Of a DNA stretch of 64,000 nt, positions 1 to 64,000 are shown piece after piece. The translations under genes and the position numbers were made by a program. How positions within the stretch are numbered: position 1 is the stretch's first letter; the number at the start of each line of letters is the position of its first letter. The notes below the pieces were generated by a model. That model saw only the letters and a list, made by a program, of their open reading frames with translations, was not told the origin of the DNA and searched no databases. The stretch is from Abditibacterium sp. (lineage in GTDB: Bacteria > Armatimonadota > Abditibacteriia > Abditibacteriales > Abditibacteriaceae): NCBI GenBank assembly GCA_965199495.1, contig CBDASK010000003.1, positions 1,184,001-1,248,000 on the forward strand, read 5' to 3'.

Positions 1-3000
1 CGGCAACTTCAAATGATCCCAGTATTCCAGCAAGATAAAAAATGTCAGGCTTGTCGTCACCACAAATTTGGTAACCCGCATAAGAAATGTGTTCTTCATA
101 TGCAGGGATATTTGAGAATTCTGTCAAGACTAAAACTGTATCGTCGCAAAACAGATCTGTCTCATCTGGATATGCAATTAGCCGATAGCCATCAGAAGTC
201 CTTTTGCGTAAAAGAACCTTCGGCGACTCAAAGAGTTCTTGATAGCGTGGGCCATACATCTCTCCTTTCCGGTAGTCGAGGAAGCGTCCAGACCATTGGA
301 CATCAAAGATGCCCAGCTCTTTTCCATCGACAAATCTCTTACTATTTCCTATCTCGGAGTCACTCAAGAGGTCGTATTTGGTAAACATTCCAGGCTTTTT
401 GCTGTGCATGGTCGCTCCAACATTAACATAGAAAATTTCACCAACTTTCCAAAAGTTGTTGCCATCGAAATTTGTCTCTTCTACTTCATCATCATCAAAC
501 CGTATCTGAAAATTGAAGTTTCCTAAAAATTCATTTTTAGAAATCGACTTCTTTTCAATGACCTTAATCTTTTCTACGGTTGAAAGAGAGACCTCAACCT
601 CGTAAGAGGAGTCAATTTCACATGATCTGATTAGGGGAATAAAGCAATGTCTTGACACGTCCTCAAAAACGTTCTCAGATCCGAAATGCATGATCGAGAT
701 CAAGTGGTTTTTAGACAAAATGAACTGTCTTAACTTAGTGCCATATTTTTCCATCGCCACTGAATTTGGAAGAATGAAAGAGCAATGGTGATTCGCTTTT
801 ATTAACCAAACACCTTGTATGATGAACGGGATAGATAAATCCCAGTGTCCGCTCAAGTAGCTCTCGAAATTCGATAATTTAGCGAGAGCATTTCTACCTG
901 CCTGAGCTGAGTCTGTCATACCCCAGGCGTTTTGATACGGCGGATTGCCCACAACCGCGTCGAATCCTCCGTTTTCTTTCTTTTGTCCGAATTGGTTGAA
1001 CCAGACTTCGGGGAACATCAGTTCCCAATGGAAGAATTTCTGTGCTTTGGCGACGGGCGAGAATTGTTTGCGGGCGAGTTCGACATCGGTGAGCACAGCC
1101 TCGAAGTTGAGGAACTCTTCGCCGAAATAGGCAGAAGTCCAGCCATCGGCGACGTTGACGAAGGGGCGGCGCAACGCGTCGAGCGCCGCGTCCGCCGCTT
1201 TTTTGGCTTTCACGTCGTCGGTCGTCGCGGTTTCGCGCGCCATAATATCCATGACTGCGCCGACCATCGTCGGCAGTTTGGCTTTGAACTGGTTCTCGAA
1301 CAGGTTGCCCTGTCCGTTATCTTTGGCGTTGGCTTTCGAGCCGCGCGCGCGTTTCAAATCGGAGAGCCAGGCGCCGATCAGGGCGTTGCCGGGTTTGAGA
1401 TGGTGATTGAGAAACGAGAGCGGCGCACTTTTGCTCATGGTGAACAGCCAGAGCGACAATTTGGCGAGTTCGACCGCCATCGGGTTCAAGTCCACGCCGT
1501 AAATGCACTTTTCCACCACCAGCCGTTTCGATTCGAGCTGTCGCGCCTCGGCGCCGTGGCTGCTCGTGCCCTGCGCGCCTTCGCGCGTCAGCGCCTCGCC
1601 ATAACTCTGGGCCAGAAAATCTGCCGCCTCGACCAAAAAGTGACCGCTACCCATCGCCGGATCGAGAACTTTTACTTCCAAAATCTCGGCGGGCGACAAA
1701 GGCCCGCTCACGGTCGAGTCGGCGGGCCGCGCCTCGCCGCGCACCAGCGGGCCGAGCGTGTTTTCGACGATATATTTAACGATGTAATCGGGCGTATAAT
1801 AGGAGCCGGACGATTTGCGTTTCGACTCGCGCCCGCCGTAAGCGAGATAATACTCGCCCGCCTCTTTGACGCCCGAAACTTTGCCGATGCGCGCGGTGAA
1901 TTTGCCTTTGTTCTCTTCGCGCGTCGCGCGCCATTTGTCCAGATCGAGCTGTTCCGCCGCCTTCAAATCGGCGGGCGCGACGTATTCGTCCACTTTCTTG
2001 GTGGTGCCGCGCCGCGTCACCACAAGTTCTTGGTCAGCAATCGCGGCGGCATATTCCAGCAAGCCCTCGTAAATCGAACCCAGATGGCGCACGTCGAGAT
2101 CGCGGTAAGTCACTTTTTTGCGCCCTTCGCCCTTTTTGGGCTGAGTGCGCGACAGCAAATCAATCGCGCGTGCCAGATGATAATCGTCCGGCCCAAACAC
2201 CTCTAAAAACGGGTGATTGTCGGGATCGAACAGCCCGCCATTGTAAGGCGGAATCACGTTGCTATAGCCGCGATCGATTAATCCGAACAGTTCGTGCAAA
2301 CGCTTCCACAAATCGAAACTGCCCTGCGAAAAATAGACGGTTTTGTCGGGATCGTCGTGCGTGGCCTTCACTTCGTCGCGCAACGCCTCGAACGAGTAAG
2401 TCTCGCGATAGAGTTCGACATCGAGCGGCAGCAAATCGCGGCTTTCGGCATAAAGCGCGAACAACAAACGATACATCAGCGCGAGTGATTCTTCGTAAAT
2501 CGTATCGAGTAAGGGCGCCGAATCGAGATAAGCGTCGGGCTGGCCAGCGAAATCGGGCGCGCCTTTGGCGATCCATTCGCTCAGTTCGGCAGAGGACGGA
2601 TCGGCGCGCAGACGGCGCAAAAAACCGGCGCCCAATTCTTCGAGCGCGTCGAAAACGTTCTTTTTGAGGTCTTGCCCCAGCGTTTTGGCGTGCTGCTCCG
2701 AACCATCAGCCACGCGCACCAGACGGGTCTTATCGCCCGCGTCGCGCGCCGTAAAAGCCTCGCCGCTTAGCAGGCGCAACGCGTAGCTCCAGGCGTTAAG
2801 CGCGCCTTCGCGCGTTTTCTCATCACTCGATTGCGCCGATTGCAGCAGAGTATCGAGATCGAATTCCAAAAACGCGCGCGAACGGTTACTCGCGTGCCGC
2901 CCGTAAATGCGGAAACGCAAGCCATCGGTCACGAGCGCATAAGGCACGCCGCTCGTCGCGAGCGCGCGGCCCGCGACTTCGCCGACCGGCAAATGCGTGT

Positions 3001-4066
3001 GCGCTTCGTCGGCGACATCGGGCAAGGGAGAATCCAAGCCGTCGCCCTGACGCGAAGGCACGACGTAAAGCAGCGCGGCAATCGTCTTTTCGCCCTCTTT
3101 GTTGCTGTAATTCGCGGCGGGCGCATTGCCATCGAAAGTCGTAACAGCGTCAGGCCGAAAAATTTGTCCGTCGCCGACGAATTCTACGCCGGATTGCCAA
3201 TTCCAACCCAGAGCCGCGCCCAGTTGCGCGAGCCAACCGCCCGGCGCCAACAAGTCGGCGGGTGTCGCGCTTCTGGCTTTGGCGGCTTCGGTTTTATAAA
3301 TTTTGGCAAGACTTTTCAGCCCATCTTTGAGATCTTTATCATCAAGGTCGAGACGCTCTTTTTCATCGAAAACGTGTTCAAGGTAATAATCGGAGAAAAA
3401 TGATTCGGAGTTTTTGAGATAGGGATACAAAAACGAGCGATAAGCCGTCGCTTTTCCGGTTGTTCCTTGTTGCGGGCGTTCGAGCGTAGCGCGAATGGCG
3501 GCTTCGGCCAGAGCGCGGTAGAATTTGGCGGCTTCAACGAGCGCCTTCTTGACGGCGGGCGCGCTGCGATTAAAGTCGGAGTGGCCCCAGGCGTTGCGCA
3601 AATCGCGCCCGATGGTGAGCGCGTAATTAACCGCTTTGTCGGGCGCGTAAGCCGCATCGCGCGTTTTTTTGTCGCGCCAGCTTTCCACCAGTCTGCGGGC
3701 CTCGCGGTCTTTATGAATTTCGTTATTCCACAGAAAAACGTCCTTCTTCGCCCAGATCGCGTCCAACAGCGCGAGCGGCATTTCGTCGCACAGCCGTTTC
3801 ACTTCGGGGAAGGTCGCGGCTTCTTTGCCCCATTCGGAGAGCGCGTGGTTTTCGCTCTCGCCGCGCGTCTGAGCGATGAGCGAAAGTTGCCGCACCGCTT
3901 GCCAGGCGCTGCCAAACCCGTCGTAGCCGTCGCTGGTCGAAAGCGACGCGCGCAGGTGCTCGATGGCGTGGCTGGTAAAGACGCACCAGGGCGAGGAAAC
4001 GGGATAACCGTGCGCGCCCTGTTCGCGTCGGCGCAATTCGATGAATTTGGCGATGGTCTGGGACAT
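1..4066 (-). CDS. Large N6-adenine DNA methyltransferase (Eco57I/type IIG, DrmMI-like) with N-terminal HEPN-like domain; 3' end off window
   Basis: Not in the ORF track, consistent with no stop inside the window. Segments read by hand in frame from ATG at 4066: RNAWGH (3598-3581), RKSSGSYYTPDYIV (~1820), VLDPAMGSGHFL motif I (~1670), VVGNPPY motif IV (955-935). Starts 4 bp after the helicase stop. Confidence 0.9.
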   Translation of the reverse strand, partial: MSQTIAKFIELRRREQGAHGYPVSSPWCVFTSHAIEHLRASLSTSDGYDGFGSAWQAVRQLSLIAQTRGESENHALSEWGKEAATFPEVKRLCDEMPLALLDAIWAKKDVFLWNNEIHKDREARRLVESWRDKKTRDAAYAPDKAVNYALTIGRDLRNAWGHSDFNRSAPAVKKALVEAAKFYRALAEAAIRATLERPQQGTTGKATAYRSFLYPYLKNSESFFSDYYLEHVFDEKERLDLDDKDLKDGLKSLAKIYKTEAAKARSATPADLLAPGGWLAQLGAALGWNWQSGVEFVGDGQIFRPDAVTTFDGNAPAANYSNKEGEKTIAALLYVVPSRQGDGLDSPLPDVADEAHTHLPVGEVAGRALATSGVPYALVTDGLRFRIYGRHASNRSRAFLEFDLDTLLQSAQSSDEKTREGALNAWSYALRLLSGEAFTARDAGDKTRLVRVADGSEQHAKTLGQDLKKNVFDALEELGAGFLRRLRADPSSAELSEWIAKGAPDFAGQPDAYLDSAPLLDTIYEESLALMYRLLFALYAESRDLLPLDVELYRETYSFEALRDEVKATHDDPDKTVYFSQGSFDLWKRLHELFGLIDRGYSNVIPPYNGGLFDPDNHPFLEVFGPDDYHLARAIDLLSRTQPKKGEGRKKVTYRDLDVRHLGSIYEGLLEYAAAIADQELVVTRRGTTKKVDEYVAPADLKAAEQLDLDKWRATREENKGKFTARIGKVSGVKEAGEYYLAYGGRESKRKSSGSYYTPDYIVKYIVENTLGPLVRGEARPADSTVSGPLSPAEILEVKVLDPAMGSGHFLVEAADFLAQSYGEALTREGAQGTSSHGAEARQLESKRLVVEKCIYGVDLNPMAVELAKLSLWLFTMSKSAPLSFLNHHLKPGNALIGAWLSDLKRARGSKANAKDNGQGNLFENQFKAKLPTMVGAVMDIMARETATTDDVKAKKAADAALDALRRPFVNVADGWTSAYFGEEFLNFEAVLTDVELARKQFSPVAKAQKFFHWELMFPEVWFNQFGQKKENGGFDAVVGNPPYQNAWGMTDSAQAGRNALAKLSNFESYLSGHWDLSIPFIIQGVWLIKANHHCSFILPNSVAMEKYGTKLRQFILSKNHLISIMHFGSENVFEDVSRHCFIPLIRSCEIDSSYEVEVSLSTVEKIKVIEKKSISKNEFLGNFNFQIRFDDDEVEETNFDGNNFWKVGEIFYVNVGATMHSKKPGMFTKYDLLSDSEIGNSKRFVDGKELGIFDVQWSGRFLDYRKGEMYGPRYQELFESPKVLLRKRTSDGYRLIAYPDETDLFCDDTVLVLTEFSNIPAYEEHISYAGYQICGDDKPDIFYLAGILGSFEVA

Positions 4067-4070
4067 AAAG

Positions 4071-7000
4071 TTAAGCGATGGGAACAGTTAACGCGAAATT
4101 CAGCAGTTGTGGCGCGAGGTGCGCGCCCAGGCGCATTTTTTCAATCGAAAGGCGTCGCTCATCGGCGCGATGGGCGTGGAGTTTCTCTTCATTTTCCAGG
4201 CGGGTGCGAAATGCGCGCATGGTGGAGTCATCGAACAAATCGAGCTGGTGAGAACCATCTTCGCCGCTATGACGGCGCCGATCAAATTGCTCGCGAATGC
4301 CCCGATCGAAGCGCTGGAGGTCTTCGAGCAAAAAACAGACTTCCTCTTCACGGCTGGCGCCGACATTGGCATATCCCCGCTGATAATGCTCGCGCGCCCA
4401 CGCTTCGGCTTTGTCGCGGAGCGCGGGCAAGGCGTCGGAGAGTTGGGTTCGCATTTCGGGCGAAATTTCACCACTGCGGGCGGCTTGAAGATAAAATTTC
4501 TGCCCCCGACTCGGCGCGATTTCGCCATCGAGTCCGACCCAGACCGGCTCCAACTCTTCACGCACGACGCGGCCTTGTTGATCTTCAAAGGAGAGCAGGA
4601 AATTCCACAGAATGCCTGGCCCGCCGCTGTAATCGAGCGCCAGGCAGGTAGTTTGTCCACTCAGTTGGGCGAATTGAGTTACGCGGCAATATCGCACCAT
4701 GCGCCCGATGAGAGGATGCCCGAAAGCCACGAACTCTGGCTCATCGGCGCGATTCCAAACTTCGCCGTCGGGTGCGTTCATCGCCAGCGTCCGCTCGAAG
4801 GTCGCGCGCGGATAAAAGCGCGGCATTTTGTCGTCCTGCAAAACCAGCGGCACCGGCAAACGAAATATGCCCGCCGTGTTGGTATTGCCCAATTTGCGCC
4901 CATCCAATGCGCCGCTACCAGCGTCGCCATAAAGCCGCAGAAAAGTTTCCACGAAACTCTTTACATCTTTGTGATCTGGCAACACCTTCTCCGAAGCCGC
5001 GACGACTTCCCGCGCCTCCTCGTTTTGCGCGCGCCCAAACTCGCGTGGCCCAGAAATGAAGCGCGTATCGCGCAGCGCCGTCGCCATCGCCTCAATTTTC
5101 TGCAGTTCGCGCTCGGCTTCCTGCGTCACGGCCTGCGCCGAACGAGTTTTGTCGAGCGCGCCCAAAATCAGTTGATCGAGCGAGACTTTTTCTAAAACGC
5201 CCAAAACTTCGGCCATGCTGCCCAGTTGGCGGCGAATGATTTCAATTTTGGCGGCGAGAAGATTGAAAATATCCGCCTCTTTGGAATCCTCGATCATCAA
5301 ATTGTAGATTTGCGCCGTGTGCTTCTGGCCATAGCGATGAATGCGCCCAATGCGTTGCTCCAGCCGGTTGGGATTCCAGGGCAACTCGTAATTGACTAAT
5401 ATGTGGCAATGTTTCTGAAGGTTCAAACCTTCCGAAGCGGCGTCAGTCGCCAGCAAAATTCGCGTATCGGGATCGTTGAAGCGGCGCTCGGCCCACAATT
5501 TCGAGCCTTCATCGTTTTCGTCTTCGCCCAAACCCATGCCGCCGTGCAATTGCACGATTTGTGCGGAAGTGACCCACCATTCTTTCTCCAAAGCGCGACG
5601 AATGTAATTCAGCGTGTCACGGTATTCGGTGAAGATGATGACCTTCTCGTTTTCTTTGAGACAGGCACGCACAAAATCCAAGAGCCAGCGCAATTTGGAA
5701 TCTTGCCCTCCGTCGATAATACCGTCGGCCAATGCGAGCAGTTCGCGCAAAGTTTTGATTTCGTTCGTGCGATTGGCATACATCGCTTGCACATTACGCG
5801 TTTCCAAAAAGCGCTCGACGCGCTCGCGGTCGTCGTCCTCCATGTAATCCTGCGAATCGCCGCCGTCGTAATCGCGCAACAAGCGACGCAGCTCCCGATC
5901 CGAAGGAAAACCAATTTTGGTGACAGTGCGCGCATCAATAATGGATTCGATGCGCCGCGCGAGCGTTTCGCGGAGCGCAAACGGACTGGAAACCATGCGT
6001 TTTTGGACGAGCGCCAGCAGAAAGCGTCCGATATTGCGCTCGGATGCCGAGATAGTGCGTTTTCGCGCTAATTGCGCCCAGTGACCGCCGGTGTAATCGG
6101 ACACTGCGTCGTAGAGCGCACGTTCGGGCGCCGAGAAATGCACCGCGACCGGATGCGGCTCGCGTGGCGGAAACTTCGGCACCAGTTCGCCCGCCGGGTT
6201 GATTTCAAACACCGATTCTTTGCCGCGACGAATCATCACGCGCTCGACGCGCGCCAGTGCTCCGATGCGATCTAACTCGTCCGCCGAGGCGAAAAGAAAC
6301 GGGTCTATTAAGCGCAGCAAATTCCAGAAATGTTCGGGATTGCCCGAATGTGGCGTGGCCGTGAGTAAAAGCAGGGCTTCGCATCTATCGGCCAGAGCGC
6401 GTCCCAAATCGGAGCGATTGGAGTCGGTCGAAGCGTAATGCGCCTCGTCCAAAATAACCAAATCCCAAGGCCGCTCAACGACCATGAGTTGATCGTAGGC
6501 GCGATTGAGATTGCGCCGAGCATTGCCTTGCCCTTCCCAATGTGGCTTAATCCAATCAATTGAAGTCACCACAGAATTCTTGGCGAGCCACGGATTAAGC
6601 GTTTCGTCAACCGCTTCCTGAATTCCCTCAATTTTGCGCGAGTTGTAAATGTAGAAAGTGCGGTGGAAATGCCTCTGCATTTCCTTCTTCCACTGGTCTT
6701 GCAGCGAAGCGGGCACGACGATGAGAACCCGCGTCCCGCGCCCGCGCGCCGCCAGCTCTTGCATCACCAAACCGGCCTCGATGGTTTTGCCCAACCCCAC
6801 ATCGTCCGCAATGAGAAAGCGCTGACGCAAACCGTCCATCACGGTCTTGACCGCCATGAGTTGAAACGGCTCCGGCACCATTTTGGAATTGGAAATCGAG
6901 AGCAACTTATCGTATTCGTAAACCAGCGAAAGCCGCACCGCATTGGTGAGCAAGCGATAAGCATCGGGCGGCCCCATGTTTTCGATAGAAAGCATGTTAT

Positions 7001-7175
7001 CGGCGCTTTGCACCCGCTCGATGGAGGTAAGCGGAAACAAAAATGGCTTAGCGCCGCCGCTTTCGCTCCACAAACGCACCGTCCACGAGTCTTCGCCGTG
7101 TGCCTCGATTTTGATGACTTCCCAATTCTGATTGCGACAACGCACGGTATCGCCCACATCAAATTCCAATTTCAT
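4071..7175 (-). CDS. SNF2/RapA-family helicase (DrmD-like)
   Basis: LIADDVGLGKTIEAG (Walker A), ILDEAH, LLLTATPH, SEGLNLQ, NPNRLEQRIGRIHRYGQ; ATGA-like 4-bp overlap with the PLD gene. Confidence 0.9.
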   Translation of the reverse strand: MKLEFDVGDTVRCRNQNWEVIKIEAHGEDSWTVRLWSESGGAKPFLFPLTSIERVQSADNMLSIENMGPPDAYRLLTNAVRLSLVYEYDKLLSISNSKMVPEPFQLMAVKTVMDGLRQRFLIADDVGLGKTIEAGLVMQELAARGRGTRVLIVVPASLQDQWKKEMQRHFHRTFYIYNSRKIEGIQEAVDETLNPWLAKNSVVTSIDWIKPHWEGQGNARRNLNRAYDQLMVVERPWDLVILDEAHYASTDSNRSDLGRALADRCEALLLLTATPHSGNPEHFWNLLRLIDPFLFASADELDRIGALARVERVMIRRGKESVFEINPAGELVPKFPPREPHPVAVHFSAPERALYDAVSDYTGGHWAQLARKRTISASERNIGRFLLALVQKRMVSSPFALRETLARRIESIIDARTVTKIGFPSDRELRRLLRDYDGGDSQDYMEDDDRERVERFLETRNVQAMYANRTNEIKTLRELLALADGIIDGGQDSKLRWLLDFVRACLKENEKVIIFTEYRDTLNYIRRALEKEWWVTSAQIVQLHGGMGLGEDENDEGSKLWAERRFNDPDTRILLATDAASEGLNLQKHCHILVNYELPWNPNRLEQRIGRIHRYGQKHTAQIYNLMIEDSKEADIFNLLAAKIEIIRRQLGSMAEVLGVLEKVSLDQLILGALDKTRSAQAVTQEAERELQKIEAMATALRDTRFISGPREFGRAQNEEAREVVAASEKVLPDHKDVKSFVETFLRLYGDAGSGALDGRKLGNTNTAGIFRLPVPLVLQDDKMPRFYPRATFERTLAMNAPDGEVWNRADEPEFVAFGHPLIGRMVRYCRVTQFAQLSGQTTCLALDYSGGPGILWNFLLSFEDQQGRVVREELEPVWVGLDGEIAPSRGQKFYLQAARSGEISPEMRTQLSDALPALRDKAEAWAREHYQRGYANVGASREEEVCFLLEDLQRFDRGIREQFDRRRHSGEDGSHQLDLFDDSTMRAFRTRLENEEKLHAHRADERRLSIEKMRLGAHLAPQLLNFALTVPIA

Positions 7176-7951
7176 AATTTTTTCTCACGCTCCACAACGC
7201 GCAGCAATGCCGACGCCAGTCGCCCCTGCAATCTAAAGCCACAATCGGGACAGATCAAAGCGCGCTTCAAACCTTGTCGCCAAAGCATTAATTCACCGCA
7301 CACCGGACAGGCTATCTGGCTTTTCTCGTCCGGTGACTGGACTTGAAAACTTTGAGTCGCGCTTTCAACTCCGCTACAAAGCGGGCTTTTGTGGCAGAGG
7401 AAAAGCCCAGTTTCAGGATAGAAGTTCATCTTTTCGCCACACTGCGGACAAGCGGACGTTGGTTCCGAAGCGGGAGCAGTTCGCCCGGCCCCATGCCCCG
7501 CAAGCGAGTTGGGATCGCCCAGATTTAAATCGGCCAGAATTTCGCGCGCGAGCGGCGCAGATTCAAAGCGCAGCATCGATTCGAGCGTGTTGGCGTGCGA
7601 GAGGGCGTTGAGCGAACCGTGCCATAGAATGCGCCCGTCGATGACCGCGATTTTCTCGTGCATCTCGGCGCGCAAATGCACCTGCGCACCAGCTACGCGC
7701 AACGACTCGACAACGCCATCGAACCCGCGTTGCAACGATTCCGGCTGCCCTGAGCGCGGACGAAGGTAAATTTTCAGGTCAACCTGTTGAGAGTATAAAA
7801 CCGAGAAAGTCGGCAAATAAAAGCCCACGCGGCGGCTGGATATGAAAGGCGAAAGGAGAACTACAAAATCTTTCGCAACCGTCAAATCTGATAAAAAGGC
7901 GGAGTGAAATTCTTTATCATTGAGATGCTTAATCGGAAGAGCCAAGCTCAT
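7172..7951 (-). CDS. Phospholipase D-family nuclease with two C-terminal Zn ribbons
   Basis: Single HKD motif HEKIAVIDGRILWHGSLN; SPF motif near N-terminus; CPQC...CHKSPLC and CPVC...CPDC. Confidence 0.85.
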   Translation of the reverse strand: MSLALPIKHLNDKEFHSAFLSDLTVAKDFVVLLSPFISSRRVGFYLPTFSVLYSQQVDLKIYLRPRSGQPESLQRGFDGVVESLRVAGAQVHLRAEMHEKIAVIDGRILWHGSLNALSHANTLESMLRFESAPLAREILADLNLGDPNSLAGHGAGRTAPASEPTSACPQCGEKMNFYPETGLFLCHKSPLCSGVESATQSFQVQSPDEKSQIACPVCGELMLWRQGLKRALICPDCGFRLQGRLASALLRVVEREKKL

Positions 7952-8217
7952 AATTGGTTTTTTCGCTCAAGAAATTTTAGGACTCGCGCGTCCAAAACTT
8001 CATAACAAACGCAGAGCAAATCGTTAATTCTGCCAACAAAAGTATAAATGCAAAGATATCTATTCAGCGCTGCAAACCGCGACTTGCCATCATATTTATT
8101 TACCAAATACGCGGATTTTGCAGCGTGAATAGGTTCAACTGAAGCATGACCTGGACTATCTGCCCGACGATAATACATTTGCGTCGCTAAAATTCGCGGG
8201 GCAGGATAGATGAGTAT

Positions 8218-10311
8218 TTACGCTCCTGCGGAAAAGATTTCGACAAAAGCCTCGTTCGTGATGGGGTGGGGAGATTGAATTGGCCCTTTGCAGCCGTGCT
8301 TCTCTAATATCTTTTGGAAATCGGCCCAGGGCACGGGAGATTGGAAATTAAAAGTCGAACCAAATTTTAACGCCATAAGTTTGCCCTCAGCTTGATTTTC
8401 CGTGACATCCATTAAATCGCTCCACTGAAAAACGCCCAAACGCCTAAATTGAGAAAACAGTGTTTTGGCGCTTCCAACATGGACTTCCTGCAAAGAGGAA
8501 CACGCCCTGATACTCCCCACATTTTGGAAATTTTTGTCCTGCGAGACATACCATAAGATGCGCGCGGGAGCCTTGATACCGCTGGGTCTGGCGGAGCGGT
8601 AGTAAACAGATTCCCTGTTTAGCAGCAGTTTGGTGATCGAGCCGAAAATTGTTTGTGAAGCCAAACCTTCGTCGAACAGTTCTTTGGCCCAATGCGGTCT
8701 AATCGGCACTATATAAGTGTTCAAGAAAGCGTCCGATACGCGTGTCGGCCACAACGAATCTTCGGCAAGCAGTGCTTGCTTTGGGGCGCTGATTAAATTT
8801 GCTTCCATCAATCGAGTGACTCTAACTTGATCATTTTCAGAAATCCAAGAATTTCTTTCGCCAGTCTCTTTAGCGAAATCTACCAGCTCTTGAGAACTTC
8901 CTATATTGGGCAACATATATCGAAGTAATCCGTGATCGGTCTTGAAAAAACCGTCCTCTAAAAATGCGCTCTCCATGATTGGGCTGATATGCGGATCAAC
9001 GATAAGAACAAGGCGGCTCTGGCTTTTAACGGCCATCTTTATCAAACGCGAGGAAAGGCTGCGGGCGATAGTTGGTGCGGAAGAAGGCGCGGAGGAAATT
9101 TCTCTGACGCGAATCATCGGCACCTTCAGAGAATCTCCATCTAATGTCGTAAAGAGGATGCCCAGTTCTCCCTGAGTATCGTTGAAAACGCGCAAGGAAT
9201 TCACTTCGTTGGGCCGAGACAGAAGACCGTTCAATTGAGCTTGCAAAACAGCCTTATTCTCCTGAGCACTGCGCTGAAACAGTTCTTCCTTTCCGTCCAA
9301 ATCATGTTGTCCGATACGTTGGCATTCGATATCTGTTGCGGCGAATTGAGCCGGGCGATACTCGGTTTCGCGTTGCAACTCATCCAAGTGGATAATCAGC
9401 GTGGCTGGACGAAGCACGCGAACCCCAGTGGATTCATAAATAGGGTTTTCTCGCTCCAAAATATTATCGTCGCGCGTTACGAAAAAGGGCACTTTGGCAG
9501 CGGCAGCGTGGGCGATTTGCCGGAGGTCAGAGCTATCACTTTCGCGAGTTGGCTCTGAAAACAGCGGCGTAAGTTGTTCCAGCGAACGCTCAAAGATTTG
9601 CGGATCAGATTCAATGCTTATGTAACGCGAAATTGCGGCGCGGTTCTGTTCGCGCTGCAAGGGATCAGCTCTCCGATGAACCTCGTTGAATATTTCAGGA
9701 GTCAAACAGAGTTCAATCGAATCTTGCAGCCAGTCGGCCAGAAGCGCTTTAGATTCCTCACTGCGTTGTGTTTCTTCTGCCCCTTCCAAATCGAAGAACA
9801 CGTTGGCATCCAAAACTACCGCAATTTTCCCTGCCAGAGTTTCTTCAATCCAAAGAGATTCCAAACTCAAGACCCCATTACTTTTCCACCAATAGGTGAG
9901 CGGCTTTCGCTGAACATTACGGCCTTCAAGTTCGTTACGAGCAACAAATCCCAGGTGAGGCCACATCGCGTTAACACTGAAATCTGTGCGACACTTCAAC
10001 CCGATACCGAGAGCCGCTTGCGTTTGAGCGGCAAGAGCCTTGACCAATTCCCGCGCAACGCCTTGACGCTGATATGCCTCATGGATACATAGATGGACGA
10101 TAGTTACACGTTCACGTGACTGACGAAATAGAAGGTAACCTACAAGCGTATTTCCTATGAGGGCGACAAGGATTCCCCCTTTAGAAATCGCATCCTCAAA
10201 CGCCCCTCCAGGAAAAAAGCCGAGAGTTTTCGAGTTTTTCCGCCATAAAATTTGGATGTCTGCCATGTGAATAGGCAGAGCACTGAGGATGGAGATGTCT
10301 ATGTTTGGCAT
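8218..10311 (-). CDS. GNAT acetyltransferase - PIN nuclease - ASCH/PUA-like fusion protein
   Basis: GNAT motif A HLCIHEAYQRQGVARELV; PIN VLDANVFFD...E...DxxQ...FVTRD; C-terminal IVPIRPHWAKELFD...ARILWYVS resembling ASCH/EVE. Confidence 0.8.
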   Translation of the reverse strand: MPNIDISILSALPIHMADIQILWRKNSKTLGFFPGGAFEDAISKGGILVALIGNTLVGYLLFRQSRERVTIVHLCIHEAYQRQGVARELVKALAAQTQAALGIGLKCRTDFSVNAMWPHLGFVARNELEGRNVQRKPLTYWWKSNGVLSLESLWIEETLAGKIAVVLDANVFFDLEGAEETQRSEESKALLADWLQDSIELCLTPEIFNEVHRRADPLQREQNRAAISRYISIESDPQIFERSLEQLTPLFSEPTRESDSSDLRQIAHAAAAKVPFFVTRDDNILERENPIYESTGVRVLRPATLIIHLDELQRETEYRPAQFAATDIECQRIGQHDLDGKEELFQRSAQENKAVLQAQLNGLLSRPNEVNSLRVFNDTQGELGILFTTLDGDSLKVPMIRVREISSAPSSAPTIARSLSSRLIKMAVKSQSRLVLIVDPHISPIMESAFLEDGFFKTDHGLLRYMLPNIGSSQELVDFAKETGERNSWISENDQVRVTRLMEANLISAPKQALLAEDSLWPTRVSDAFLNTYIVPIRPHWAKELFDEGLASQTIFGSITKLLLNRESVYYRSARPSGIKAPARILWYVSQDKNFQNVGSIRACSSLQEVHVGSAKTLFSQFRRLGVFQWSDLMDVTENQAEGKLMALKFGSTFNFQSPVPWADFQKILEKHGCKGPIQSPHPITNEAFVEIFSAGA

Positions 10312-10575
10312 TTCAGCGAAGGATTTTCGATTTCAAAACTTACACCTATCACTCCTCTGCGAGAGCGATATCAGAAGTTGAATAGCTTTTGAGTCGGCTT
10401 CTCAAGACGAAAGGTTTGTATATACACTTGGCATCTATAGTGAGGGAGATTTTCCGTTGCCATGCGCCCCCTCGACTTTGACGATCTGATTTAAGTGCGT
10501 TTGTTTATTTTACATCATGCACATTTGAAAGACATTGACTCTCTTCAAATCAGCTCTTTTGAACCTCAAACAATT

Positions 10576-10956
10576 ATGACAATACTACTTTCGATCAAGC
10601 CTGAGTTCGCCGAGAAAATTTTTGCTGGCTCGAAACGATACGAGTTCCGCCGCAGTATATTTAAGCGTTCTGTCACGAAAGTCGTGATTTACGTGACGGT
10701 GCCAGTTGCTATGGTTTTAGGTGAGTTCGTGATAGAAAAAGTGCTGCACGAAGAGGTGGAGCAGTTGTGGAAACAAACTGCCGCACATGCAGGAATAGAA
10801 GAGGAATTCTTCTATTCCTACTTCGCAGAAAAGGAAAAAGGATATGCAATCAAAATTGGTGAAGTTACTCGTTATCCAACGCCTTTTAACTTGCAAGAAA
10901 AATTTGGAGTCAATGCCCCTCAATCCTTTCTTTATATTCATCCCAATGATACATAG
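10576..10956 (+). CDS. ASCH domain protein
   Basis: MTILLSIKPEFAEKIFAGSKRYEFRR (GxKxxExR); ends APQSFLY; ATG at 10576 preferred over the ORF-track start. Confidence 0.9.
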   Translation: MTILLSIKPEFAEKIFAGSKRYEFRRSIFKRSVTKVVIYVTVPVAMVLGEFVIEKVLHEEVEQLWKQTAAHAGIEEEFFYSYFAEKEKGYAIKIGEVTRYPTPFNLQEKFGVNAPQSFLYIHPNDT

Positions 10957-11110
10957 TCCGCAAATTAAATCCGCCCGACTGTTTTGCAATTAATTAATTT
11001 CATACACAATAAAAATAGATTCTGTCGTCTTTTATTTAGCTCGGTCTTCTTTTCTAATTCGTATTGAATACTTGTGCGCTATTATTTTCGCGTATTTTAC
11101 TTTTTGGTGC

Positions 11111-11608
11111 ATGAACACCAACACATCACCTCACGAACTCGACACAACCACCGACAACCCCAACAGCGAAACCGCTAATATACGTCCACGCGCAGAATGG
11201 GACGAAGACGAGATTTTCGACGGGCGCCCCAAATCCCCAACCATCCAGATTCTCGTCGTGCCGCCCGGCGCCGCGCCCTACCCGCACACGCTCGACAATT
11301 CTCTCGAAGCCATGCAGCAGCTTATCGGCGGCAACGTCACCTCGTTCGACATCGGCGTCTTTGACACGGTCGGCATCGCCCACGACGAGGGCCTACTGCT
11401 GAAGCTCCCGCCCAACCGCCTGATTCCCGCCACGGGCGCCATCATCTTCGGCACCTTTTTCATCGCGGGCAGCGGCATCAACCTGCACTCTTTGACACCG
11501 GAGCAGATGGCCGAAGCCGCCAAGCTCTTAGAGCATCCGTTGCGACTCCAACAACTCGCCCAGCTTTTGCAACGGGAGCGTGCGGAGTTCGACGGCACGA
11601 ACGACTGA
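11111..11608 (+). CDS. DUF3846-like protein
   Basis: ILVVPPG..PY...DNSLEAMQQLIGG...DEGLLLKLPPNR...IFGTFFIAG...SLTPEQ. Confidence 0.75.
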   Translation: MNTNTSPHELDTTTDNPNSETANIRPRAEWDEDEIFDGRPKSPTIQILVVPPGAAPYPHTLDNSLEAMQQLIGGNVTSFDIGVFDTVGIAHDEGLLLKLPPNRLIPATGAIIFGTFFIAGSGINLHSLTPEQMAEAAKLLEHPLRLQQLAQLLQRERAEFDGTND

Positions 11609-11624
11609 CACCGCACCCAATAGC

Positions 11625-11654
11625 GAGGCCCGACTCTGAATTGAGTCGGGCCTC
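11625..11654 (+). terminator. Intrinsic terminator hairpin
   Basis: GAGGCCCGACTC-tgaatt-GAGTCGGGCCTC, 12-bp stem followed by ATTT, just after the DUF3846 stop. Confidence 0.7.
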
Positions 11655-11826
11655 ATTTGTATCCGCCAGTGGCTCTCCTTGCCGCGCGATAGCGTTTCCC
11701 TTGCGCTCTCGTTGTCGTTCGGCTGCACCAACGCCCAAGCGAACTCAAGCGGCTTTCTTCTTTTCACGAACATCACTGTGAGTTCTCCTCTTTGGAGAGA
11801 GTTTTCAGGTAAGATTATAAACATTC

Positions 11827-12444
11827 ATGAAGCCATTACTCTTCCTCGCCTTCTGTTCAACAGTCGTCAGCACAGCGGCTGTGGCTCAAACTCCAAATGT
11901 GATCCCCGGCAAGAGCTTGGGAAAGATTCGGATCGGCGACACTCCGGCACAAGTCCATAAGTCTTTGGGAAAGCCCACGGCGACAGTTCGTTTCAAAAGC
12001 GGCATCATAGACGATGTTTACAAGTCAAAGCAAACTCGCAAAAATTGGAGAGACGAAATCGTTCGAGACAAGGTTGAGGTTCTTTACCGCGCCGGACGGG
12101 TAATTCAGATCGAGGCAACTTCCCCTATTTTCAAAACTGGCAACGGGATTTCCACCAACAGCACAACCGACACAATACAAAATAGCTCTTTCAATTGGCG
12201 CTATTTTATCTACACCTACATTGGCCCAGAAGATTCCGCCGCAAATTACTTCTACTTCACCGATTTGAAACAGGGGCTAACTATCGAATTCGAGGGCTGG
12301 CAAGAGAATCTGTTCCGCCGCTCGAAGCCAACGACTATCATCGTTCACCGCCCCAAAACGCGTGTAATTCCAGACGCAGGTGGCGTTCTGACAACGGAAT
12401 CCACTGATTCAAGTGTTGTCATGTCAGAGTTCGATAACGATTGA
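11827..12444 (+). CDS. Exported hypothetical protein
   Basis: Signal peptide MKPLLFLAFCSTVVSTAAVA-Q; IPGKSLGKIRIG...LGKP. Confidence 0.7.
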   Translation: MKPLLFLAFCSTVVSTAAVAQTPNVIPGKSLGKIRIGDTPAQVHKSLGKPTATVRFKSGIIDDVYKSKQTRKNWRDEIVRDKVEVLYRAGRVIQIEATSPIFKTGNGISTNSTTDTIQNSSFNWRYFIYTYIGPEDSAANYFYFTDLKQGLTIEFEGWQENLFRRSKPTTIIVHRPKTRVIPDAGGVLTTESTDSSVVMSEFDND

Positions 12445-12494
12445 GAGGAGCGTTCTAAGTCGTCTAATATCTGCCAATCTACTCCAAACGGAGA

Positions 12495-12995
12495 TCATCC
12501 AAACAATTTCCGGTCGAACGCCCGATAATTAATCGCTTCGGCGACGTGGTGCATCTCGATATTCTCGGCGCCCTCCAAGTCCGCAATCGTGCGCGAAACT
12601 TTCAATATCCGGTCGTAACCGCGCCCGCTCAATCCGAACTGCGAAATCGCCGTCTTGAGCAAATCTTTGGTCGCCCCGTCCATCTCGCAAAACTCGCGCA
12701 GTTCTTTGGCTTTCATGCGCGCGTTGCAAGTCGCGCTCGACTCTTTCATGCGCGCCGTCTGTTGCGCCCGCGCACTCTGCACGCGGCGCCGAACTGTTGC
12801 CGAACTTTCGCCGGTGCGCTTGCCCATCAGTTCTTCGCTCGAAAGTCGCGGCACTTCGATGTGGATATCTATTCGGTCGAGCAACGGGCCACTTATTCTG
12901 GATAGATAGCGCCGGATTTGCGGTGCGGTGCAGGTGCAGGGCTTTTCCGATGGGCTTCCGGTCGGCGTTCCCCCCAGCAGGAAACCGCACGGACA
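12495..12995 (-). pseudogene. comM: 3' half of interrupted ComM/YifB Mg-chelatase-like AAA ATPase
   Basis: Frame reads CPCGFLLGG...CTC..QIRRYLSRISGPLLDRIDIHIEVP...LSGRGYDRILKVSRTIADL...HVAEAINYR. The expected upstream AMNP is absent and an in-frame TGA lies at 13010-13008. Confidence 0.9.
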
Positions 12996-13012
12996 CCAAC
13001 GCCAACTTCAGC
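12986..13012. mobile_element. Probable attachment-site junction of an island inserted in comM
   Basis: comM homology stops abruptly at 12995-12997, immediately before the CPCG codons; foreign sequence follows. Confidence 0.7.
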
Positions 13013-13068
13013 TCATGGAAACCGTAGTTTGACGTTTAATTTGGACAAAATCCACTAATATAGTCGGC

Positions 13069-13707
13069 TTAATTTGTGAGTTCAATGGGACGAAAATAGC
13101 CCAAAATGCAGCTCACGTCGCGCACACAGATTTGCGTGTGATTGAACTCATTTATGCCCGCGCCTTCATAAATAGGAGCGCCCTCCACAAAGGGGCCGCG
13201 CACGGTGTTATATACCGGCAAACCAATCTGTTCCCGAATTTGGTGTAGTAGATTAGTCACCGCGCAGTCCAGTTCGCGTTTCCGCAAACTTTTACCATTT
13301 GTAGGTAATGTCACGCCACGAACGCGCGAGAGTTCGGCCAATTCGTCGTAAGAAATTTTCAGTTGCGCAATGGCACTGCTGTCGGCCAAATCAAAGCAGC
13401 GTTTCATGTTGAGAACTGCGCCTAATACAAAAGGTCTGGCAATTTCTCCGCGCGAATTGTGCCCACCTGCGGCCCGCTCCTGCGCGAATTGAAGTGCGCG
13501 CAATGGATTCCTTTCCCAGAAATAAACACCCGAACCGAGCCAGTCATAGTCATTGCGGCTGAATTCAAGGTGGGGCGTCTCTCCATTCAAAATCGCTTCG
13601 CCAACGCTTTCATCACAACCATGAAATCCGATGATGGGCGAAGGCAGAAACTCGTAATTCGCCCAACGCGTAAGGTCATCTGACTCGGTGTTTCCCAACA
13701 GACTCAT
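13069..13707 (-). CDS. Putative ADP-ribosyltransferase-fold protein (candidate toxin)
   Basis: IGFHGC...NDYDWLGSGVYFWE...RALQFA...HTQICVR, an H-G / G-x-Y / terminal Q-strand pattern. Confidence 0.55.
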   Translation of the reverse strand: MSLLGNTESDDLTRWANYEFLPSPIIGFHGCDESVGEAILNGETPHLEFSRNDYDWLGSGVYFWERNPLRALQFAQERAAGGHNSRGEIARPFVLGAVLNMKRCFDLADSSAIAQLKISYDELAELSRVRGVTLPTNGKSLRKRELDCAVTNLLHQIREQIGLPVYNTVRGPFVEGAPIYEGAGINEFNHTQICVRDVSCILGYFRPIELTN

Positions 13708-13991
13708 CGCTGAAGTGCCTCATGGGACTGGGCCGGGTCAGAACTCTCCGAGCCGTTCGAGTGCGAACCGTTTATGTTGGCTTGTGCCTCTTCTTGCTCT
13801 TCTCGGCGCTGTTGCTCCATCATCTCGTAGTAGCCGATATTACGCAGCATTTGCTCCGCATAAGCGGGATCTTTCTGTGCGCGCTCGCGAAAACGCTCGG
13901 CAGCGAGGGCGAAACGCTCGGCTTCCTCTCGCGGAGAAAGTAATGGGCCGCTCTGGTAAGCGGTGTTGGGCAGAGATTTGTTTTGAGTCAT
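13704..13991 (-). CDS. Small hypothetical protein (candidate antitoxin)
   Basis: 95 aa, charged and helical; ATGA overlap with the downstream gene. Confidence 0.55.
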   Translation of the reverse strand: MTQNKSLPNTAYQSGPLLSPREEAERFALAAERFRERAQKDPAYAEQMLRNIGYYEMMEQQRREEQEEAQANINGSHSNGSESSDPAQSHEALQR

Positions 13992-14085
13992 AGTCTTCTC
14001 CTTGCATTATCTGTCTTTCAGTATAAACCTTGCTTGACAACGCGCCTACTTACCCAAAGTTGCCTTCTTGTCGGGTGAAAACGCA

Positions 14086-14154
14086 GAATCGGGAAAAGTC
14101 AAACGGTCGGTTGCTGTGGAAGGCGAAGAGTGCATCCGATGCAATCGGCGCGCA
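14086..14154. repeat. Diverged direct repeat, copy A (partner at ~26070-26137)
   Basis: Identical 20-mer GAAGGCGAAGAGTGCATCCG at 14119-14138 and 26103-26122, with flanking similarity. Confidence 0.85.
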
Positions 14155-14559
14155 GATATTGGAACGCACAGTTGGGCTTCAACGCGGTTGAACATCTGCC
14201 TAGCAAGTCACATGAATTTTCAAAACTCATGGACAAACTACGATTTGAGAAAGAAATTTCGAGAACGGTTTCTGGGAAATTTGGCCAACGTTTAATCAAT
14301 GGCTATTCCTGTTTGGTGCGAATGTTTCTTACAAATGGACGTTTTTGATAATGTGCGAAGAGGCTGTTTAGGTCGAGGAACTGCGTCCTACGAGCCTTTT
14401 GACAAGGGCTGGCAACTCTTCTGGATTCACGGGTTTGGGCAGATGACTTTGAAAGCCCGCCCGCAGAGCTTTTGCCGTGCCGTAGCGCCACGCAGAGCGC
14501 CGTTTTTCTGCTTCTCCAGAAGTGAACCCGTTCTGGCAACCAAATTCGCCCACTGCCAA

Positions 14560-14598
14560 AAACAAGAAAACCCGCGATATTCGCGGGTTTTCTTGTTT
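14560..14598. terminator. Bidirectional intrinsic terminator
   Basis: AAACAAGAAAACCCGCGA-tat-TCGCGGGTTTTCTTGTTT, 18-bp perfect stem downstream of the DUF4142 gene. Confidence 0.8.
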
Positions 14599-14611
14599 GA
14601 TGTTTTATCAA

Positions 14612-15253
14612 TTACAGCATCTTGCCATGGAGAAAGTTTTTGCAGTGAACAACGTGTTCTTTGAAGGTGGCCAGTGTGAGCATAGCCAGGTGGCGTCCAT
14701 GCATTTCCGCCATGCTGGTGTGGTTCTTGGAATTGGCAAGGTAAGAGTTGGCCAGGTCGCGCAAGAATTCGTGGTTGGCGAGTTGGGCTGTCATATACGC
14801 CTTGTCGAATTCGGCACCTTTGGGCGTGCTCTTGATTTTTGCGAGGGTGGCTTTGGCGGCGGCGCTCATCGGGGGAACAGGGGTTTTCAGCTCTTTGAGA
14901 ACTGTTGTCACGCCAATCGCCTCGCGCAGTTCAAAGTTGGCGAATTCCAATGCGGCAGGACTGGTCGCTTTATCTACGGCGATTTGACTGGTCGCCAATG
15001 ACAGCATCGCGGGGCCAATCACGCCTTTGCGGAAATCGGCTTCGCTGATGGCTTTGGGGGCCATCATCGGGTAATCGTGGCCAGTATCAGCTTCGGGTTG
15101 CTTGGGCATCGTCGCAGCCTGCGCGGAAGTGGGCAACAGTTGAAGTGCCGCAAGTCCAGCTCCGGCAAGCGCCGCACGCGACAGGAGGGTGCGACGACTG
15201 AGGGCCTCGGTAGAAGTTTCGGGGAGGATCGTGGATTTGAGTTTTGTGTTCAT
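14612..15253 (-). CDS. Tat-exported DUF4142 (ferritin-like) protein
   Basis: Twin-arginine signal LSRRTLL...AQA; SQIAVDKA...FA...GAEFDKAYMTAQLANH. Confidence 0.8.
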   Translation of the reverse strand: MNTKLKSTILPETSTEALSRRTLLSRAALAGAGLAALQLLPTSAQAATMPKQPEADTGHDYPMMAPKAISEADFRKGVIGPAMLSLATSQIAVDKATSPAALEFANFELREAIGVTTVLKELKTPVPPMSAAAKATLAKIKSTPKGAEFDKAYMTAQLANHEFLRDLANSYLANSKNHTSMAEMHGRHLAMLTLATFKEHVVHCKNFLHGKML

Positions 15254-15594
15254 CTGAGAAAGACTTCATGCAAGTGTTACTCCATAGTCCACGCGTTATT
15301 ACCCCTGAAATACCTCGCTATTACTCAGTTTTTCGCATGAATGATTCAGAAGCTCGCAATGAACACAGCCATAGTGAAGCGATTTTGTCTATTTCTCACT
15401 TCAATCCGATTTGGTTCACGGAAAAGCGAAGGCTCCACTTGGTTTTATAAAGCCGTGCAACAACATATGATGAAACAGCCGCGATAGTCTTGTGTGGTTT
15501 TACTGATTCGAGCCTACGACATAACACAATTCCAGTTTTGGAGAACAGCAAAAGTGAAATTATAACGGTTCGGAAAACGATAGTGCGTATTAAG

Positions 15595-15684
15595 CGTTGC
15601 GAACCGCGAGCGTGGGCGACCGGCCAAGTTAAAGAGCCAAGAAACTTCGACTTAGCCGGTCGCTCACGCTCGCGGTTCGCAACG
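15595..15684. repeat. REPIN-like inverted repeat doublet
   Basis: 35-bp arms 15595-15629 and 15650-15684 (CGTTGCGAACCGCGAGCGTG(G/A)GCGACCGGC...), 2 mismatches, 20-nt spacer. Confidence 0.75.
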
Positions 15685-15842
15685 ACTACAGAGAGACAGT
15701 AGTTTTCGGAACCGCTATAAACGCTGCTTATCATGCGCTGCACGAACTAAAGCGTCATTATCGCTGCTCGAAATAAGCGAGGCAACGCGCGGGTTTGTCG
15801 AATCCGCCGCCATCGAGCGCGCCGGTTGCTGTGGGCCGTTTT

Positions 15843-16955
15843 TCAATCGGGCATTTCGTCAATGGAAGTCGGTTCGATGCGCGGTTGTTGGTTCATCTCG
15901 TGGCGGAACTTGGTCGAGGCTTCGTAAACCTTGACGCGCACGCGTTGGATGGAACCGAGCGGGCGATGCGCGGGCAAGGTGTGCCATGGGTTGAACGATA
16001 ATTTCTCGTCCACGAAAACGCGGCGCGCCGGAGTGTAGGCTTGTTGCGCGGGAATCACGATTTTGGCGACCGGCAAATATGGACTGACTTTTTCGTCCCA
16101 TTCGACCGACGCGTCTTCGACCGGCATCTTTTCCAGGTCGGTGCAAAGCTGAACGCCGATTTCGTATTCGGCGCCGTTGTTTTGGAAAAACTCGGTGACG
16201 AGATGCAGCAAAACCGACGCGTCGCTGGCATCAACGTGCGCGCCGACGAGCGGTTGCAACGAATCGGACAAAGGTTTGGCGTTGATTTTGGCGATGTAAT
16301 CGCCGTAGCGATGCGCCGCCATGCTGAAAAAAGTCTCGCCCAGAATGTGGGTTTGCGGCTTGTTGGAGCCGACCACATCGGGCGTGATTTCGCCGCCCAC
16401 TTTCATCACCGCTTCGTTGACGGTTTTCATCGCTTTGGAAGCCAGCGTGGTGGCTTCTTCGGGCAAACCGGCTTTTTTCTCTTGGCTGAGTTGCGCCTTG
16501 AGATAAGTCGCCACGTCACCCGCTGGAATGGTCGGATGGTTCACCAACAGAAAGTCCTGCGTCAAAGCGTCGCGCTCGGCTTCGAGAACTTTCTCGCCCT
16601 CGACGCCAATCGCTTTAATCGAGATGCCGCGAAACGCCGAAACCGCGTCCGATTGAATATCGCCGGGCGCCGTCGAAAAGCGCACGATAATCGGATACGT
16701 GCGCGCTTGCGCGAACAATCCCTGCGCCAGATGTTGCGGCAAATTGTCGTAGATTTGCAGTTCGCCTTTGAGCGCGCCGTGACTTTTGGCGTGCGCGTCG
16801 CGTTGGGCGTGACGGTCTTTTTCAAAAACCATCTGGCGCACGCGGTCGAACGAGGCGACGGTCTGTTGCACCAGAGTTTCTTCTTCGGGTTGCACCTGCT
16901 CGACATCGTCGGAGTAGCGCACATAATGGGTGGAATTTGCGTTGAAATCGGACAT
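15843..16955 (-). CDS. Catalase-related heme protein
   Basis: RDAHAKSHG, IVRFST, DFLLVN, LSFNPWH...HRPLGSIQRVRVKVY; start MSDFNAN at 16955. Confidence 0.88.
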   Translation of the reverse strand: MSDFNANSTHYVRYSDDVEQVQPEEETLVQQTVASFDRVRQMVFEKDRHAQRDAHAKSHGALKGELQIYDNLPQHLAQGLFAQARTYPIIVRFSTAPGDIQSDAVSAFRGISIKAIGVEGEKVLEAERDALTQDFLLVNHPTIPAGDVATYLKAQLSQEKKAGLPEEATTLASKAMKTVNEAVMKVGGEITPDVVGSNKPQTHILGETFFSMAAHRYGDYIAKINAKPLSDSLQPLVGAHVDASDASVLLHLVTEFFQNNGAEYEIGVQLCTDLEKMPVEDASVEWDEKVSPYLPVAKIVIPAQQAYTPARRVFVDEKLSFNPWHTLPAHRPLGSIQRVRVKVYEASTKFRHEMNQQPRIEPTSIDEMPD

Positions 16956-17052
16956 AATCGGGGCGAAATCAATCGCATATCGAAGGCCAAAAAATCGTCG
17001 AACCATGCGCCGCAAATTTTTCGAGGGAAAGCCCGCATTTGGCTGGCGGCCT

Positions 17053-17727
17053 TTACCCTTCGGTGGCTTCTTCCAACTCGTCTTTGGGTTCTTGTCCCGC
17101 TTTGAATTTGGGTTTCATCGGCGGCACCAAGTAACCCAGTATTATTAGCGCGCTGAGGCCGATGCCGAGGCGCCAATTGACCCACGCCGTCAAAGCGGCG
17201 CCAATCAGGAGAGCCGCCGCCGTCAGCGCGTATTTGAGCGTCAGACTGCTCACATATTGAGCAGTCAAACGCGGATCGAGTAAGTCTTGGCGGGTCGCGT
17301 AAATCCATCGAAGCAGCCACGCCAGAGCGGGCAAGGCCAGCAGACACGCGTAAACGGTGGCGGCGGTCGGGATGTTGAACGGATCACTCAAATGCTCGAT
17401 GAAGGGCCGCACCGGAAAAGGCGTTATGCTGACCGACGCCAGAAATAACACGGTCAGCAGGTTAAAGCCGTGATCGGTTTTTTTGACGATCTTGCCGCTA
17501 AAATGAGAGTGCGCCCAGTAAAGCCCGATGACGATGCAACTGAGCGCATAGGCGAAATAATCCGGGGTCAGTTCGGCGTAGGCTTTGGCCAAGTCGCCGC
17601 CGCTTTTTACTTTGGGCGCGTGAAGTTCGGTGATTGGTAGCGTGATGGCAATGGCCAAAACGGCGTCGCTAAACGCTTCGAGCCGGTCGGTTTTTCGTTC
17701 CGTGCTGGCGGTGTCAGATGGATTCAT
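17053..17727 (-). CDS. TMEM175 (DUF1211) family potassium channel
   Basis: RLEAFSDAVLAIAITL signature; multiple TM segments. Confidence 0.9.
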   Translation of the reverse strand: MNPSDTASTERKTDRLEAFSDAVLAIAITLPITELHAPKVKSGGDLAKAYAELTPDYFAYALSCIVIGLYWAHSHFSGKIVKKTDHGFNLLTVLFLASVSITPFPVRPFIEHLSDPFNIPTAATVYACLLALPALAWLLRWIYATRQDLLDPRLTAQYVSSLTLKYALTAAALLIGAALTAWVNWRLGIGLSALIILGYLVPPMKPKFKAGQEPKDELEEATEG

Positions 17728-17795
17728 CTTTGATTAAATTGTGCGAACTTTGGCTGATACATCGCCAGCATAAATTGGAATTTTAGCGAAAAAAA

Positions 17796-17822
17796 GGCGC
17801 GCGTCAGAGTTTGACGCGCGCC
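17796..17822 (-). terminator. Intrinsic terminator
   Basis: GGCGCGCGTCA-gagtt-TGACGCGCGCC preceded by an A tract (U tract on the minus strand). Confidence 0.75.
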
Positions 17823-17861
17823 CATCAAATTATAGTGCACTTGGAGGCGCTTGCTCTGTTT

Positions 17862-18257
17862 TTACAAAGCGTTCGCGCCCGCCTGCGCCACGGCCTGATC
17901 TTGCTCACCAGTGCCGCCGCTCACGCCGATGGCGCCGATAATTTCGCCGTCGCGTTTGAGCGGAATGCCGCCCGCGAAAATCATCACTCGTCCGCCGTTG
18001 GAAACGTGAATGCCGTAGAAATCCGCGCCCGGTTGCGCCAGTTGCGACAATTCTTGGGTCGAAATATCGAAGCTGCGCGAAGTCCACGCTTTGTCAATGG
18101 CGATTTGAATGCTGCCTTGCCACGCATTCTCCATGCGCGCAAACGCCAGCAAATGTCCGCCGCCACAAACCACGGCGATGTTGGAAGGTTGACCGAGTTC
18201 CTCGGCCTTTTGCTGCGCCGCTTCGATGACGCGGCGCGCGTCGTTTAGGGTAATCAT
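17862..18257 (-). CDS. GlcG/HbpS-family heme-binding protein
   Basis: IAVV..GGHLLAFARM...IAIDKAWTS...FAGGIPL..DGEIIGAIGVSGG...QD. Confidence 0.9.
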   Translation of the reverse strand: MITLNDARRVIEAAQQKAEELGQPSNIAVVCGGGHLLAFARMENAWQGSIQIAIDKAWTSRSFDISTQELSQLAQPGADFYGIHVSNGGRVMIFAGGIPLKRDGEIIGAIGVSGGTGEQDQAVAQAGANAL

Positions 18258-18342
18258 GGGAAAAAAATTGAGAACGCGGGCATCGCGCACTTTTAGGATT
18301 GGTGCGCCTAAAAGCGCGTGATGCCCGCGCCCAAAGTTGAAT

Positions 18343-19500
18343 TTATGCAGACATTTCTGGCTTCAAAATGACTTTTGTCCAGCCTTCGTCGCGGTTGTCG
18401 AAGTGTTTGTAGGCGTCGGGCGCTGCTTCGAGCGGCAGGCGGTGCGACACCAAAAACGAGGGTTTGGCTTTGCCGCCGGTAATCAGTTGCGCCAGACGGC
18501 GGTTGTAACGTTTCACGTCGGCTTGGCCGCTGCCCATCGAAAGACCTTTCTGGAAAAACATTCCCATGTCGAACTCGATCAAACCTTCTTTGGTCAACTC
18601 GTCTGGGCCGTTGGGGTCTTTGGGCACATACAGTCCGACGACGCCGATGGCGCCAGCGACTTTGACCGAGCGCACCAGATTATTCAGCGTGAGATTGGCC
18701 TGTTCGTTGTCTTTGTGATGGTGTCCGGGTTCGTGGCACTGCCAGCCGACGCATTCGGCGCCCCGGTCGGCGCCCAGACCTTTGGTCATCTCGTTGACGG
18801 CTTCGACCGGATCGACCTTGGAAAAGTCAACCGGAATCGCGCCGATGCTTTCGGCTAATTTCAGGCGGTCGGGATGTTCGTCCACGATGTAAACGCTGGC
18901 CGCGCCGCGCAAAACCGCCGAATAAGCTGCCATTAAACCGACCGGGCCGGCGCCGTAAATCACGATGCTTTCGCCCGGCAGCAAGCCCGACATTTCGACT
19001 GCGTGATAACCGGTGGGCCAAATATCGGCGAGCATCACGTAATCGTCTTCTTTGTCCTGCGCGTCTTCGGGCAAAATCAAGCAGTTGAAATCGCCGTAAG
19101 GCACCTGAAGATATTCGGCCTGTCCGCCCTCGAACGAGCCAGCGTCGGCGTAGCCGTAGGCCGCGCCCGCGCTACCGGGATTGTTGGTCAGACAAAAGTT
19201 GGGCAGACCTTTTTCGCAGTTGGCGCAGTATCCACAGCCGATGTTAAACGGCAAACAAACGCGGTCGCCGACTTTAACTTTCTGTACGGCGGGGCCAATT
19301 TCGACCACGACGCCCAAGTTTTCGTGGCCGATGATGCGGCCTTTTTCCAGCGAGGTGCGACCTTCATACATGTGCAGGTCGGAGCCGCAAATGTTGGTCG
19401 AAGTGATTTTGACCAACACATCGGTCGGCGCTTTGATTTGTGCGTCGGGCACATTTTGGACGGAAACGTCGCAAGGCCCATTGTAAACGAGTGCTCTCAT
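18343..19500 (-). CDS. Glutathione-independent formaldehyde dehydrogenase-like Zn dehydrogenase
   Basis: ICGSDLHMY, GHENLG, CGYCANC..C, GGQAEYL.VPY.DFN, GAGPVG. Confidence 0.88.
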   Translation of the reverse strand: MRALVYNGPCDVSVQNVPDAQIKAPTDVLVKITSTNICGSDLHMYEGRTSLEKGRIIGHENLGVVVEIGPAVQKVKVGDRVCLPFNIGCGYCANCEKGLPNFCLTNNPGSAGAAYGYADAGSFEGGQAEYLQVPYGDFNCLILPEDAQDKEDDYVMLADIWPTGYHAVEMSGLLPGESIVIYGAGPVGLMAAYSAVLRGAASVYIVDEHPDRLKLAESIGAIPVDFSKVDPVEAVNEMTKGLGADRGAECVGWQCHEPGHHHKDNEQANLTLNNLVRSVKVAGAIGVVGLYVPKDPNGPDELTKEGLIEFDMGMFFQKGLSMGSGQADVKRYNRRLAQLITGGKAKPSFLVSHRLPLEAAPDAYKHFDNRDEGWTKVILKPEMSA

Positions 19501-19530
19501 TGTTAGTTTTTTCCTCGGAGCGATTGGCTC

Positions 19531-19890
19531 CTATTTCATCTCTTCGTCGCGAGTGAGCGTGCCCGCCAAAACGCCAAACAATCCGATCAGCAGAAAGGCG
19601 TTGCGGGCACGCGAGTTGTTGGAAAATCCGAGCAGCCACGGCGCGCCCAGCGCGGTCAGGCCGCCGAGCAAATCGAGCAACAGATGAATTTTGAGCGGCA
19701 TCACGCGAATGAAACCCCACTCGGCGCGGGTGAAAATGCTCGAAATTAAAATCGTGGAAGTCAAAACGCGCGTCATCAATACGGCTTTGGGTTCGTCGTC
19801 AAAGCCCAAAACTTTGGGCGCAATCGAGACGGCGGCGATGTAGGGATAGTCGGTGAAAGCGTGACCAGCACGGGAAATCGGTTTTTTCAT
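19531..19890 (-). CDS. Small membrane protein (SPW-repeat-like)
   Basis: H...DY...AP..LGF; HLLLD....APWLLGF; four hydrophobic segments. Confidence 0.7.
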   Translation of the reverse strand: MKKPISRAGHAFTDYPYIAAVSIAPKVLGFDDEPKAVLMTRVLTSTILISSIFTRAEWGFIRVMPLKIHLLLDLLGGLTALGAPWLLGFSNNSRARNAFLLIGLFGVLAGTLTRDEEMK

Positions 19891-19991
19891 AATTCGAGAT
19901 GTCCTTTCATTATGGACTTACGCAGTTGGAGTTCTTTATCGTGCACTTTTAAGCGCTTTTGGTTTATCGTGCAGTTTCGGTTGCGCCGCGA

Positions 19992-20999
19992 TTAGTCTTT
20001 GCGGCCCAGCGCCCACAACAACAGCGCGCCCGCGCCCAGCAAAACGCCGGTTTTGAGCATCGGATTAGTTACAATTGCGGTATACGGGCTGACCGGAATG
20101 ATGGGCGTGTCTATCTCGCCGCGCTCTTTCAAGTCGCTACCCGCTTGATAAAGCGAGTCGGGCCGGTTTTTGGCCGGTTCGTTTTTGAGTTGAGCCGAAT
20201 ACATCGTGGCGCTCAAAACTTTGTCGCCCACTCCTGGGAAATACTGGCCCAGCATCGAGAGCATTTTGCCGCCGCCGCCCACAAAAACATCGCGTTGCGG
20301 CGCCCGCGCGCATTTGAGAATCGCGTCGGCCACCAAGTCGGGCGCGTAAACCGGCGGCGGCAACGTGGCTTCTTTGTCCATGTAATTGCGCGCGTGCTGG
20401 GCGAACGGAGTGCCAATGGCCGCCGGTTTAATCAGGCACAATTCGACGGGCACGCCTTCGTGCATTAGTTCCATGCGCAAGGCGTCGGTGAAACCCTTGA
20501 CCGCGTGCTTGGAAACCGTATACATGCTTTGAACTGGCAGGGCGACATCGGAAACCGTCGAACCGAGATTGATAATCACGCCGTTATTTTCGGCGTCGCG
20601 CGTCCGAAAATGCGCCGCCGCCGCCAAGCTGCCATAGACGATGCCCCAGAAATTGGTGTCGAACAAGCGGCGAAGGTCGGCGCTGGGCACGTCTTTCATT
20701 TCGCCATAAATCGCCAGACCCGCATCGTTAATCCAAGTGTCGAAGCCGCCGAAATGTTCGACCGCTTTTTGCGCCAGCGCCTTGACTTGATCTTCGTCGC
20801 CGACATCGGTAACAACGTAAATCGCCTCGCCGCCCTGCGCTTTGATTTCTTCGGTCAGTTGACGCAATGCGTCTTCGTTGCGCGCGGCCAGCACCAATTT
20901 GGCGCCCGCCTTGGCCGCTTTGCGCGCGGTAACTAAGCCGATGCCCGATGAGGCGCCGGTCAAAACAATGGTTTGTGCTTCAAGTGGTTTGATGGACAT
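19992..20999 (-). CDS. SDR family oxidoreductase
   Basis: TGASSGIG, INDAG, YTVSKHAV (YxxxK). Confidence 0.92.
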   Translation of the reverse strand: MSIKPLEAQTIVLTGASSGIGLVTARKAAKAGAKLVLAARNEDALRQLTEEIKAQGGEAIYVVTDVGDEDQVKALAQKAVEHFGGFDTWINDAGLAIYGEMKDVPSADLRRLFDTNFWGIVYGSLAAAAHFRTRDAENNGVIINLGSTVSDVALPVQSMYTVSKHAVKGFTDALRMELMHEGVPVELCLIKPAAIGTPFAQHARNYMDKEATLPPPVYAPDLVADAILKCARAPQRDVFVGGGGKMLSMLGQYFPGVGDKVLSATMYSAQLKNEPAKNRPDSLYQAGSDLKERGEIDTPIIPVSPYTAIVTNPMLKTGVLLGAGALLLWALGRKD

Positions 21000-21039
21000 G
21001 ATGAAAAATTTGAATTTGGTAAGTGTCAGTGCGCTCTTC

Positions 21040-21261
21040 GGCGCGCCCGGCTACAAGTTCGCACAGGTCGGCAACCTTCTGAACATGCCCGGCAATGAAT
21101 CGAACGAGGTCGACAACCTTCTGAACGTGCCCGGCAACGAATCGAACGAGGTCGGCAGCTAATCTAACGTGCCCGGCAACCAATCTAACGTGCCCGGCAG
21201 ACAATCTAACGAGGTCGGCAGACAATCTAACGAGGTCGGCAGCTAATCTAACGAGGTCGGC
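21040..21261. repeat. Intergenic 21-bp degenerate tandem repeat, about 11 units
   Basis: Units such as AACGTGCCCGGCAACGAATCG and AACGAGGTCGGCAGCTAATCT in exact 21-bp register, without spacers. Confidence 0.9.
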
Positions 21262-21297
21262 GACTTTTTCGCCGAACGGAAGGCCGCGCGCTTGGAA

Positions 21298-22467
21298 TCA
21301 CGGAACAAAAACCGCGCGGATGATGCCGTCTTCTTTGGAGCGGAACATTTCGTAGCCGCGCGGCGAATCTTCCAGCGAGAAGCGGTGCGTGGCCATATAC
21401 GAGGCGTCGAGTTGCCCGTTTTGCGCGAGTTCCAGCAGGCGCGGGACGTAGGCTTGGCCGTGTTGCTGCGCGGTTCGCACCGTCAGACCTTTGTTCATAA
21501 TCACGCCGAGAGGAAACGAATCCATCACGCCGTAAACGCCCAGAATGGACAAAACGCCGCCTTTGCGACACGCGATAATCGCTTGCCGCAAGGCCGAGCC
21601 TCGGTCGGTTTGAATGCGCAACGCCTGTTTGGCGCGGTCAACGGCGTAGTCGATACCTTCGCCGTGCGCTTCCATGCCGACGGCGTCAATGCAAGCGTCG
21701 GGGCCGCGCCCGCCGGTCATTTCGTGCAAAACTTCCAACACCGAATCCACTTCCTCGTAATTGATGGTTTCGGCCCCGGCGTGTTTGCGCGCCAGTTCTA
21801 AACGTTCCGGAAAGCGGTCAATGGCGATGACGCGCTCGGCGCCCAGAACTTTGGCGCCCTGCATCGCCGCCAACCCGACGCCGCCCGCACCCCACACCGC
21901 GACGACTTGGCCCGGTTTGATGTCGCAGAAATCGGCGCCCATGAACCCGGTCGGCACCGCATCAGAAGTGAAAAGCGCCTGTTCGTCGGTCAGGCCATCG
22001 GGCACTTTAAAGCAATCCACGTCGGCGTGCGGCACGCGCACATATTGGGCGTGGCTGCCCGCGTAGCCGCCAAAAGCGTGGGTGTAACCGTAAATGCCCG
22101 CCGTCGGATAACCCAGCAACGGCTCTTGCAAATGCGCGTTGGGATTGGTGTTATCGCAGCACGAATAGAGCTTGTTTTCGCAAAACCAGCAGTCGCCGCA
22201 ACACACGAAAGACGGCACCACCACGCGGTCGCCTTTTTTGACTGTCTTGACTTCTTTGCCGACTTCCTCGACGATTCCCATGAACTCGTGGCCGATAATA
22301 TCGCCCTCGCGCATGGTCGGAATGTAGCCGTCAATGAAGTGCAAATCGGAGCCGCAAGTCGTGCTCATGGTAACGCGCAAAATGATGTCGCGCGGGTTAA
22401 CGATGGTGGGATCGGGCACCGTTTCGACGCGCAGGTCGTTGATGCCATTCCAAATTAAAGCTCGCAT
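21298..22467 (-). CDS. Zinc-dependent alcohol/formaldehyde dehydrogenase-like protein
   Basis: CGSDLH, GHEFMG, CGDCWFC...C, GAGGVG, GPDACIDAVGMEAH. Confidence 0.9.
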   Translation of the reverse strand: MRALIWNGINDLRVETVPDPTIVNPRDIILRVTMSTTCGSDLHFIDGYIPTMREGDIIGHEFMGIVEEVGKEVKTVKKGDRVVVPSFVCCGDCWFCENKLYSCCDNTNPNAHLQEPLLGYPTAGIYGYTHAFGGYAGSHAQYVRVPHADVDCFKVPDGLTDEQALFTSDAVPTGFMGADFCDIKPGQVVAVWGAGGVGLAAMQGAKVLGAERVIAIDRFPERLELARKHAGAETINYEEVDSVLEVLHEMTGGRGPDACIDAVGMEAHGEGIDYAVDRAKQALRIQTDRGSALRQAIIACRKGGVLSILGVYGVMDSFPLGVIMNKGLTVRTAQQHGQAYVPRLLELAQNGQLDASYMATHRFSLEDSPRGYEMFRSKEDGIIRAVFVP

Positions 22468-22549
22468 GATGTTTGGTTATTTGGGGAGACAGACTTCTTA
22501 CAAAAGTCCGTTTTCCTGCCGAATGGAAGGCGCAGACTAACGTTCTCCA

Positions 22550-22640
22550 GTAGGGACATGGCCTGCCATGTCCGCTCGTAGGCAAATGTGTGAGCGCAAG
22601 GAAACTTTGACGCGCCGGACATGGCAGGCCATGTCCCTAC
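22550..22640. repeat. GTAG-type REP doublet (REPIN)
   Basis: GTAGGGACATGGCCTGCCATGTCCG (22550-22574) and its perfect reverse complement (22616-22640); GTAG followed by a short palindrome. Confidence 0.85.
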
Positions 22641-22653
22641 AAAGAGGTCGAAT

Positions 22654-23487
22654 CTAAAATGAATCGCCGGTGCCGCGCGCCGAAACGTTGCCTTTGAGCG
22701 TGGGAATTTCGCCGGTTTCGACCAACGCCTTGAAGTTGCGAAGCGCCTTGCTCGCCGCCGTCGAAGGCACGATTTCCAAGAACTTCGCCGCCGCTTCGCC
22801 CAGCGCTCCCAACGGCGGCTGAAAGTGCGCGTGCAAATGAACCTCGGTGCCGCGATCGCCGGGCGCACTTTTGAACTCGACGCGGCCCGAACTTTGAAGC
22901 GGCGCATCGGGCGCCGCTTCCCACGCGATGAACTCGCCCGCTTTTTTGTCGGTGGTTTGCGTCGTCCACTCCAAACTGCTGTTCAGTGGCAAGTCGGCGC
23001 GCCAGTGCATGGCGCCGTCATTTTGGGTTTCGATGTGTGCGACGTGCCCCAAAATCTGGTTCATGGTTTGTGGCTCCAGCCACAAATCGTAAAGCCGTTT
23101 GGCGTCGGCGTTGATGGTAATGAACGAGCTGACTTGCGTTGGATCGCCGGGATTGCGCGGCTTGGACGGACGTGCCAACGGCGCATCGGGCGCGCGTTCT
23201 CCGTCGGTTTTGGGCGTGGTATCGTGCGCACTGTCGAGACCGAACCACTGGTAAATCCGCGAATGTCCGGTCACGCCGCGCATCAGGCAAATGGTTCCCA
23301 CGACGGCGCCTAAAACAGTGGCGGGCGAACGGCGTTTGAAAGCGGTCAGCCACAGCGCGCCGCCCAGAAAAACCGAGGCCGCGCGTTCGGCTTCGCCGAT
23401 GTTGACGCCGTGCGTCGAAAGCGGAAAAACCATCCGTTTATCCGATGCGGAAGCCGAGAGAGAAGATTGAGTTTGGTCGGGTTTCAT
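22654..23487 (-). CDS. SRPBCC (polyketide cyclase-like) protein with N-terminal DUF2892/YgaP-like membrane segment
   Basis: NIGEAERAAS...RGVTGHS..Y; ITIN...LY..W...EW...I.W....GRVEF..APGDRGTEV...LRNFKALVETGEIPT; start uncertain (23487 or upstream). Confidence 0.85.
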   Translation of the reverse strand: MKPDQTQSSLSASASDKRMVFPLSTHGVNIGEAERAASVFLGGALWLTAFKRRSPATVLGAVVGTICLMRGVTGHSRIYQWFGLDSAHDTTPKTDGERAPDAPLARPSKPRNPGDPTQVSSFITINADAKRLYDLWLEPQTMNQILGHVAHIETQNDGAMHWRADLPLNSSLEWTTQTTDKKAGEFIAWEAAPDAPLQSSGRVEFKSAPGDRGTEVHLHAHFQPPLGALGEAAAKFLEIVPSTAASKALRNFKALVETGEIPTLKGNVSARGTGDSF

Positions 23488-24088
23488 CGCGTTTTGGGCC
23501 ACGTCTATCGCGCACGAATCCGCGTTCTGGCCGCCAAACAGAGGGAGCAACGCATGTGCCGCCATATGCCAAAAGTTCAAGCGTTTTCACTGTCTAAACA
23601 GGAGAAACTTCCCCCTAAATCAAACAACTTTAGCGAAATTAACAAAATGTTCTAAAACATCGAATCAAAAGCCGTGATATTGAACTTTCGCGCTTAACGT
23701 TCGGTAAGCAAAAAAGTGAGTTCGCTTTCCGCGCATGATCTCGGACTTCGATAATGAGTGAGTTTGGCTCGTGTTGTGAAGCATTAGGAACAGGAAACTC
23801 ACGCGACCTATGATGTCTCAGGCCGATTCCATCGCGGAGCCGCCAATGCGCGATATTGGACGGTTGGGCGAGACGACCCAAAGCTGGCCTAACTTGTAGC
23901 AGGTGATAGGAACTTCTCGAAAACGGTCGGTTTCGAGAACATCGAAGCGCGCCTATCGAAACACAGACGCGCTTTTGTTTCATCATCGGGTCCAACCTGA
24001 TTTCTTCTTGATTCATCGAGTTGGGCACTTTTCCTTTTTTTACTCTCAGCCAGATTCGTTAGCTTCGATCGCCGCCTATCGTGCACTT

Positions 24089-24403
24089 TTAGGCGCTCTT
24101 TTCTTCTTCGCGTGTGTTGCTTGCTAAGAGATGGGAACCCTCGATAACCCCGTCAATCATCTCAAGTTTGTGCATTTCTATGTCAGCCAATGCTATTTGC
24201 AGCGCGTTCTCGCCTTTTTCTGTTATCCAGTAAAACTCCTGCCATCTGTTCAAATAGCCCTTCTCCTGCAACCAGCCTAACGCGTCTTGTGTCGACGAGA
24301 CTGCATCGGGACAACCCTCATCGCGTGCTTTTGCGTCAATTGGCATCGTGGAATTTTTGTAATCCCTGATTGCGTGTAGCGTTCTCCGCTGAGGACCAGT
24401 CAT
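24089..24403 (-). CDS. Small hypothetical protein, possible winged helix
   Basis: ALGWLQEKGYL....FYWITEKG resembles a wHTH wing. Confidence 0.5.
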   Translation of the reverse strand: MTGPQRRTLHAIRDYKNSTMPIDAKARDEGCPDAVSSTQDALGWLQEKGYLNRWQEFYWITEKGENALQIALADIEMHKLEMIDGVIEGSHLLASNTREEEKSA

Positions 24404-25019
24404 TACCAATAAGTTTAATAAGAAAGCGCGCTCGTCTTCTGATGGGCGCGTTTTTCTGGCGCCATCTCATTGAATCACTCGAAAGGGTTGGGGGTTCTAC
24501 TATCTTTCACTGAGCGCGTTTCACGCCTGTTTATGGTCTTCATAAGCTGCTCTAAAATCGCAGTCTGAATGCTTGATGGAGAATCCCGTAAATTATCGTG
24601 GGCTTTGGAGTGCCCCTGTTCTAATTGTTCCTACAGGGCAAAAGCGATGCGCCTTTTCTGGGGGTCGAGTGTGTTTTGTATGATGGTAATTTTACCCAAA
24701 CGTTAACCCCTATGCGGAAGCCGTGTTGGGAAACCGCTTGTGATTAAAAGACTTTGGCGGCTCTGGCTTCAATCGTTGGGCGCTGGAAGCGTCACCAACT
24801 TTCACCAACTTGAAAAGACTTGAATAGTTCAAGATTGAAAAAGATTGATTGATCAAAGTTTGGCCGTCGCCGAAAGTGCCCAACTTTACACAATTCCGTT
24901 CATATCCACTTCTAATAACCTTATTTCTGTATTACCTATTAACGCTTGCCAAAAGGGAACTAAGATTGATTTTGAGGGCATTATATAATTAGGAATTAAA
25001 GTCCTCTCCCGACGTATTT

Positions 25020-25739
25020 ATGTCATATTCCCACACCCGTTCTGCATTTACCCTTATCGAGCTTCTTGTTGTCATCGCCATTATTGGTATTCTGGCAGCG
25101 ATTTTGTTTCCAGTGTTTGCACGCGCCCGTGAAAACGCCCGCCGTGCTTCGTGCATCAGTAATCTGAAGCAGATGGGTTTGGGCATCGCACTTTATCGCG
25201 GCGATTATGATAGCATGAATCCCCATCATCGTCAGTGCCCTGATACCCCCAACGATCCGTTTTGTAAGGGCGCCAGCCCAACCACTCCAACCGGCGTTAA
25301 CGAAATTTGGTGGGCGCCCTACGATAACTCGGTCGACCCCGCCGCCACTGTGGTGACTTCGCAATACAAAGAAGGTTTGTTAATGCCCTACATCAAAAGC
25401 ACGCAAATCTTCAAATGTCCTTCGGCGACCGAATGGCAAGTCGGCTACGCGATGAGCTACATTTCCAACGGGCCGATGGGCAAAAACGAGGCGGAAGTGG
25501 TCAACCCGGGCGCGCTTTACGTGTGGGATCACGCGCGCACGCCGGGATGCGCCGACACGCGCGTTCTGCCGCACGCATCGGATGCGCCGTGGCAACCGTT
25601 CCCTGTCGCATCGGACACCGCGCACACGCATTATCCGTTTCGCCACAGCGAAGGCTTCGTTGGTCTACGCGTGGACGGTGGCGTCAAATTCCGCAAACCA
25701 TCGAGCCTGACCGACGCCGATTTTAACGCACTTTCGTAA
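25020..25739 (+). CDS. Prepilin-type N-terminal cleavage/methylation (DUF1559-like) protein
   Basis: [43 protein letters not shown]...YD...IFKCPS...RHSEG.....DGGVK. Confidence 0.92.
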
Positions 25740-26053
25740 TTTTACTTACTCTGTGCCACTAAACCCATCAAGGAGCAGGGGCACGAGTTCTAATTCTTCT
25801 CTAGCTTCTTACAATTCGTCTTAAAACGGTTGTTTATAATAACGTAAGAGAACCACTTGCGCGGGGTTGTTCTGAGCTTTTCATAAAACTTGATTTTGCT
25901 GCTATAAGCCGCGACAACTAGAAAGTGAGTTGACCAATTTTGATTGCTCCCACGCAACGCCCTGAGATTGTCAAAGTTGCAGTGGACATTTGGGCGTTGT
26001 GGCAGAGACAGTTTCTTTCTTAAAGTCCACCCTAATATTAGTGAGTCACTTTC

Positions 26054-28189
26054 TCAGCAACAAGCCACGGAAACCGGCAAAGTCGCGCGATCCGTCGCCG
26101 CCGAAGGCGAAGAGTGCATCCGGTGAGTCGTGCGCAGCGCCAGCGTCGCAGCATTCACGTCTTCAATTTGCGCCGTGACCGCTTTGGCCGATGTTGCCGT
26201 GCCATTGTTGCGTTTCCCCTTGGCGGGCCGATTGGCGTCGGGCGCCTCGAAGCGATAGGTAACGTGAACCATCGCCGTGCGTTGCTTGCCGCGCGGCGCA
26301 TTTGGATCAAACAGCGATTCGACTTCGATAGCCGCCACCAGCTCTTCCACGATGCGCCGTTTGGTTTCCCATGTTAGTTCACCATCACCCGTTGCATCCA
26401 ACTTGAGTCTCAAGCGGTCGAGCAATTCGCCCGCGCTATCCAAGGCGCCCTGCGAGTTGCGCGCGCGCTCCCACTCGCCCAACAACCGCTCGCGCTCTTT
26501 TTCCAGTGCGCTATGCTCGCCCGCGATTTCGGCGAGCTGAGTTTCGAGGTCGCCTTCGGTCATCGCGCCGCGCCGGAACAGGCGATAGAGCGTGGCGCGT
26601 TGCTGTTCATGCCCACTCACCAGTTGATCCAGACGGTCGAGTTCGCTCTTGGCCTTGTCCGGGTCGGCGCCACGCGAGAGCAGTTCGGCGCGCAATTGGT
26701 CGATCACCTCACCCGGCTCCTTGAGAAAGCCCGCGATGTCGCTCCACACCAACTGTTCCAACTCGAGGGCGCGAATGTGACCCGACGAGCAGCGTTTATC
26801 CAACTTGCCGTAGCTCTGGTGTGAGCCGTTCTTGCCGTTGCACAGATAATACTTTCGCAGCACCAAATCGCCCCGCACTTCGAGTCCGGCGCGTTCTTCG
26901 ACCGGCACGCGCTCGAGCTTGCGGCCTTCGCTCACCGTGCCCACGTAGGTCAGGCCGCAGTGGACACACTTGATCAGACCGCGCAGCAGGTATTTGCGTT
27001 TGACGATGTCGGGGCGGCACAGCCGGTTGCGCCGCAGCGTCTCCTGCGCCCGCGCCCACAATTCTGCGTCCACAATCGCCGGAACCGCGCGCTCGATGAG
27101 CACGGTCTCGGCTTGTGTGCTGCCCGCGGACCCCGCGGCTTTGCGCGAGCGGCGTTTGCCCCAGGTGTGGGTGCCCTTGTAGGTCGTCTCGACCAACATG
27201 TTGCGCACGCGCCCTGCCCGCCACACGCCACGCGTGGCCACCCTACGCTTGCCACGACCGGCTTTTGAGTTATCACCGTTGGCGTTTGAGTCGGTAACAC
27301 CACCCTGCCCTTCTGCGTCGTTCGTGTCAGTGTCGTGCACTTTTGCAGCGTGCACATCTGCGGCGGCGCCGTTGACCAAACTCGCCGATGGCGGCACTTT
27401 GCGGCCGTCGCGGGTGTAGGAAGTCGGCACCCCCCGCGCGTTCAAACGGTTGGCGATCTCGATACAGGAGACGCCCTCGTCGCCCGACCAGCGGTAAACC
27501 AGTTGCATCACCTCGACCTCGCTCAGGCCGGTGCGCGCATCAACTTCGGTCGAAAGCACAAGTCTGGCTTCGCGGTCTTTGCCCTCCACGCGGTAGCCAT
27601 AGGGCACGATGCCGCCAAGCCAGGTGCCCTCGCGGGCCAAACGGTGCGTGGCGTCTCGCGAGCGGCGCAGCGTGTTCTCGCGCTCCAGCTTGCCGATGGC
27701 ACTCTGAAAGGTGAACATCGCCCGCCCGATCGGGGTGTCCAGCTCGATGCTTTCGGCCACGCCGTAAACTCGCACGCCCAACTCGTCATGCAGCGTGCGC
27801 GCCGCCATCTCGTTGACCAAAACGTCCCGCCCGATGCGGTCGGACTTGTAAACCACCAGGGATTTGAACTGGCCCGCCCGCGCATCACGGAGCAACCGCG
27901 CGCCCGCCGGACGCGCTTCGAGGGGCAAGGTGCCGCTCACGCCGTCGTCGCAGTAGACCTCGCCCAGACGCCAGCCCCGGGCGCGGCACTCGGCTTCGAT
28001 GCACTCGATCTGGGTGCAGATGCTCTCTTTCTCGCGCTGCAAATCGGTCGAAACCCGCGCGTAGCCCACCACGGTTGGCGGGATGACGTTTTGCGGGATC
28101 ACCGTCTGCGTTGGGGCGAGAGTGTTGGCGATATTAGTCGCAGCAATAGTAGCGGAAGCGCCGTGCGTGGCGCGAATTTGTGAGTTCAT
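26054..28189 (-). CDS. Large serine recombinase (integrase)
   Basis: GYARVST (catalytic Ser), DDGVSG, DRIGR, GGIVPYGY, PAIVDAELW, Zn ribbon LLRGLIKCVHCG...YYLC...C, coiled coil; ATG at 28189 preferred. Confidence 0.95.
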   Translation of the reverse strand: MNSQIRATHGASATIAATNIANTLAPTQTVIPQNVIPPTVVGYARVSTDLQREKESICTQIECIEAECRARGWRLGEVYCDDGVSGTLPLEARPAGARLLRDARAGQFKSLVVYKSDRIGRDVLVNEMAARTLHDELGVRVYGVAESIELDTPIGRAMFTFQSAIGKLERENTLRRSRDATHRLAREGTWLGGIVPYGYRVEGKDREARLVLSTEVDARTGLSEVEVMQLVYRWSGDEGVSCIEIANRLNARGVPTSYTRDGRKVPPSASLVNGAAADVHAAKVHDTDTNDAEGQGGVTDSNANGDNSKAGRGKRRVATRGVWRAGRVRNMLVETTYKGTHTWGKRRSRKAAGSAGSTQAETVLIERAVPAIVDAELWARAQETLRRNRLCRPDIVKRKYLLRGLIKCVHCGLTYVGTVSEGRKLERVPVEERAGLEVRGDLVLRKYYLCNGKNGSHQSYGKLDKRCSSGHIRALELEQLVWSDIAGFLKEPGEVIDQLRAELLSRGADPDKAKSELDRLDQLVSGHEQQRATLYRLFRRGAMTEGDLETQLAEIAGEHSALEKERERLLGEWERARNSQGALDSAGELLDRLRLKLDATGDGELTWETKRRIVEELVAAIEVESLFDPNAPRGKQRTAMVHVTYRFEAPDANRPAKGKRNNGTATSAKAVTAQIEDVNAATLALRTTHRMHSSPSAATDRATLPVSVACC

Positions 28190-28452
28190 GGGAGCGGGAA
28201 ACCGCACGGAATTGTGATAAATTCGTGCGAGTATTTTTCCGACGCGCGGGAAAATTTTCTGGTTTCTGGCGCGAGTTACGGGAATTTAAGCACGCTTCAA
28301 AGCACCCGCTTGCCCAGCCCTTAACGTGTGAGAAAAGCGGGTGCCATGACTAAATTCATAATTTCCTAATATGTAAGATGGAGCTGATAGATTGTTGTGC
28401 TATTGCCGATTTGGGTTGGAGATGTCCCTTGCAGGATTTTCGGTTGTCCCCC

Positions 28453-28779
28453 TTACAATGAGTCGTCGGTTGGCGATGAGTCAATGAGCGGTGGATCAAC
28501 GAACGATGGATCAGTGGCCAGCAGGCGCAAGGCCTTAAGCTGGTTCCGCTCGTCGGGCGCGTAAGTTCGCACCAGACGCAATGCTCCACCGGCAGGCGGA
28601 TTTTGGCCGACCGGTTCTTCCGACGTGCCGTTTTTCAAGACGCCCGTCTTAGCGCGCGACGGGGCTTCCGTTGCGTTCTCGATATCACCGGGGGCGCGCG
28701 ATACTTCCGGGGCCACAGGAACCGCTTCCTGACGAGAAGAAAGACGCGAAGAAAAAGGCAAAGAGTGGCTGTGTGTCAT
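28453..28779 (-). CDS. Small protein upstream of integrase (candidate recombination directionality factor)
   Basis: Co-oriented upstream of the integrase; compact motif LRLVRTYAPDERNQLKALRLL. Confidence 0.5.
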   Translation of the reverse strand: MTHSHSLPFSSRLSSRQEAVPVAPEVSRAPGDIENATEAPSRAKTGVLKNGTSEEPVGQNPPAGGALRLVRTYAPDERNQLKALRLLATDPSFVDPPLIDSSPTDDSL

Positions 28780-28994
28780 AGCAGTTGAAATTTACGAAGC
28801 GCGTTTGCTGTGAGCGAGCGTTCTCTGCGCAAAGTCGGGCAAGTAGAAGATGAAGGTTTTTCGACCTTCGGTTTTCCCGTCGACAATCTTTAGCGGCAAG
28901 TTCCAAAGGTAGTTCCTTTTTCGGATTCCTTTTTCATTTATTTTCTCCGTCCATTTCTCATTCCGTGCTTTTCGCCAGTAGCGGGGCCAGTAGC

Positions 28995-29051
28995 GGGGGC
29001 AGCCCCACCACCCCCACCCCTAAAAGGGGTGGGGGTGGTGGGGCTGCCCCC
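28995..29051. repeat. Perfect 27-bp inverted repeat with 3-nt loop, preceded by tandem direct repeat
   Basis: GGGGGCAGCCCCACCACCCCCACCCCT-aaa-AGGGGTGGGGGTGGTGGGGCTGCCCCC; CCAGTAGCGGGG twice just upstream. Confidence 0.95.
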
Positions 29052-29851
29052 CTTAGGCTGAAAACGGCGATAAAAAAGGGCACCAAAATCTGCCTCGCAC
29101 TCTCCTCGCGTTCTTCTCGCGTTGAGGTTGGATTGATCGCCTCGACCGCCTCTGAGGTGTAATTTCAACGTGGTATTTTGGAAAGAGGAGGATTGGCAGC
29201 CGTTCTTTGGAGCGAATTTTCACGAGACTTTTCTCGACAGAACTTTTCGAGGACGCTGGCAAGCGGATCTATATTAACATGGTTTGGCTCGCCGCTTTTT
29301 TCCAACAACGATCCCAACGTGAAGGTTCTCGCGCGAAGGTTCCACCGGTTTGCGCGAAAGTCCGGATGCTCAGATTTGGCCGACTAATATGTCAAAAAAC
29401 ATTTCGTCAAATGTTAACACTTTGTATCAAAAAGAACCATAGTGGAGATCGGCATGGCACGATTTTCCGTTCGTTTATACGCCCCCTTATATAGAGGGCG
29501 GCATTGCCGAGACGATCTTTCGGTGCGCGCCGCGATTATCGTGGCAAGTTGCGATGAAGCGGTCGTCACGATCGAACGGGTAAAGTTCGTTGAACACTTC
29601 AGTTGTCGAGATTTAGCGGTCGATGTTTTTTAAGAATGCCGCGAATTACAATTGGCAAGAGCCGATTAACGAGATGTATGCAAAGGTCGGCGCGATGTTC
29701 TGAAAACCACGGAAACAGACATGTGAAAACCGATCTTTGGATGCGCCCGTTGAGTTCGCTCGCGTTGAACCACTCTTTAGGATCAAGAACGCGCGATGAT
29801 GGTCTCACTTTGGTGGCCTGATTTATGTGCGCGATGACAACGATGACAACT

Positions 29852-30925
29852 CTACCGGCGTGACTTACGTGCATCAGCAGTTTTTAGACGCAATGCTTTT
29901 CTGCGCTCGCGAATGAAAAACGTGCGTGTTTCTGGATCCGGAAACTGTTGCTTCAAGCGCTGTAAAACGCTCGACAAATGCACATGGCCCTCCCACGATG
30001 CGTTTTTGAATGCGCTGTGTTTCACGCCCGCCCTTTTGAGGGCGTCCCGGTAAGAAGGAAAGGATATCTCCGCCGGATCTTTTCCGAAACAACTGTCGCT
30101 GGGGCCAGTGAAAATTGCGTGAGCGTCGGTTATAATGAGGTTAATCAAAACGCCTTTTTCTTGAAACGCGACCACAGCCCCGCTTTCGAGTAGCGCGATG
30201 GCGTCGCGAGCCTGGGGCGCGCCGTCGCCATCCGCCCCCCAACCCAAATCGAACCAAACCAACTCGGTGGAAAAGTCATAGATGAAATGCAGATAGAGTT
30301 TGCCCAGCCGCTCCGGCGCGGCAATCGGGTAAAATGATTGAAAGACAAGTTGCCCCGGTTTTACACGCTGGCGAGACTGCTGATATTTCCGCAACTCTTT
30401 GAGTTTGCCGCGCCGATTCGGAAGTTTTTCGAGTTGCAATCGCGATCCGATGTCCGCCCAATTTGGGCACGCGCCCGTCTGTTCCATGTCCAACACGCGA
30501 CGAATAGTTGTGGCGCCACGAACGATGCCCTCGCGTTCCAAACGCTTTTTCAATTGCGCGCAACTGTCGTCAGGAAAATCTTCCGCCATTGTAAGGATGC
30601 GTTCGCGTTCGACCGGAGAAAGGTTGTGCGGGTGCGCGCGCGCCCGTTTTGAAAGGCTTTGAAGCCCGCCAATTGGATCTTCATAGCGGCGGGCGCGCCA
30701 TTTATAAAACTGGGAGCGCGTCACCCCCGCCTTTTCGCACGCCTCGCGAACGCTTGCTTTTTCGCCAATCAGAAGCTCGACCTTCTCCAATAACTCCTGG
30801 CGTCTCGCGACCGATAATTCTTGGCGTTTCGCGACCAATAATTTCTGGCGTTTTGCGGCCTCTTTCAAGTCTTTTTTTTCTACTTTTTTTCCGGGCCAAA
30901 ACCGTGAAGGCTTTCGTTTTATCAT
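29852..30925 (-). CDS. IS481-family transposase-like protein, degenerate catalytic core
   Basis: SVREACEKAGVTRSQFYKWR..R....GL...S.R...HP HTH; PGQLVFQS..., IITD; no NGxxER. Confidence 0.7.
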   Translation of the reverse strand: MIKRKPSRFWPGKKVEKKDLKEAAKRQKLLVAKRQELSVARRQELLEKVELLIGEKASVREACEKAGVTRSQFYKWRARRYEDPIGGLQSLSKRARAHPHNLSPVERERILTMAEDFPDDSCAQLKKRLEREGIVRGATTIRRVLDMEQTGACPNWADIGSRLQLEKLPNRRGKLKELRKYQQSRQRVKPGQLVFQSFYPIAAPERLGKLYLHFIYDFSTELVWFDLGWGADGDGAPQARDAIALLESGAVVAFQEKGVLINLIITDAHAIFTGPSDSCFGKDPAEISFPSYRDALKRAGVKHSAFKNASWEGHVHLSSVLQRLKQQFPDPETRTFFIRERRKALRLKTADARKSRR

Positions 30926-31050
30926 GTTTTTCTAAAAATCGATGGCGACAGTGGAGACGATTTCCCGATCAATTTTACTCGATTTCACGCTTGTGTCCTC
31001 GATCATGCGGATAGCGTTTTTGCCAGCGTTCGCGCTTCGTATTTGTCAGT

Positions 31051-32019
31051 GTGAAACATAATAATCTGCATACCCCCCATGCGGGGATTTCTGGCGCTAT
31101 TGCAGCGCCCAAAACGGCCTCGAAAACGGCCCCAGTGAACGGACAAACGGCCAACGACATTCCCGCAGATCTCAAATTCGCTGAAATCTTCGGGCTGGCT
31201 CGACAAGCCGTTCTGAAAGCGAAAAGCTATGCCAAATGGAGGGCGGAAACCAAAGCCGGCATTAAGGTCATCAAAACGATCGAAGAAGCAACGCCAGGAA
31301 TCGGCCCGAAGAACCGCGCGATCCCAACTTACGGTGCGATGGTCGATTTGGCCAGTAATACATACCTGCGCTCCGAAATTAGTCGGATACAGATGCTCGA
31401 AGCGGACGCAGACGCGATGCAAGAAATCGCCGCAGCCGCGGTTAAAACGCTCGTTTCATACTTTCGCGAGATCAAAGCAAACGGCCAGAGCGTGAAAGAA
31501 TCGCGGGAAGGGGAAGAAGTCACGGCGATCATTGCAGCCCTGCGCAAACAGTTCTGTTGTAGTATCGAGCGCGCGATTAGGGAGGCGGAAGCGGAGTTGC
31601 GTGATTTGCGCCAGCTGCTGGTTTGTATTGCCGCTTGTCCAAATGACGACGAGCGCGAGGCGATGCGCGAGACGGCTGTGCGAAAGTTTTTGGTGACCAT
31701 AAGCCGCGCGAAGTCGGAAGCAGATGCCGCTCTCGGCGATTTTGAAGCGGCGCGAAACAGTGCCGCTGGCATGGTTAAAATTGCGCAATTACACGCGGTT
31801 TCTGCCGTTGAAGAGCTTCCTGCTTTGCCCACAGGGTATTATACACCCAAAGATTTAGCGCGTTATCTCGGAACAGGGGAAAACAACATCCGTGGTCGTC
31901 TTAGCGAAATAGTTAAAAACGGGCGGCTATCAAAAGGCGATTTGAAGTGCGGAGGGCGCTGGGAAATTGATAATTCAATCGTCAATCGGGTCTACAAAAT
32001 CCTGAAAAGGAAGCGATAG
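31051..32019 (+). CDS. Helical protein with C-terminal excisionase/MerR-like HTH
   Basis: C-terminus YYTPKDLARYLGTGENNIRGRL...GRL....GGRWEI. Confidence 0.6.
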   Translation: MKHNNLHTPHAGISGAIAAPKTASKTAPVNGQTANDIPADLKFAEIFGLARQAVLKAKSYAKWRAETKAGIKVIKTIEEATPGIGPKNRAIPTYGAMVDLASNTYLRSEISRIQMLEADADAMQEIAAAAVKTLVSYFREIKANGQSVKESREGEEVTAIIAALRKQFCCSIERAIREAEAELRDLRQLLVCIAACPNDDEREAMRETAVRKFLVTISRAKSEADAALGDFEAARNSAAGMVKIAQLHAVSAVEELPALPTGYYTPKDLARYLGTGENNIRGRLSEIVKNGRLSKGDLKCGGRWEIDNSIVNRVYKILKRKR

Positions 32020-32574
32020 AAAGCCTAATTTTCCGACTCCTACATCCGATCATCCGCCTTTACTACTCGCCATTTTACGTTTCGCCAGAGAGATAAAATG
32101 GCGTTTGGCTGGCGTTTGGCTTTTTCGGGATTTGATCTCTAGTAGCCTTTCTAAGCGCAGGAAACGGCAAGTTGCAGTTTGAAGTAGCAACAACGAATCA
32201 GAACAGATTTGCTTCACCAAAAAATCTGTTCTCGATGCGATTGGCATGCGAGAACAAACAACAATCACCGGATCCGCGAGGAGTAAACCCAAGCCGTAGC
32301 AACGGTGATAAGAGACAACTTCAAATATTCCGAACTGAAAGCGGCGTTGCGTCCATGCTGCCAGGCCCGAACACAACGCCGCTTTCACCCCTGTCGCTTT
32401 ATGAGAAGCGACGCTAACAACCCACAGTCGAAGACCGAAAGGCTCATTTTTAGTTTAACCACCGCGAGACACGGCGAAAACACTCGGCGCGCTCCCATAG
32501 GCGCCAAGTATTTTTAAACCAAAACAATTTCGTCATCTTCGACTTCGATCGACTTATATATAGGAGTCAAACAC

Positions 32575-33504
32575 ATGTTATTCAAAAATCTATCAGAAGA
32601 GCGCGAAAGTGTACAGACAAAAAAGACAACGCCCAATGGCTTTGCCAATGGCGTATATCTGACCGACACAACGTCGGCAACGGCAGCAGCAATGCCAGAT
32701 CGGAATTCGGTGGCTTCCGAGTCAACGAACGACGAAGTGGGCGCTTCGCCGGACATGCAAAGAGGTCACGACGAATTTCGTCATGGTCAATCGAGCGCCC
32801 CGGGAAACACACACTTTGTTTGTCCGCACCAGGGAGTCACTCGCAAACGACGCATTGCCGTATTCGGTGACGGGGGGCCAAGTAGTTTGGTTACTTCCGC
32901 CAGTATCGCTTTCACGCAGGGCATTCAGAGAAGCTCGACAGAGCTTATTTCCATTCCAAATGAGGTTGAATTCTTGTCATCTCCTTTTTCCGAAAGGCTG
33001 GACTTGATCATCGCGGACGAGCTGGGGTTGCCCCGTGGCGATGAGCGGGAAAGGTTAATAGATCATGTGTGTGCGAGTCCAACTATGCCGATTTTTATCG
33101 GTAACCCAGGTTCGAAGTTCGCAAAAAGGTTGCCTCCAGCACAGGTTCGGCGCTTCCCAAAGACTCATGCCGAAGTGGATGATGTAGTTTTCCAAATGTT
33201 TTTTGGGCCACCACCTGTTGCGGCGTTGACGCTTCACCTTTACGACGTTCTCGCCTGGCTTCCCGACATAACATCGCCGATCGAGGTCGCCGATTATTTG
33301 GAGTTTCTGCACCCGGAGCAATATGCGGATGCATTGCAATCTCTTCGGGGCTGTAATAATCCTCGCAGTATTCTTCGTTGGAAATTGCTCGAAGTTTTGG
33401 GCGACTTGCTGTTCGGGGAGGAAAGGTTCAACATCGAGGCCGACCTACTACCGTTCGGCGATCACTTGAACTTCGCTCTGGTGAAAACAGTGGCTCAACA
33501 ATAA
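32575..33504 (+). CDS. Hypothetical protein with degenerate IstB/DnaC-like ATPase segment
   Basis: LDLIIADELG (Walker-B-like) and IFIGN; the P-loop position reads IAVFGDGGPSSL without GK[ST]; GGAG RBS. Confidence 0.5.
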   Translation: MLFKNLSEERESVQTKKTTPNGFANGVYLTDTTSATAAAMPDRNSVASESTNDEVGASPDMQRGHDEFRHGQSSAPGNTHFVCPHQGVTRKRRIAVFGDGGPSSLVTSASIAFTQGIQRSSTELISIPNEVEFLSSPFSERLDLIIADELGLPRGDERERLIDHVCASPTMPIFIGNPGSKFAKRLPPAQVRRFPKTHAEVDDVVFQMFFGPPPVAALTLHLYDVLAWLPDITSPIEVADYLEFLHPEQYADALQSLRGCNNPRSILRWKLLEVLGDLLFGEERFNIEADLLPFGDHLNFALVKTVAQQ

Positions 33505-33636
33505 CAATCTTTAGCGGATTGTTCGGAAGCCGCCATGCCAACAAAGCGTGGCGGCTTCCATATCCTCAACTCGGGGTGTTTCACATGCCCCCACCCTTTT
33601 TGAGTGCCACCCGAATATAACGGCACACCAAACATC

Positions 33637-34071
33637 ATGAAAAACGATAACGCCGCTTACGAGCGCACAAACCAATGGGCGGAGTTGAACGATCCCCAAT
33701 CGTCCGACGCCACCCAAATCAGAAACGAGTTGGTAAAGGCACCATCTCTCAAACCCAATACGATAGCAGAAGTCGAAAGCTTTGCCAGAGTCGTATTACG
33801 AAAAGCTTGCGATTGTCGCATCAGATCGACTGTCGAGTCCATCATCAGCGATTTCATCGACCACAGCGACCAAACATACGACCTTTTTGAAGAGATCGGC
33901 ACGTTCTACCACGGCCACGGCATTGCCGAGGAGATGATTGAGTGGTTCTCCGTCAAAGAGGTGATGCGAATTCTCTTGTCTTCCGCCTTCGGGCGAAAGT
34001 TCGAGGTTCGGAAGCGAATGCTGACACGCTACGAATTCGAGGACGCTCGCGTCTACCTTGCCGAGCGGTGA
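33637..34071 (+). CDS. Hypothetical protein
   Basis: ~144 aa ORF co-oriented with its neighbours, followed by a hairpin. Confidence 0.55.
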   Translation: MKNDNAAYERTNQWAELNDPQSSDATQIRNELVKAPSLKPNTIAEVESFARVVLRKACDCRIRSTVESIISDFIDHSDQTYDLFEEIGTFYHGHGIAEEMIEWFSVKEVMRILLSSAFGRKFEVRKRMLTRYEFEDARVYLAER

Positions 34072-34165
34072 AGCAAACAAAGCCGGATGTAACGTTTCTC
34101 ACGTCGCACCCGGCCTTCAACTATTCCCTCGATATGAGTCGGGTGCTTTTGCCCCCTTGATTTCA

Positions 34166-34200
34166 GCAATGGGCGCGCGAGTCACTCGCGCGCCCATTGC
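34166..34200 (+). terminator. Hairpin / probable terminator
   Basis: GCAATGGGCGCGCGAGT-c-ACTCGCGCGCCCATTGC followed by GTTTATTT. Confidence 0.65.
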
Positions 34201-34340
34201 GTTTATTTCTCAAGTTACCCGCCAATTTTCGTGCACGCGGTTGCTCGGCCTGAGTGGCGCATTCCCGACTTGGAAGCGAGGGCGAATTCGCCCCATCGAC
34301 ACCTCATAGATGATTTAGCTACTGACATATAGAGACAATT

Positions 34341-37028
34341 ATGAACTCTCATCCCTCTTCACCACCCGGCGATGAGCGGCGAAAGGACATATCGTGCGGC
34401 ATTCCGCGCGATATTTCTTGCGACGTCCCGGGCGATATACCGGGCGATGAAGCGCTGCCCGTCACCTCCCATTTGACCGATGCCCAAACGACTGTTTTCG
34501 CGCCCGAACCAAAGCCCAAAGCCACGGGCGAAATAGCGCAGGAACCGATTCACGGAGAAAACGAAACAGCGAAACAGCGGCCCCTTTTTACGGAGTGGCC
34601 GAGCGCGCAAACATTACGCGCTTTGCTGCGCTGTTCCTATTCCAAATGTCCCTGTCAACGTGAAGGACGCGACGTTCACTGTCCGGCCCACGATGACCGG
34701 CGCCCCAGTCTCAGCCTGGGCGAAAGCGCGGAAGACGGCAAACCGTTGTGGAAGTGCCGCGCCGGTTGCACGCAGCACGAAGTCACTGCCGCCCTACGCC
34801 ATCGCATCACCACTGATCCCCTGATCGCGCAAATTGCCCTGCGCGGAACCTCCGCCGATCCCATGCGATCGGCCCCAAACCCCGATATGATTCAAAACAC
34901 AAACACTCACGATAGCGCCGCGATGATTGGCGAATGCGAATGCGATTCCAATGCAGACGCGGAAACTTACGAAGCAGAAACGCAGGAAGATGGTTTCATA
35001 ACGGAGACAACGTCCCCCGAGGACGAGTCGCCATCGAAAAGCGAAGCTGATGAGCAGGAAAAGCACGGCGAAAAAGATGTGAATCCTGAAGCTGCGGAGG
35101 CTGGTCCCGAAGCTGTGGAATCCGATGTGGACGTTGCAGAGACGGCTTCGGAAAGTGCGATTGACGAAGCCGACATTCCTTGCGATCAAACTCCGCCTCG
35201 ACCGCTCAAGACCTTGCGCGAGCGCGGTATCACCAACGAAACGCGCAAGCATTTTGGCCTCGAGGATTATTACCAGTTGGGGGTTGCCTACCACTGCGAT
35301 TTAACTCTGAGAGAGGGGCGATACCGCGTCAAAAGCTTCTTCCCCAATTTCTCCTCATTTTTCTGGATGAATGGCGACGAGGAAAAGTCGAGATTCTATA
35401 ATATCGGCGCAATACCCGATGACTGCGAGCGCATAATTTATGATCTCTACCTCGTTCAAGGCGAGGCCGATGTTTGGATCATGCACCAATGCGGCTTTTT
35501 GGCCATCTCATTCATCGGCAGTCGCGACCCGCGATTGTTGGCCAGGGTGCTGGTCGCATATGGCGTAAATTCCATCAACATAATTTTCGACAACACCCTG
35601 GCCGGTCGGCGCGCAACGTTAGAAACCTGCGAGGTTCTCTACGAGCGAATCCATATCAACGCGTTACTGTTGGAGGGCGCGCATGGTTTGAGCGTTACCA
35701 CCCTGTTCGAGCGTGTCGGCTTCAATCGAGAAAAATTTCGCGACGAGATCGAGACTTTGCGCCGGATGCCGAGTAATGTTTTCGACTCATGGAGAAACGA
35801 CCCCGAGACTATGAAAGATGGCTTGCCCGAAGTCGGCGCCGACGATGACGGGCTTTTGCCCTGTTACAGTGTGGATGATCTGAGGCTACTGCCCAGAACG
35901 CAAGCCTTGATCGAGGACATGATGCTGTCGGAAGGCGTGACACTAATTTCGGGCAGACACTCTTCGGGCAAATCATTCGTGGCGCTTGGCATGGGACTTT
36001 CGGTTAGCCAGGAGCTACCGTGGCAAGGCAAAAAGACGGGATCTGGAGCCGTCTTCTACTTTAGCGCCGAGGGGACCGAAGGGCTTTACAATCGGATTTG
36101 CGCCTGGCAGCAAACGCATGGCGTCGGGGAGATAACAAACTTTGCCGTGGTCAAAGACGCGGTCTATATCGTCGATGCGGCGGCGCGGCAACGCGTGGTC
36201 GACACTGTTCGTGCCCAACTGCAAAAGATGGGGCTCGCGCTCGACGGCGCCGCGCTTTTGATCTTCGACACACTGGAGCGTTACCGGGGCGCTCTCAATG
36301 AAAACGACACCAACGACATGGGGCTTTTCATGGACGCTGCGGAAGAGATCGGGCGCGAACTGGGTGCTGCGGTGCTGGTCGTTCACCACAACAACCGCGA
36401 AGGTGGCCATCGCGGCTCGTCGGTTTTGACTGATAACGCCGTTGGCCACCTGGAAATTAGCAACCCTCCAAGCAAGGGCCAGGGCCAGAAAATCAAAATT
36501 CGAGTCGCCAAGCTGAAGGACTTTGCGCAGGGCCACAGCCTGACCCTGGGAAGCCAGGTCGTTGAAATCGGCGGCGTTGACGAATTTGGAAAGCCGTTGT
36601 CGTCGCTGGTTATAGTGCTGGACAAGAGTGCTGAAACCAAAGGCGAACAGCTTTCTCCCAAGGAAAATGACGCGCTGCAGGCGTTATTGCAATTGGGCGA
36701 TGTGGGCGCGACATCGACAGTGTGGAAAAAGGCCGCTGCCGCGAAAGGTGTTTCCAGCACAAGCTTCGATCGTGCCAGAATTAAATTGCTCGCTGAACAC
36801 GCGGTCGAGTGCGACAATTCAGACGCTTCTGGCGCGCTTTACAAAGCCGTCGAGGGTTGGTCCGACTCGCCCACAGAAAATGATGAGAAAAACGAATCAG
36901 ATGTCGAGGACGACGAAAATGAGACTCCTCTTGTGCCTTACCATTATCAGTTGAAGGAGGGCGACCCCGAAGTTGACGAATGGAACCCGGTCGGCGAATG
37001 GATAGTGAGATACAAAAGGGAAAGTTAG
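34341..37028 (+). CDS. Primase-helicase fusion (Zn finger + TOPRIM-like + AAA_25/RepA-type SF4 helicase)
   Basis: CPAHDDRRPSLSL...WKCRAGC; acidic linker; LVQGEAD...IIFDNTLAG; GRHSSGKS; LLIFDT; LVVHH...RGSS. Confidence 0.88.
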   Translation: MNSHPSSPPGDERRKDISCGIPRDISCDVPGDIPGDEALPVTSHLTDAQTTVFAPEPKPKATGEIAQEPIHGENETAKQRPLFTEWPSAQTLRALLRCSYSKCPCQREGRDVHCPAHDDRRPSLSLGESAEDGKPLWKCRAGCTQHEVTAALRHRITTDPLIAQIALRGTSADPMRSAPNPDMIQNTNTHDSAAMIGECECDSNADAETYEAETQEDGFITETTSPEDESPSKSEADEQEKHGEKDVNPEAAEAGPEAVESDVDVAETASESAIDEADIPCDQTPPRPLKTLRERGITNETRKHFGLEDYYQLGVAYHCDLTLREGRYRVKSFFPNFSSFFWMNGDEEKSRFYNIGAIPDDCERIIYDLYLVQGEADVWIMHQCGFLAISFIGSRDPRLLARVLVAYGVNSINIIFDNTLAGRRATLETCEVLYERIHINALLLEGAHGLSVTTLFERVGFNREKFRDEIETLRRMPSNVFDSWRNDPETMKDGLPEVGADDDGLLPCYSVDDLRLLPRTQALIEDMMLSEGVTLISGRHSSGKSFVALGMGLSVSQELPWQGKKTGSGAVFYFSAEGTEGLYNRICAWQQTHGVGEITNFAVVKDAVYIVDAAARQRVVDTVRAQLQKMGLALDGAALLIFDTLERYRGALNENDTNDMGLFMDAAEEIGRELGAAVLVVHHNNREGGHRGSSVLTDNAVGHLEISNPPSKGQGQKIKIRVAKLKDFAQGHSLTLGSQVVEIGGVDEFGKPLSSLVIVLDKSAETKGEQLSPKENDALQALLQLGDVGATSTVWKKAAAAKGVSSTSFDRARIKLLAEHAVECDNSDASGALYKAVEGWSDSPTENDEKNESDVEDDENETPLVPYHYQLKEGDPEVDEWNPVGEWIVRYKRES

Positions 37029-37051
37029 GTCAAAGGCCGGTGAGTTTTGGG

Positions 37052-37083
37052 CGAGGGGCCGGTTCCACAGAACCGGCCCCTCG
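37052..37083 (+). terminator. Intrinsic terminator
   Basis: CGAGGGGCCGGTTC-caca-GAACCGGCCCCTCG-TTTT downstream of the primase-helicase. Confidence 0.8.
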
Positions 37084-37445
37084 TTTTATCTGCACATCAC
37101 TCGCGCGATTCGCTTGGGTGATGGCGACCATAAAGTCCGTCACCAATAGACCTTGCGCGATAGAAACGTCCGCCCCAACGACTCGCATTATCAGCGCCTC
37201 GAATTGGTTCGAGGCGCCAACTGGACAAACGCCTTCTCACCCGTCGCACACCCGTCGCACACGCGCGCAAAGGAGTTCGAGCAGTAACGCGTCGGCGGCG
37301 AAAGTGCGTGGCGCGCGCCCGCCCGATATTCTCTGGCATATCGTGGCCATCCTGATAAACACAATTTCAATCCGGAGTTTCGCTTTAACTCACGCTAATT
37401 CCTAATATGAATTTTCGTTCGCAGGTGCCGCTTCAACCATCCGCC

Positions 37446-37727
37446 TCAACCAATTGCGGTATTTCCGTCCTGTTCCAAATCGGCGAACAACCGGGCCAGC
37501 GTCATTTGCAAGGCGCGCGCGATTTTGGCGGCAGTTTCGATCGTCACCGTTTTCTCGCCGCGTTCGATGGCGCCGACATAGGTGCGGTGAACGCCAACAC
37601 GAAAAGCGAATTCTTCTTGCGACCAACCGGCCTCATTTCTCAAGCGCCGCACCAGACGACCAAACCGCAGAGCCAGAGAAGGCAACGCGGCATCGGAAAA
37701 AGTCGGAATTAAAGGGGGCGTATCCAC
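37446..37727 (-). CDS. XRE-family HTH regulator (C-protein-like)
   Basis: FGRLVRRLRNEAGWSQEEFAFRVGVHRTYVGAIERGEKTVTI..AAKIARAL. Confidence 0.9.
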   Translation of the reverse strand: MDTPPLIPTFSDAALPSLALRFGRLVRRLRNEAGWSQEEFAFRVGVHRTYVGAIERGEKTVTIETAAKIARALQMTLARLFADLEQDGNTAIG

Positions 37728-37742
37728 CTTCAGAGGAAACGG

Positions 37743-37864
37743 CTTTGATAGCTAAAGCTCTACATTCTAAAGATAGCATCGCTTTCAATAGAGCGGCCAG
37801 TAGGGGCAAATCGTCTTTGCCCTTGTTGCCAATTTTTCCCTGCGTTATGCTATCTAAAGATAGC
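37743..37864. promoter_or_regulatory. Candidate operator sites in a divergent promoter region
   Basis: TCTAAAGATAGC at 37766-37777 and 37853-37864; the second is within near-palindrome GCTATCTAAAGATAGC; third GATAGC at ~37747. Confidence 0.55.
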
Positions 37865-37913
37865 GAGCAGCGCCTGATTTCAAGCGACTGTCGCTCAAGT
37901 AGGAACTGACTTT

Positions 37914-38900
37914 ATGACACCTCCCCCCACTCCGCCGCCCTCGCCGTTTGATCCCGGTTCGACGCCACCACCTTCGCCTTTCAATTCCGCGCCGACTGCG
38001 CCCTCTTCGCCTCCCAATAATCCAGTGCCCGCTCCAGACTTGCCCTGGTATGCCCGGCCATGGGCAACTATTGTGGCATTGGTCGTCTTCCCACTTCAGC
38101 CCGTGGGGATTTTCTTGATGTGGAAATACCGCGACTGGGAGCGCGGCCCCAAAGTCGTCGCAACAATCGTTTCGTTGGTTTTCTTTTCGAGCTTGTTGCC
38201 CAAATCGCCCGACACAGCAGCGACGCGCACGGCTTCCAATTCGCCATCGGCCACCGCGTCCGCCAAACAAGTGGAGCCAAATGAGCAACCCGCCGCCGCG
38301 CCCAAAGTTGTGGCACCAGACAACTCTACAGCGAAATCCCCCAAAAAGCCCGCTTCAAAACCTGCCGCATCCGCGCCGAAAACTCGGAGCAAGCCAATTC
38401 TGACGGATGAAGATGAGCAACCGAGATCAGACAAAGCACCGGTAGAGGCAATCCCGCGTAACGTCAAAGTCATGGACATTCCAAACGTGGGCAAGCGCCA
38501 GGTCGGAATCGTGAATGACGTGGTTTACGCCGTTTTGGAAGTGGAGAAAACTTCGTCTATCAACACTCCCATCGGTACAACCCAGGCCGGTGGCGCCTTC
38601 TTCGTTTTGACGGTGCGCGCTTTTAACAACGACAAAAAGACCCACGACGTCACCACGGGATTTATTAAGCTGCTCGATGACCAAGACCGCGAGTTCGATC
38701 CCTCCTCCGAAGGCGCCAGCGCGCTTCAGATGGCGGGCGAAGAGCGCATCGAGAGGTTTTCAGTTCAGTTGCAACCCGGCATCACCAAGGAGTTCGTTCT
38801 GATCTACGATGCGCCCGACGACGCCAGTGGTCTGCGCCTCAAAATCCCCGCGAAATCTTTCTCTCTGGATACCGATGCGATCATCAAACTTCCAAATTAA
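37914..38900 (+). CDS. Membrane-anchored DUF4352-domain protein
   Basis: Pro-rich N-terminus, PWYARPW + 2 TM, AP/K linker, FFVLTV...N.......IKLLDDQDREFD...LQPG...VLIYDAP. Confidence 0.8.
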   Translation: MTPPPTPPPSPFDPGSTPPPSPFNSAPTAPSSPPNNPVPAPDLPWYARPWATIVALVVFPLQPVGIFLMWKYRDWERGPKVVATIVSLVFFSSLLPKSPDTAATRTASNSPSATASAKQVEPNEQPAAAPKVVAPDNSTAKSPKKPASKPAASAPKTRSKPILTDEDEQPRSDKAPVEAIPRNVKVMDIPNVGKRQVGIVNDVVYAVLEVEKTSSINTPIGTTQAGGAFFVLTVRAFNNDKKTHDVTTGFIKLLDDQDREFDPSSEGASALQMAGEERIERFSVQLQPGITKEFVLIYDAPDDASGLRLKIPAKSFSLDTDAIIKLPN

Positions 38901-38998
38901 CTTGGACAAGAACGAGACTCCGCTTTTCTGGCACAGCGGCAGAAGCTCACATCGAGCCTCGACCAATGGCGCCATCTCCTCAATTACAGCCTTAGATC

Positions 38999-39730
38999 AT
39001 GTCGCAAAATCAGTTACCAAATACTTCAACGCCACCTTCTGCGCCGCCGCAGTTGCAGTTCTTTGTCGCGCGTCCAGAGCAAAACTATGGGCCTTACACG
39101 TTGCAAGAAGTCAACAGCCATTTGGTTACCGGGAATATCAAGGCGACCGATCTCGCCTGGTATGAGGGCGCGCTTGGCTGGATGCCTTTGAACCAAATCT
39201 CGGGCGTCGTCATTCCTCCGACGCCCGTTGCGCCGCCGCCCGCTTCTTACCCGCAACCGGCGCATCCAAATCCGTTTCACCCGAACCCAGCACACCCGAA
39301 CCCGGCACACCCGTCGGGCGAACATGGGGAAGAAAGCACGATATTCGACACCACGCCCTCGTTTTTATCGGACATCGGGCTGTGCCTTCTGACGGGCGGG
39401 TTTTGGCTCGCCGTTACGGTATGTAGATGCCTGAGCGTTCGCTACAAACTGACGACCGAGCGGTTGATCGTAACGAGCGGGCTGTTGTCCCAGCGTTCCG
39501 AAGAAGTTGAAATCTATCGCGTGAAAGATGTTTCCGTTTCGCAAGGCGCGTTGGATCGGATGGTGGGTATCGGAACGATCACGGTTATGGTGAGCGACGC
39601 GTCCTCGCCGCGCATCGAACTCAAAGCCATCAGCCAACCGATGAAAAGGAAGGAACAGATTCGCCAAATGTCGCGCGCTTCCCGCAAAACCGAAGGCGTT
39701 CGATCGGTGGAATACCTGCCGCCATCGTGA
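38999..39730 (+). CDS. GYF_2 (DUF4339) + bacterial PH-domain membrane protein
   Basis: QNYGPYT...G.I...DLAWYEG..GW.PL; YKLTTERLIVTSGLLS...E.YRVKDVSVSQG.LDRM.GIGTI. Confidence 0.85.
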   Translation: MSQNQLPNTSTPPSAPPQLQFFVARPEQNYGPYTLQEVNSHLVTGNIKATDLAWYEGALGWMPLNQISGVVIPPTPVAPPPASYPQPAHPNPFHPNPAHPNPAHPSGEHGEESTIFDTTPSFLSDIGLCLLTGGFWLAVTVCRCLSVRYKLTTERLIVTSGLLSQRSEEVEIYRVKDVSVSQGALDRMVGIGTITVMVSDASSPRIELKAISQPMKRKEQIRQMSRASRKTEGVRSVEYLPPS

Positions 39731-39937
39731 TTTGTGCATGGTGATTTGCAAGTGGTAATTCCGCGCATAAGAATTGGTTATCAGTTGTTTTATAATCCCC
39801 CCTGACAATTCAAATTCAGGTTCACTAATATATCAAATAACCTTCATCAAAACTAAGTTGACTTCTACCTTTCCAATTCCCTATAATTTTAGATCTGTAT
39901 ATTTTCAGTCAGTTTTCGCTAATTTAAACTTTGGGAT

Positions 39938-40801
39938 GTGTCCTTTCCCCCCACACCTCTCGACTTCTCGCACCTGACCCCACTGCAACGTTTAGTTGTG
40001 TTGCAACTGATCCGCGTCCGCGAGCGGGCCGGATTATCCCGCGCGCAATTGGCGCAGCGCACCGGCTTTGCGCCCGCTGAAATCGAACGCATTGAAACCG
40101 GCCACCGTGCGCTGGATATGCTGGAAGTGCGCGAGTGGTGCCGTGCGGCGGGCACAGCGCTGGTCGAGTTCGCGCGCGAGTTAGACGCACCAATTGCGGC
40201 CTTGTTAGATCAAGAAGACGAAGAGCGGAGGCGCGCACAAGAGGCGCAGGTGGCGCAATCGGAGAAACCCAGCACGCAACTACTCTGTTTTGTGCCCGAT
40301 GCCCCACCCAAATTACTATCGGTTGAAAACGCGTTTGCGGCGATAGAACTTTTGCTGGGCACAAATCAGGTGCGTGTCTTTGCGACCGACAGTTCGGCAA
40401 CGCTGGGCTTTTCTGCCAACGACAGCACGCGGGAGAACGTCATGCGCGGTGCCGGGAGCAGGGACGGAGATGGTGCGAACGGTGAATACACGCTACTCCG
40501 CCCGACCGGAGCGTTTTTGGTCGTGGCCGGAAAACTGAAGGGCAGCCACGTCTCCGCCTCGGCGCCGCGCAACTTGGACTTGTCGTGGGCGCCGCCCGAG
40601 GCGTGGGTGTCGCTGTGCCCTTACGCGCTCGATCTGGCGAATCCGAATAACAGCGAGCGATTGCGCCTGGGTTCGCTTTCGCCGCTGCAACTGGAGCTTG
40701 TCCTCGATAAATTTGCACCCCAGCTCCCGGATAGCGCCGTCGGGCAGATCATGGGCGCGCACCCCGATGGCGCGGCGTGGATGGCGGAGTGGAACGATTG
40801 A
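39938..40801 (+). CDS. XRE HTH fused to diverged DUF3846-like domain
   Basis: RERAGLSRAQLAQRTG...IERIETGHRALDMLE; C-terminal LLCFVPD.P....VEN....IELLLG...GAFLVVA...SLSPLQ. Confidence 0.65.
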   Translation: MSFPPTPLDFSHLTPLQRLVVLQLIRVRERAGLSRAQLAQRTGFAPAEIERIETGHRALDMLEVREWCRAAGTALVEFARELDAPIAALLDQEDEERRRAQEAQVAQSEKPSTQLLCFVPDAPPKLLSVENAFAAIELLLGTNQVRVFATDSSATLGFSANDSTRENVMRGAGSRDGDGANGEYTLLRPTGAFLVVAGKLKGSHVSASAPRNLDLSWAPPEAWVSLCPYALDLANPNNSERLRLGSLSPLQLELVLDKFAPQLPDSAVGQIMGAHPDGAAWMAEWND

Positions 40802-40835
40802 TGGCACGAAGGCATAGGGGCCAAGCTACGTTTTA

Positions 40836-41258
40836 TTAAATCACCTGATAGTCGCTGCTGGTTCCATAATGAGCGTAAGCCTTTTGAACTTCGCTGATCC
40901 AGAATAAATCTTGCTCATTTTTCCCCGGCTTCGATAACAAGCTCAGTTCTTTGGCCAAGACGTAAAATCCGGGGCCGGGAGCATTGTCGATTTTGCTGAC
41001 CACCAAAGCGCTGGCCAAGAAACCGAAGCGAGCCTGACTACACGAGGAGATGTAGTCCAGATATTCGCTTATCAGTGCCACGTTAACCGGGTGCATTTCC
41101 GTGATGAAATACTTCGCCCCCAGCGATTTGGGATTGAATTCGACGTTTTCCACAAGCTCCGTATAAGTGAGGAAACTTTGCTTGGCCCCAGCGTCGAAGA
41201 TTCGCTGTTGCAGGACATCCAGGGCTGGGTCGCTCTCGTTCAGGTAGGTTTGATTCAT
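40836..41258 (-). CDS. Hypothetical protein, possible winged-helix DNA-binding domain
   Basis: LTYTELV...L..IS......ASALVVSK....PGPGFY.LA..L......FWISEV. Confidence 0.6.
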   Translation of the reverse strand: MNQTYLNESDPALDVLQQRIFDAGAKQSFLTYTELVENVEFNPKSLGAKYFITEMHPVNVALISEYLDYISSCSQARFGFLASALVVSKIDNAPGPGFYVLAKELSLLSKPGKNEQDLFWISEVQKAYAHYGTSSDYQVI

Positions 41259-41395
41259 GATTGGTAAGCTGCACAATTGAATTTAGCTAATGGCGTTCAA
41301 AGCTGCTGCTTTCGCAGCCTGAACTCCATTTTCTGCTGGCGCCCAAAATATTTAGATTAAGTTTACTAATATATAAAATCACTCTACTCCACGGT

Positions 41396-44300
41396 TTAAG
41401 CGGTTCGTATTTCTTTTCTCTCCCTTCGTCCAGCGCGCGGGTTTTCGCCCGGCAATCCCGCCGCGCCGTGAACGCTCCCGTGAACGCTCAATGCTGCTTC
41501 CCGCCGCTCGTGCAAAAGCGCGTCGAGCGACCACAATCGCTCTATCAGAATCGAGCGGTAAACCCCGATTTTGCCGCCGCGCTTCGCGTCCCGCGTCTCT
41601 TCAGGCGGCGCTTCCAATGTGCCCTCGACCACAAGCGATGGCGCGCGCAATTCGCGCTCGAAACGCTCGAACAATCCCGGCGGTAGGGCGGTCGGCAAAC
41701 GCCCACTTTCGTCTTCGAGAATCAGAAAGCAAAACCCTTTCGCTGTCGGCGGGCGCTGGCGGGATATGACCGCGCCCGCCACCAGAACGCGCGCCCCGGT
41801 CGGCAACTTGAATACATCAGCGATGGGCCGCACCGTGAGCCTGGTCAGAAACGCGCGCTGCAACGCGAGCGGGTGCGGCCCGGTCGTTAGATGACAGGTC
41901 GCAAAATCCCACGCGATGGATTGCTCCACTGAGGGCACTTCCAGCAAAACGCGGTCGCGCGGTAACACCAGATCATCGAAAGCGAGTTGGTCAGTCGGTT
42001 GCTTCGGTGAGAGTTTGCTCAAGCGCCCCAGATGCCACAGCACTTCGCGCCGCGAACCGAACGCCGAAAGTGCGCTCGACCGCGCCAGATTGTCCCACGC
42101 CGGGGGCGGCAGATGCACGCGGCGAAACAGGTCGTCAAGCGAATCGAACGGTTTCAAAGCGCGTTCGAGCACGAGGGGCGCGGCGCGTTCAAGCGACATT
42201 TGCTCGATCTGGGTGAGCGGAACACGAATCGCCAAATCGTCGCTTCCATCGCCGACGCGCTCCAGCGAATACGACACGCTCGATTTCAAGACGCAGGGCG
42301 GCAGCATTTGGACGCCCGATGCGCGCGCTTCTTCGAGAATGGTGTGGAGCGGATAGAAGCCCGGCTTGTGTTCCAGAACTGCCGCCATATAGGCGGCGGG
42401 ATGGTGCGCCTTGAGAAAGCTCGACTGGTAAACCGTGCGCGCGAACGCCGCCGCGTGGCTGCGGCAAAAGCCGTAACCGACGAACTTGGAAACCAGATCG
42501 AAAACGCGATTGGCCAGCAGGGGCGCGACGGGCGACGGGGTCTCGCGGTGGGTTTCGATGGCCGCTTCGACGAAGCGCGCGCGCATCGCTTCCATTTCAC
42601 CGGCGTCGCGGAACTTGCTCATCAGGCGCCGAAACTCGTCGGCTTCCTGCAACTGCATTCCAGCGAATTGGTGCGCGACTTCTAAAACTTGTTCCTGAAA
42701 CAGGATAATGCCATAGGTGTCGCGCAGCACGATCTCCAGACTCGGATGCGGATAGCGCACCTTTTCCCAGCCACGTCGCCGCGCGACGTAGGGATGCACC
42801 ATGCCGCCCTGCAAAGGGCCGGGGCGAAACAGCGCCACTTGCGCGACCAGATCATCGAAGCACTCCGGCTGCGCGCGCGCCAGCAAGTTCCACTGGCCGG
42901 GCGATTCGATCTGGAACACGCCCAACGTTTGGCCGCGCTGAATCAGGTCGTAGGTCTGCGGATCGTCGTCGGGCAAATCGTCCACGTCGGGCGCCGCTTC
43001 GCCCACGCTGTGGAGCAAATTGACGGCTTCGGTGACGACTGAGAGCATCCGCAATCCCAACACGTCGAATTTGATGAGACCGAGCTTTTCCACGTCGTCT
43101 TTGTTGAATTGCAGTTGGCGCACGCCGTTGGCCGAGGTTTGAATCGGCGACAGATGGCGCAACGGTTGGCGCGACAAGACCATGCCGCCCGAATGCAGAC
43201 TCAAGTGGCGCGGGCACGCTTCCTCGCCATCATGCAGCGCGGCGCACAGTCCGAGCAGCACGTCTAAAGCCACCCCATCGCCCAGATGTTCGCTCAATTC
43301 GGTGCGAAACTCTAAAGCGTGGTGCGCGCCGACGTGGGGCAAATGTTTGGTCGCGCCGTCCAGAAGCGGCAGCGGATAGCCCAAGACTTTACCCATATCG
43401 CGAACCGCCGAGCGCAGCCGGAAAGTGTTGACGTTGGCCGTCATCGCGGTGTGGGCTTCGCCCCAGCGCGCCCCCATCCACTCGATGACTTCGGCGCGCC
43501 GGTGCGCCTCGAAGTCCACGTCGATGTCTGGCATTCCGCGCCGCCCTTCGTGCAGGAACCGCTCGAACAAAAGATGATGGCGCAACGGATCCACTTCGGT
43601 AATTCCGAGCAGATAGGCGATCAGCGAGTTGGCCGCGCTGCCGCGCCCACAGCAGCGGATGCCGCGCGAGCGCGACCAGGCCACGACTTCGCGCACCGTC
43701 AGAAAGAACTCTTCCAATTCGAGTTTGCCCACGACTTCGACTTCGCGCCGCAGTTGCGCTTTGGCGCGGCGCGAGCGATGCAGACCGCGCGCGGCCAAAC
43801 CATCAACGCACAATTGGCGTAGGAAATCGCCCGCGCCCAGACCAGCGGGCAAAAGCGCGGCGGGCGGCGTGACCTCACCCGGCACAATCGAAGCGCAGCA
43901 CTCGCGCGCGATGGCATCGGCGTTGGCGAGGGACGAGGGCGGCAAACCCAATTTGAGCAAGCGTGATTCACCGCACAAAAAGGCGCGCGCGTTGCGCGGG
44001 CGCAGGGCGTGGCTGGTGCCAACGCTCAGGCCCAATCTCATGCAGGTCAACGCATCGAAAACCGCGTATTCGGCGGCAGTCGCGTGGCGAACCGCGTTAG
44101 TCGCCACGAGGGGCAAATCGAGCGTTTGAGCCAGCTCGACCAACGAACGCAAGCGCGCGTTATCGTCGGGTCGCTCGTGATGGGTCAGCTCCACAAAGAA
44201 CCGATTTGGAAAAAGCGTCGCCAAGTCGCACGCCCATTTGCGCGCCCGCCCGCATTGTCCCGCTTCTACCAGACGCGACAACGTGCCGTCGTGCGCGCCG

Positions 44301-44668
44301 CTCAAACAGAACAAACCGGCAGTGCGGTCGCGCAAATCGGCGAGCGAAATTTGCGGTGATTTGCGGTCGCCATTGTGCGCGGCGTTGAGATGGGCGAGCG
44401 TGAGCAGATCGCACAGATTGGCATAGCCTTCATCGTCGGCGCACAGCAGAACGAGGGGCGCACCCTCGGCGATGATCGTCGCGCCGAAAACCGCGTGCAG
44501 TCCGTATTTGGCGCAGGCTGTGGCATGACGCACCGCCCCGGCGAGCGTGTGGCAATCAGTCAGGGCCAGCGCGCTTTGCTCGCATTTGATGGCCTGGCGC
44601 GCGAGGGCATCGGGCGAGGAAGCCCCGGCGCCAAACGAAAACCAGGAGCGGACGTGTAAGTGAGTCAT
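41396..44668 (-). CDS. dnaE2: Error-prone DNA polymerase III alpha subunit
   Basis: HLHVRSWFSF, GRGSAANS, PDIDVDF, HLSLHSGG, KFDVLGL, GVFQIESP, YGFCRSHA, RQRPPTAKG. Confidence 0.93.
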   Translation of the reverse strand: MTHLHVRSWFSFGAGASSPDALARQAIKCEQSALALTDCHTLAGAVRHATACAKYGLHAVFGATIIAEGAPLVLLCADDEGYANLCDLLTLAHLNAAHNGDRKSPQISLADLRDRTAGLFCLSGAHDGTLSRLVEAGQCGRARKWACDLATLFPNRFFVELTHHERPDDNARLRSLVELAQTLDLPLVATNAVRHATAAEYAVFDALTCMRLGLSVGTSHALRPRNARAFLCGESRLLKLGLPPSSLANADAIARECCASIVPGEVTPPAALLPAGLGAGDFLRQLCVDGLAARGLHRSRRAKAQLRREVEVVGKLELEEFFLTVREVVAWSRSRGIRCCGRGSAANSLIAYLLGITEVDPLRHHLLFERFLHEGRRGMPDIDVDFEAHRRAEVIEWMGARWGEAHTAMTANVNTFRLRSAVRDMGKVLGYPLPLLDGATKHLPHVGAHHALEFRTELSEHLGDGVALDVLLGLCAALHDGEEACPRHLSLHSGGMVLSRQPLRHLSPIQTSANGVRQLQFNKDDVEKLGLIKFDVLGLRMLSVVTEAVNLLHSVGEAAPDVDDLPDDDPQTYDLIQRGQTLGVFQIESPGQWNLLARAQPECFDDLVAQVALFRPGPLQGGMVHPYVARRRGWEKVRYPHPSLEIVLRDTYGIILFQEQVLEVAHQFAGMQLQEADEFRRLMSKFRDAGEMEAMRARFVEAAIETHRETPSPVAPLLANRVFDLVSKFVGYGFCRSHAAAFARTVYQSSFLKAHHPAAYMAAVLEHKPGFYPLHTILEEARASGVQMLPPCVLKSSVSYSLERVGDGSDDLAIRVPLTQIEQMSLERAAPLVLERALKPFDSLDDLFRRVHLPPPAWDNLARSSALSAFGSRREVLWHLGRLSKLSPKQPTDQLAFDDLVLPRDRVLLEVPSVEQSIAWDFATCHLTTGPHPLALQRAFLTRLTVRPIADVFKLPTGARVLVAGAVISRQRPPTAKGFCFLILEDESGRLPTALPPGLFERFERELRAPSLVVEGTLEAPPEETRDAKRGGKIGVYRSILIERLWSLDALLHERREAALSVHGSVHGAAGLPGENPRAGRRERKEIRTA

Positions 44669-44674
44669 GGCGCC

Positions 44675-44980
44675 CTAATCGGCGATGCTCCGTATTTTCC
44701 AATGCTCACCTTGACGCAGAATATCCACGCATAAGGGCGTGCCATTTTTGTTGCGCAGCATCACGCGAAAGCAGCGTCTCCGCGCGCCCTGACGTTGCGC
44801 ATCCAACCACCACCGACCCTCAATGCACCAGATCGCCTCGACGCTCTCGATGGAAAAAACGCGTCCATGCCACTCGACGCGCGCGGGCAATCCGCCGCGC
44901 GTTTGCACGCGGATAGATTGGCCGGGCGTTTCAGCCAAACGACGTGGCTGCTGTTGGGTGCGGGCTTCCAGCAATCTCAT
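44675..44980 (-). CDS. Small mutasome-cassette protein (DUF6504-like)
   Basis: P..V.W.GR...I..V...W...GRWW......R..FRV.....D......W.I..I.D; TGATG coupling to imuB. Confidence 0.75.
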   Translation of the reverse strand: MRLLEARTQQQPRRLAETPGQSIRVQTRGGLPARVEWHGRVFSIESVEAIWCIEGRWWLDAQRQGARRRCFRVMLRNKNGTPLCVDILRQGEHWKIRSIAD

Positions 44981-46224
44981 CAGCGCACCGCCTTTTTGTT
45001 GATTTTTGTTTTAATCGTGGCTTTGTCGCGCGCGATCGCTTCGAGCGCGGGCAACCAGGCGAACTGTTCTTCGGGAAAGGGTGATGCGCTCTGAGCGGGC
45101 GCAAAGCGCCCCATCGTTCCGGCGAAACGCGCCTCCAACCCTTCGAGCGCGCGCGTCAGTTGTGTTGAATCGCCCGACTTGGCATCGTTGAACAAAATCG
45201 CCTGAGAAGGCGGAGAAACCAGCGCGCCCAGACGCACTTCCAGCGCCGACACGACCGGCGGCAGCGGCGCCAGAACTTCGAGAGCTTCGGCGAGGGCGCT
45301 GTCGAGCGGGCGGCGCAGTTTGTCAGGCGCGGCCAACGGCTCTTTCAAAACCCGGCGCGCGCTGACAGGCGAAACCGCCGTTTGCGCGATGACTTCGAGG
45401 GTTTGGGCCGAGTGTCCATTGAGTTCGGCGCATAGTTGGTGTAGTAACGCATCGAGCGCACCATCCCAATGCGCCGGTTCACGCGCGGGCAAATCGAAAC
45501 TCAAAGCCGCCATGATTTCGGCGGGCAGCTTCCACGTCGCCACGGGCCGCAAGTTGGCGCGCTCGCGTTCGCCCTGCGCGAAGCGATGCAGTAGCGCCCC
45601 AGCCGGGCCGACCTGTTCTTCCAGTTGCCGACGCGAAAGCGGACGCAACTGCCCGACGGTGTGCCAGCCAAACCAGCTCAAACGTCGCAGAGTTTTCGCA
45701 TCGATGCCCGCCGCGCCCAACTCTTCCAGTTCGACACCATCGGCAAACGCGCGTTCGTCGCCTACCGAGACCAGTCTCACGCGGCCTGTGGGCGCGCCCA
45801 GCGCCGCCATGTGCGCGGTCGCGCGGTTAGCAGCCACGCCGCCGCGCATCTTCCAACTTTCGAGGAGTGGAACCACTTTAGCGGGTGCAACATCGGCGAA
45901 CAAAAGTCCCGGTTGCATCGGCTCGACGCACGGCGTCAAACCGTAGAACGCGCGCTGCACTTCGGCCCACGCCAACTCCTCACGGTTGCGTTCGCGCGCG
46001 ACCAACAAAAGTGAGGGCAATCGGTTCTGCGCGCGCCCACTTGTCATGCCGACTTTTACTCCTGCGGCCAGAGCATCGTCCGAGGCCGCGACCACGGTTC
46101 CACGCTCGCAGACCGCGAACGCGCGCCCGCGTAGTGCCGCTTCGCTCTGCTCTAATGTCCAGGCCGCGAACTGCGGCCACCACGCACAAAAATAGGTTGC
46201 TCTTAACTGTGTTTTCAAGGCCAC
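44980..46224 (-). CDS. imuB: Inactive Y-family polymerase (ImuB/ImuY-like)
   Basis: VVAAS..A..AGV..GM...RA, TP.VE...PG..F.D, L..AGI....LRRL..FG..TVGQL; no catalytic DE; start near 46224/46218. Confidence 0.82.
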   Translation of the reverse strand: MALKTQLRATYFCAWWPQFAAWTLEQSEAALRGRAFAVCERGTVVAASDDALAAGVKVGMTSGRAQNRLPSLLLVARERNREELAWAEVQRAFYGLTPCVEPMQPGLLFADVAPAKVVPLLESWKMRGGVAANRATAHMAALGAPTGRVRLVSVGDERAFADGVELEELGAAGIDAKTLRRLSWFGWHTVGQLRPLSRRQLEEQVGPAGALLHRFAQGERERANLRPVATWKLPAEIMAALSFDLPAREPAHWDGALDALLHQLCAELNGHSAQTLEVIAQTAVSPVSARRVLKEPLAAPDKLRRPLDSALAEALEVLAPLPPVVSALEVRLGALVSPPSQAILFNDAKSGDSTQLTRALEGLEARFAGTMGRFAPAQSASPFPEEQFAWLPALEAIARDKATIKTKINKKAVR

Positions 46225-46470
46225 TCCTTCTCTCTGATTTGAGTGAAGTCGCGTAACCCGTTGCCGCCACCAACTAAAGTACTTGCCTCCAAATATCTTC
46301 ACCTTCAGGCAGTTTCATTTACCAATGTGAAATCAGAAGCGGTATACTTAAGCTGTGCCAATCCAACGGAGCTTCGCGCTTCGTTACGGTGCTTTAGGAG
46401 GAGTCGTTCGCTGCGCTGCCAGGCTAACTGCGAACGGCTCCTTTTCGTTTGTCTGTATCTAATTTCCCGG

Positions 46471-47112
46471 CTAATCGGAAGTTCTCACCAGTCCTCGGTA
46501 AACACCAGCCACGCTGACGCACGATGAATCGAACTCGCGCGTCGGGTAATCGGGATTGGCCGCGCGCAGTTTTACTGTCGGTGCACCGCGCACGAAGTCC
46601 AGGTATTTGAGCGTGGCTTCGACATCGCCGCTGCCAGCGTCGCAGATTTGGGCCGCCACGATCTCGCCCGAAGTGGGCTGGATACCGGGCCGCAGTTGCA
46701 CATAATCGCCGGGCAGGATGCCCGCGCCGATCATCGAGTCACCGCGCACCCGCAAGAGGAAATCATCGGCGCGCAGCTTGAGCAGCGAGCCGACATCTTC
46801 CAGCCACTCGTCGGTCTGCTGAATCGCTTCGGCGAGCGAACCGGCGGGAATCTCGCCCAGAACTGGAATACCCAAACCGGTCTGCGCGCGCCCCGGTGCC
46901 GTTAGCTCAATCAGACGCTGCCGACCGCGCACGCCACCCGCGACGGTGATGAAGCCCTTATCGCGCAGGGGCCGCAGTAAGTCAGAGAGACCACTTTCGG
47001 TTTTGAGATGCAAGCGTTCGCGTAGCTCGCCGGTCGTGGGCGGACGACCCAGGCGCCAGAAGTGGGCGATGGCCTGCAAGGCTTCTAATTGTCGCTGCGT
47101 CAAGGGTTTCAT
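46471..47112 (-). CDS. lexA: LexA-family repressor
   Basis: MKPLTQRQLEAL (ATG 47112 with GGGAG RBS), PPT..EL, IPVLGEIPAG (Ala-Gly cleavage), GDSM (Ser), ATLK (Lys). Confidence 0.92.
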   Translation of the reverse strand: MKPLTQRQLEALQAIAHFWRLGRPPTTGELRERLHLKTESGLSDLLRPLRDKGFITVAGGVRGRQRLIELTAPGRAQTGLGIPVLGEIPAGSLAEAIQQTDEWLEDVGSLLKLRADDFLLRVRGDSMIGAGILPGDYVQLRPGIQPTSGEIVAAQICDAGSGDVEATLKYLDFVRGAPTVKLRAANPDYPTREFDSSCVSVAGVYRGLVRTSD

Positions 47113-47130
47113 CAGATTTTCTCCCGCATA

Positions 47131-47146
47131 CCGTAATATATCACGG
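47131..47146. promoter_or_regulatory. Candidate LexA operator
   Basis: Near-palindrome CCGTAATATATCACGG (14/16) 19 bp upstream of the lexA ATG. Confidence 0.5.
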
Positions 47147-47262
47147 AAAGGCCCGCGCAACCATGTTTTCAGTGAAATTAAGTAGAGAATCTTCGGCAAT
47201 GACAGCTTCATCGAGGTTTACTAAAGAGCGTAGAAATTACTTATCCGACTCAGATTTTTATC

Positions 47263-50200
47263 ATGTCACTTCAACTGGGTGCGTTCGTGACCGTCGAAGG
47301 AATTAACAAGGGATTGGCGAAAGTTACCGCGCTTCAAAACGATGACGCGGGCGCGCCCACAGCGGAAGTCGAGTGGTTTACCTCGGTCGCCCAGCATACT
47401 TCCAAACCTTTGCGCAAACAGGTGCCTCTTGCCGATTTAGAGGGCGTTTCGCCGCCGCCGCAGACGCGCTGTTACCTCGAGATGCCTGATGGCACATGGG
47501 ACGTTGGGCGCGTTACGGGCGAAATTATGTTTGGTGGCGAGTTCGGCAAAGCTGAGCCGCAGGTGCCCGTCAAAGTCGCGGGGCAGCCCGAACAGTGGTT
47601 CGATCAAAGCCAAGTCTGGGTGCGCTGCCTGTTGCCAGGCGCTTCGCCGCTGCAAACGCTGGCGGCGGGCGCGCAGGACACGCCCTTTTTTCATCCGCGC
47701 CGTCACGCTTTTTTGAGCGCCTATCTCAGACAGCGCGGTGCGGCGGGAGGGTTGACCGGTCTGCTTTCGGCGCGAGTCAAACTGCTGCGGCACCAAGTCC
47801 ACGTCGTGCGCCGCGTGCTGAAAGACCCAATTTGTCGTTATCTACTGGCCGACGAAGTCGGACTGGGCAAAACCATCGAAGCGGGCGTTATCGCGCGCCA
47901 GCTTCGGATCGATTTCCCCAACTTGCGGATTTTGATCGCCGTGCCATCCGCGTTGGTGACGCAGTGGAAACGCGAACTCGAAGACAAGTTCGCGCTCGCT
48001 GTAGATGGCGACACGCTGACCCTGATTTCTCACGATGAGTTGGCTTTATCCTCATGGGAGCAAGAGAAATTCGGCCTGGTCATTTTCGATGAGGCGCATC
48101 ATATCGGCGCTGCTCATCGCGATCCTGACCGCGCGGATTTATGGGAAAAATGCCGCGATCTGGCCCATACCACGCCGCGTTTGCTGCTGCTGTCAGCGAC
48201 TCCGGCGTTGGGTCACGAAGCCGATTTCGCGGCGATGCTGCATCTGTTGGAGCCGCAGCTTTATCGCCTGGATGATCTCGACGCTTTCAAGCGCCGCGTC
48301 CAAGACCGTCAGGAGATCGGACGTTTTCTCAACGGTTTCAGTGTGCCGCTTCCGCGCGTAGCGGCGCGTTATGCCCTGCCAGAATTGCGCGCGCTTTTCT
48401 CTGACGATGACACCATTATGGAAGGTGCGCGGGCGCTCGAAGAATTAATCGAGCAGTCGAAGGAGGTTTCCTCGCCATGGAAACAGGCGCAGGCCGACGA
48501 GATCGCGCGCCGTTTGCGGGTTCAAATTAGCGAGAGTTATCGTTTGCACCGACGTTTGGTGCGGACGTCGCGCGCGACGTTGGAGCGCGATGGAATGCTC
48601 GCTCACATCGAAGTCGGCAAGCGCCTGGGCGCGACGGCGGAGTGGGACTTCGATTCGCGCTTGGAGCCTTTGCACGACGCGCTCGAAAGCTGGCGCGAAG
48701 CGGCCTATCGCAGCTTTTGCCAAAGAGAACCGAGCGACAACGAATCAGAAACGGCTTCGTCGGTTTCGCCTCTGGTCGAGGTTTACGCGGTGTTATGGAC
48801 GATGGCGGCGACTTGGTCTCATCTGCTGCGCCTGGCCATCGAGTGCCGTTTGGCCGAGGGGGCGAATGAAGCGAACTCTTACGCCGATGCCCTGGGCGAG
48901 GCAGAGCGCGCGATTTTGCGCACGCCGCGATTTGAGGGCGAAGAGGAGGCGCTACAAGCCTTATTGGAAGCGTTGGAACATTCGCCTACAACGGAAAATG
49001 GAACGGCTGCTCACGAGAGCGATGCGCTCGAAGTCGCCGTGGCTGCTATTGCTCAGGAGTGGGAAAAGGCGCGTGACAGAAAGGTGGTGGTCTTCGCCTC
49101 CAGTCCTCTGGCGGCTTCGACGCTGGCGCGCCGTCTGCGAACTTTGGGTTACGGTGGCGCGCTTGTCGGGGCACACTTGCAGGAGAGTTCGGGCGCGGAG
49201 CGCGCGAGCGCCTTGCGAGCGTTCGAGGCGCACGACGGCCCCGCCGCTTTAGTCTGTGATCGTTCGGGCGAAGAGGGGCTAAACCTTCAGTTCGCTCATG
49301 CGCTTTTGATGTTGGATGTTCCCGTCGATCCCAATCGCCTGGAGCAGCGATTGGGGCGCCTCGACCGCATCGGCAGCGCGCGCGATTTGCGACCGCGCGT
49401 TTTGGCCGGTTGGAGCGGGGAACGCGCCAGCGGCTCGCTTGATCACTCGATTCATGACGCCTGGTTCAAAGTTCTCGATGAAGGTTTGCGAGTATTCGAC
49501 GGCTCCATCGCCGACCTGGGCTACGCCGTTGAAGCGATTTTGCCGCGACTGAAAAGCATCGCTTTTGAATTGGGGCCGCAGGGATTACTCGAGCAGATCG
49601 AGACGGTCAAAGCCTCCGTCAAAGCCGAGCGCGTCAAAATCCGCGAACAGGCCGAACTCGACGAGACCGAATCATTCGGGCGCGATGACGACGCTTTTTT
49701 CGAGGCGCTAGTCGCGGGCGACCGCGATGGATTGGCGCTACGCGCAGGCGTTGATGCCTGGCTTTATGAGGCCTGGAGCTTTCGCCCCGACTTGAACTTC
49801 GAGCGCCCTTTGTGGCGCGCGGTGACGACCGAAAAAACGCTGGCGCCGCGCGACTGGCGCGCGCGATTGCTCGCCGCACAAAACGCCGCGCCCGCTTCCT
49901 GGCCGCGCCCGTTTGGCGGCTGTTACGAGCGCGCCGTGGCTTGCGAACGGCCTCACGTCCAACTGCTGCGCCCAGGCCATGCGCTTTTGGACGAACTCTA
50001 TGCGCTCTCTTTGTGGGATGATCGCGGCCAAGCCTTCGCGTTCTGGCGTTCGACTGCGCAGTGGTCGCGCGAAGCGCCGGAACTGTTTTTCCGTTTCGAC
50101 CTGCTCATCGAAGCCGACATGGAACCGCTCCAGCAAACGCTCAAATTTCTCAAGGCGAGCGGCTGGAAAAGCAGCGCTTTGGCCGCGTTCAAGCGCCAGG

Positions 50201-50730
50201 CCGAGTCGTGGCTACCGCCGCAATGGAAGAGTTATCTGCTCGACCGCACGGGGCGACAAGTCCGCGACCCGCAGACGCTCGAATGTCTGGCGCCAGAATA
50301 CGAAAAGACGGGCGCGGGGCGCGATTACAACTTGGATGCCCAGCGGCTGTGGGCGTTGGATGCCATTCTCTCGACCGAACAGCGCAAAACTCTCTGCCGC
50401 GATCTCGGCGCTCATGTGCTCAAAGTGATGCGCAATAATCCCACTTTGCAAGCGACGTGGAACGCCAAGGCCGAGATCGCTCGGCACGAAGGAGAACGGC
50501 GCCTCGAACTGGTGCGCCGAGGTCTGCTGCGCGGCGCCGACTTCAATGCTAAAAGCGCCGCGCAGACCGCCCAAACCATCGAAGAGCAGTTGGCGCAGGA
50601 GCTTCTGTTGAGCGAGTCGCTATGCGCGGGCCTGGCGCAACCGAGTATCCGCATTGATGCGGCGGGACTCATCGTTTTAAGCCGCAATAATCCTTTTGCA
50701 AACGAGGCGCAAGGAGATCGCTATGATTGA
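47263..50730 (+). CDS. dpdE: SNF2-like helicase DpdE
   Basis: HQ..VVRRVL.DP..RYLLADEVGLGKTIEAG, DEAHH, LLLSATP, CDRSGEEGLNLQ, EQRLGRLDR; first gene of a canonical dpd order. Confidence 0.88.
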   Translation: MSLQLGAFVTVEGINKGLAKVTALQNDDAGAPTAEVEWFTSVAQHTSKPLRKQVPLADLEGVSPPPQTRCYLEMPDGTWDVGRVTGEIMFGGEFGKAEPQVPVKVAGQPEQWFDQSQVWVRCLLPGASPLQTLAAGAQDTPFFHPRRHAFLSAYLRQRGAAGGLTGLLSARVKLLRHQVHVVRRVLKDPICRYLLADEVGLGKTIEAGVIARQLRIDFPNLRILIAVPSALVTQWKRELEDKFALAVDGDTLTLISHDELALSSWEQEKFGLVIFDEAHHIGAAHRDPDRADLWEKCRDLAHTTPRLLLLSATPALGHEADFAAMLHLLEPQLYRLDDLDAFKRRVQDRQEIGRFLNGFSVPLPRVAARYALPELRALFSDDDTIMEGARALEELIEQSKEVSSPWKQAQADEIARRLRVQISESYRLHRRLVRTSRATLERDGMLAHIEVGKRLGATAEWDFDSRLEPLHDALESWREAAYRSFCQREPSDNESETASSVSPLVEVYAVLWTMAATWSHLLRLAIECRLAEGANEANSYADALGEAERAILRTPRFEGEEEALQALLEALEHSPTTENGTAAHESDALEVAVAAIAQEWEKARDRKVVVFASSPLAASTLARRLRTLGYGGALVGAHLQESSGAERASALRAFEAHDGPAALVCDRSGEEGLNLQFAHALLMLDVPVDPNRLEQRLGRLDRIGSARDLRPRVLAGWSGERASGSLDHSIHDAWFKVLDEGLRVFDGSIADLGYAVEAILPRLKSIAFELGPQGLLEQIETVKASVKAERVKIREQAELDETESFGRDDDAFFEALVAGDRDGLALRAGVDAWLYEAWSFRPDLNFERPLWRAVTTEKTLAPRDWRARLLAAQNAAPASWPRPFGGCYERAVACERPHVQLLRPGHALLDELYALSLWDDRGQAFAFWRSTAQWSREAPELFFRFDLLIEADMEPLQQTLKFLKASGWKSSALAAFKRQAESWLPPQWKSYLLDRTGRQVRDPQTLECLAPEYEKTGAGRDYNLDAQRLWALDAILSTEQRKTLCRDLGAHVLKVMRNNPTLQATWNAKAEIARHEGERRLELVRRGLLRGADFNAKSAAQTAQTIEEQLAQELLLSESLCAGLAQPSIRIDAAGLIVLSRNNPFANEAQGDRYD

Positions 50731-53404
50731 GCACGACGAATTACAAATCCTGCGCACCAGCCTCGAAAACGGCTCGCCAGTCGCGGAGTTGTCGGAACAG
50801 GCGCCCGCCATTTACCGGCGTCTGGCGCGCGCGTGGCCGCACGGCACGGCGGCTGATTTGGCGGTTTTGCTGCGTCACATTCTGCGTTTTGAAAGCGAGC
50901 GCAGCAGCGGCACCTATTTCTTGCTGATCGATGCAAAAGACCCGCGCTTTGCCAAATGGCGAAGCGCGCAATGGGATCGTTTCGGTCTGACGGCGGGCGT
51001 GCTGGAGTCGCCCTCATGCTTCCGTTTGTCGGCGCGCCCTTGGCGCCCCGATTGGTTAGATTCAACGGGTCTCGGCGCGGGGGAATCTCCCGAAACGCAG
51101 GCGTTCAAAGGCACCGTGCGCCGTAGCTTCGAGTCAGCGACCGGCGATGCGGCGATTGCGGCTCTGGGACGCCAGAGTTACCTGTGTCCTGGCCAGCAAA
51201 GCGCGGTGCGCGCGGTGTTGGCAATGCCCGCAGGAGCGACGCTCTTGATAAATTTGCCGACGGGATCGGGCAAAAGTCTGTGCGCCCAGGTTTTGGCGGC
51301 GGCGCCCTTCGCGCGGGACGAGGGAACGGGCGTCGTTGTTGTCGCGGTGCCCACGACTTCGCTCTGCCTCGATCAGGCCAGAGCGGTCATGAATTTGGTG
51401 CCGCACTCGTGCGCTTTTCATGGCGGGACAGCGCTCGATGAGCGCCGCGCCATCTTCGCGCGGCTTTTTGCGGGCGATCAGCGCATTCTGTTCGCTTCTC
51501 CCGAAAGCCTGATGCACTCGCTCCGTCCGGCGCTTTACGGCGCGGCGCGCAGCGGCTATTTGCGGACGCTCATCGTGGACGAGGCGCACATGATCGAGCA
51601 GTGGGGCGACGAGTTTCGGCCCGCATTTCAGGAGTTGGCCGGACTGCGCCGTGGACTGCAACGCGAGTCCCGCGCCCACGCGCCCCACGCTCCGGCGCTA
51701 CGCACCGTGCTGCTTTCGGCCACCTGGACGGAAAACGCCGTGCGAACGGCGAAGGCGTTGTTCGGTTCTCCCGAAGTAACGAGCGAGATTTCTGGAAAAA
51801 CTGAGCGCGTCAGCGACGCGGCGCAAAGCGGTGACGCCGCGCTGCAAATGTCAGCGACAGTTCAACTGCGGCCCGAACCCGCCTTGTGGATGGCGCCTTG
51901 CCAGGCCGCTTCGGTGCCCGCCGCCGAAGCCCTGCGCGCCGCGCGCGTCTTGGAGGCGCTGCATCATCTGCCGCGCCCGCTCATTCTCTATACATCCAAA
52001 GTCGAGGACGCCGATCTCTGGTTTAATCAATTGCGTAAGCAGGGCTTCGACCGTTTGGCTCTTATGACGGGCAAAACTGGGGGCGATGAGCGCAAGCGGA
52101 TCGTGGACAGTTGGGCGCAGGGCGCTTTGGATATGGTCGTGGCGACTTCGGCTTTTGGTTTAGGCATAGACCAGAGCGAAGTGCGCGCGGTCGTTCACGC
52201 GTGCGTGCCCGAAAATCTCGACCGCTTTTATCAAGAAATCGGGCGCGGCGGGCGCGATGGCCGCGCTTCATTGTCGCTGATCATTTACACCCGCGTGCCT
52301 TCGCGCGCCGATTGGAAGACCGAAGAGGACGACTTGGCCGTCGCGAGCGGCATCGGCAAGAAACGCATCATCACTCTGGAGTTGGGTTTGGCGCGCTGGA
52401 AAGCGATGTTCGCGAGCAAAACGCCCCTGCCGGATGGGCGCTACCAAGTTCCTCTGGACGCGATGCGCGGCCTGGATATGGACAACAGCTACAACCGCGA
52501 TTGGAATTCGCGCACGCTGACGTTGATGAGCCGCGCTGGAGTTTTGACCTTGGATGACGAAGCGCCAGTTGCGACAGTAATCCAAGAAAGTGCGACGGCG
52601 CAGGAGGCAGAAGAATCGTTGTTTCCAATTAAGCCAACGCGAGTGATAACGATTTTAAAAGATCGCCACTTGGAAGAAGAGTTCTGGGACGAAGAAATTG
52701 AGCCGCAGCGCGATAGCACCGCGCGCGCGCAAAAGGCGGGGCTAAAGAGAATGCGCGAACTTCTGGAGGGCAAACGCTGCGCGGCGGAAGTGCTGGCCGA
52801 GAATTACGTTTTGCCTGCGGGATTAATTGGCAACAGATCCGTTCCGGTCGCGCGCAGTTGCGGTGGTTGTCCGGCTTGTCGTCGCGTCGGACGCGAGCCG
52901 TTTTCTCACGAGGCCGTGCCATCGCGCTTTCCCTGGAAACCGCTGCGCCTTCTGGGTGCGGGCGCCCACACCTTGTTTGGCAACGGGAGCCTGGTTGTGC
53001 TCTTCTACGACGAAGCCGCGCCCAAGACGTTGTTGGCGCGCTTTTCTAAACTGTTGGGCTGGAGCGTTAAGCAGGGCATGCGCGGGTTCATCGCGCCCGC
53101 GCAGTGGCGAGGCGATTTGGCAGAGAGTCAAAAATCCGTGCTCCAATCGCGTGGCGTCTTTACTCTGGCGCCCGACGAACTCGACATCAACGTGCCGACG
53201 GTTCTGTTTCATCCGGCGGGCGAAGGTATAAAAGATTGGCACAAGTGGAAGCGGCGCTTTGACTCGCCCGAACTTTACGCGCCGCTGCTGTTGATGTTGC
53301 CCGCCAACACTCCCGATCCGGAGCGGAGCGACCGACTGCTACGCGAATTGGCGACTTTTCCGTGCTGGAGTTTGAGCGAGTGGGAAGCGCGCTTTAGCGC
53401 CTGA
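50723..53404 (+). CDS. dpdF: RecQ-like helicase DpdF
   Basis: NLPTGSGKS, VDEAH...WG..FRP, VATSAFGLG.D, YQEIGRGGRDG, CGGCPAC; ATG 50723 with AAGGAG. Confidence 0.88.
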   Translation: MIEHDELQILRTSLENGSPVAELSEQAPAIYRRLARAWPHGTAADLAVLLRHILRFESERSSGTYFLLIDAKDPRFAKWRSAQWDRFGLTAGVLESPSCFRLSARPWRPDWLDSTGLGAGESPETQAFKGTVRRSFESATGDAAIAALGRQSYLCPGQQSAVRAVLAMPAGATLLINLPTGSGKSLCAQVLAAAPFARDEGTGVVVVAVPTTSLCLDQARAVMNLVPHSCAFHGGTALDERRAIFARLFAGDQRILFASPESLMHSLRPALYGAARSGYLRTLIVDEAHMIEQWGDEFRPAFQELAGLRRGLQRESRAHAPHAPALRTVLLSATWTENAVRTAKALFGSPEVTSEISGKTERVSDAAQSGDAALQMSATVQLRPEPALWMAPCQAASVPAAEALRAARVLEALHHLPRPLILYTSKVEDADLWFNQLRKQGFDRLALMTGKTGGDERKRIVDSWAQGALDMVVATSAFGLGIDQSEVRAVVHACVPENLDRFYQEIGRGGRDGRASLSLIIYTRVPSRADWKTEEDDLAVASGIGKKRIITLELGLARWKAMFASKTPLPDGRYQVPLDAMRGLDMDNSYNRDWNSRTLTLMSRAGVLTLDDEAPVATVIQESATAQEAEESLFPIKPTRVITILKDRHLEEEFWDEEIEPQRDSTARAQKAGLKRMRELLEGKRCAAEVLAENYVLPAGLIGNRSVPVARSCGGCPACRRVGREPFSHEAVPSRFPWKPLRLLGAGAHTLFGNGSLVVLFYDEAAPKTLLARFSKLLGWSVKQGMRGFIAPAQWRGDLAESQKSVLQSRGVFTLAPDELDINVPTVLFHPAGEGIKDWHKWKRRFDSPELYAPLLLMLPANTPDPERSDRLLRELATFPCWSLSEWEARFSA

Positions 53405-53420
53405 AAGCCTTTTTAAAATT

Positions 53421-54326
53421 ATGAGCGTTATGCGAACCGTTGAAGCTGTGCCCTCTCGTGTAGTGGGCGTGGCTCGCTTTCTGTTGCACCATAAGGGTAG
53501 CGAAAAAAGGAGCGTCGTCGAGGCGATGATGTCGCCCATTAGCCTGGGCAACGCTGGAGACGATGATGACGCGCCTGTCTCGACTTCAAGATCAGGCGCC
53601 ATGATTTACAGAGTCATTGAAGAGTGCATCAAAATGGGACTCTGTTCAAAAGACGAAGATATGCTATTCCTATCTCCCGAAGTTACTGCAGCATTTCATA
53701 AGAACCGTTTTGATCCAGAAATAATGCGAGTGCAGTTAAGACGCCTAATTTTGAGCGAGAATTCCTCTGCAAACCGCGACATTGGACAGTTCATGACTTG
53801 GTTTTTGGAACAAGATCCTCTAACTTTTGGCGTTGGACAAGAGAGACGTGTGATGTTGATGGGAGCCCTGCGTCAACAGACTGGCGATGAGCAGTTGCGA
53901 GTTACCAATAACAGCCCAGCCGATAATTTCGTCTACTGGTCGGTTTACTTTGGGTTAGCTTGGAAAATGAGTTTTGGCAAAGCCAAAGATGAGCGTGTAA
54001 TACCTGATCCAACGAGTTTGCTTCTGCAGCTCGCGCCCGATTTACTACCGTTAGGAGAAGAGGTGGCAGTTACCTCATTTCTGGAGCAATTAGCTGCGTT
54101 GTGTCCGGTATTTAGCGGCAGCTCCTGGCACGACGAACTGAGGAGCAAAAGTTTTCTGCCCTCGCGCGAGCCGCAGTATCTGCCGCCCGCGCTCAGTTTT
54201 TCGCTGCGGCGTTTGCAGGAGCGCGGCGCCCTCAAGCTCATCGCGCGCGCCGATGCCGAAAGTCGCCTATTATCCGCTTCCGGCGCTCAAACCCAAACCG
54301 TCTCGCACCTGGAGCGTGCGGTTTAG
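53421..54326 (+). CDS. dpdG: DpdG
   Basis: ~300 aa between dpdF and dpdH; W..YFG..., PDPT, CPVF, LS..L.RL. Confidence 0.75.
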   Translation: MSVMRTVEAVPSRVVGVARFLLHHKGSEKRSVVEAMMSPISLGNAGDDDDAPVSTSRSGAMIYRVIEECIKMGLCSKDEDMLFLSPEVTAAFHKNRFDPEIMRVQLRRLILSENSSANRDIGQFMTWFLEQDPLTFGVGQERRVMLMGALRQQTGDEQLRVTNNSPADNFVYWSVYFGLAWKMSFGKAKDERVIPDPTSLLLQLAPDLLPLGEEVAVTSFLEQLAALCPVFSGSSWHDELRSKSFLPSREPQYLPPALSFSLRRLQERGALKLIARADAESRLLSASGAQTQTVSHLERAV

Positions 54327-54343
54327 AAACCGACTTTTTACTT

Positions 54344-57300
54344 ATGCCCTACCGTAAATTTGTGTGCTGGAAAGAAGCTTCTTTGCCCAAAGTTCTGAAC
54401 ACCGAGGCGTTGCAGATGGACGATCACTTCTTTCTGGCGACGCACCATCCGGTGCAGATGAAGCGCGCCGATCAGCGCAGCGGATTCGCTCTGGCGCAGA
54501 CGCCGGTTTTGGAACAGCAGCAGTTACTGGATGAGCTACTCGATCCTAAGCGCGATTACATCTTGAGCGCGATCTTGGGCGCCCCAGGAACGGGCAAGTC
54601 GCACTTGGTGCGCTGGCTGTGGCTGCACTTGCCCAGGGAAGGCGCAGGCAAACGTCACGTCGTTCTGGTGAGGCGCGGCGCCACTTTGCGCAACGTGATC
54701 GAACTGATCCTGAAGGACATGGAGGGTGAAATTTTCGAGAAACTGCGCGAGCGCCTGGGCCGCGCCGCCCAGAAGACGGTGACGGTCGAAGCCACGCGCG
54801 AACTGTTTATCTCCGATTTGTGCATCGCCGTTGGCCCTCAAGGGCCGCGTTCCAGCCACGTCCCGCCAGGGATGGATCGAGACGATTTGGAAGAGCGCGA
54901 TGCCATCGTCGAGGGATTGCCGGTCTTGCTGCGCTCGTCTTTGTTTATGCAGGAGTTGACGCGTTCGGGCGGCATCGTGGCAGAATTGGTCGAACATACC
55001 GTAGGCAAGCAGGGCATGGAGCGATTGGGGGACAAACGGCGCTTTGCTATCTCGGATATCGCGGTCAAAGATTGGGATTTCTCTTCCACCGATCTCGACA
55101 TCGCCGCGCGCGGCTTCCACAAACTGATTCGCTATAACCCTGAACTTCAGCAAAAGTCGGTGGATTGGATCAACGCCAATCTCGACTGGGCGATGGTGCG
55201 TCTGCTCGACCTCAGCGGCGAAGATTTGATCGGCTTGATGGCCGAAGTGCGCGCCGCTTTACAGCAACAGGGCAAAGAGTTGGTTTTGCTGATCGAGGAT
55301 TTATCGAACTTGCAGGGCATAGACAACGCGCTGTTGGAAGCCCTGTTGGTGCGGCCCAAACAGCAGGAGCAGTTGTGCCCTTTGCGCGCGGTCTTCGCGG
55401 TCACGACGGGCTACTACGCCAGCATCGCCGACAACGTGCGCGAACGCGTCGAATTGCCGGTCACCCTCGACATCAGCGAAGGCGCGAGCGCCGCTTCGCC
55501 CGAAAAGCTGGCGCAGTTCGCCGCGCGTTATCTGAACGCCACGCGCTTCAACGGCGAGGAACTGCGCCAGTGGCACGAGGGCGGGGCCGATGACGCGCCG
55601 CCTAATCACTGCGACAAATGCGATTACCAAGCGCAATGTCACCAGGGCTTTGGCGAGGAGTCCGACATCGGGCTTTACCCATTCACCCAGCGTTCGCTGG
55701 CGCTGATGTATGAGCGCGCGCGCGAAGACCGCCAGCACTTCAACCCGCGCGTTCTCATCAACGTCGTGCTGCGCCGCACGCTCGAACGCGGCGCACAGGA
55801 AATCCCGCAATCCAACTTCCCGCCGCCCGACCTTGCGACGACTTTGGGGACGAACCGCGCCCCTCTGGGCGCCGAATTGACAGCACAAATCGAACGATCT
55901 GTCGCCTCCCCCGACCGCAGAAGGGTCGTGACGCTGGTCGAGTTGTGGGGAGAGCAATCGCAGTGGCTCCAGGCCGATACCGTTCTTGAAGCGTTCGATC
56001 TGGACATGAAGCCGCTCGCGGCTACCATCACGCCGCCCCAAACTATCGTTGTCGCGCCCACAAAGACCACGCCGACTGAGCCAGAGATAACGGTTCCCGA
56101 TGCCGTTACCGAGCAGGTGTTGCCGAGGGAGTTGGAAGCGAATCTCAAAACAGTCGATGCTTGGGTGGGAGGCGCGATTTTGCCGGAGCGGGTCACGGCG
56201 GTGCTGCGCGGCATTCTCTTCGCTTCGCTGCAATCTTACGTGGACTGGGACGCCGAAATGTTCGCGGCTTCGGAGTTCGTCGGGACGGGCAAAATGTTCC
56301 AGCCCGCGAGCTTATATTTCGAGGGGCAACAGACCCAAAGAAAAAACACGGGGGTATCGCTCGCTCTGCCCTTGGCTGGAGAGTCACGCGCCCAACTGGC
56401 GCTCGTTCTTCAAGGAGCTTTGATGCACAACACCTTGGGGCATTGGAACTTCGCCGACGGAGCCGCGCGTTTGCGCCAGTGGGCCAACCTGCTGGAACGT
56501 TGCGCCGCCGAGGTGCTGCGGCAACTGCGCGTGCCGCAGGAGGATAAAAATGAGTGGAGTTCGGCGCCTCTGGCTGCCGAACTGTTGGCGGTGGGCGCGG
56601 CGGTCAATGGCAAGCCGACGCCTTCGCAAACGGCGGATGAGTTTGAAATCGAGGCGCTGTTTGGAGAGTTTCGCAAACTCGACGCACACGATGACACGCG
56701 CTCGGCGGAGTGGAAAAAATTACAAAACACTTTCGCCCTGCATTCGGAGAAGTTGCAGAACTATGTGATGGTGCGCGCGCTTTGCACCAAGGGTGGTCGC
56801 GCGAAAGGCAAAGTCGTGGACGCCTCGCTTTTTGCCGATGAGGTGCGGCGGGTGCGTTCGAGTTGGACGCTCAAAGCTCCGGTTTCGCAGTCGCCGCGCG
56901 CAGATGCCAAGTATCTGTGCGGCTTGCGAGAGTCGCTCGAACCAGCGCTTGAAGCGGCAGTCGAGGCCGAGGCCAACGCTTGCGAGGCTTGGCTGATGAC
57001 CGTTGAGCGCTTAGTGGAGCCAGGCGAAGGACGCAAAGAGATACAGAACGCGCTCGAAGCGGCCCTTGAAGCCTCCGCAGGTCAGGGGTTGGGCACCTCC
57101 ACTGTTGGGATCAAGAACGCGTTAGAAGGCTTTGGCTCTGTGCGTCTTAAGGAGTGCGTGAGCGCGGCGGCGGCATTGCGTGGAAAGATCGGAGTCGCGC
57201 GTCTGCCTCTGGTCGCACGCCCCGAACTGGTGCCGATGCGACAGAAAACTGCGCGCGTTCTTGAACATGGAGAAAGGTTTTTGGACGACTTAGAAAATCG

Positions 57301-57427
57301 AATTCAAAACAAGAAAGCCGAAGTCAGCGGCTCAGGTGATGTTGCCGCTATCCAAGCAGAAATCAGCGATTCACTGAGCCAGCTTTGCTCTGTGTTTACA
57401 GAATTATCCGACCCTAAGAGCACTTGA
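54344..57427 (+). CDS. dpdH: P-loop ATPase DpdH
   Basis: CW, FLATH.P, GAPGTGKSHLVRW, ELVLLIED, AVTTGY, YLNA.R, YPF, FNPR. Confidence 0.85.
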   Translation: MPYRKFVCWKEASLPKVLNTEALQMDDHFFLATHHPVQMKRADQRSGFALAQTPVLEQQQLLDELLDPKRDYILSAILGAPGTGKSHLVRWLWLHLPREGAGKRHVVLVRRGATLRNVIELILKDMEGEIFEKLRERLGRAAQKTVTVEATRELFISDLCIAVGPQGPRSSHVPPGMDRDDLEERDAIVEGLPVLLRSSLFMQELTRSGGIVAELVEHTVGKQGMERLGDKRRFAISDIAVKDWDFSSTDLDIAARGFHKLIRYNPELQQKSVDWINANLDWAMVRLLDLSGEDLIGLMAEVRAALQQQGKELVLLIEDLSNLQGIDNALLEALLVRPKQQEQLCPLRAVFAVTTGYYASIADNVRERVELPVTLDISEGASAASPEKLAQFAARYLNATRFNGEELRQWHEGGADDAPPNHCDKCDYQAQCHQGFGEESDIGLYPFTQRSLALMYERAREDRQHFNPRVLINVVLRRTLERGAQEIPQSNFPPPDLATTLGTNRAPLGAELTAQIERSVASPDRRRVVTLVELWGEQSQWLQADTVLEAFDLDMKPLAATITPPQTIVVAPTKTTPTEPEITVPDAVTEQVLPRELEANLKTVDAWVGGAILPERVTAVLRGILFASLQSYVDWDAEMFAASEFVGTGKMFQPASLYFEGQQTQRKNTGVSLALPLAGESRAQLALVLQGALMHNTLGHWNFADGAARLRQWANLLERCAAEVLRQLRVPQEDKNEWSSAPLAAELLAVGAAVNGKPTPSQTADEFEIEALFGEFRKLDAHDDTRSAEWKKLQNTFALHSEKLQNYVMVRALCTKGGRAKGKVVDASLFADEVRRVRSSWTLKAPVSQSPRADAKYLCGLRESLEPALEAAVEAEANACEAWLMTVERLVEPGEGRKEIQNALEAALEASAGQGLGTSTVGIKNALEGFGSVRLKECVSAAAALRGKIGVARLPLVARPELVPMRQKTARVLEHGERFLDDLENRIQNKKAEVSGSGDVAAIQAEISDSLSQLCSVFTELSDPKST

Positions 57428-57431
57428 ATTT

Positions 57432-58142
57432 ATGATTTTTCTTACCCAACGCAGCGCACAGGCTGTAATACAAATTGGCGAAATCAAGCAGTTGAACGAA
57501 ATCGCTAAAAGCGTGGACGAATTCGCCAGTCGCCGCGACCAGTTCGTTCGACAGTGCGACGCTTTTGCGCCTCTACTCGCGCAAGTCCGCTTGTTCCGAG
57601 CGCGCGGCTTGAACGTCACCGCGCCACAGTTGATCTATTTTTTGTTGAAAGAGTTCTCCCAATTGCAACAGGAGTTCGAGACGCAACCCGAATCGCTGAC
57701 CCAGACGAACCTAAACAAGATATTCAATCAGTCACAAAACTGCCAGCAAGCATTGAGGGACGAATTAGAACGCGTCTGGCACGAATACGTGGACGCGAAA
57801 CGATTAAAGCTCGATCAGGCATTGCTGGGCGTTTTGAGCGTAGTGCCCGCTTTTGGCGATGCGGTCGCCTATTTGGAAGAGTGGGACGAAAAGATCGAGG
57901 CGCAGCGCAACCGCGTGCCAACTGATAAGGGCGGCTTCGAGAACTTACAACGCTCAATTGACGAGATGCAGCGCATCTGGAACGACCTGGGTGGCGCGGG
58001 TTTACCAGCGGACTTGGTGAATTTCCTGCGCATCGCGGGCGATAAGAGCATCGGCGCGCGGTTGGAGTTGCTCGACCAGATTCGGCCTTGGCTCAAAGAT
58101 CGGGGATTGGAGGGATCATTTCGTGTCGTTATTTCAGGCTGA
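57432..58142 (+). CDS. dpdI: DpdI-like coiled-coil protein
   Basis: 236 aa helical protein between dpdH and dpdJ; ends V.FL....GA.L..L....WL; assignment mainly by synteny. Confidence 0.7.
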   Translation: MIFLTQRSAQAVIQIGEIKQLNEIAKSVDEFASRRDQFVRQCDAFAPLLAQVRLFRARGLNVTAPQLIYFLLKEFSQLQQEFETQPESLTQTNLNKIFNQSQNCQQALRDELERVWHEYVDAKRLKLDQALLGVLSVVPAFGDAVAYLEEWDEKIEAQRNRVPTDKGGFENLQRSIDEMQRIWNDLGGAGLPADLVNFLRIAGDKSIGARLELLDQIRPWLKDRGLEGSFRVVISG

Positions 58143-61100
58143 TCCCAACCAAAACCTCGCGGTCGAACTGCTCGACCGCCTCGAAGCGCGCGAATACGAA
58201 CTGCTGACCTGGGGCTTTCTCGATGGCGGCTTCTCGCGCGAGGAACTCGAAGAACACGCCGAGCAAGTCCTCGACGCTCACAGCGTTTACCACATCGGCG
58301 CGGACGATTTGATCGAGTCGCTGCGCGAGGGCAAATTGCTGTTCGAGTTCAATTTGGATCAGCGAATTTTGTGGCGCACGCGCTTTGCTGAGGCCATTCG
58401 TTTGTTCGCGCGTCTGCGCCAGATTTTCAAGGCCGACGGCTGGGCCATCGCGCCGTCGCTCGTCTCCGATTTTCGCCTGTCGGTGCGTCCGCGTCGTTAC
58501 CCCCTGCGCAATATCCTGCCCGCGCAGGTGCAGCAGGATTTGACCCGTGCCATCGCGCCGCGCTCAATGCAGCCGATAGAAAGGGCGGCGCTCAATGCTC
58601 TGACTCAGGGCGCCGGAGGGGAGCCGTTGCAGCTTTCCAGATTTCAGGTCGAGGCTGCCGCGCAACTGCTTAGCGCGGGCGACGGCCAGGCGCGCGGCAC
58701 CATCGTGTGCGCCGGAACCGGAACCGGCAAGACCATCGCGTTCTATTTGCCCACGCTGATTCAGATCGCGCGCACCATGAGCGCCGAGGCGTTTTGGGTG
58801 CAGGCATTGGCGATTTATCCGCGCAACGAACTGCTCAAAGACCAGTTCACCGAGGCCTATGGGCAGGCGCGCAAATTGGACGCGCTCACCCAAAATCGGC
58901 AGGGGCGCAAAATTCTCATCGGCGCTTTTTATGGCGACACGCCCAACAACGCGGCGGGCGCGCGTTACAAATGGAAGAAATCCAACGTCAGCAACTCCAA
59001 CGTCTACATCTGCCCGATGCTGCGCTGCCCGATTTGTGACGGAGACTTGGCCTGGCGCGACGCCGACATTACGCTTGGAAACGAAGAGTTGCACTGCTTG
59101 ACTTCGGGTTGTGCGGGCGGGACGCGCGCCGATGAAGTGGTGCTGACGCGCCAACGGATGCAGGGCGGTAAAGATCGCCCCGCGCAAGTGCCGGATATTC
59201 TGTTCACCTCGACGGAGATGCTTAACCGCTCGATGAGTTCGACGTGGAATCGCCCTCTTTTTGGCGTCGATGTGCCGACCGAACGCGCGGTCAAGTTCGT
59301 GTTATTGGACGAGGTGCATACCTACGGCGGCACGCACGGCGCGCAGGTTGCGCTCCTGCTGCGTCGCTGGAAGAAGGCGGCGGGCGCCGCGCCCCATTTC
59401 GTAGGTTTATCGGCGACCTTGGCCGATCCGCAGGCGTTTTTCGCCGATATTACGGGCTTGCCGCTTGGGCGGGTGGCGCCGATTGCCGTCGGCGAGGCGC
59501 TCGAAGCCGAGGGCAAAGAGTATCAGTTGGTTTTGCGCGGCGATCCGGTTTCGGGCACGAGTCTGCTCTCGACTTCGATTCAAGCCGCCATGCTGCTCGC
59601 GCGCGTGATGGAACCGCCTGGCGGCGAAGCGGATGAACTGTGGGGCCAACGAGTTTTCGCGTTTACCGACGATTTGGACGTGACCAATCGCCTGTTCCAC
59701 AACACTTTGGACGCTGAGGGGCGCAACAGTCAGGGGCGCATCAAAGCGGGCCGCAACGGTCAGCCCGCTGATCCTCCGTTGGCCTCGTTACGTAGCGAAT
59801 CGCAACCCGCACCCGCCGAACGGATGTTAGAAGGCCAGAACTGGAAAATCTGTGAGGAGATCGGCCACGATCTGGGCGATGCCGTTTCTTCGCCAGGCGA
59901 TAGCGCGCGTCTGCGCGTGGGCCGCACCAGTTCACAGGACGCGGGCGTGGACGCGCGCAGCCAACTTATCGTGGCGACGGCCTCGCTCGAAGTCGGGTTC
60001 AACGATCCGACGGTGGGCGCGGTCATGCAGCACAAAGCGCCGCGCGATGCCGCTTCATTTCTGCAGCGCAAAGGTCGCGCGGGCCGCCGTCGCCGCACGC
60101 GGCCTTGGACGGTCGTTGTCCTCTCGGATTATGGGCGCGACCGCTTGACTTACCAAAACTACGATCAGCTTTTCGATCCCGTTTTGGAAAAACCGTCGCT
60201 ACCGATTGATAATCGCTACGTGCTGCGCATTCAAGCGACTTATGCCTTCATGGATTGGATGGCGGACAAGCTCAAGCGCGGCTATCGTGGCAGCGTGTGG
60301 GAGGACTTTACCGATCCATCTGACAACAGGTATGAAGCCGAACGCCAGGAAAATGAGGTCAACATTATCCGAGGCATTTTGGATAGCGATGGGCCGCTTC
60401 GCCGCGAGTTAGCCGAGCATTTGCGACAGTCGCTGCAAATCTCTGCCGACGAGGTGCGCGCGGTAATGTGGGAGCCGCCGCGCGCGCTTATGACGGCGGT
60501 TTTGCCGACGCTGTTGCGGAGGCTATCCTACCGTTGGCGCGTTTTGGGGCGGCCCAACGAGTTCGATCTCAAGTCGGACAACGCGCCTTTGCCAGAGTTT
60601 GTAACCGCCAACTTGTTCTCCGATCTGAACACGCCCGAAGTGATGATCACGGCACCGCGCCAATTCAAGAAAGCGGATGACGAAGACTACCAAGAAACGA
60701 TGCCGCTTTCGCAGGCTTTGCGCGCGTGCGCGCCAGGCCGCGCCCTGCGTCGTTTCGCCTCGCAGTCCATCGCCGATAACCATTGGATCGAACCGGCGGC
60801 TTTAGAGTCGGGCGAGTATTCGCTGGAAATTGGACAATTTTGCCGCGCCGAACGCCGCGAGAATTTGGGCGAGTTCGAGGCTTATATCGAGGGCAATGCT
60901 GCGTCGTTCTCGTGCTGGCGTCCGCAGGAGATGCAGTTGCAGCAGGTGCCAAATGAGATTCGCAATACCTCCAACGCGCAGTTACAGTGGCACTCCCAGT
61001 TTCTGCCGCCCGCATTACCCAACGCCGATTGTGATGTGCCGCAGGGATCGCTGTGGAACGAATGGATTCGCGCGGTGCGGTTTTACACCCATAACGAGCG

Positions 61101-62778
61101 CACGCCGCTGCGCATCCGCCGTTTTGCGCCCAGTTCGGTCGCTGATGTCAAGTTCAAAAACGGCGAGAGCGCGCGCGTGGTCTCGCCGTTCGCGGCAGAG
61201 GGCGCGAATGCGGCGATAGGTTTCGAGCACGAAGTGGACGGCGTGGCTTTCACTTGCCGCTTCTCGCCCGAACTGCTGGCGGAAGTCAGAGAGCGCAATG
61301 GCGCGACGCTGCGAACCGCCTGGTTGCGCGACCAAATCGAGACCGATGCGATTTTGCTCGAACACGGCAACATCTTCCTGCTGGGCTGGTTGGCGCAGGT
61401 CTTCGCGTCCATCGTGCTCGCGCACGCCCTGGTTGAAGGATGCTCTTTGGAGGAGGCCGTTAACTATTTTCGCAGCCATCCCTGGGAGAGCGCGGTCGAG
61501 CAGTCTTTGAGCGTGATCTTTGGTGTGCTGGCGGTGGCAGCAGACGACAGCGATTTGGACGATGAAGGCGACGATGAAGCGAACGACTCGTCCGCCTCGC
61601 GCCCACGACTTTATCTGGCCTTGCGCGAATTGACGGCGTTGCAAGAGGTGCGCGACCGACTGTTGGAGCTTGCGCCCTGCTTGTGGCAAGACCCCGATTC
61701 CACCTGGGACGATTGGCTGCGCCAGCGCCTCAAGGCCACTTTGGGCGGCGCGTTGCTGCAAGCGTGCTACGCCGCCACGCCAAACGTCGGCAACGAAGAT
61801 TTACTGCTCGATTTGGAGAGCGGTGTGCCGGTGGAGTGGGCGCCCCATCCGTGCAACGAGGGCGAAGAAATTCTGTGGATTTCGGAAGACGTGATGGGCG
61901 GCGCGGGCGTGATCGAGGCGTTGCAGCGCGAGTATATCTCCGATGCGCGCCGCTTTTTCCTGCTCGTCGAAGCGGCGCTTGCGCCCTCGGACTTCGAGGT
62001 CGTTGACGCCCAGTTGACTCAGATCGTCGCGCTCTCGCAAAGCGCGCCCGACGTGGCTGGTGCGATGGACGCCGTGCGGCAGGCCACTTCCAACGCGGAA
62101 CTCGATCTCGCGCGCCGAGACTTGATGGAAACGCTACGGGCGCAGCACGTCGTCGTCAATCATCCGGTGATGACGGCTCTGGCCGCGCGTCTGCTGAGGC
62201 CTGGCAGTTCGCCCGACACCGACGAACTTTTGGGCCATCTCATCAGGCGTTGGGACGAAGAAGAGGCTAATCTGGGCATCGAAATAGACGCTCGTATCTT
62301 CGCTTATCTGGCGGCGGTGGACGCCGACATTACCACGCGTTTGGAGGACATCTTGACGAGATTAAGCGGAGGAACCAGCGCCCAGCAGTTGCAGCGACGC
62401 TATACCGTGCTCTACGGCTTGCTATGGCCGCGCGGCGCGGTCTTGCGCGAGCGCACCTTGGAGTCGTGGAACCCTTACGCGCCCCCTCGGCGCGGCGATG
62501 CGGCGCTGTTGCGAGAACTCCTGCGCGAGCGCAAAACGCCTGTTCTCATCAGTCGCCCCTATTGGGAAGACGAGGCGCAGTTGCAACTGCGCGAACGCGG
62601 TGAAGTTCTGCTGCGCTCCGACTCCGCGCAGGCCCACGAACTTCAAATCGCCATCCGCCAGTTTCTGCTGGTGCCAATCGAGGCCGGTTTTCTGCGCCTG
62701 TATCCGCACCTGTTGCGCCTGGAAAATACGCTCGATGGTTGGGTGGGCACGCTGCATCTGCCCGATGCCCTTCAATGA
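58123..62778 (+). CDS. dpdJ: DEAD/DEAH helicase DpdJ
   Basis: E..LL.WG, RTRFAE, GTGTGKT.AFY.P, YPRNELLKDQ, LDEVHTY, TASLEVG..DP.VGAV.QHKAP, QRKGRAGR. Confidence 0.9.
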   Translation: MSLFQADPNQNLAVELLDRLEAREYELLTWGFLDGGFSREELEEHAEQVLDAHSVYHIGADDLIESLREGKLLFEFNLDQRILWRTRFAEAIRLFARLRQIFKADGWAIAPSLVSDFRLSVRPRRYPLRNILPAQVQQDLTRAIAPRSMQPIERAALNALTQGAGGEPLQLSRFQVEAAAQLLSAGDGQARGTIVCAGTGTGKTIAFYLPTLIQIARTMSAEAFWVQALAIYPRNELLKDQFTEAYGQARKLDALTQNRQGRKILIGAFYGDTPNNAAGARYKWKKSNVSNSNVYICPMLRCPICDGDLAWRDADITLGNEELHCLTSGCAGGTRADEVVLTRQRMQGGKDRPAQVPDILFTSTEMLNRSMSSTWNRPLFGVDVPTERAVKFVLLDEVHTYGGTHGAQVALLLRRWKKAAGAAPHFVGLSATLADPQAFFADITGLPLGRVAPIAVGEALEAEGKEYQLVLRGDPVSGTSLLSTSIQAAMLLARVMEPPGGEADELWGQRVFAFTDDLDVTNRLFHNTLDAEGRNSQGRIKAGRNGQPADPPLASLRSESQPAPAERMLEGQNWKICEEIGHDLGDAVSSPGDSARLRVGRTSSQDAGVDARSQLIVATASLEVGFNDPTVGAVMQHKAPRDAASFLQRKGRAGRRRRTRPWTVVVLSDYGRDRLTYQNYDQLFDPVLEKPSLPIDNRYVLRIQATYAFMDWMADKLKRGYRGSVWEDFTDPSDNRYEAERQENEVNIIRGILDSDGPLRRELAEHLRQSLQISADEVRAVMWEPPRALMTAVLPTLLRRLSYRWRVLGRPNEFDLKSDNAPLPEFVTANLFSDLNTPEVMITAPRQFKKADDEDYQETMPLSQALRACAPGRALRRFASQSIADNHWIEPAALESGEYSLEIGQFCRAERRENLGEFEAYIEGNAASFSCWRPQEMQLQQVPNEIRNTSNAQLQWHSQFLPPALPNADCDVPQGSLWNEWIRAVRFYTHNERTPLRIRRFAPSSVADVKFKNGESARVVSPFAAEGANAAIGFEHEVDGVAFTCRFSPELLAEVRERNGATLRTAWLRDQIETDAILLEHGNIFLLGWLAQVFASIVLAHALVEGCSLEEAVNYFRSHPWESAVEQSLSVIFGVLAVAADDSDLDDEGDDEANDSSASRPRLYLALRELTALQEVRDRLLELAPCLWQDPDSTWDDWLRQRLKATLGGALLQACYAATPNVGNEDLLLDLESGVPVEWAPHPCNEGEEILWISEDVMGGAGVIEALQREYISDARRFFLLVEAALAPSDFEVVDAQLTQIVALSQSAPDVAGAMDAVRQATSNAELDLARRDLMETLRAQHVVVNHPVMTALAARLLRPGSSPDTDELLGHLIRRWDEEEANLGIEIDARIFAYLAAVDADITTRLEDILTRLSGGTSAQQLQRRYTVLYGLLWPRGAVLRERTLESWNPYAPPRRGDAALLRELLRERKTPVLISRPYWEDEAQLQLRERGEVLLRSDSAQAHELQIAIRQFLLVPIEAGFLRLYPHLLRLENTLDGWVGTLHLPDALQ

Positions 62779-62852
62779 AAAGGCGCGATGGATGACAAAG
62801 TTGGCGACAAGAGGATAAAAAGAATGAATTTAGACAGACTCAAGGTGAAATT

Positions 62853-63389
62853 ATGTCCGTAACCATCAGAGAATTTCGGCGCACAGGCGTTGACCAATCG
62901 CTGGCGCAACTGCTCTCATCGGTTCTCGCCAGCGAGCTTTTGTGGCCCAGCAAGCGGCTCTGGCTGGTGTCGCCCTGGATCGGCGACATCGCCATTTTGG
63001 ACAACTCGACGGGCGCTTACGGCACGGTCGTGCCTGAATGGGAGCGTGCGGCGGTGCGCTTGTCGCAGGTGCTGATCTACTTGGCAAGTCAGGGCACCGA
63101 AGTCGTGGTCGCCCTGCGCGGCAAAGATCCCAATAACGCGCAGTTTCAAGCGGCGTTAAGCGAAGTTGTGAGCGCCCCTTCGAGTCGTATTCGGATCTTT
63201 AGCGAGCGACGTTTGCACGAAAAAGGCATGCTCGGCGACGGGTTTTATTTGAAAGGCTCCTTCAATTTTACCTGGAGCGGCATGCAAATCAATGAAGAAA
63301 TGGTCTCCTTCGTGACCGATCCCAGCCAAATCGCTGAAGCGCGCGTTGACTTCGCCGAGCGTTGGAAAAAAGAGGACGACTCATCATGA
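62853..63389 (+). CDS. dpdK: PLD-like nuclease DpdK
   Basis: ELL.PS..LWLVSPWI.D..ILDN; LHEKGMLGD....GS.NFT.SG...NEE. Confidence 0.88.
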   Translation: MSVTIREFRRTGVDQSLAQLLSSVLASELLWPSKRLWLVSPWIGDIAILDNSTGAYGTVVPEWERAAVRLSQVLIYLASQGTEVVVALRGKDPNNAQFQAALSEVVSAPSSRIRIFSERRLHEKGMLGDGFYLKGSFNFTWSGMQINEEMVSFVTDPSQIAEARVDFAERWKKEDDSS

Positions 63390-64000
63390 CGCCACAAGAA
63401 CAGGCTCAGGCCACCAAAGACGCCTTAGTTACCGAATTCTTCGGGGTAGCCAACAAAATCAAGCGCGCCGATTTGGGCCGCGCTCATCCCGTTCCGCAGT
63501 GCGCTGCGTTGTGGATCGCGTTGCTCGACCATCCCGACGATAACGGGTTGCTGCCGACCACGATTCTGCCACGCCAAAAGCCGACGGGCGGACGGACGCA
63601 GTGGTACGGCGTAGCCTTTTCCTTGGCGCAGAGCCGAGACTTTCGCGAGCAGTTGACGGCGTTCGTGGGGCCGACGCTCTCGACGTATCGCGGTCACGCG
63701 TTTCCCCTCGATAGCTCCGATGCAGCGGAAAACGCCATTATTGAAGCGACGGGCTTGCCCAACGCTCCGGCCCAATTCGCTGCGATAGACAAAGAGAGCG
63801 GGCGCGAACTGGTTGCCGCGCTCTCTTTGATGGCCAACGTCCGAGCGGGCGCCGAGATGCGCGGGGTTGAGCAGGTCGTGGCGACCGGACGCGTCTTGCG
63901 CCGCTTCGAGTTGGCCCTACGCGCCGGACGCCGCGATGAAGCCGAATCGCATCTGGCTTATCTGCGCCGCCATCATCGGCTCGACCGGCTCAACCTGCAG
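63386..64000 (+). CDS. dpdD: DpdD (5' part, runs off window)
   Basis: ATG at 63386 overlapping the dpdK stop (ATGA); MTPQEQ...EFFGVAN...LP....WY.......LTAFVGPT; not in the ORF track, consistent with being open-ended. Confidence 0.72.
   Translation, partial: MTPQEQAQATKDALVTEFFGVANKIKRADLGRAHPVPQCAALWIALLDHPDDNGLLPTTILPRQKPTGGRTQWYGVAFSLAQSRDFREQLTAFVGPTLSTYRGHAFPLDSSDAAENAIIEATGLPNAPAQFAAIDKESGRELVAALSLMANVRAGAEMRGVEQVVATGRVLRRFELALRAGRRDEAESHLAYLRRHHRLDRLNLQ

Follow-up and report, generated by a model that had tools for sequence, protein, structure and literature searches.

The locus raises the question of whether a HEPN RNase has been built into the N-terminus of a defence methyltransferase, as an earlier note on this 64,000-nucleotide stretch of DNA (the window) had proposed, and, if so, in what system and to what effect. 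The gene opens with an ATG at position 4066 on the minus strand, 4 bases past the stop codon of a SNF2 gene, and runs for 1433 codons to position -235, beyond the window (G000:C3:1183765). An in-frame stop parting the extension from the methyltransferase, which would have undone the proposal, was looked for, and none occurs in those 1433 codons. The extra N-terminal residues are also present, although they number about 210 rather than the 200 or so first estimated; the 39 full-length HEPN-less relatives among the best 120 of 1275 homologue matches start at or near the position of residue 212. Residues R157 to H162 lie exactly at the nucleotides that the note gave for them (3598-3581), and the DGFGSAWQAVRQL helix was confirmed at residues 49-61. 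The features of the gene and its operon are collected in Table 1.

Table 1. Features of the HEPN-methylase gene and its operon, in window coordinates; negative positions lie beyond the window.
Feature	Position	Strand	Basis or remark
HEPN-fold domain, residues 1-197	3476..4066	-	AlphaFold pLDDT 92.4, pTM 0.89; top structural matches are HEPN proteins
RNxxxH motif, R157-H162	3581..3598	-	R, N and H invariant in 65/65 (best 120 of 1275 matches); secondary structure
Start of helix 2, residues 49-57	3896..3922	-	F51 invariant, W55 near-invariant, residue 49 variable
Linker from HEPN to native type IIG N-terminus, residues 198-235	3362..3475	-	Highly conserved, 0.86
Restriction-endonuclease-like domain, residues 236-440	2747..3361	-	Without PD-(D/E)xK triad; predicted inactive
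Conserved helical region between nuclease-like domain and methylase, residues 441-745	1832..2746	-	Conservation 0.73
N6-adenine methyltransferase core	932..1831	-	SAM-binding motif I at nt 1637-1669; NPPY at nt 935-946
Hypervariable TaqI_C-like target-recognition region	2..931, on to -235 beyond the window	-	Conservation 0.28
YprA/DUF1998 helicase with MIT_C (PLD-like) tip	-248 to -6193, outside the window (G000:C3:1177807-1183752)		Domain matches
BrxHII/DrmD-like SNF2 ATPase (ArmA equivalent), 1034 aa	4071..7175	-	PADLOC BrxHII, E 3.5e-152
Single-HKD phospholipase-D-type nuclease with C-terminal zinc ribbons, 259 aa	7172..7951	-	Pfam PLDc_2, E 2.7e-6; HxKx4D motif

The motif alone is weak evidence, since RxxxxH turns up in 44% of shuffles of the 200 residues (RNxxxH in 1.5%), and outside support was needed. 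Homologues with and without the extension were therefore surveyed with residues 212-700 as the query, which avoids selecting for the extension itself. Within the best 120 of the 1275 matches, an upper group of 72 lies above 330 bits and a lower one of 39 at about 172-188 bits; the 9 left over, fragments truncated at the N-terminus, were excluded. Within these best 120, the extension is present in 65 of the 72 upper-group members and in none of the 39 lower-group relatives. The seven extension-less members of the upper group start within helix 4, in the linker or further on, or else open on a brief unrelated segment; the tail of the HEPN domain survives in two of them, and all seven look like truncated gene calls. 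The 65 HEPN domains in the same set share 26-99.5% pairwise identity (median 44%), and only six of the 197 residues are invariant in 65/65, namely F51, G69, W130, R157, N158 and H162, half of them being the R, N and H of the motif; R154 is found in 64. This conservation in 65 homologues settles the motif as real and rules out both a chance occurrence and a gene-calling artefact. The DxFxxxWxA pattern expected upstream was borne out only in its aromatic positions, F51 being kept in 65/65 and W55 in 60/65, while its D varies: among the same 65 of the best 120 of 1275 matches, residue 49 is acidic in 49 (E 25, D 24) and N in 11. Residue 72 is acidic in all 65, but it sits just past helix 2.

The AlphaFold model of the domain, computed from the 65-sequence input, has an N-terminal helix followed by helix 1 (26-42), helix 2 (47-65), an insert (72-135), helix 3 (142-159) and helix 4 (170-196). 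Exhaustive structural alignment against 48,161 chains returned HEPN or HEPN-like proteins at all of ranks 1-17, some of them unnamed entries whose family labels are our own. The best match is 2hsb (Z 8.7, rmsd 3.0, 116 residues aligned), and others include an AMPylated HEPN toxin (7.7), 4nqf (7.5), Csm6 (7.2), AbiV (6.1) and AbiA (5.7). Single scores are modest, 8.7 lying within the range that the aligner calls common for helical proteins, so the evidence for the fold lies in the unbroken run of one superfamily together with the position of the motif. In the model R157 and N158 close helix 142-159 and H162 falls in the following loop, and it is at the end of the third core helix and in the next loop that the definition of HEPN in the text of PMC3710099 places the motif.

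Other searches gave nothing firm for the domain. Foldseek gave no match with E below 0.001 for either the HEPN-domain model or the two-domain model; among the non-significant rows for the latter are two DUF820-type nucleases and a Cas4, as would suit a restriction-nuclease fold. Pfam, PADLOC and NCBIfam placed no HEPN family above cut-off in residues 1-210, and the Pfam HEPN families were likewise below cut-off in the query, in 5 aligned members and in 15 further proteins; MauJ reached E 0.03 in one of the five aligned members, below the curated Pfam cut-off. Comparison with ApeA (2 loci) and MauJ (1 locus) aligned only RN..H, in two of the three, and was not significant. A PDB sequence search yielded 9 matches (E 0.26 to 9.4), none of them a HEPN, and no significant link to a characterised RNase family emerged from Pfam or from the ApeA/MauJ comparison. 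In the ESM Atlas one query reached three unnamed clusters (0.90) and a RiboL-PSP HEPN cluster (0.87), which we take as a lead only, and a second query had no match. The HEPN fold claimed for residues 1-200 is thus upheld by the exhaustive aligner and not by Foldseek; we regard the assignment as well supported by prediction, and the domain as a HEPN family missed by Pfam, NCBIfam and PADLOC.

Downstream of this domain, the linker shows the highest mean column conservation of the eight segments into which the protein was divided, a figure computed on those members of the 65 that exceed 1350 aa, 56 in all. The two-domain model, which spans residues 1-460 (pLDDT 93, pTM 0.89), suggests, by its pTM, that the HEPN domain packs in a defined way against the nuclease-like domain. 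In four clade members residues 236-440 score 99-140 bits against a profile of triad-bearing type IIG N-termini. The PD-(D/E)xK triad itself is found in 0 of 70 aligned clade members (the 65 with the extension and 5 of the 7 truncated ones) versus 39 of 39 in the lower group of the best 120 of 1275 matches, and the query retains only its first D. The domain is predicted from these alignments to be inactive. The methylase part matches Pfam Eco57I (E 3.5e-34) and PADLOC DrmMI (E 1.4e-106), with motif I and NPP(Y/W/F) kept across members; a Pfam search of the protein found no ABC ATPase domain. GC content falls sharply from 58% to 41% right after NPPY (window 2-931, minus strand), and the poorly conserved recognition region as a whole has 41% GC against 57-62% elsewhere in the gene, suggesting a recently exchanged specificity cassette. 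The label of DISARM/type IIG-like methyltransferase needs trimming: the layout is that of a type IIG enzyme, but with the triad gone this is not a working type IIG restriction enzyme, nor does it belong to DISARM class 1.

The operon reads, in order, PLD-zinc ribbon gene, SNF2, methylase and a DEAD/DUF1998 YprA helicase of 1981 aa. The helicase is a single gene whose best PADLOC match is DruE, and its tip is an MIT_C (PLD-like) domain (E 2.8e-23), as in the related loci L003 and L010. DISARM class 1 was rejected since the helicase is unsplit, with no DrmA/DrmB pair, and the SNF2 protein reaches 484 bits to NCBIfam DrmD, under the cut-off of 610; canonical BREX was rejected on the NCBIfam PglX cut-offs, the best score being 101 bits against 500. 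The gene following the helicase encodes an HTH protein on the opposite strand, and no GajB-like ArmD is found there. Of eight related loci, four have enough upstream DNA to show the PLD gene, and it is present in 4/4; SNF2 occurs in 5, and 3 preserve the whole helicase N-terminus, the remaining loci being too short or rearranged. The PLD gene is the conserved first gene of the operon. Neither the PLD-type helicase tip nor the extra PLD gene was detected in 11 stretches around HEPN-less relatives.

We assign the operon to the ARMADA clade, a system named in 2025 (Bell et al., bioRxiv 10.1101/2025.09.15.676423; PMC12458937), as a variant. It shares with ARMADA Type I the BrxHII-like SNF2, the PglX-like adenine methylase, the fused single-gene YprA/DUF1998 helicase and the lack of ArmD, and also a reversed gene order of the kind that the text of PMC12458937 gives for many archaea and cyanobacteria. 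It differs in the N-terminal HEPN on the methylase, in the conserved PLD-zinc-ribbon gene at the head of the operon, and in a helicase tip of the MIT_C/PLD type seen in Druantia III DruE, where Type I has Vsr; because of this last difference we file it as a variant and not as canonical Type I. The helicases neighbouring four HEPN-fused methylases are listed as Type I in Table S1 of PMC12458937 (at least 4 of 6 accession prefixes), the match being by accessions adjacent to three of the methylases and three numbers away from the fourth, which lends indirect support to a Type I position in the YprA tree; neither the remaining two of the six prefixes nor any of three contig accessions appears among the Table S1 entries listed. 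HEPN is not mentioned in the main text or examined supplements of that preprint.

Relatives without the extension help to place the loss of the nuclease triad. In 17 of 20 loci with HEPN-less relatives, the stretch examined contains no SNF2 or YprA neighbour, and the 16 alignable methylases of those 17 loci all keep the triad (16/16). Six HEPN-less methylases from ARMADA-type loci, on the other hand, have no HEPN domain and, by eye, no triad either. One could suppose that the HEPN replaced a dead DNase, but since the HEPN-less ARMADA methylases seem triad-less too, there was no simple swap of DNase for RNase, and triad loss would seem from these alignments to accompany recruitment into ARMADA, not acquisition of the HEPN.

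The clade comprises at least 65 proteins and spans several phyla, the source names including Acidobacteriota, Deltaproteobacteria, Thermodesulfobacteriota, a cyanobacterium (strain Trichocoleus sp. DQ-U1) and Eremiobacteraeota. In the window's own phylum the HEPN domain was found in 1 of 201 sampled genomes, namely the one studied here. A profile search of 1.84 billion representatives gave 33 matches, 24 of them new. Fourteen of the new ones were inspected and are methylase fusions, frameshifted or partial pieces, plus P0123 (the split at locus L004); the other 10 are partial matches of 62-140 aa. A search for short forms found 7 proteins, each of them either partial or with its end in the linker or a little beyond it. 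No stand-alone relative of the domain occurs among the 33 profile matches or the 7 short ones, and judged by their sequences the relatives found are fusions to this methylase or fragments; a plasmid search gave no match. Two quick trees place the HEPN-bearing methylases on one side of a well-supported branch (21/21). As far as this sample shows, the fusion appears to have arisen once, so that the 65 sequences document purifying selection and not independent origins. Scores suggest independent recruitment of the methylase from a stand-alone type IIG enzyme, which we do not claim because the trees are unrooted, quick-method and long-branched.

Some members depart from the common arrangement. At L004:5529-5531 an in-frame TAA parts HEPN from methylase right after the linker, with an ATG three codons on, and P0069 begins at the same position. 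The split may be natural, or it may reflect a pseudogene or a misassembly of a low-coverage genome. At L005:14548-17853 a second, divergent SNF2 (31% identical to that of the window) lies between the HEPN-methylase and the YprA helicase. At L007:2-1293 the HEPN and linker are fused out of frame to a late methylase region, most of the gene being deleted or misassembled.

The operon lies within an element of about 30 kb between duplicated comM 3' ends, an element that also carries a large serine recombinase. The comM 3' end occurs four times (window 12495-12884, minus strand, and G000:C3 1121065, 1166183 and 1254725), 88-100% identical at the protein level, as one whole gene and three duplicates. 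These mark comM as the integration site of elements arrayed in tandem, of which at least two have a recombinase beside the duplicate. Directly upstream of the operon are a GNAT-PIN fusion (8218-10311, minus strand) and an ASCH-domain gene (10495-10956, plus strand), which match the PADLOC candidate system PDC-M11A/B. Two of the comM duplicates have immediately before them a 212-aa gene without a Pfam match, itself led by a short ORF (window 13069-13707, minus strand, and G000:C3 1166371-1167009); with the duplicate included, the two copies are 72% identical in DNA sequence over about 1.4 kb. In the neighbouring element a 2121-aa protein carries a NACHT/AAA-like ATPase but has no PADLOC match at 1e-20 (G000:C3 1159367-1165732; L002:2370-8732, minus strand); further ORFs of very large size and a cluster resembling type I restriction genes accompany it.

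What, then, might the HEPN domain do? We see an about even prospect that it is a latent RNase backing up DNA restriction, held in one chain with a dead nuclease, a methylase and a recognition domain within an ARMADA-like operon. By analogy with ARMADA Type II, the methylase would mark host DNA while the SNF2 and YprA motors, with two PLD-type nucleases, would attack unmarked DNA. HEPN active sites form across a dimer, so a lone methylase would stay silent. Two copies would be paired once unmethylated sites become numerous or a phage inhibitor blocks the complex, and the paired HEPNs would then cut RNA and stall the infected cell, much as PrrC does with type I systems, only with no separate sensor ATPase. 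This reading draws on the invariance of the motif in 65/65 at a median identity of 44%, on structural ranks 1-17, on the motif position and on the lack of a stand-alone relative among the 33 profile and 7 short matches, as well as on the linker being the most conserved segment and on the two-domain pTM. It also has precedents, as HEPNs linked to restriction-modification have been proposed to be reversibly inhibited backups (in the text of PMC3710099), and the HEPN on the DUF499 ATPase of BREX-related systems to be a last-resort effector (in that of PMC12839542). Against it stand the modest single scores (best Z 8.7) and the Foldseek null.

A more specific version, which we judge unlikely, would make the methylase sensor and RNase effector in one chain, a tripwire in which the pairing of two copies assembles the HEPN site and shuts the cell down. 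The pairing agent would be a dimeric phage DNA-mimic inhibitor or clustered unmethylated sites, and the idea is motivated by BrxX, which according to PMC12839542 is monomeric and of which Ocr holds two copies in one complex. Were it true, inhibiting the system would itself trigger the toxin, the operon would be a distinct ARMADA subtype with PLD nucleases instead of Vsr, and the rule against HEPN RNases being joined to DNA methylases would have a clear exception.

Abortive action in any form has to be weighed against what is described for ARMADA Type II, the one ARMADA in which abortive defence has been examined, in which all four genes and the methylase motif are required (PMC12458937, PMC13463889, as far as their text goes) and which protects without killing the cell, despite a RelE-like RNase domain in ArmD (text of PMC12458937). 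The HEPN might instead be an active RNase and a core, first-line part, cutting phage transcripts or other RNA near the DNA-bound complex at each event with no cell death, and so taking the role that the RelE-like domain may play in Type II. No ArmD gene follows the helicase here, which agrees with such a substitution, as do the need for all four Type II genes and the non-abortive defence. Moreover, whereas the backup HEPN on DUF499 is patchy (1370 of 2446 taxa in the data given in PMC12839542), the domain shows no clear loss in the present clade (65 of 72 members among the best 120 of 1275 matches, the other seven looking truncated), and on this point a core role fits equally well. The six HEPN-less ARMADA methylases sampled show nonetheless that the wider system occurs without the domain, and we hold a core role to be somewhat unlikely. 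That the fold serves no RNase function at all, being a dimerisation or nucleic-acid-binding module, or acting on another substrate such as DNA, with RNxxxH kept for binding, strikes us as quite improbable. The best structural matches do include non-catalytic HEPNs such as sacsin and nucleotidyltransferase substrate-binding domains, there is no significant sequence link to a characterised RNase family in the searches above, and the upstream acidic residue lies outside its canonical helix-2 position; yet R, N and H are three of only six invariant residues in 197, a pattern that the text of PMC3710099 ties to RNase activity. Even less probable, in our opinion, is an addiction toxin of the mobile element, restrained by an operon partner and freed on loss of the element. 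The location within the comM-flanked element with its recombinase and the patchy spread (1/201 genomes sampled in the phylum) would suit it, but no MNT or other antitoxin-like gene is conserved alongside in L003-L006, and addiction needs no fusion to a 1400-residue methylase.

Returning to the latent RNase as the preferred reading, and by analogy with other defence-linked HEPNs, the built-in domain likely gives this rare ARMADA variant a second, RNA-destroying line of defence. How foreign DNA is sensed and how effectors are switched on is a standing question for ARMADA, DISARM and BREX alike, and with an RNase built into the methylase the sensing step can be read out directly. The 2013 survey states, in the text of PMC3710099, that the HEPNs of restriction-modification systems fuse to nucleases, helicases and ATPases 'but not to the methylases', against which at least 65 proteins from several phyla carry a HEPN on the methylase chain. 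They strain that rule without quite overturning it, since the HEPN abuts the dead nuclease domain and Table 1 of that survey already lists occasional HEPN-M fusions to nucleic-acid methylases.

A literature search, mostly outside subscription journals, brought up no account of an ARMADA, DISARM or type IIG methylase that carries a HEPN; HEPN is unmentioned in the available text of the mBio ARMADA paper (PMC13463889), and the fusion is not described in that of PMC12839542, PMC11090510, PMC12904381 or the MANTIS preprint. The architecture, which the earlier note did not recognise from any described system, is therefore new in one respect and familiar in another: the HEPN-methylase fusion appears undescribed, while the host system, an ARMADA-clade operon, and HEPN add-ons to defence systems as a theme are already known.

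The closest sequence relatives of residues 212 onward, among the best 120 of 1275 matches, are stand-alone Eco57I-like type IIG restriction-modification enzymes, which have the same order of nuclease, helical, methylase and recognition domains but keep the triad (39/39 and 16/16), have no extension and in 17 of 20 loci no SNF2 or YprA neighbour. PrrC and RloC, as described in PMC3710099, likewise tie an Rx4H HEPN to methylation-based DNA defence in a proposed second-line role. Membership of that group was rejected, as there is no ABC ATPase N-terminal to the HEPN, which is itself N-terminal; PrrC joins an ABC ATPase to its HEPN in a protein of its own that accompanies a type I system, whereas here the HEPN heads the methylase chain. 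The Type-1 BREX-related DUF499/Hma systems (PMC12839542, in its accessible text) also place an N-terminal HEPN on a core subunit of an ATPase-methylase-SNF2 system, but there it is optional and sits on the DUF499 AAA+ ATPase, while in the present clade it is carried by the methylase, with a YprA helicase as the third gene.
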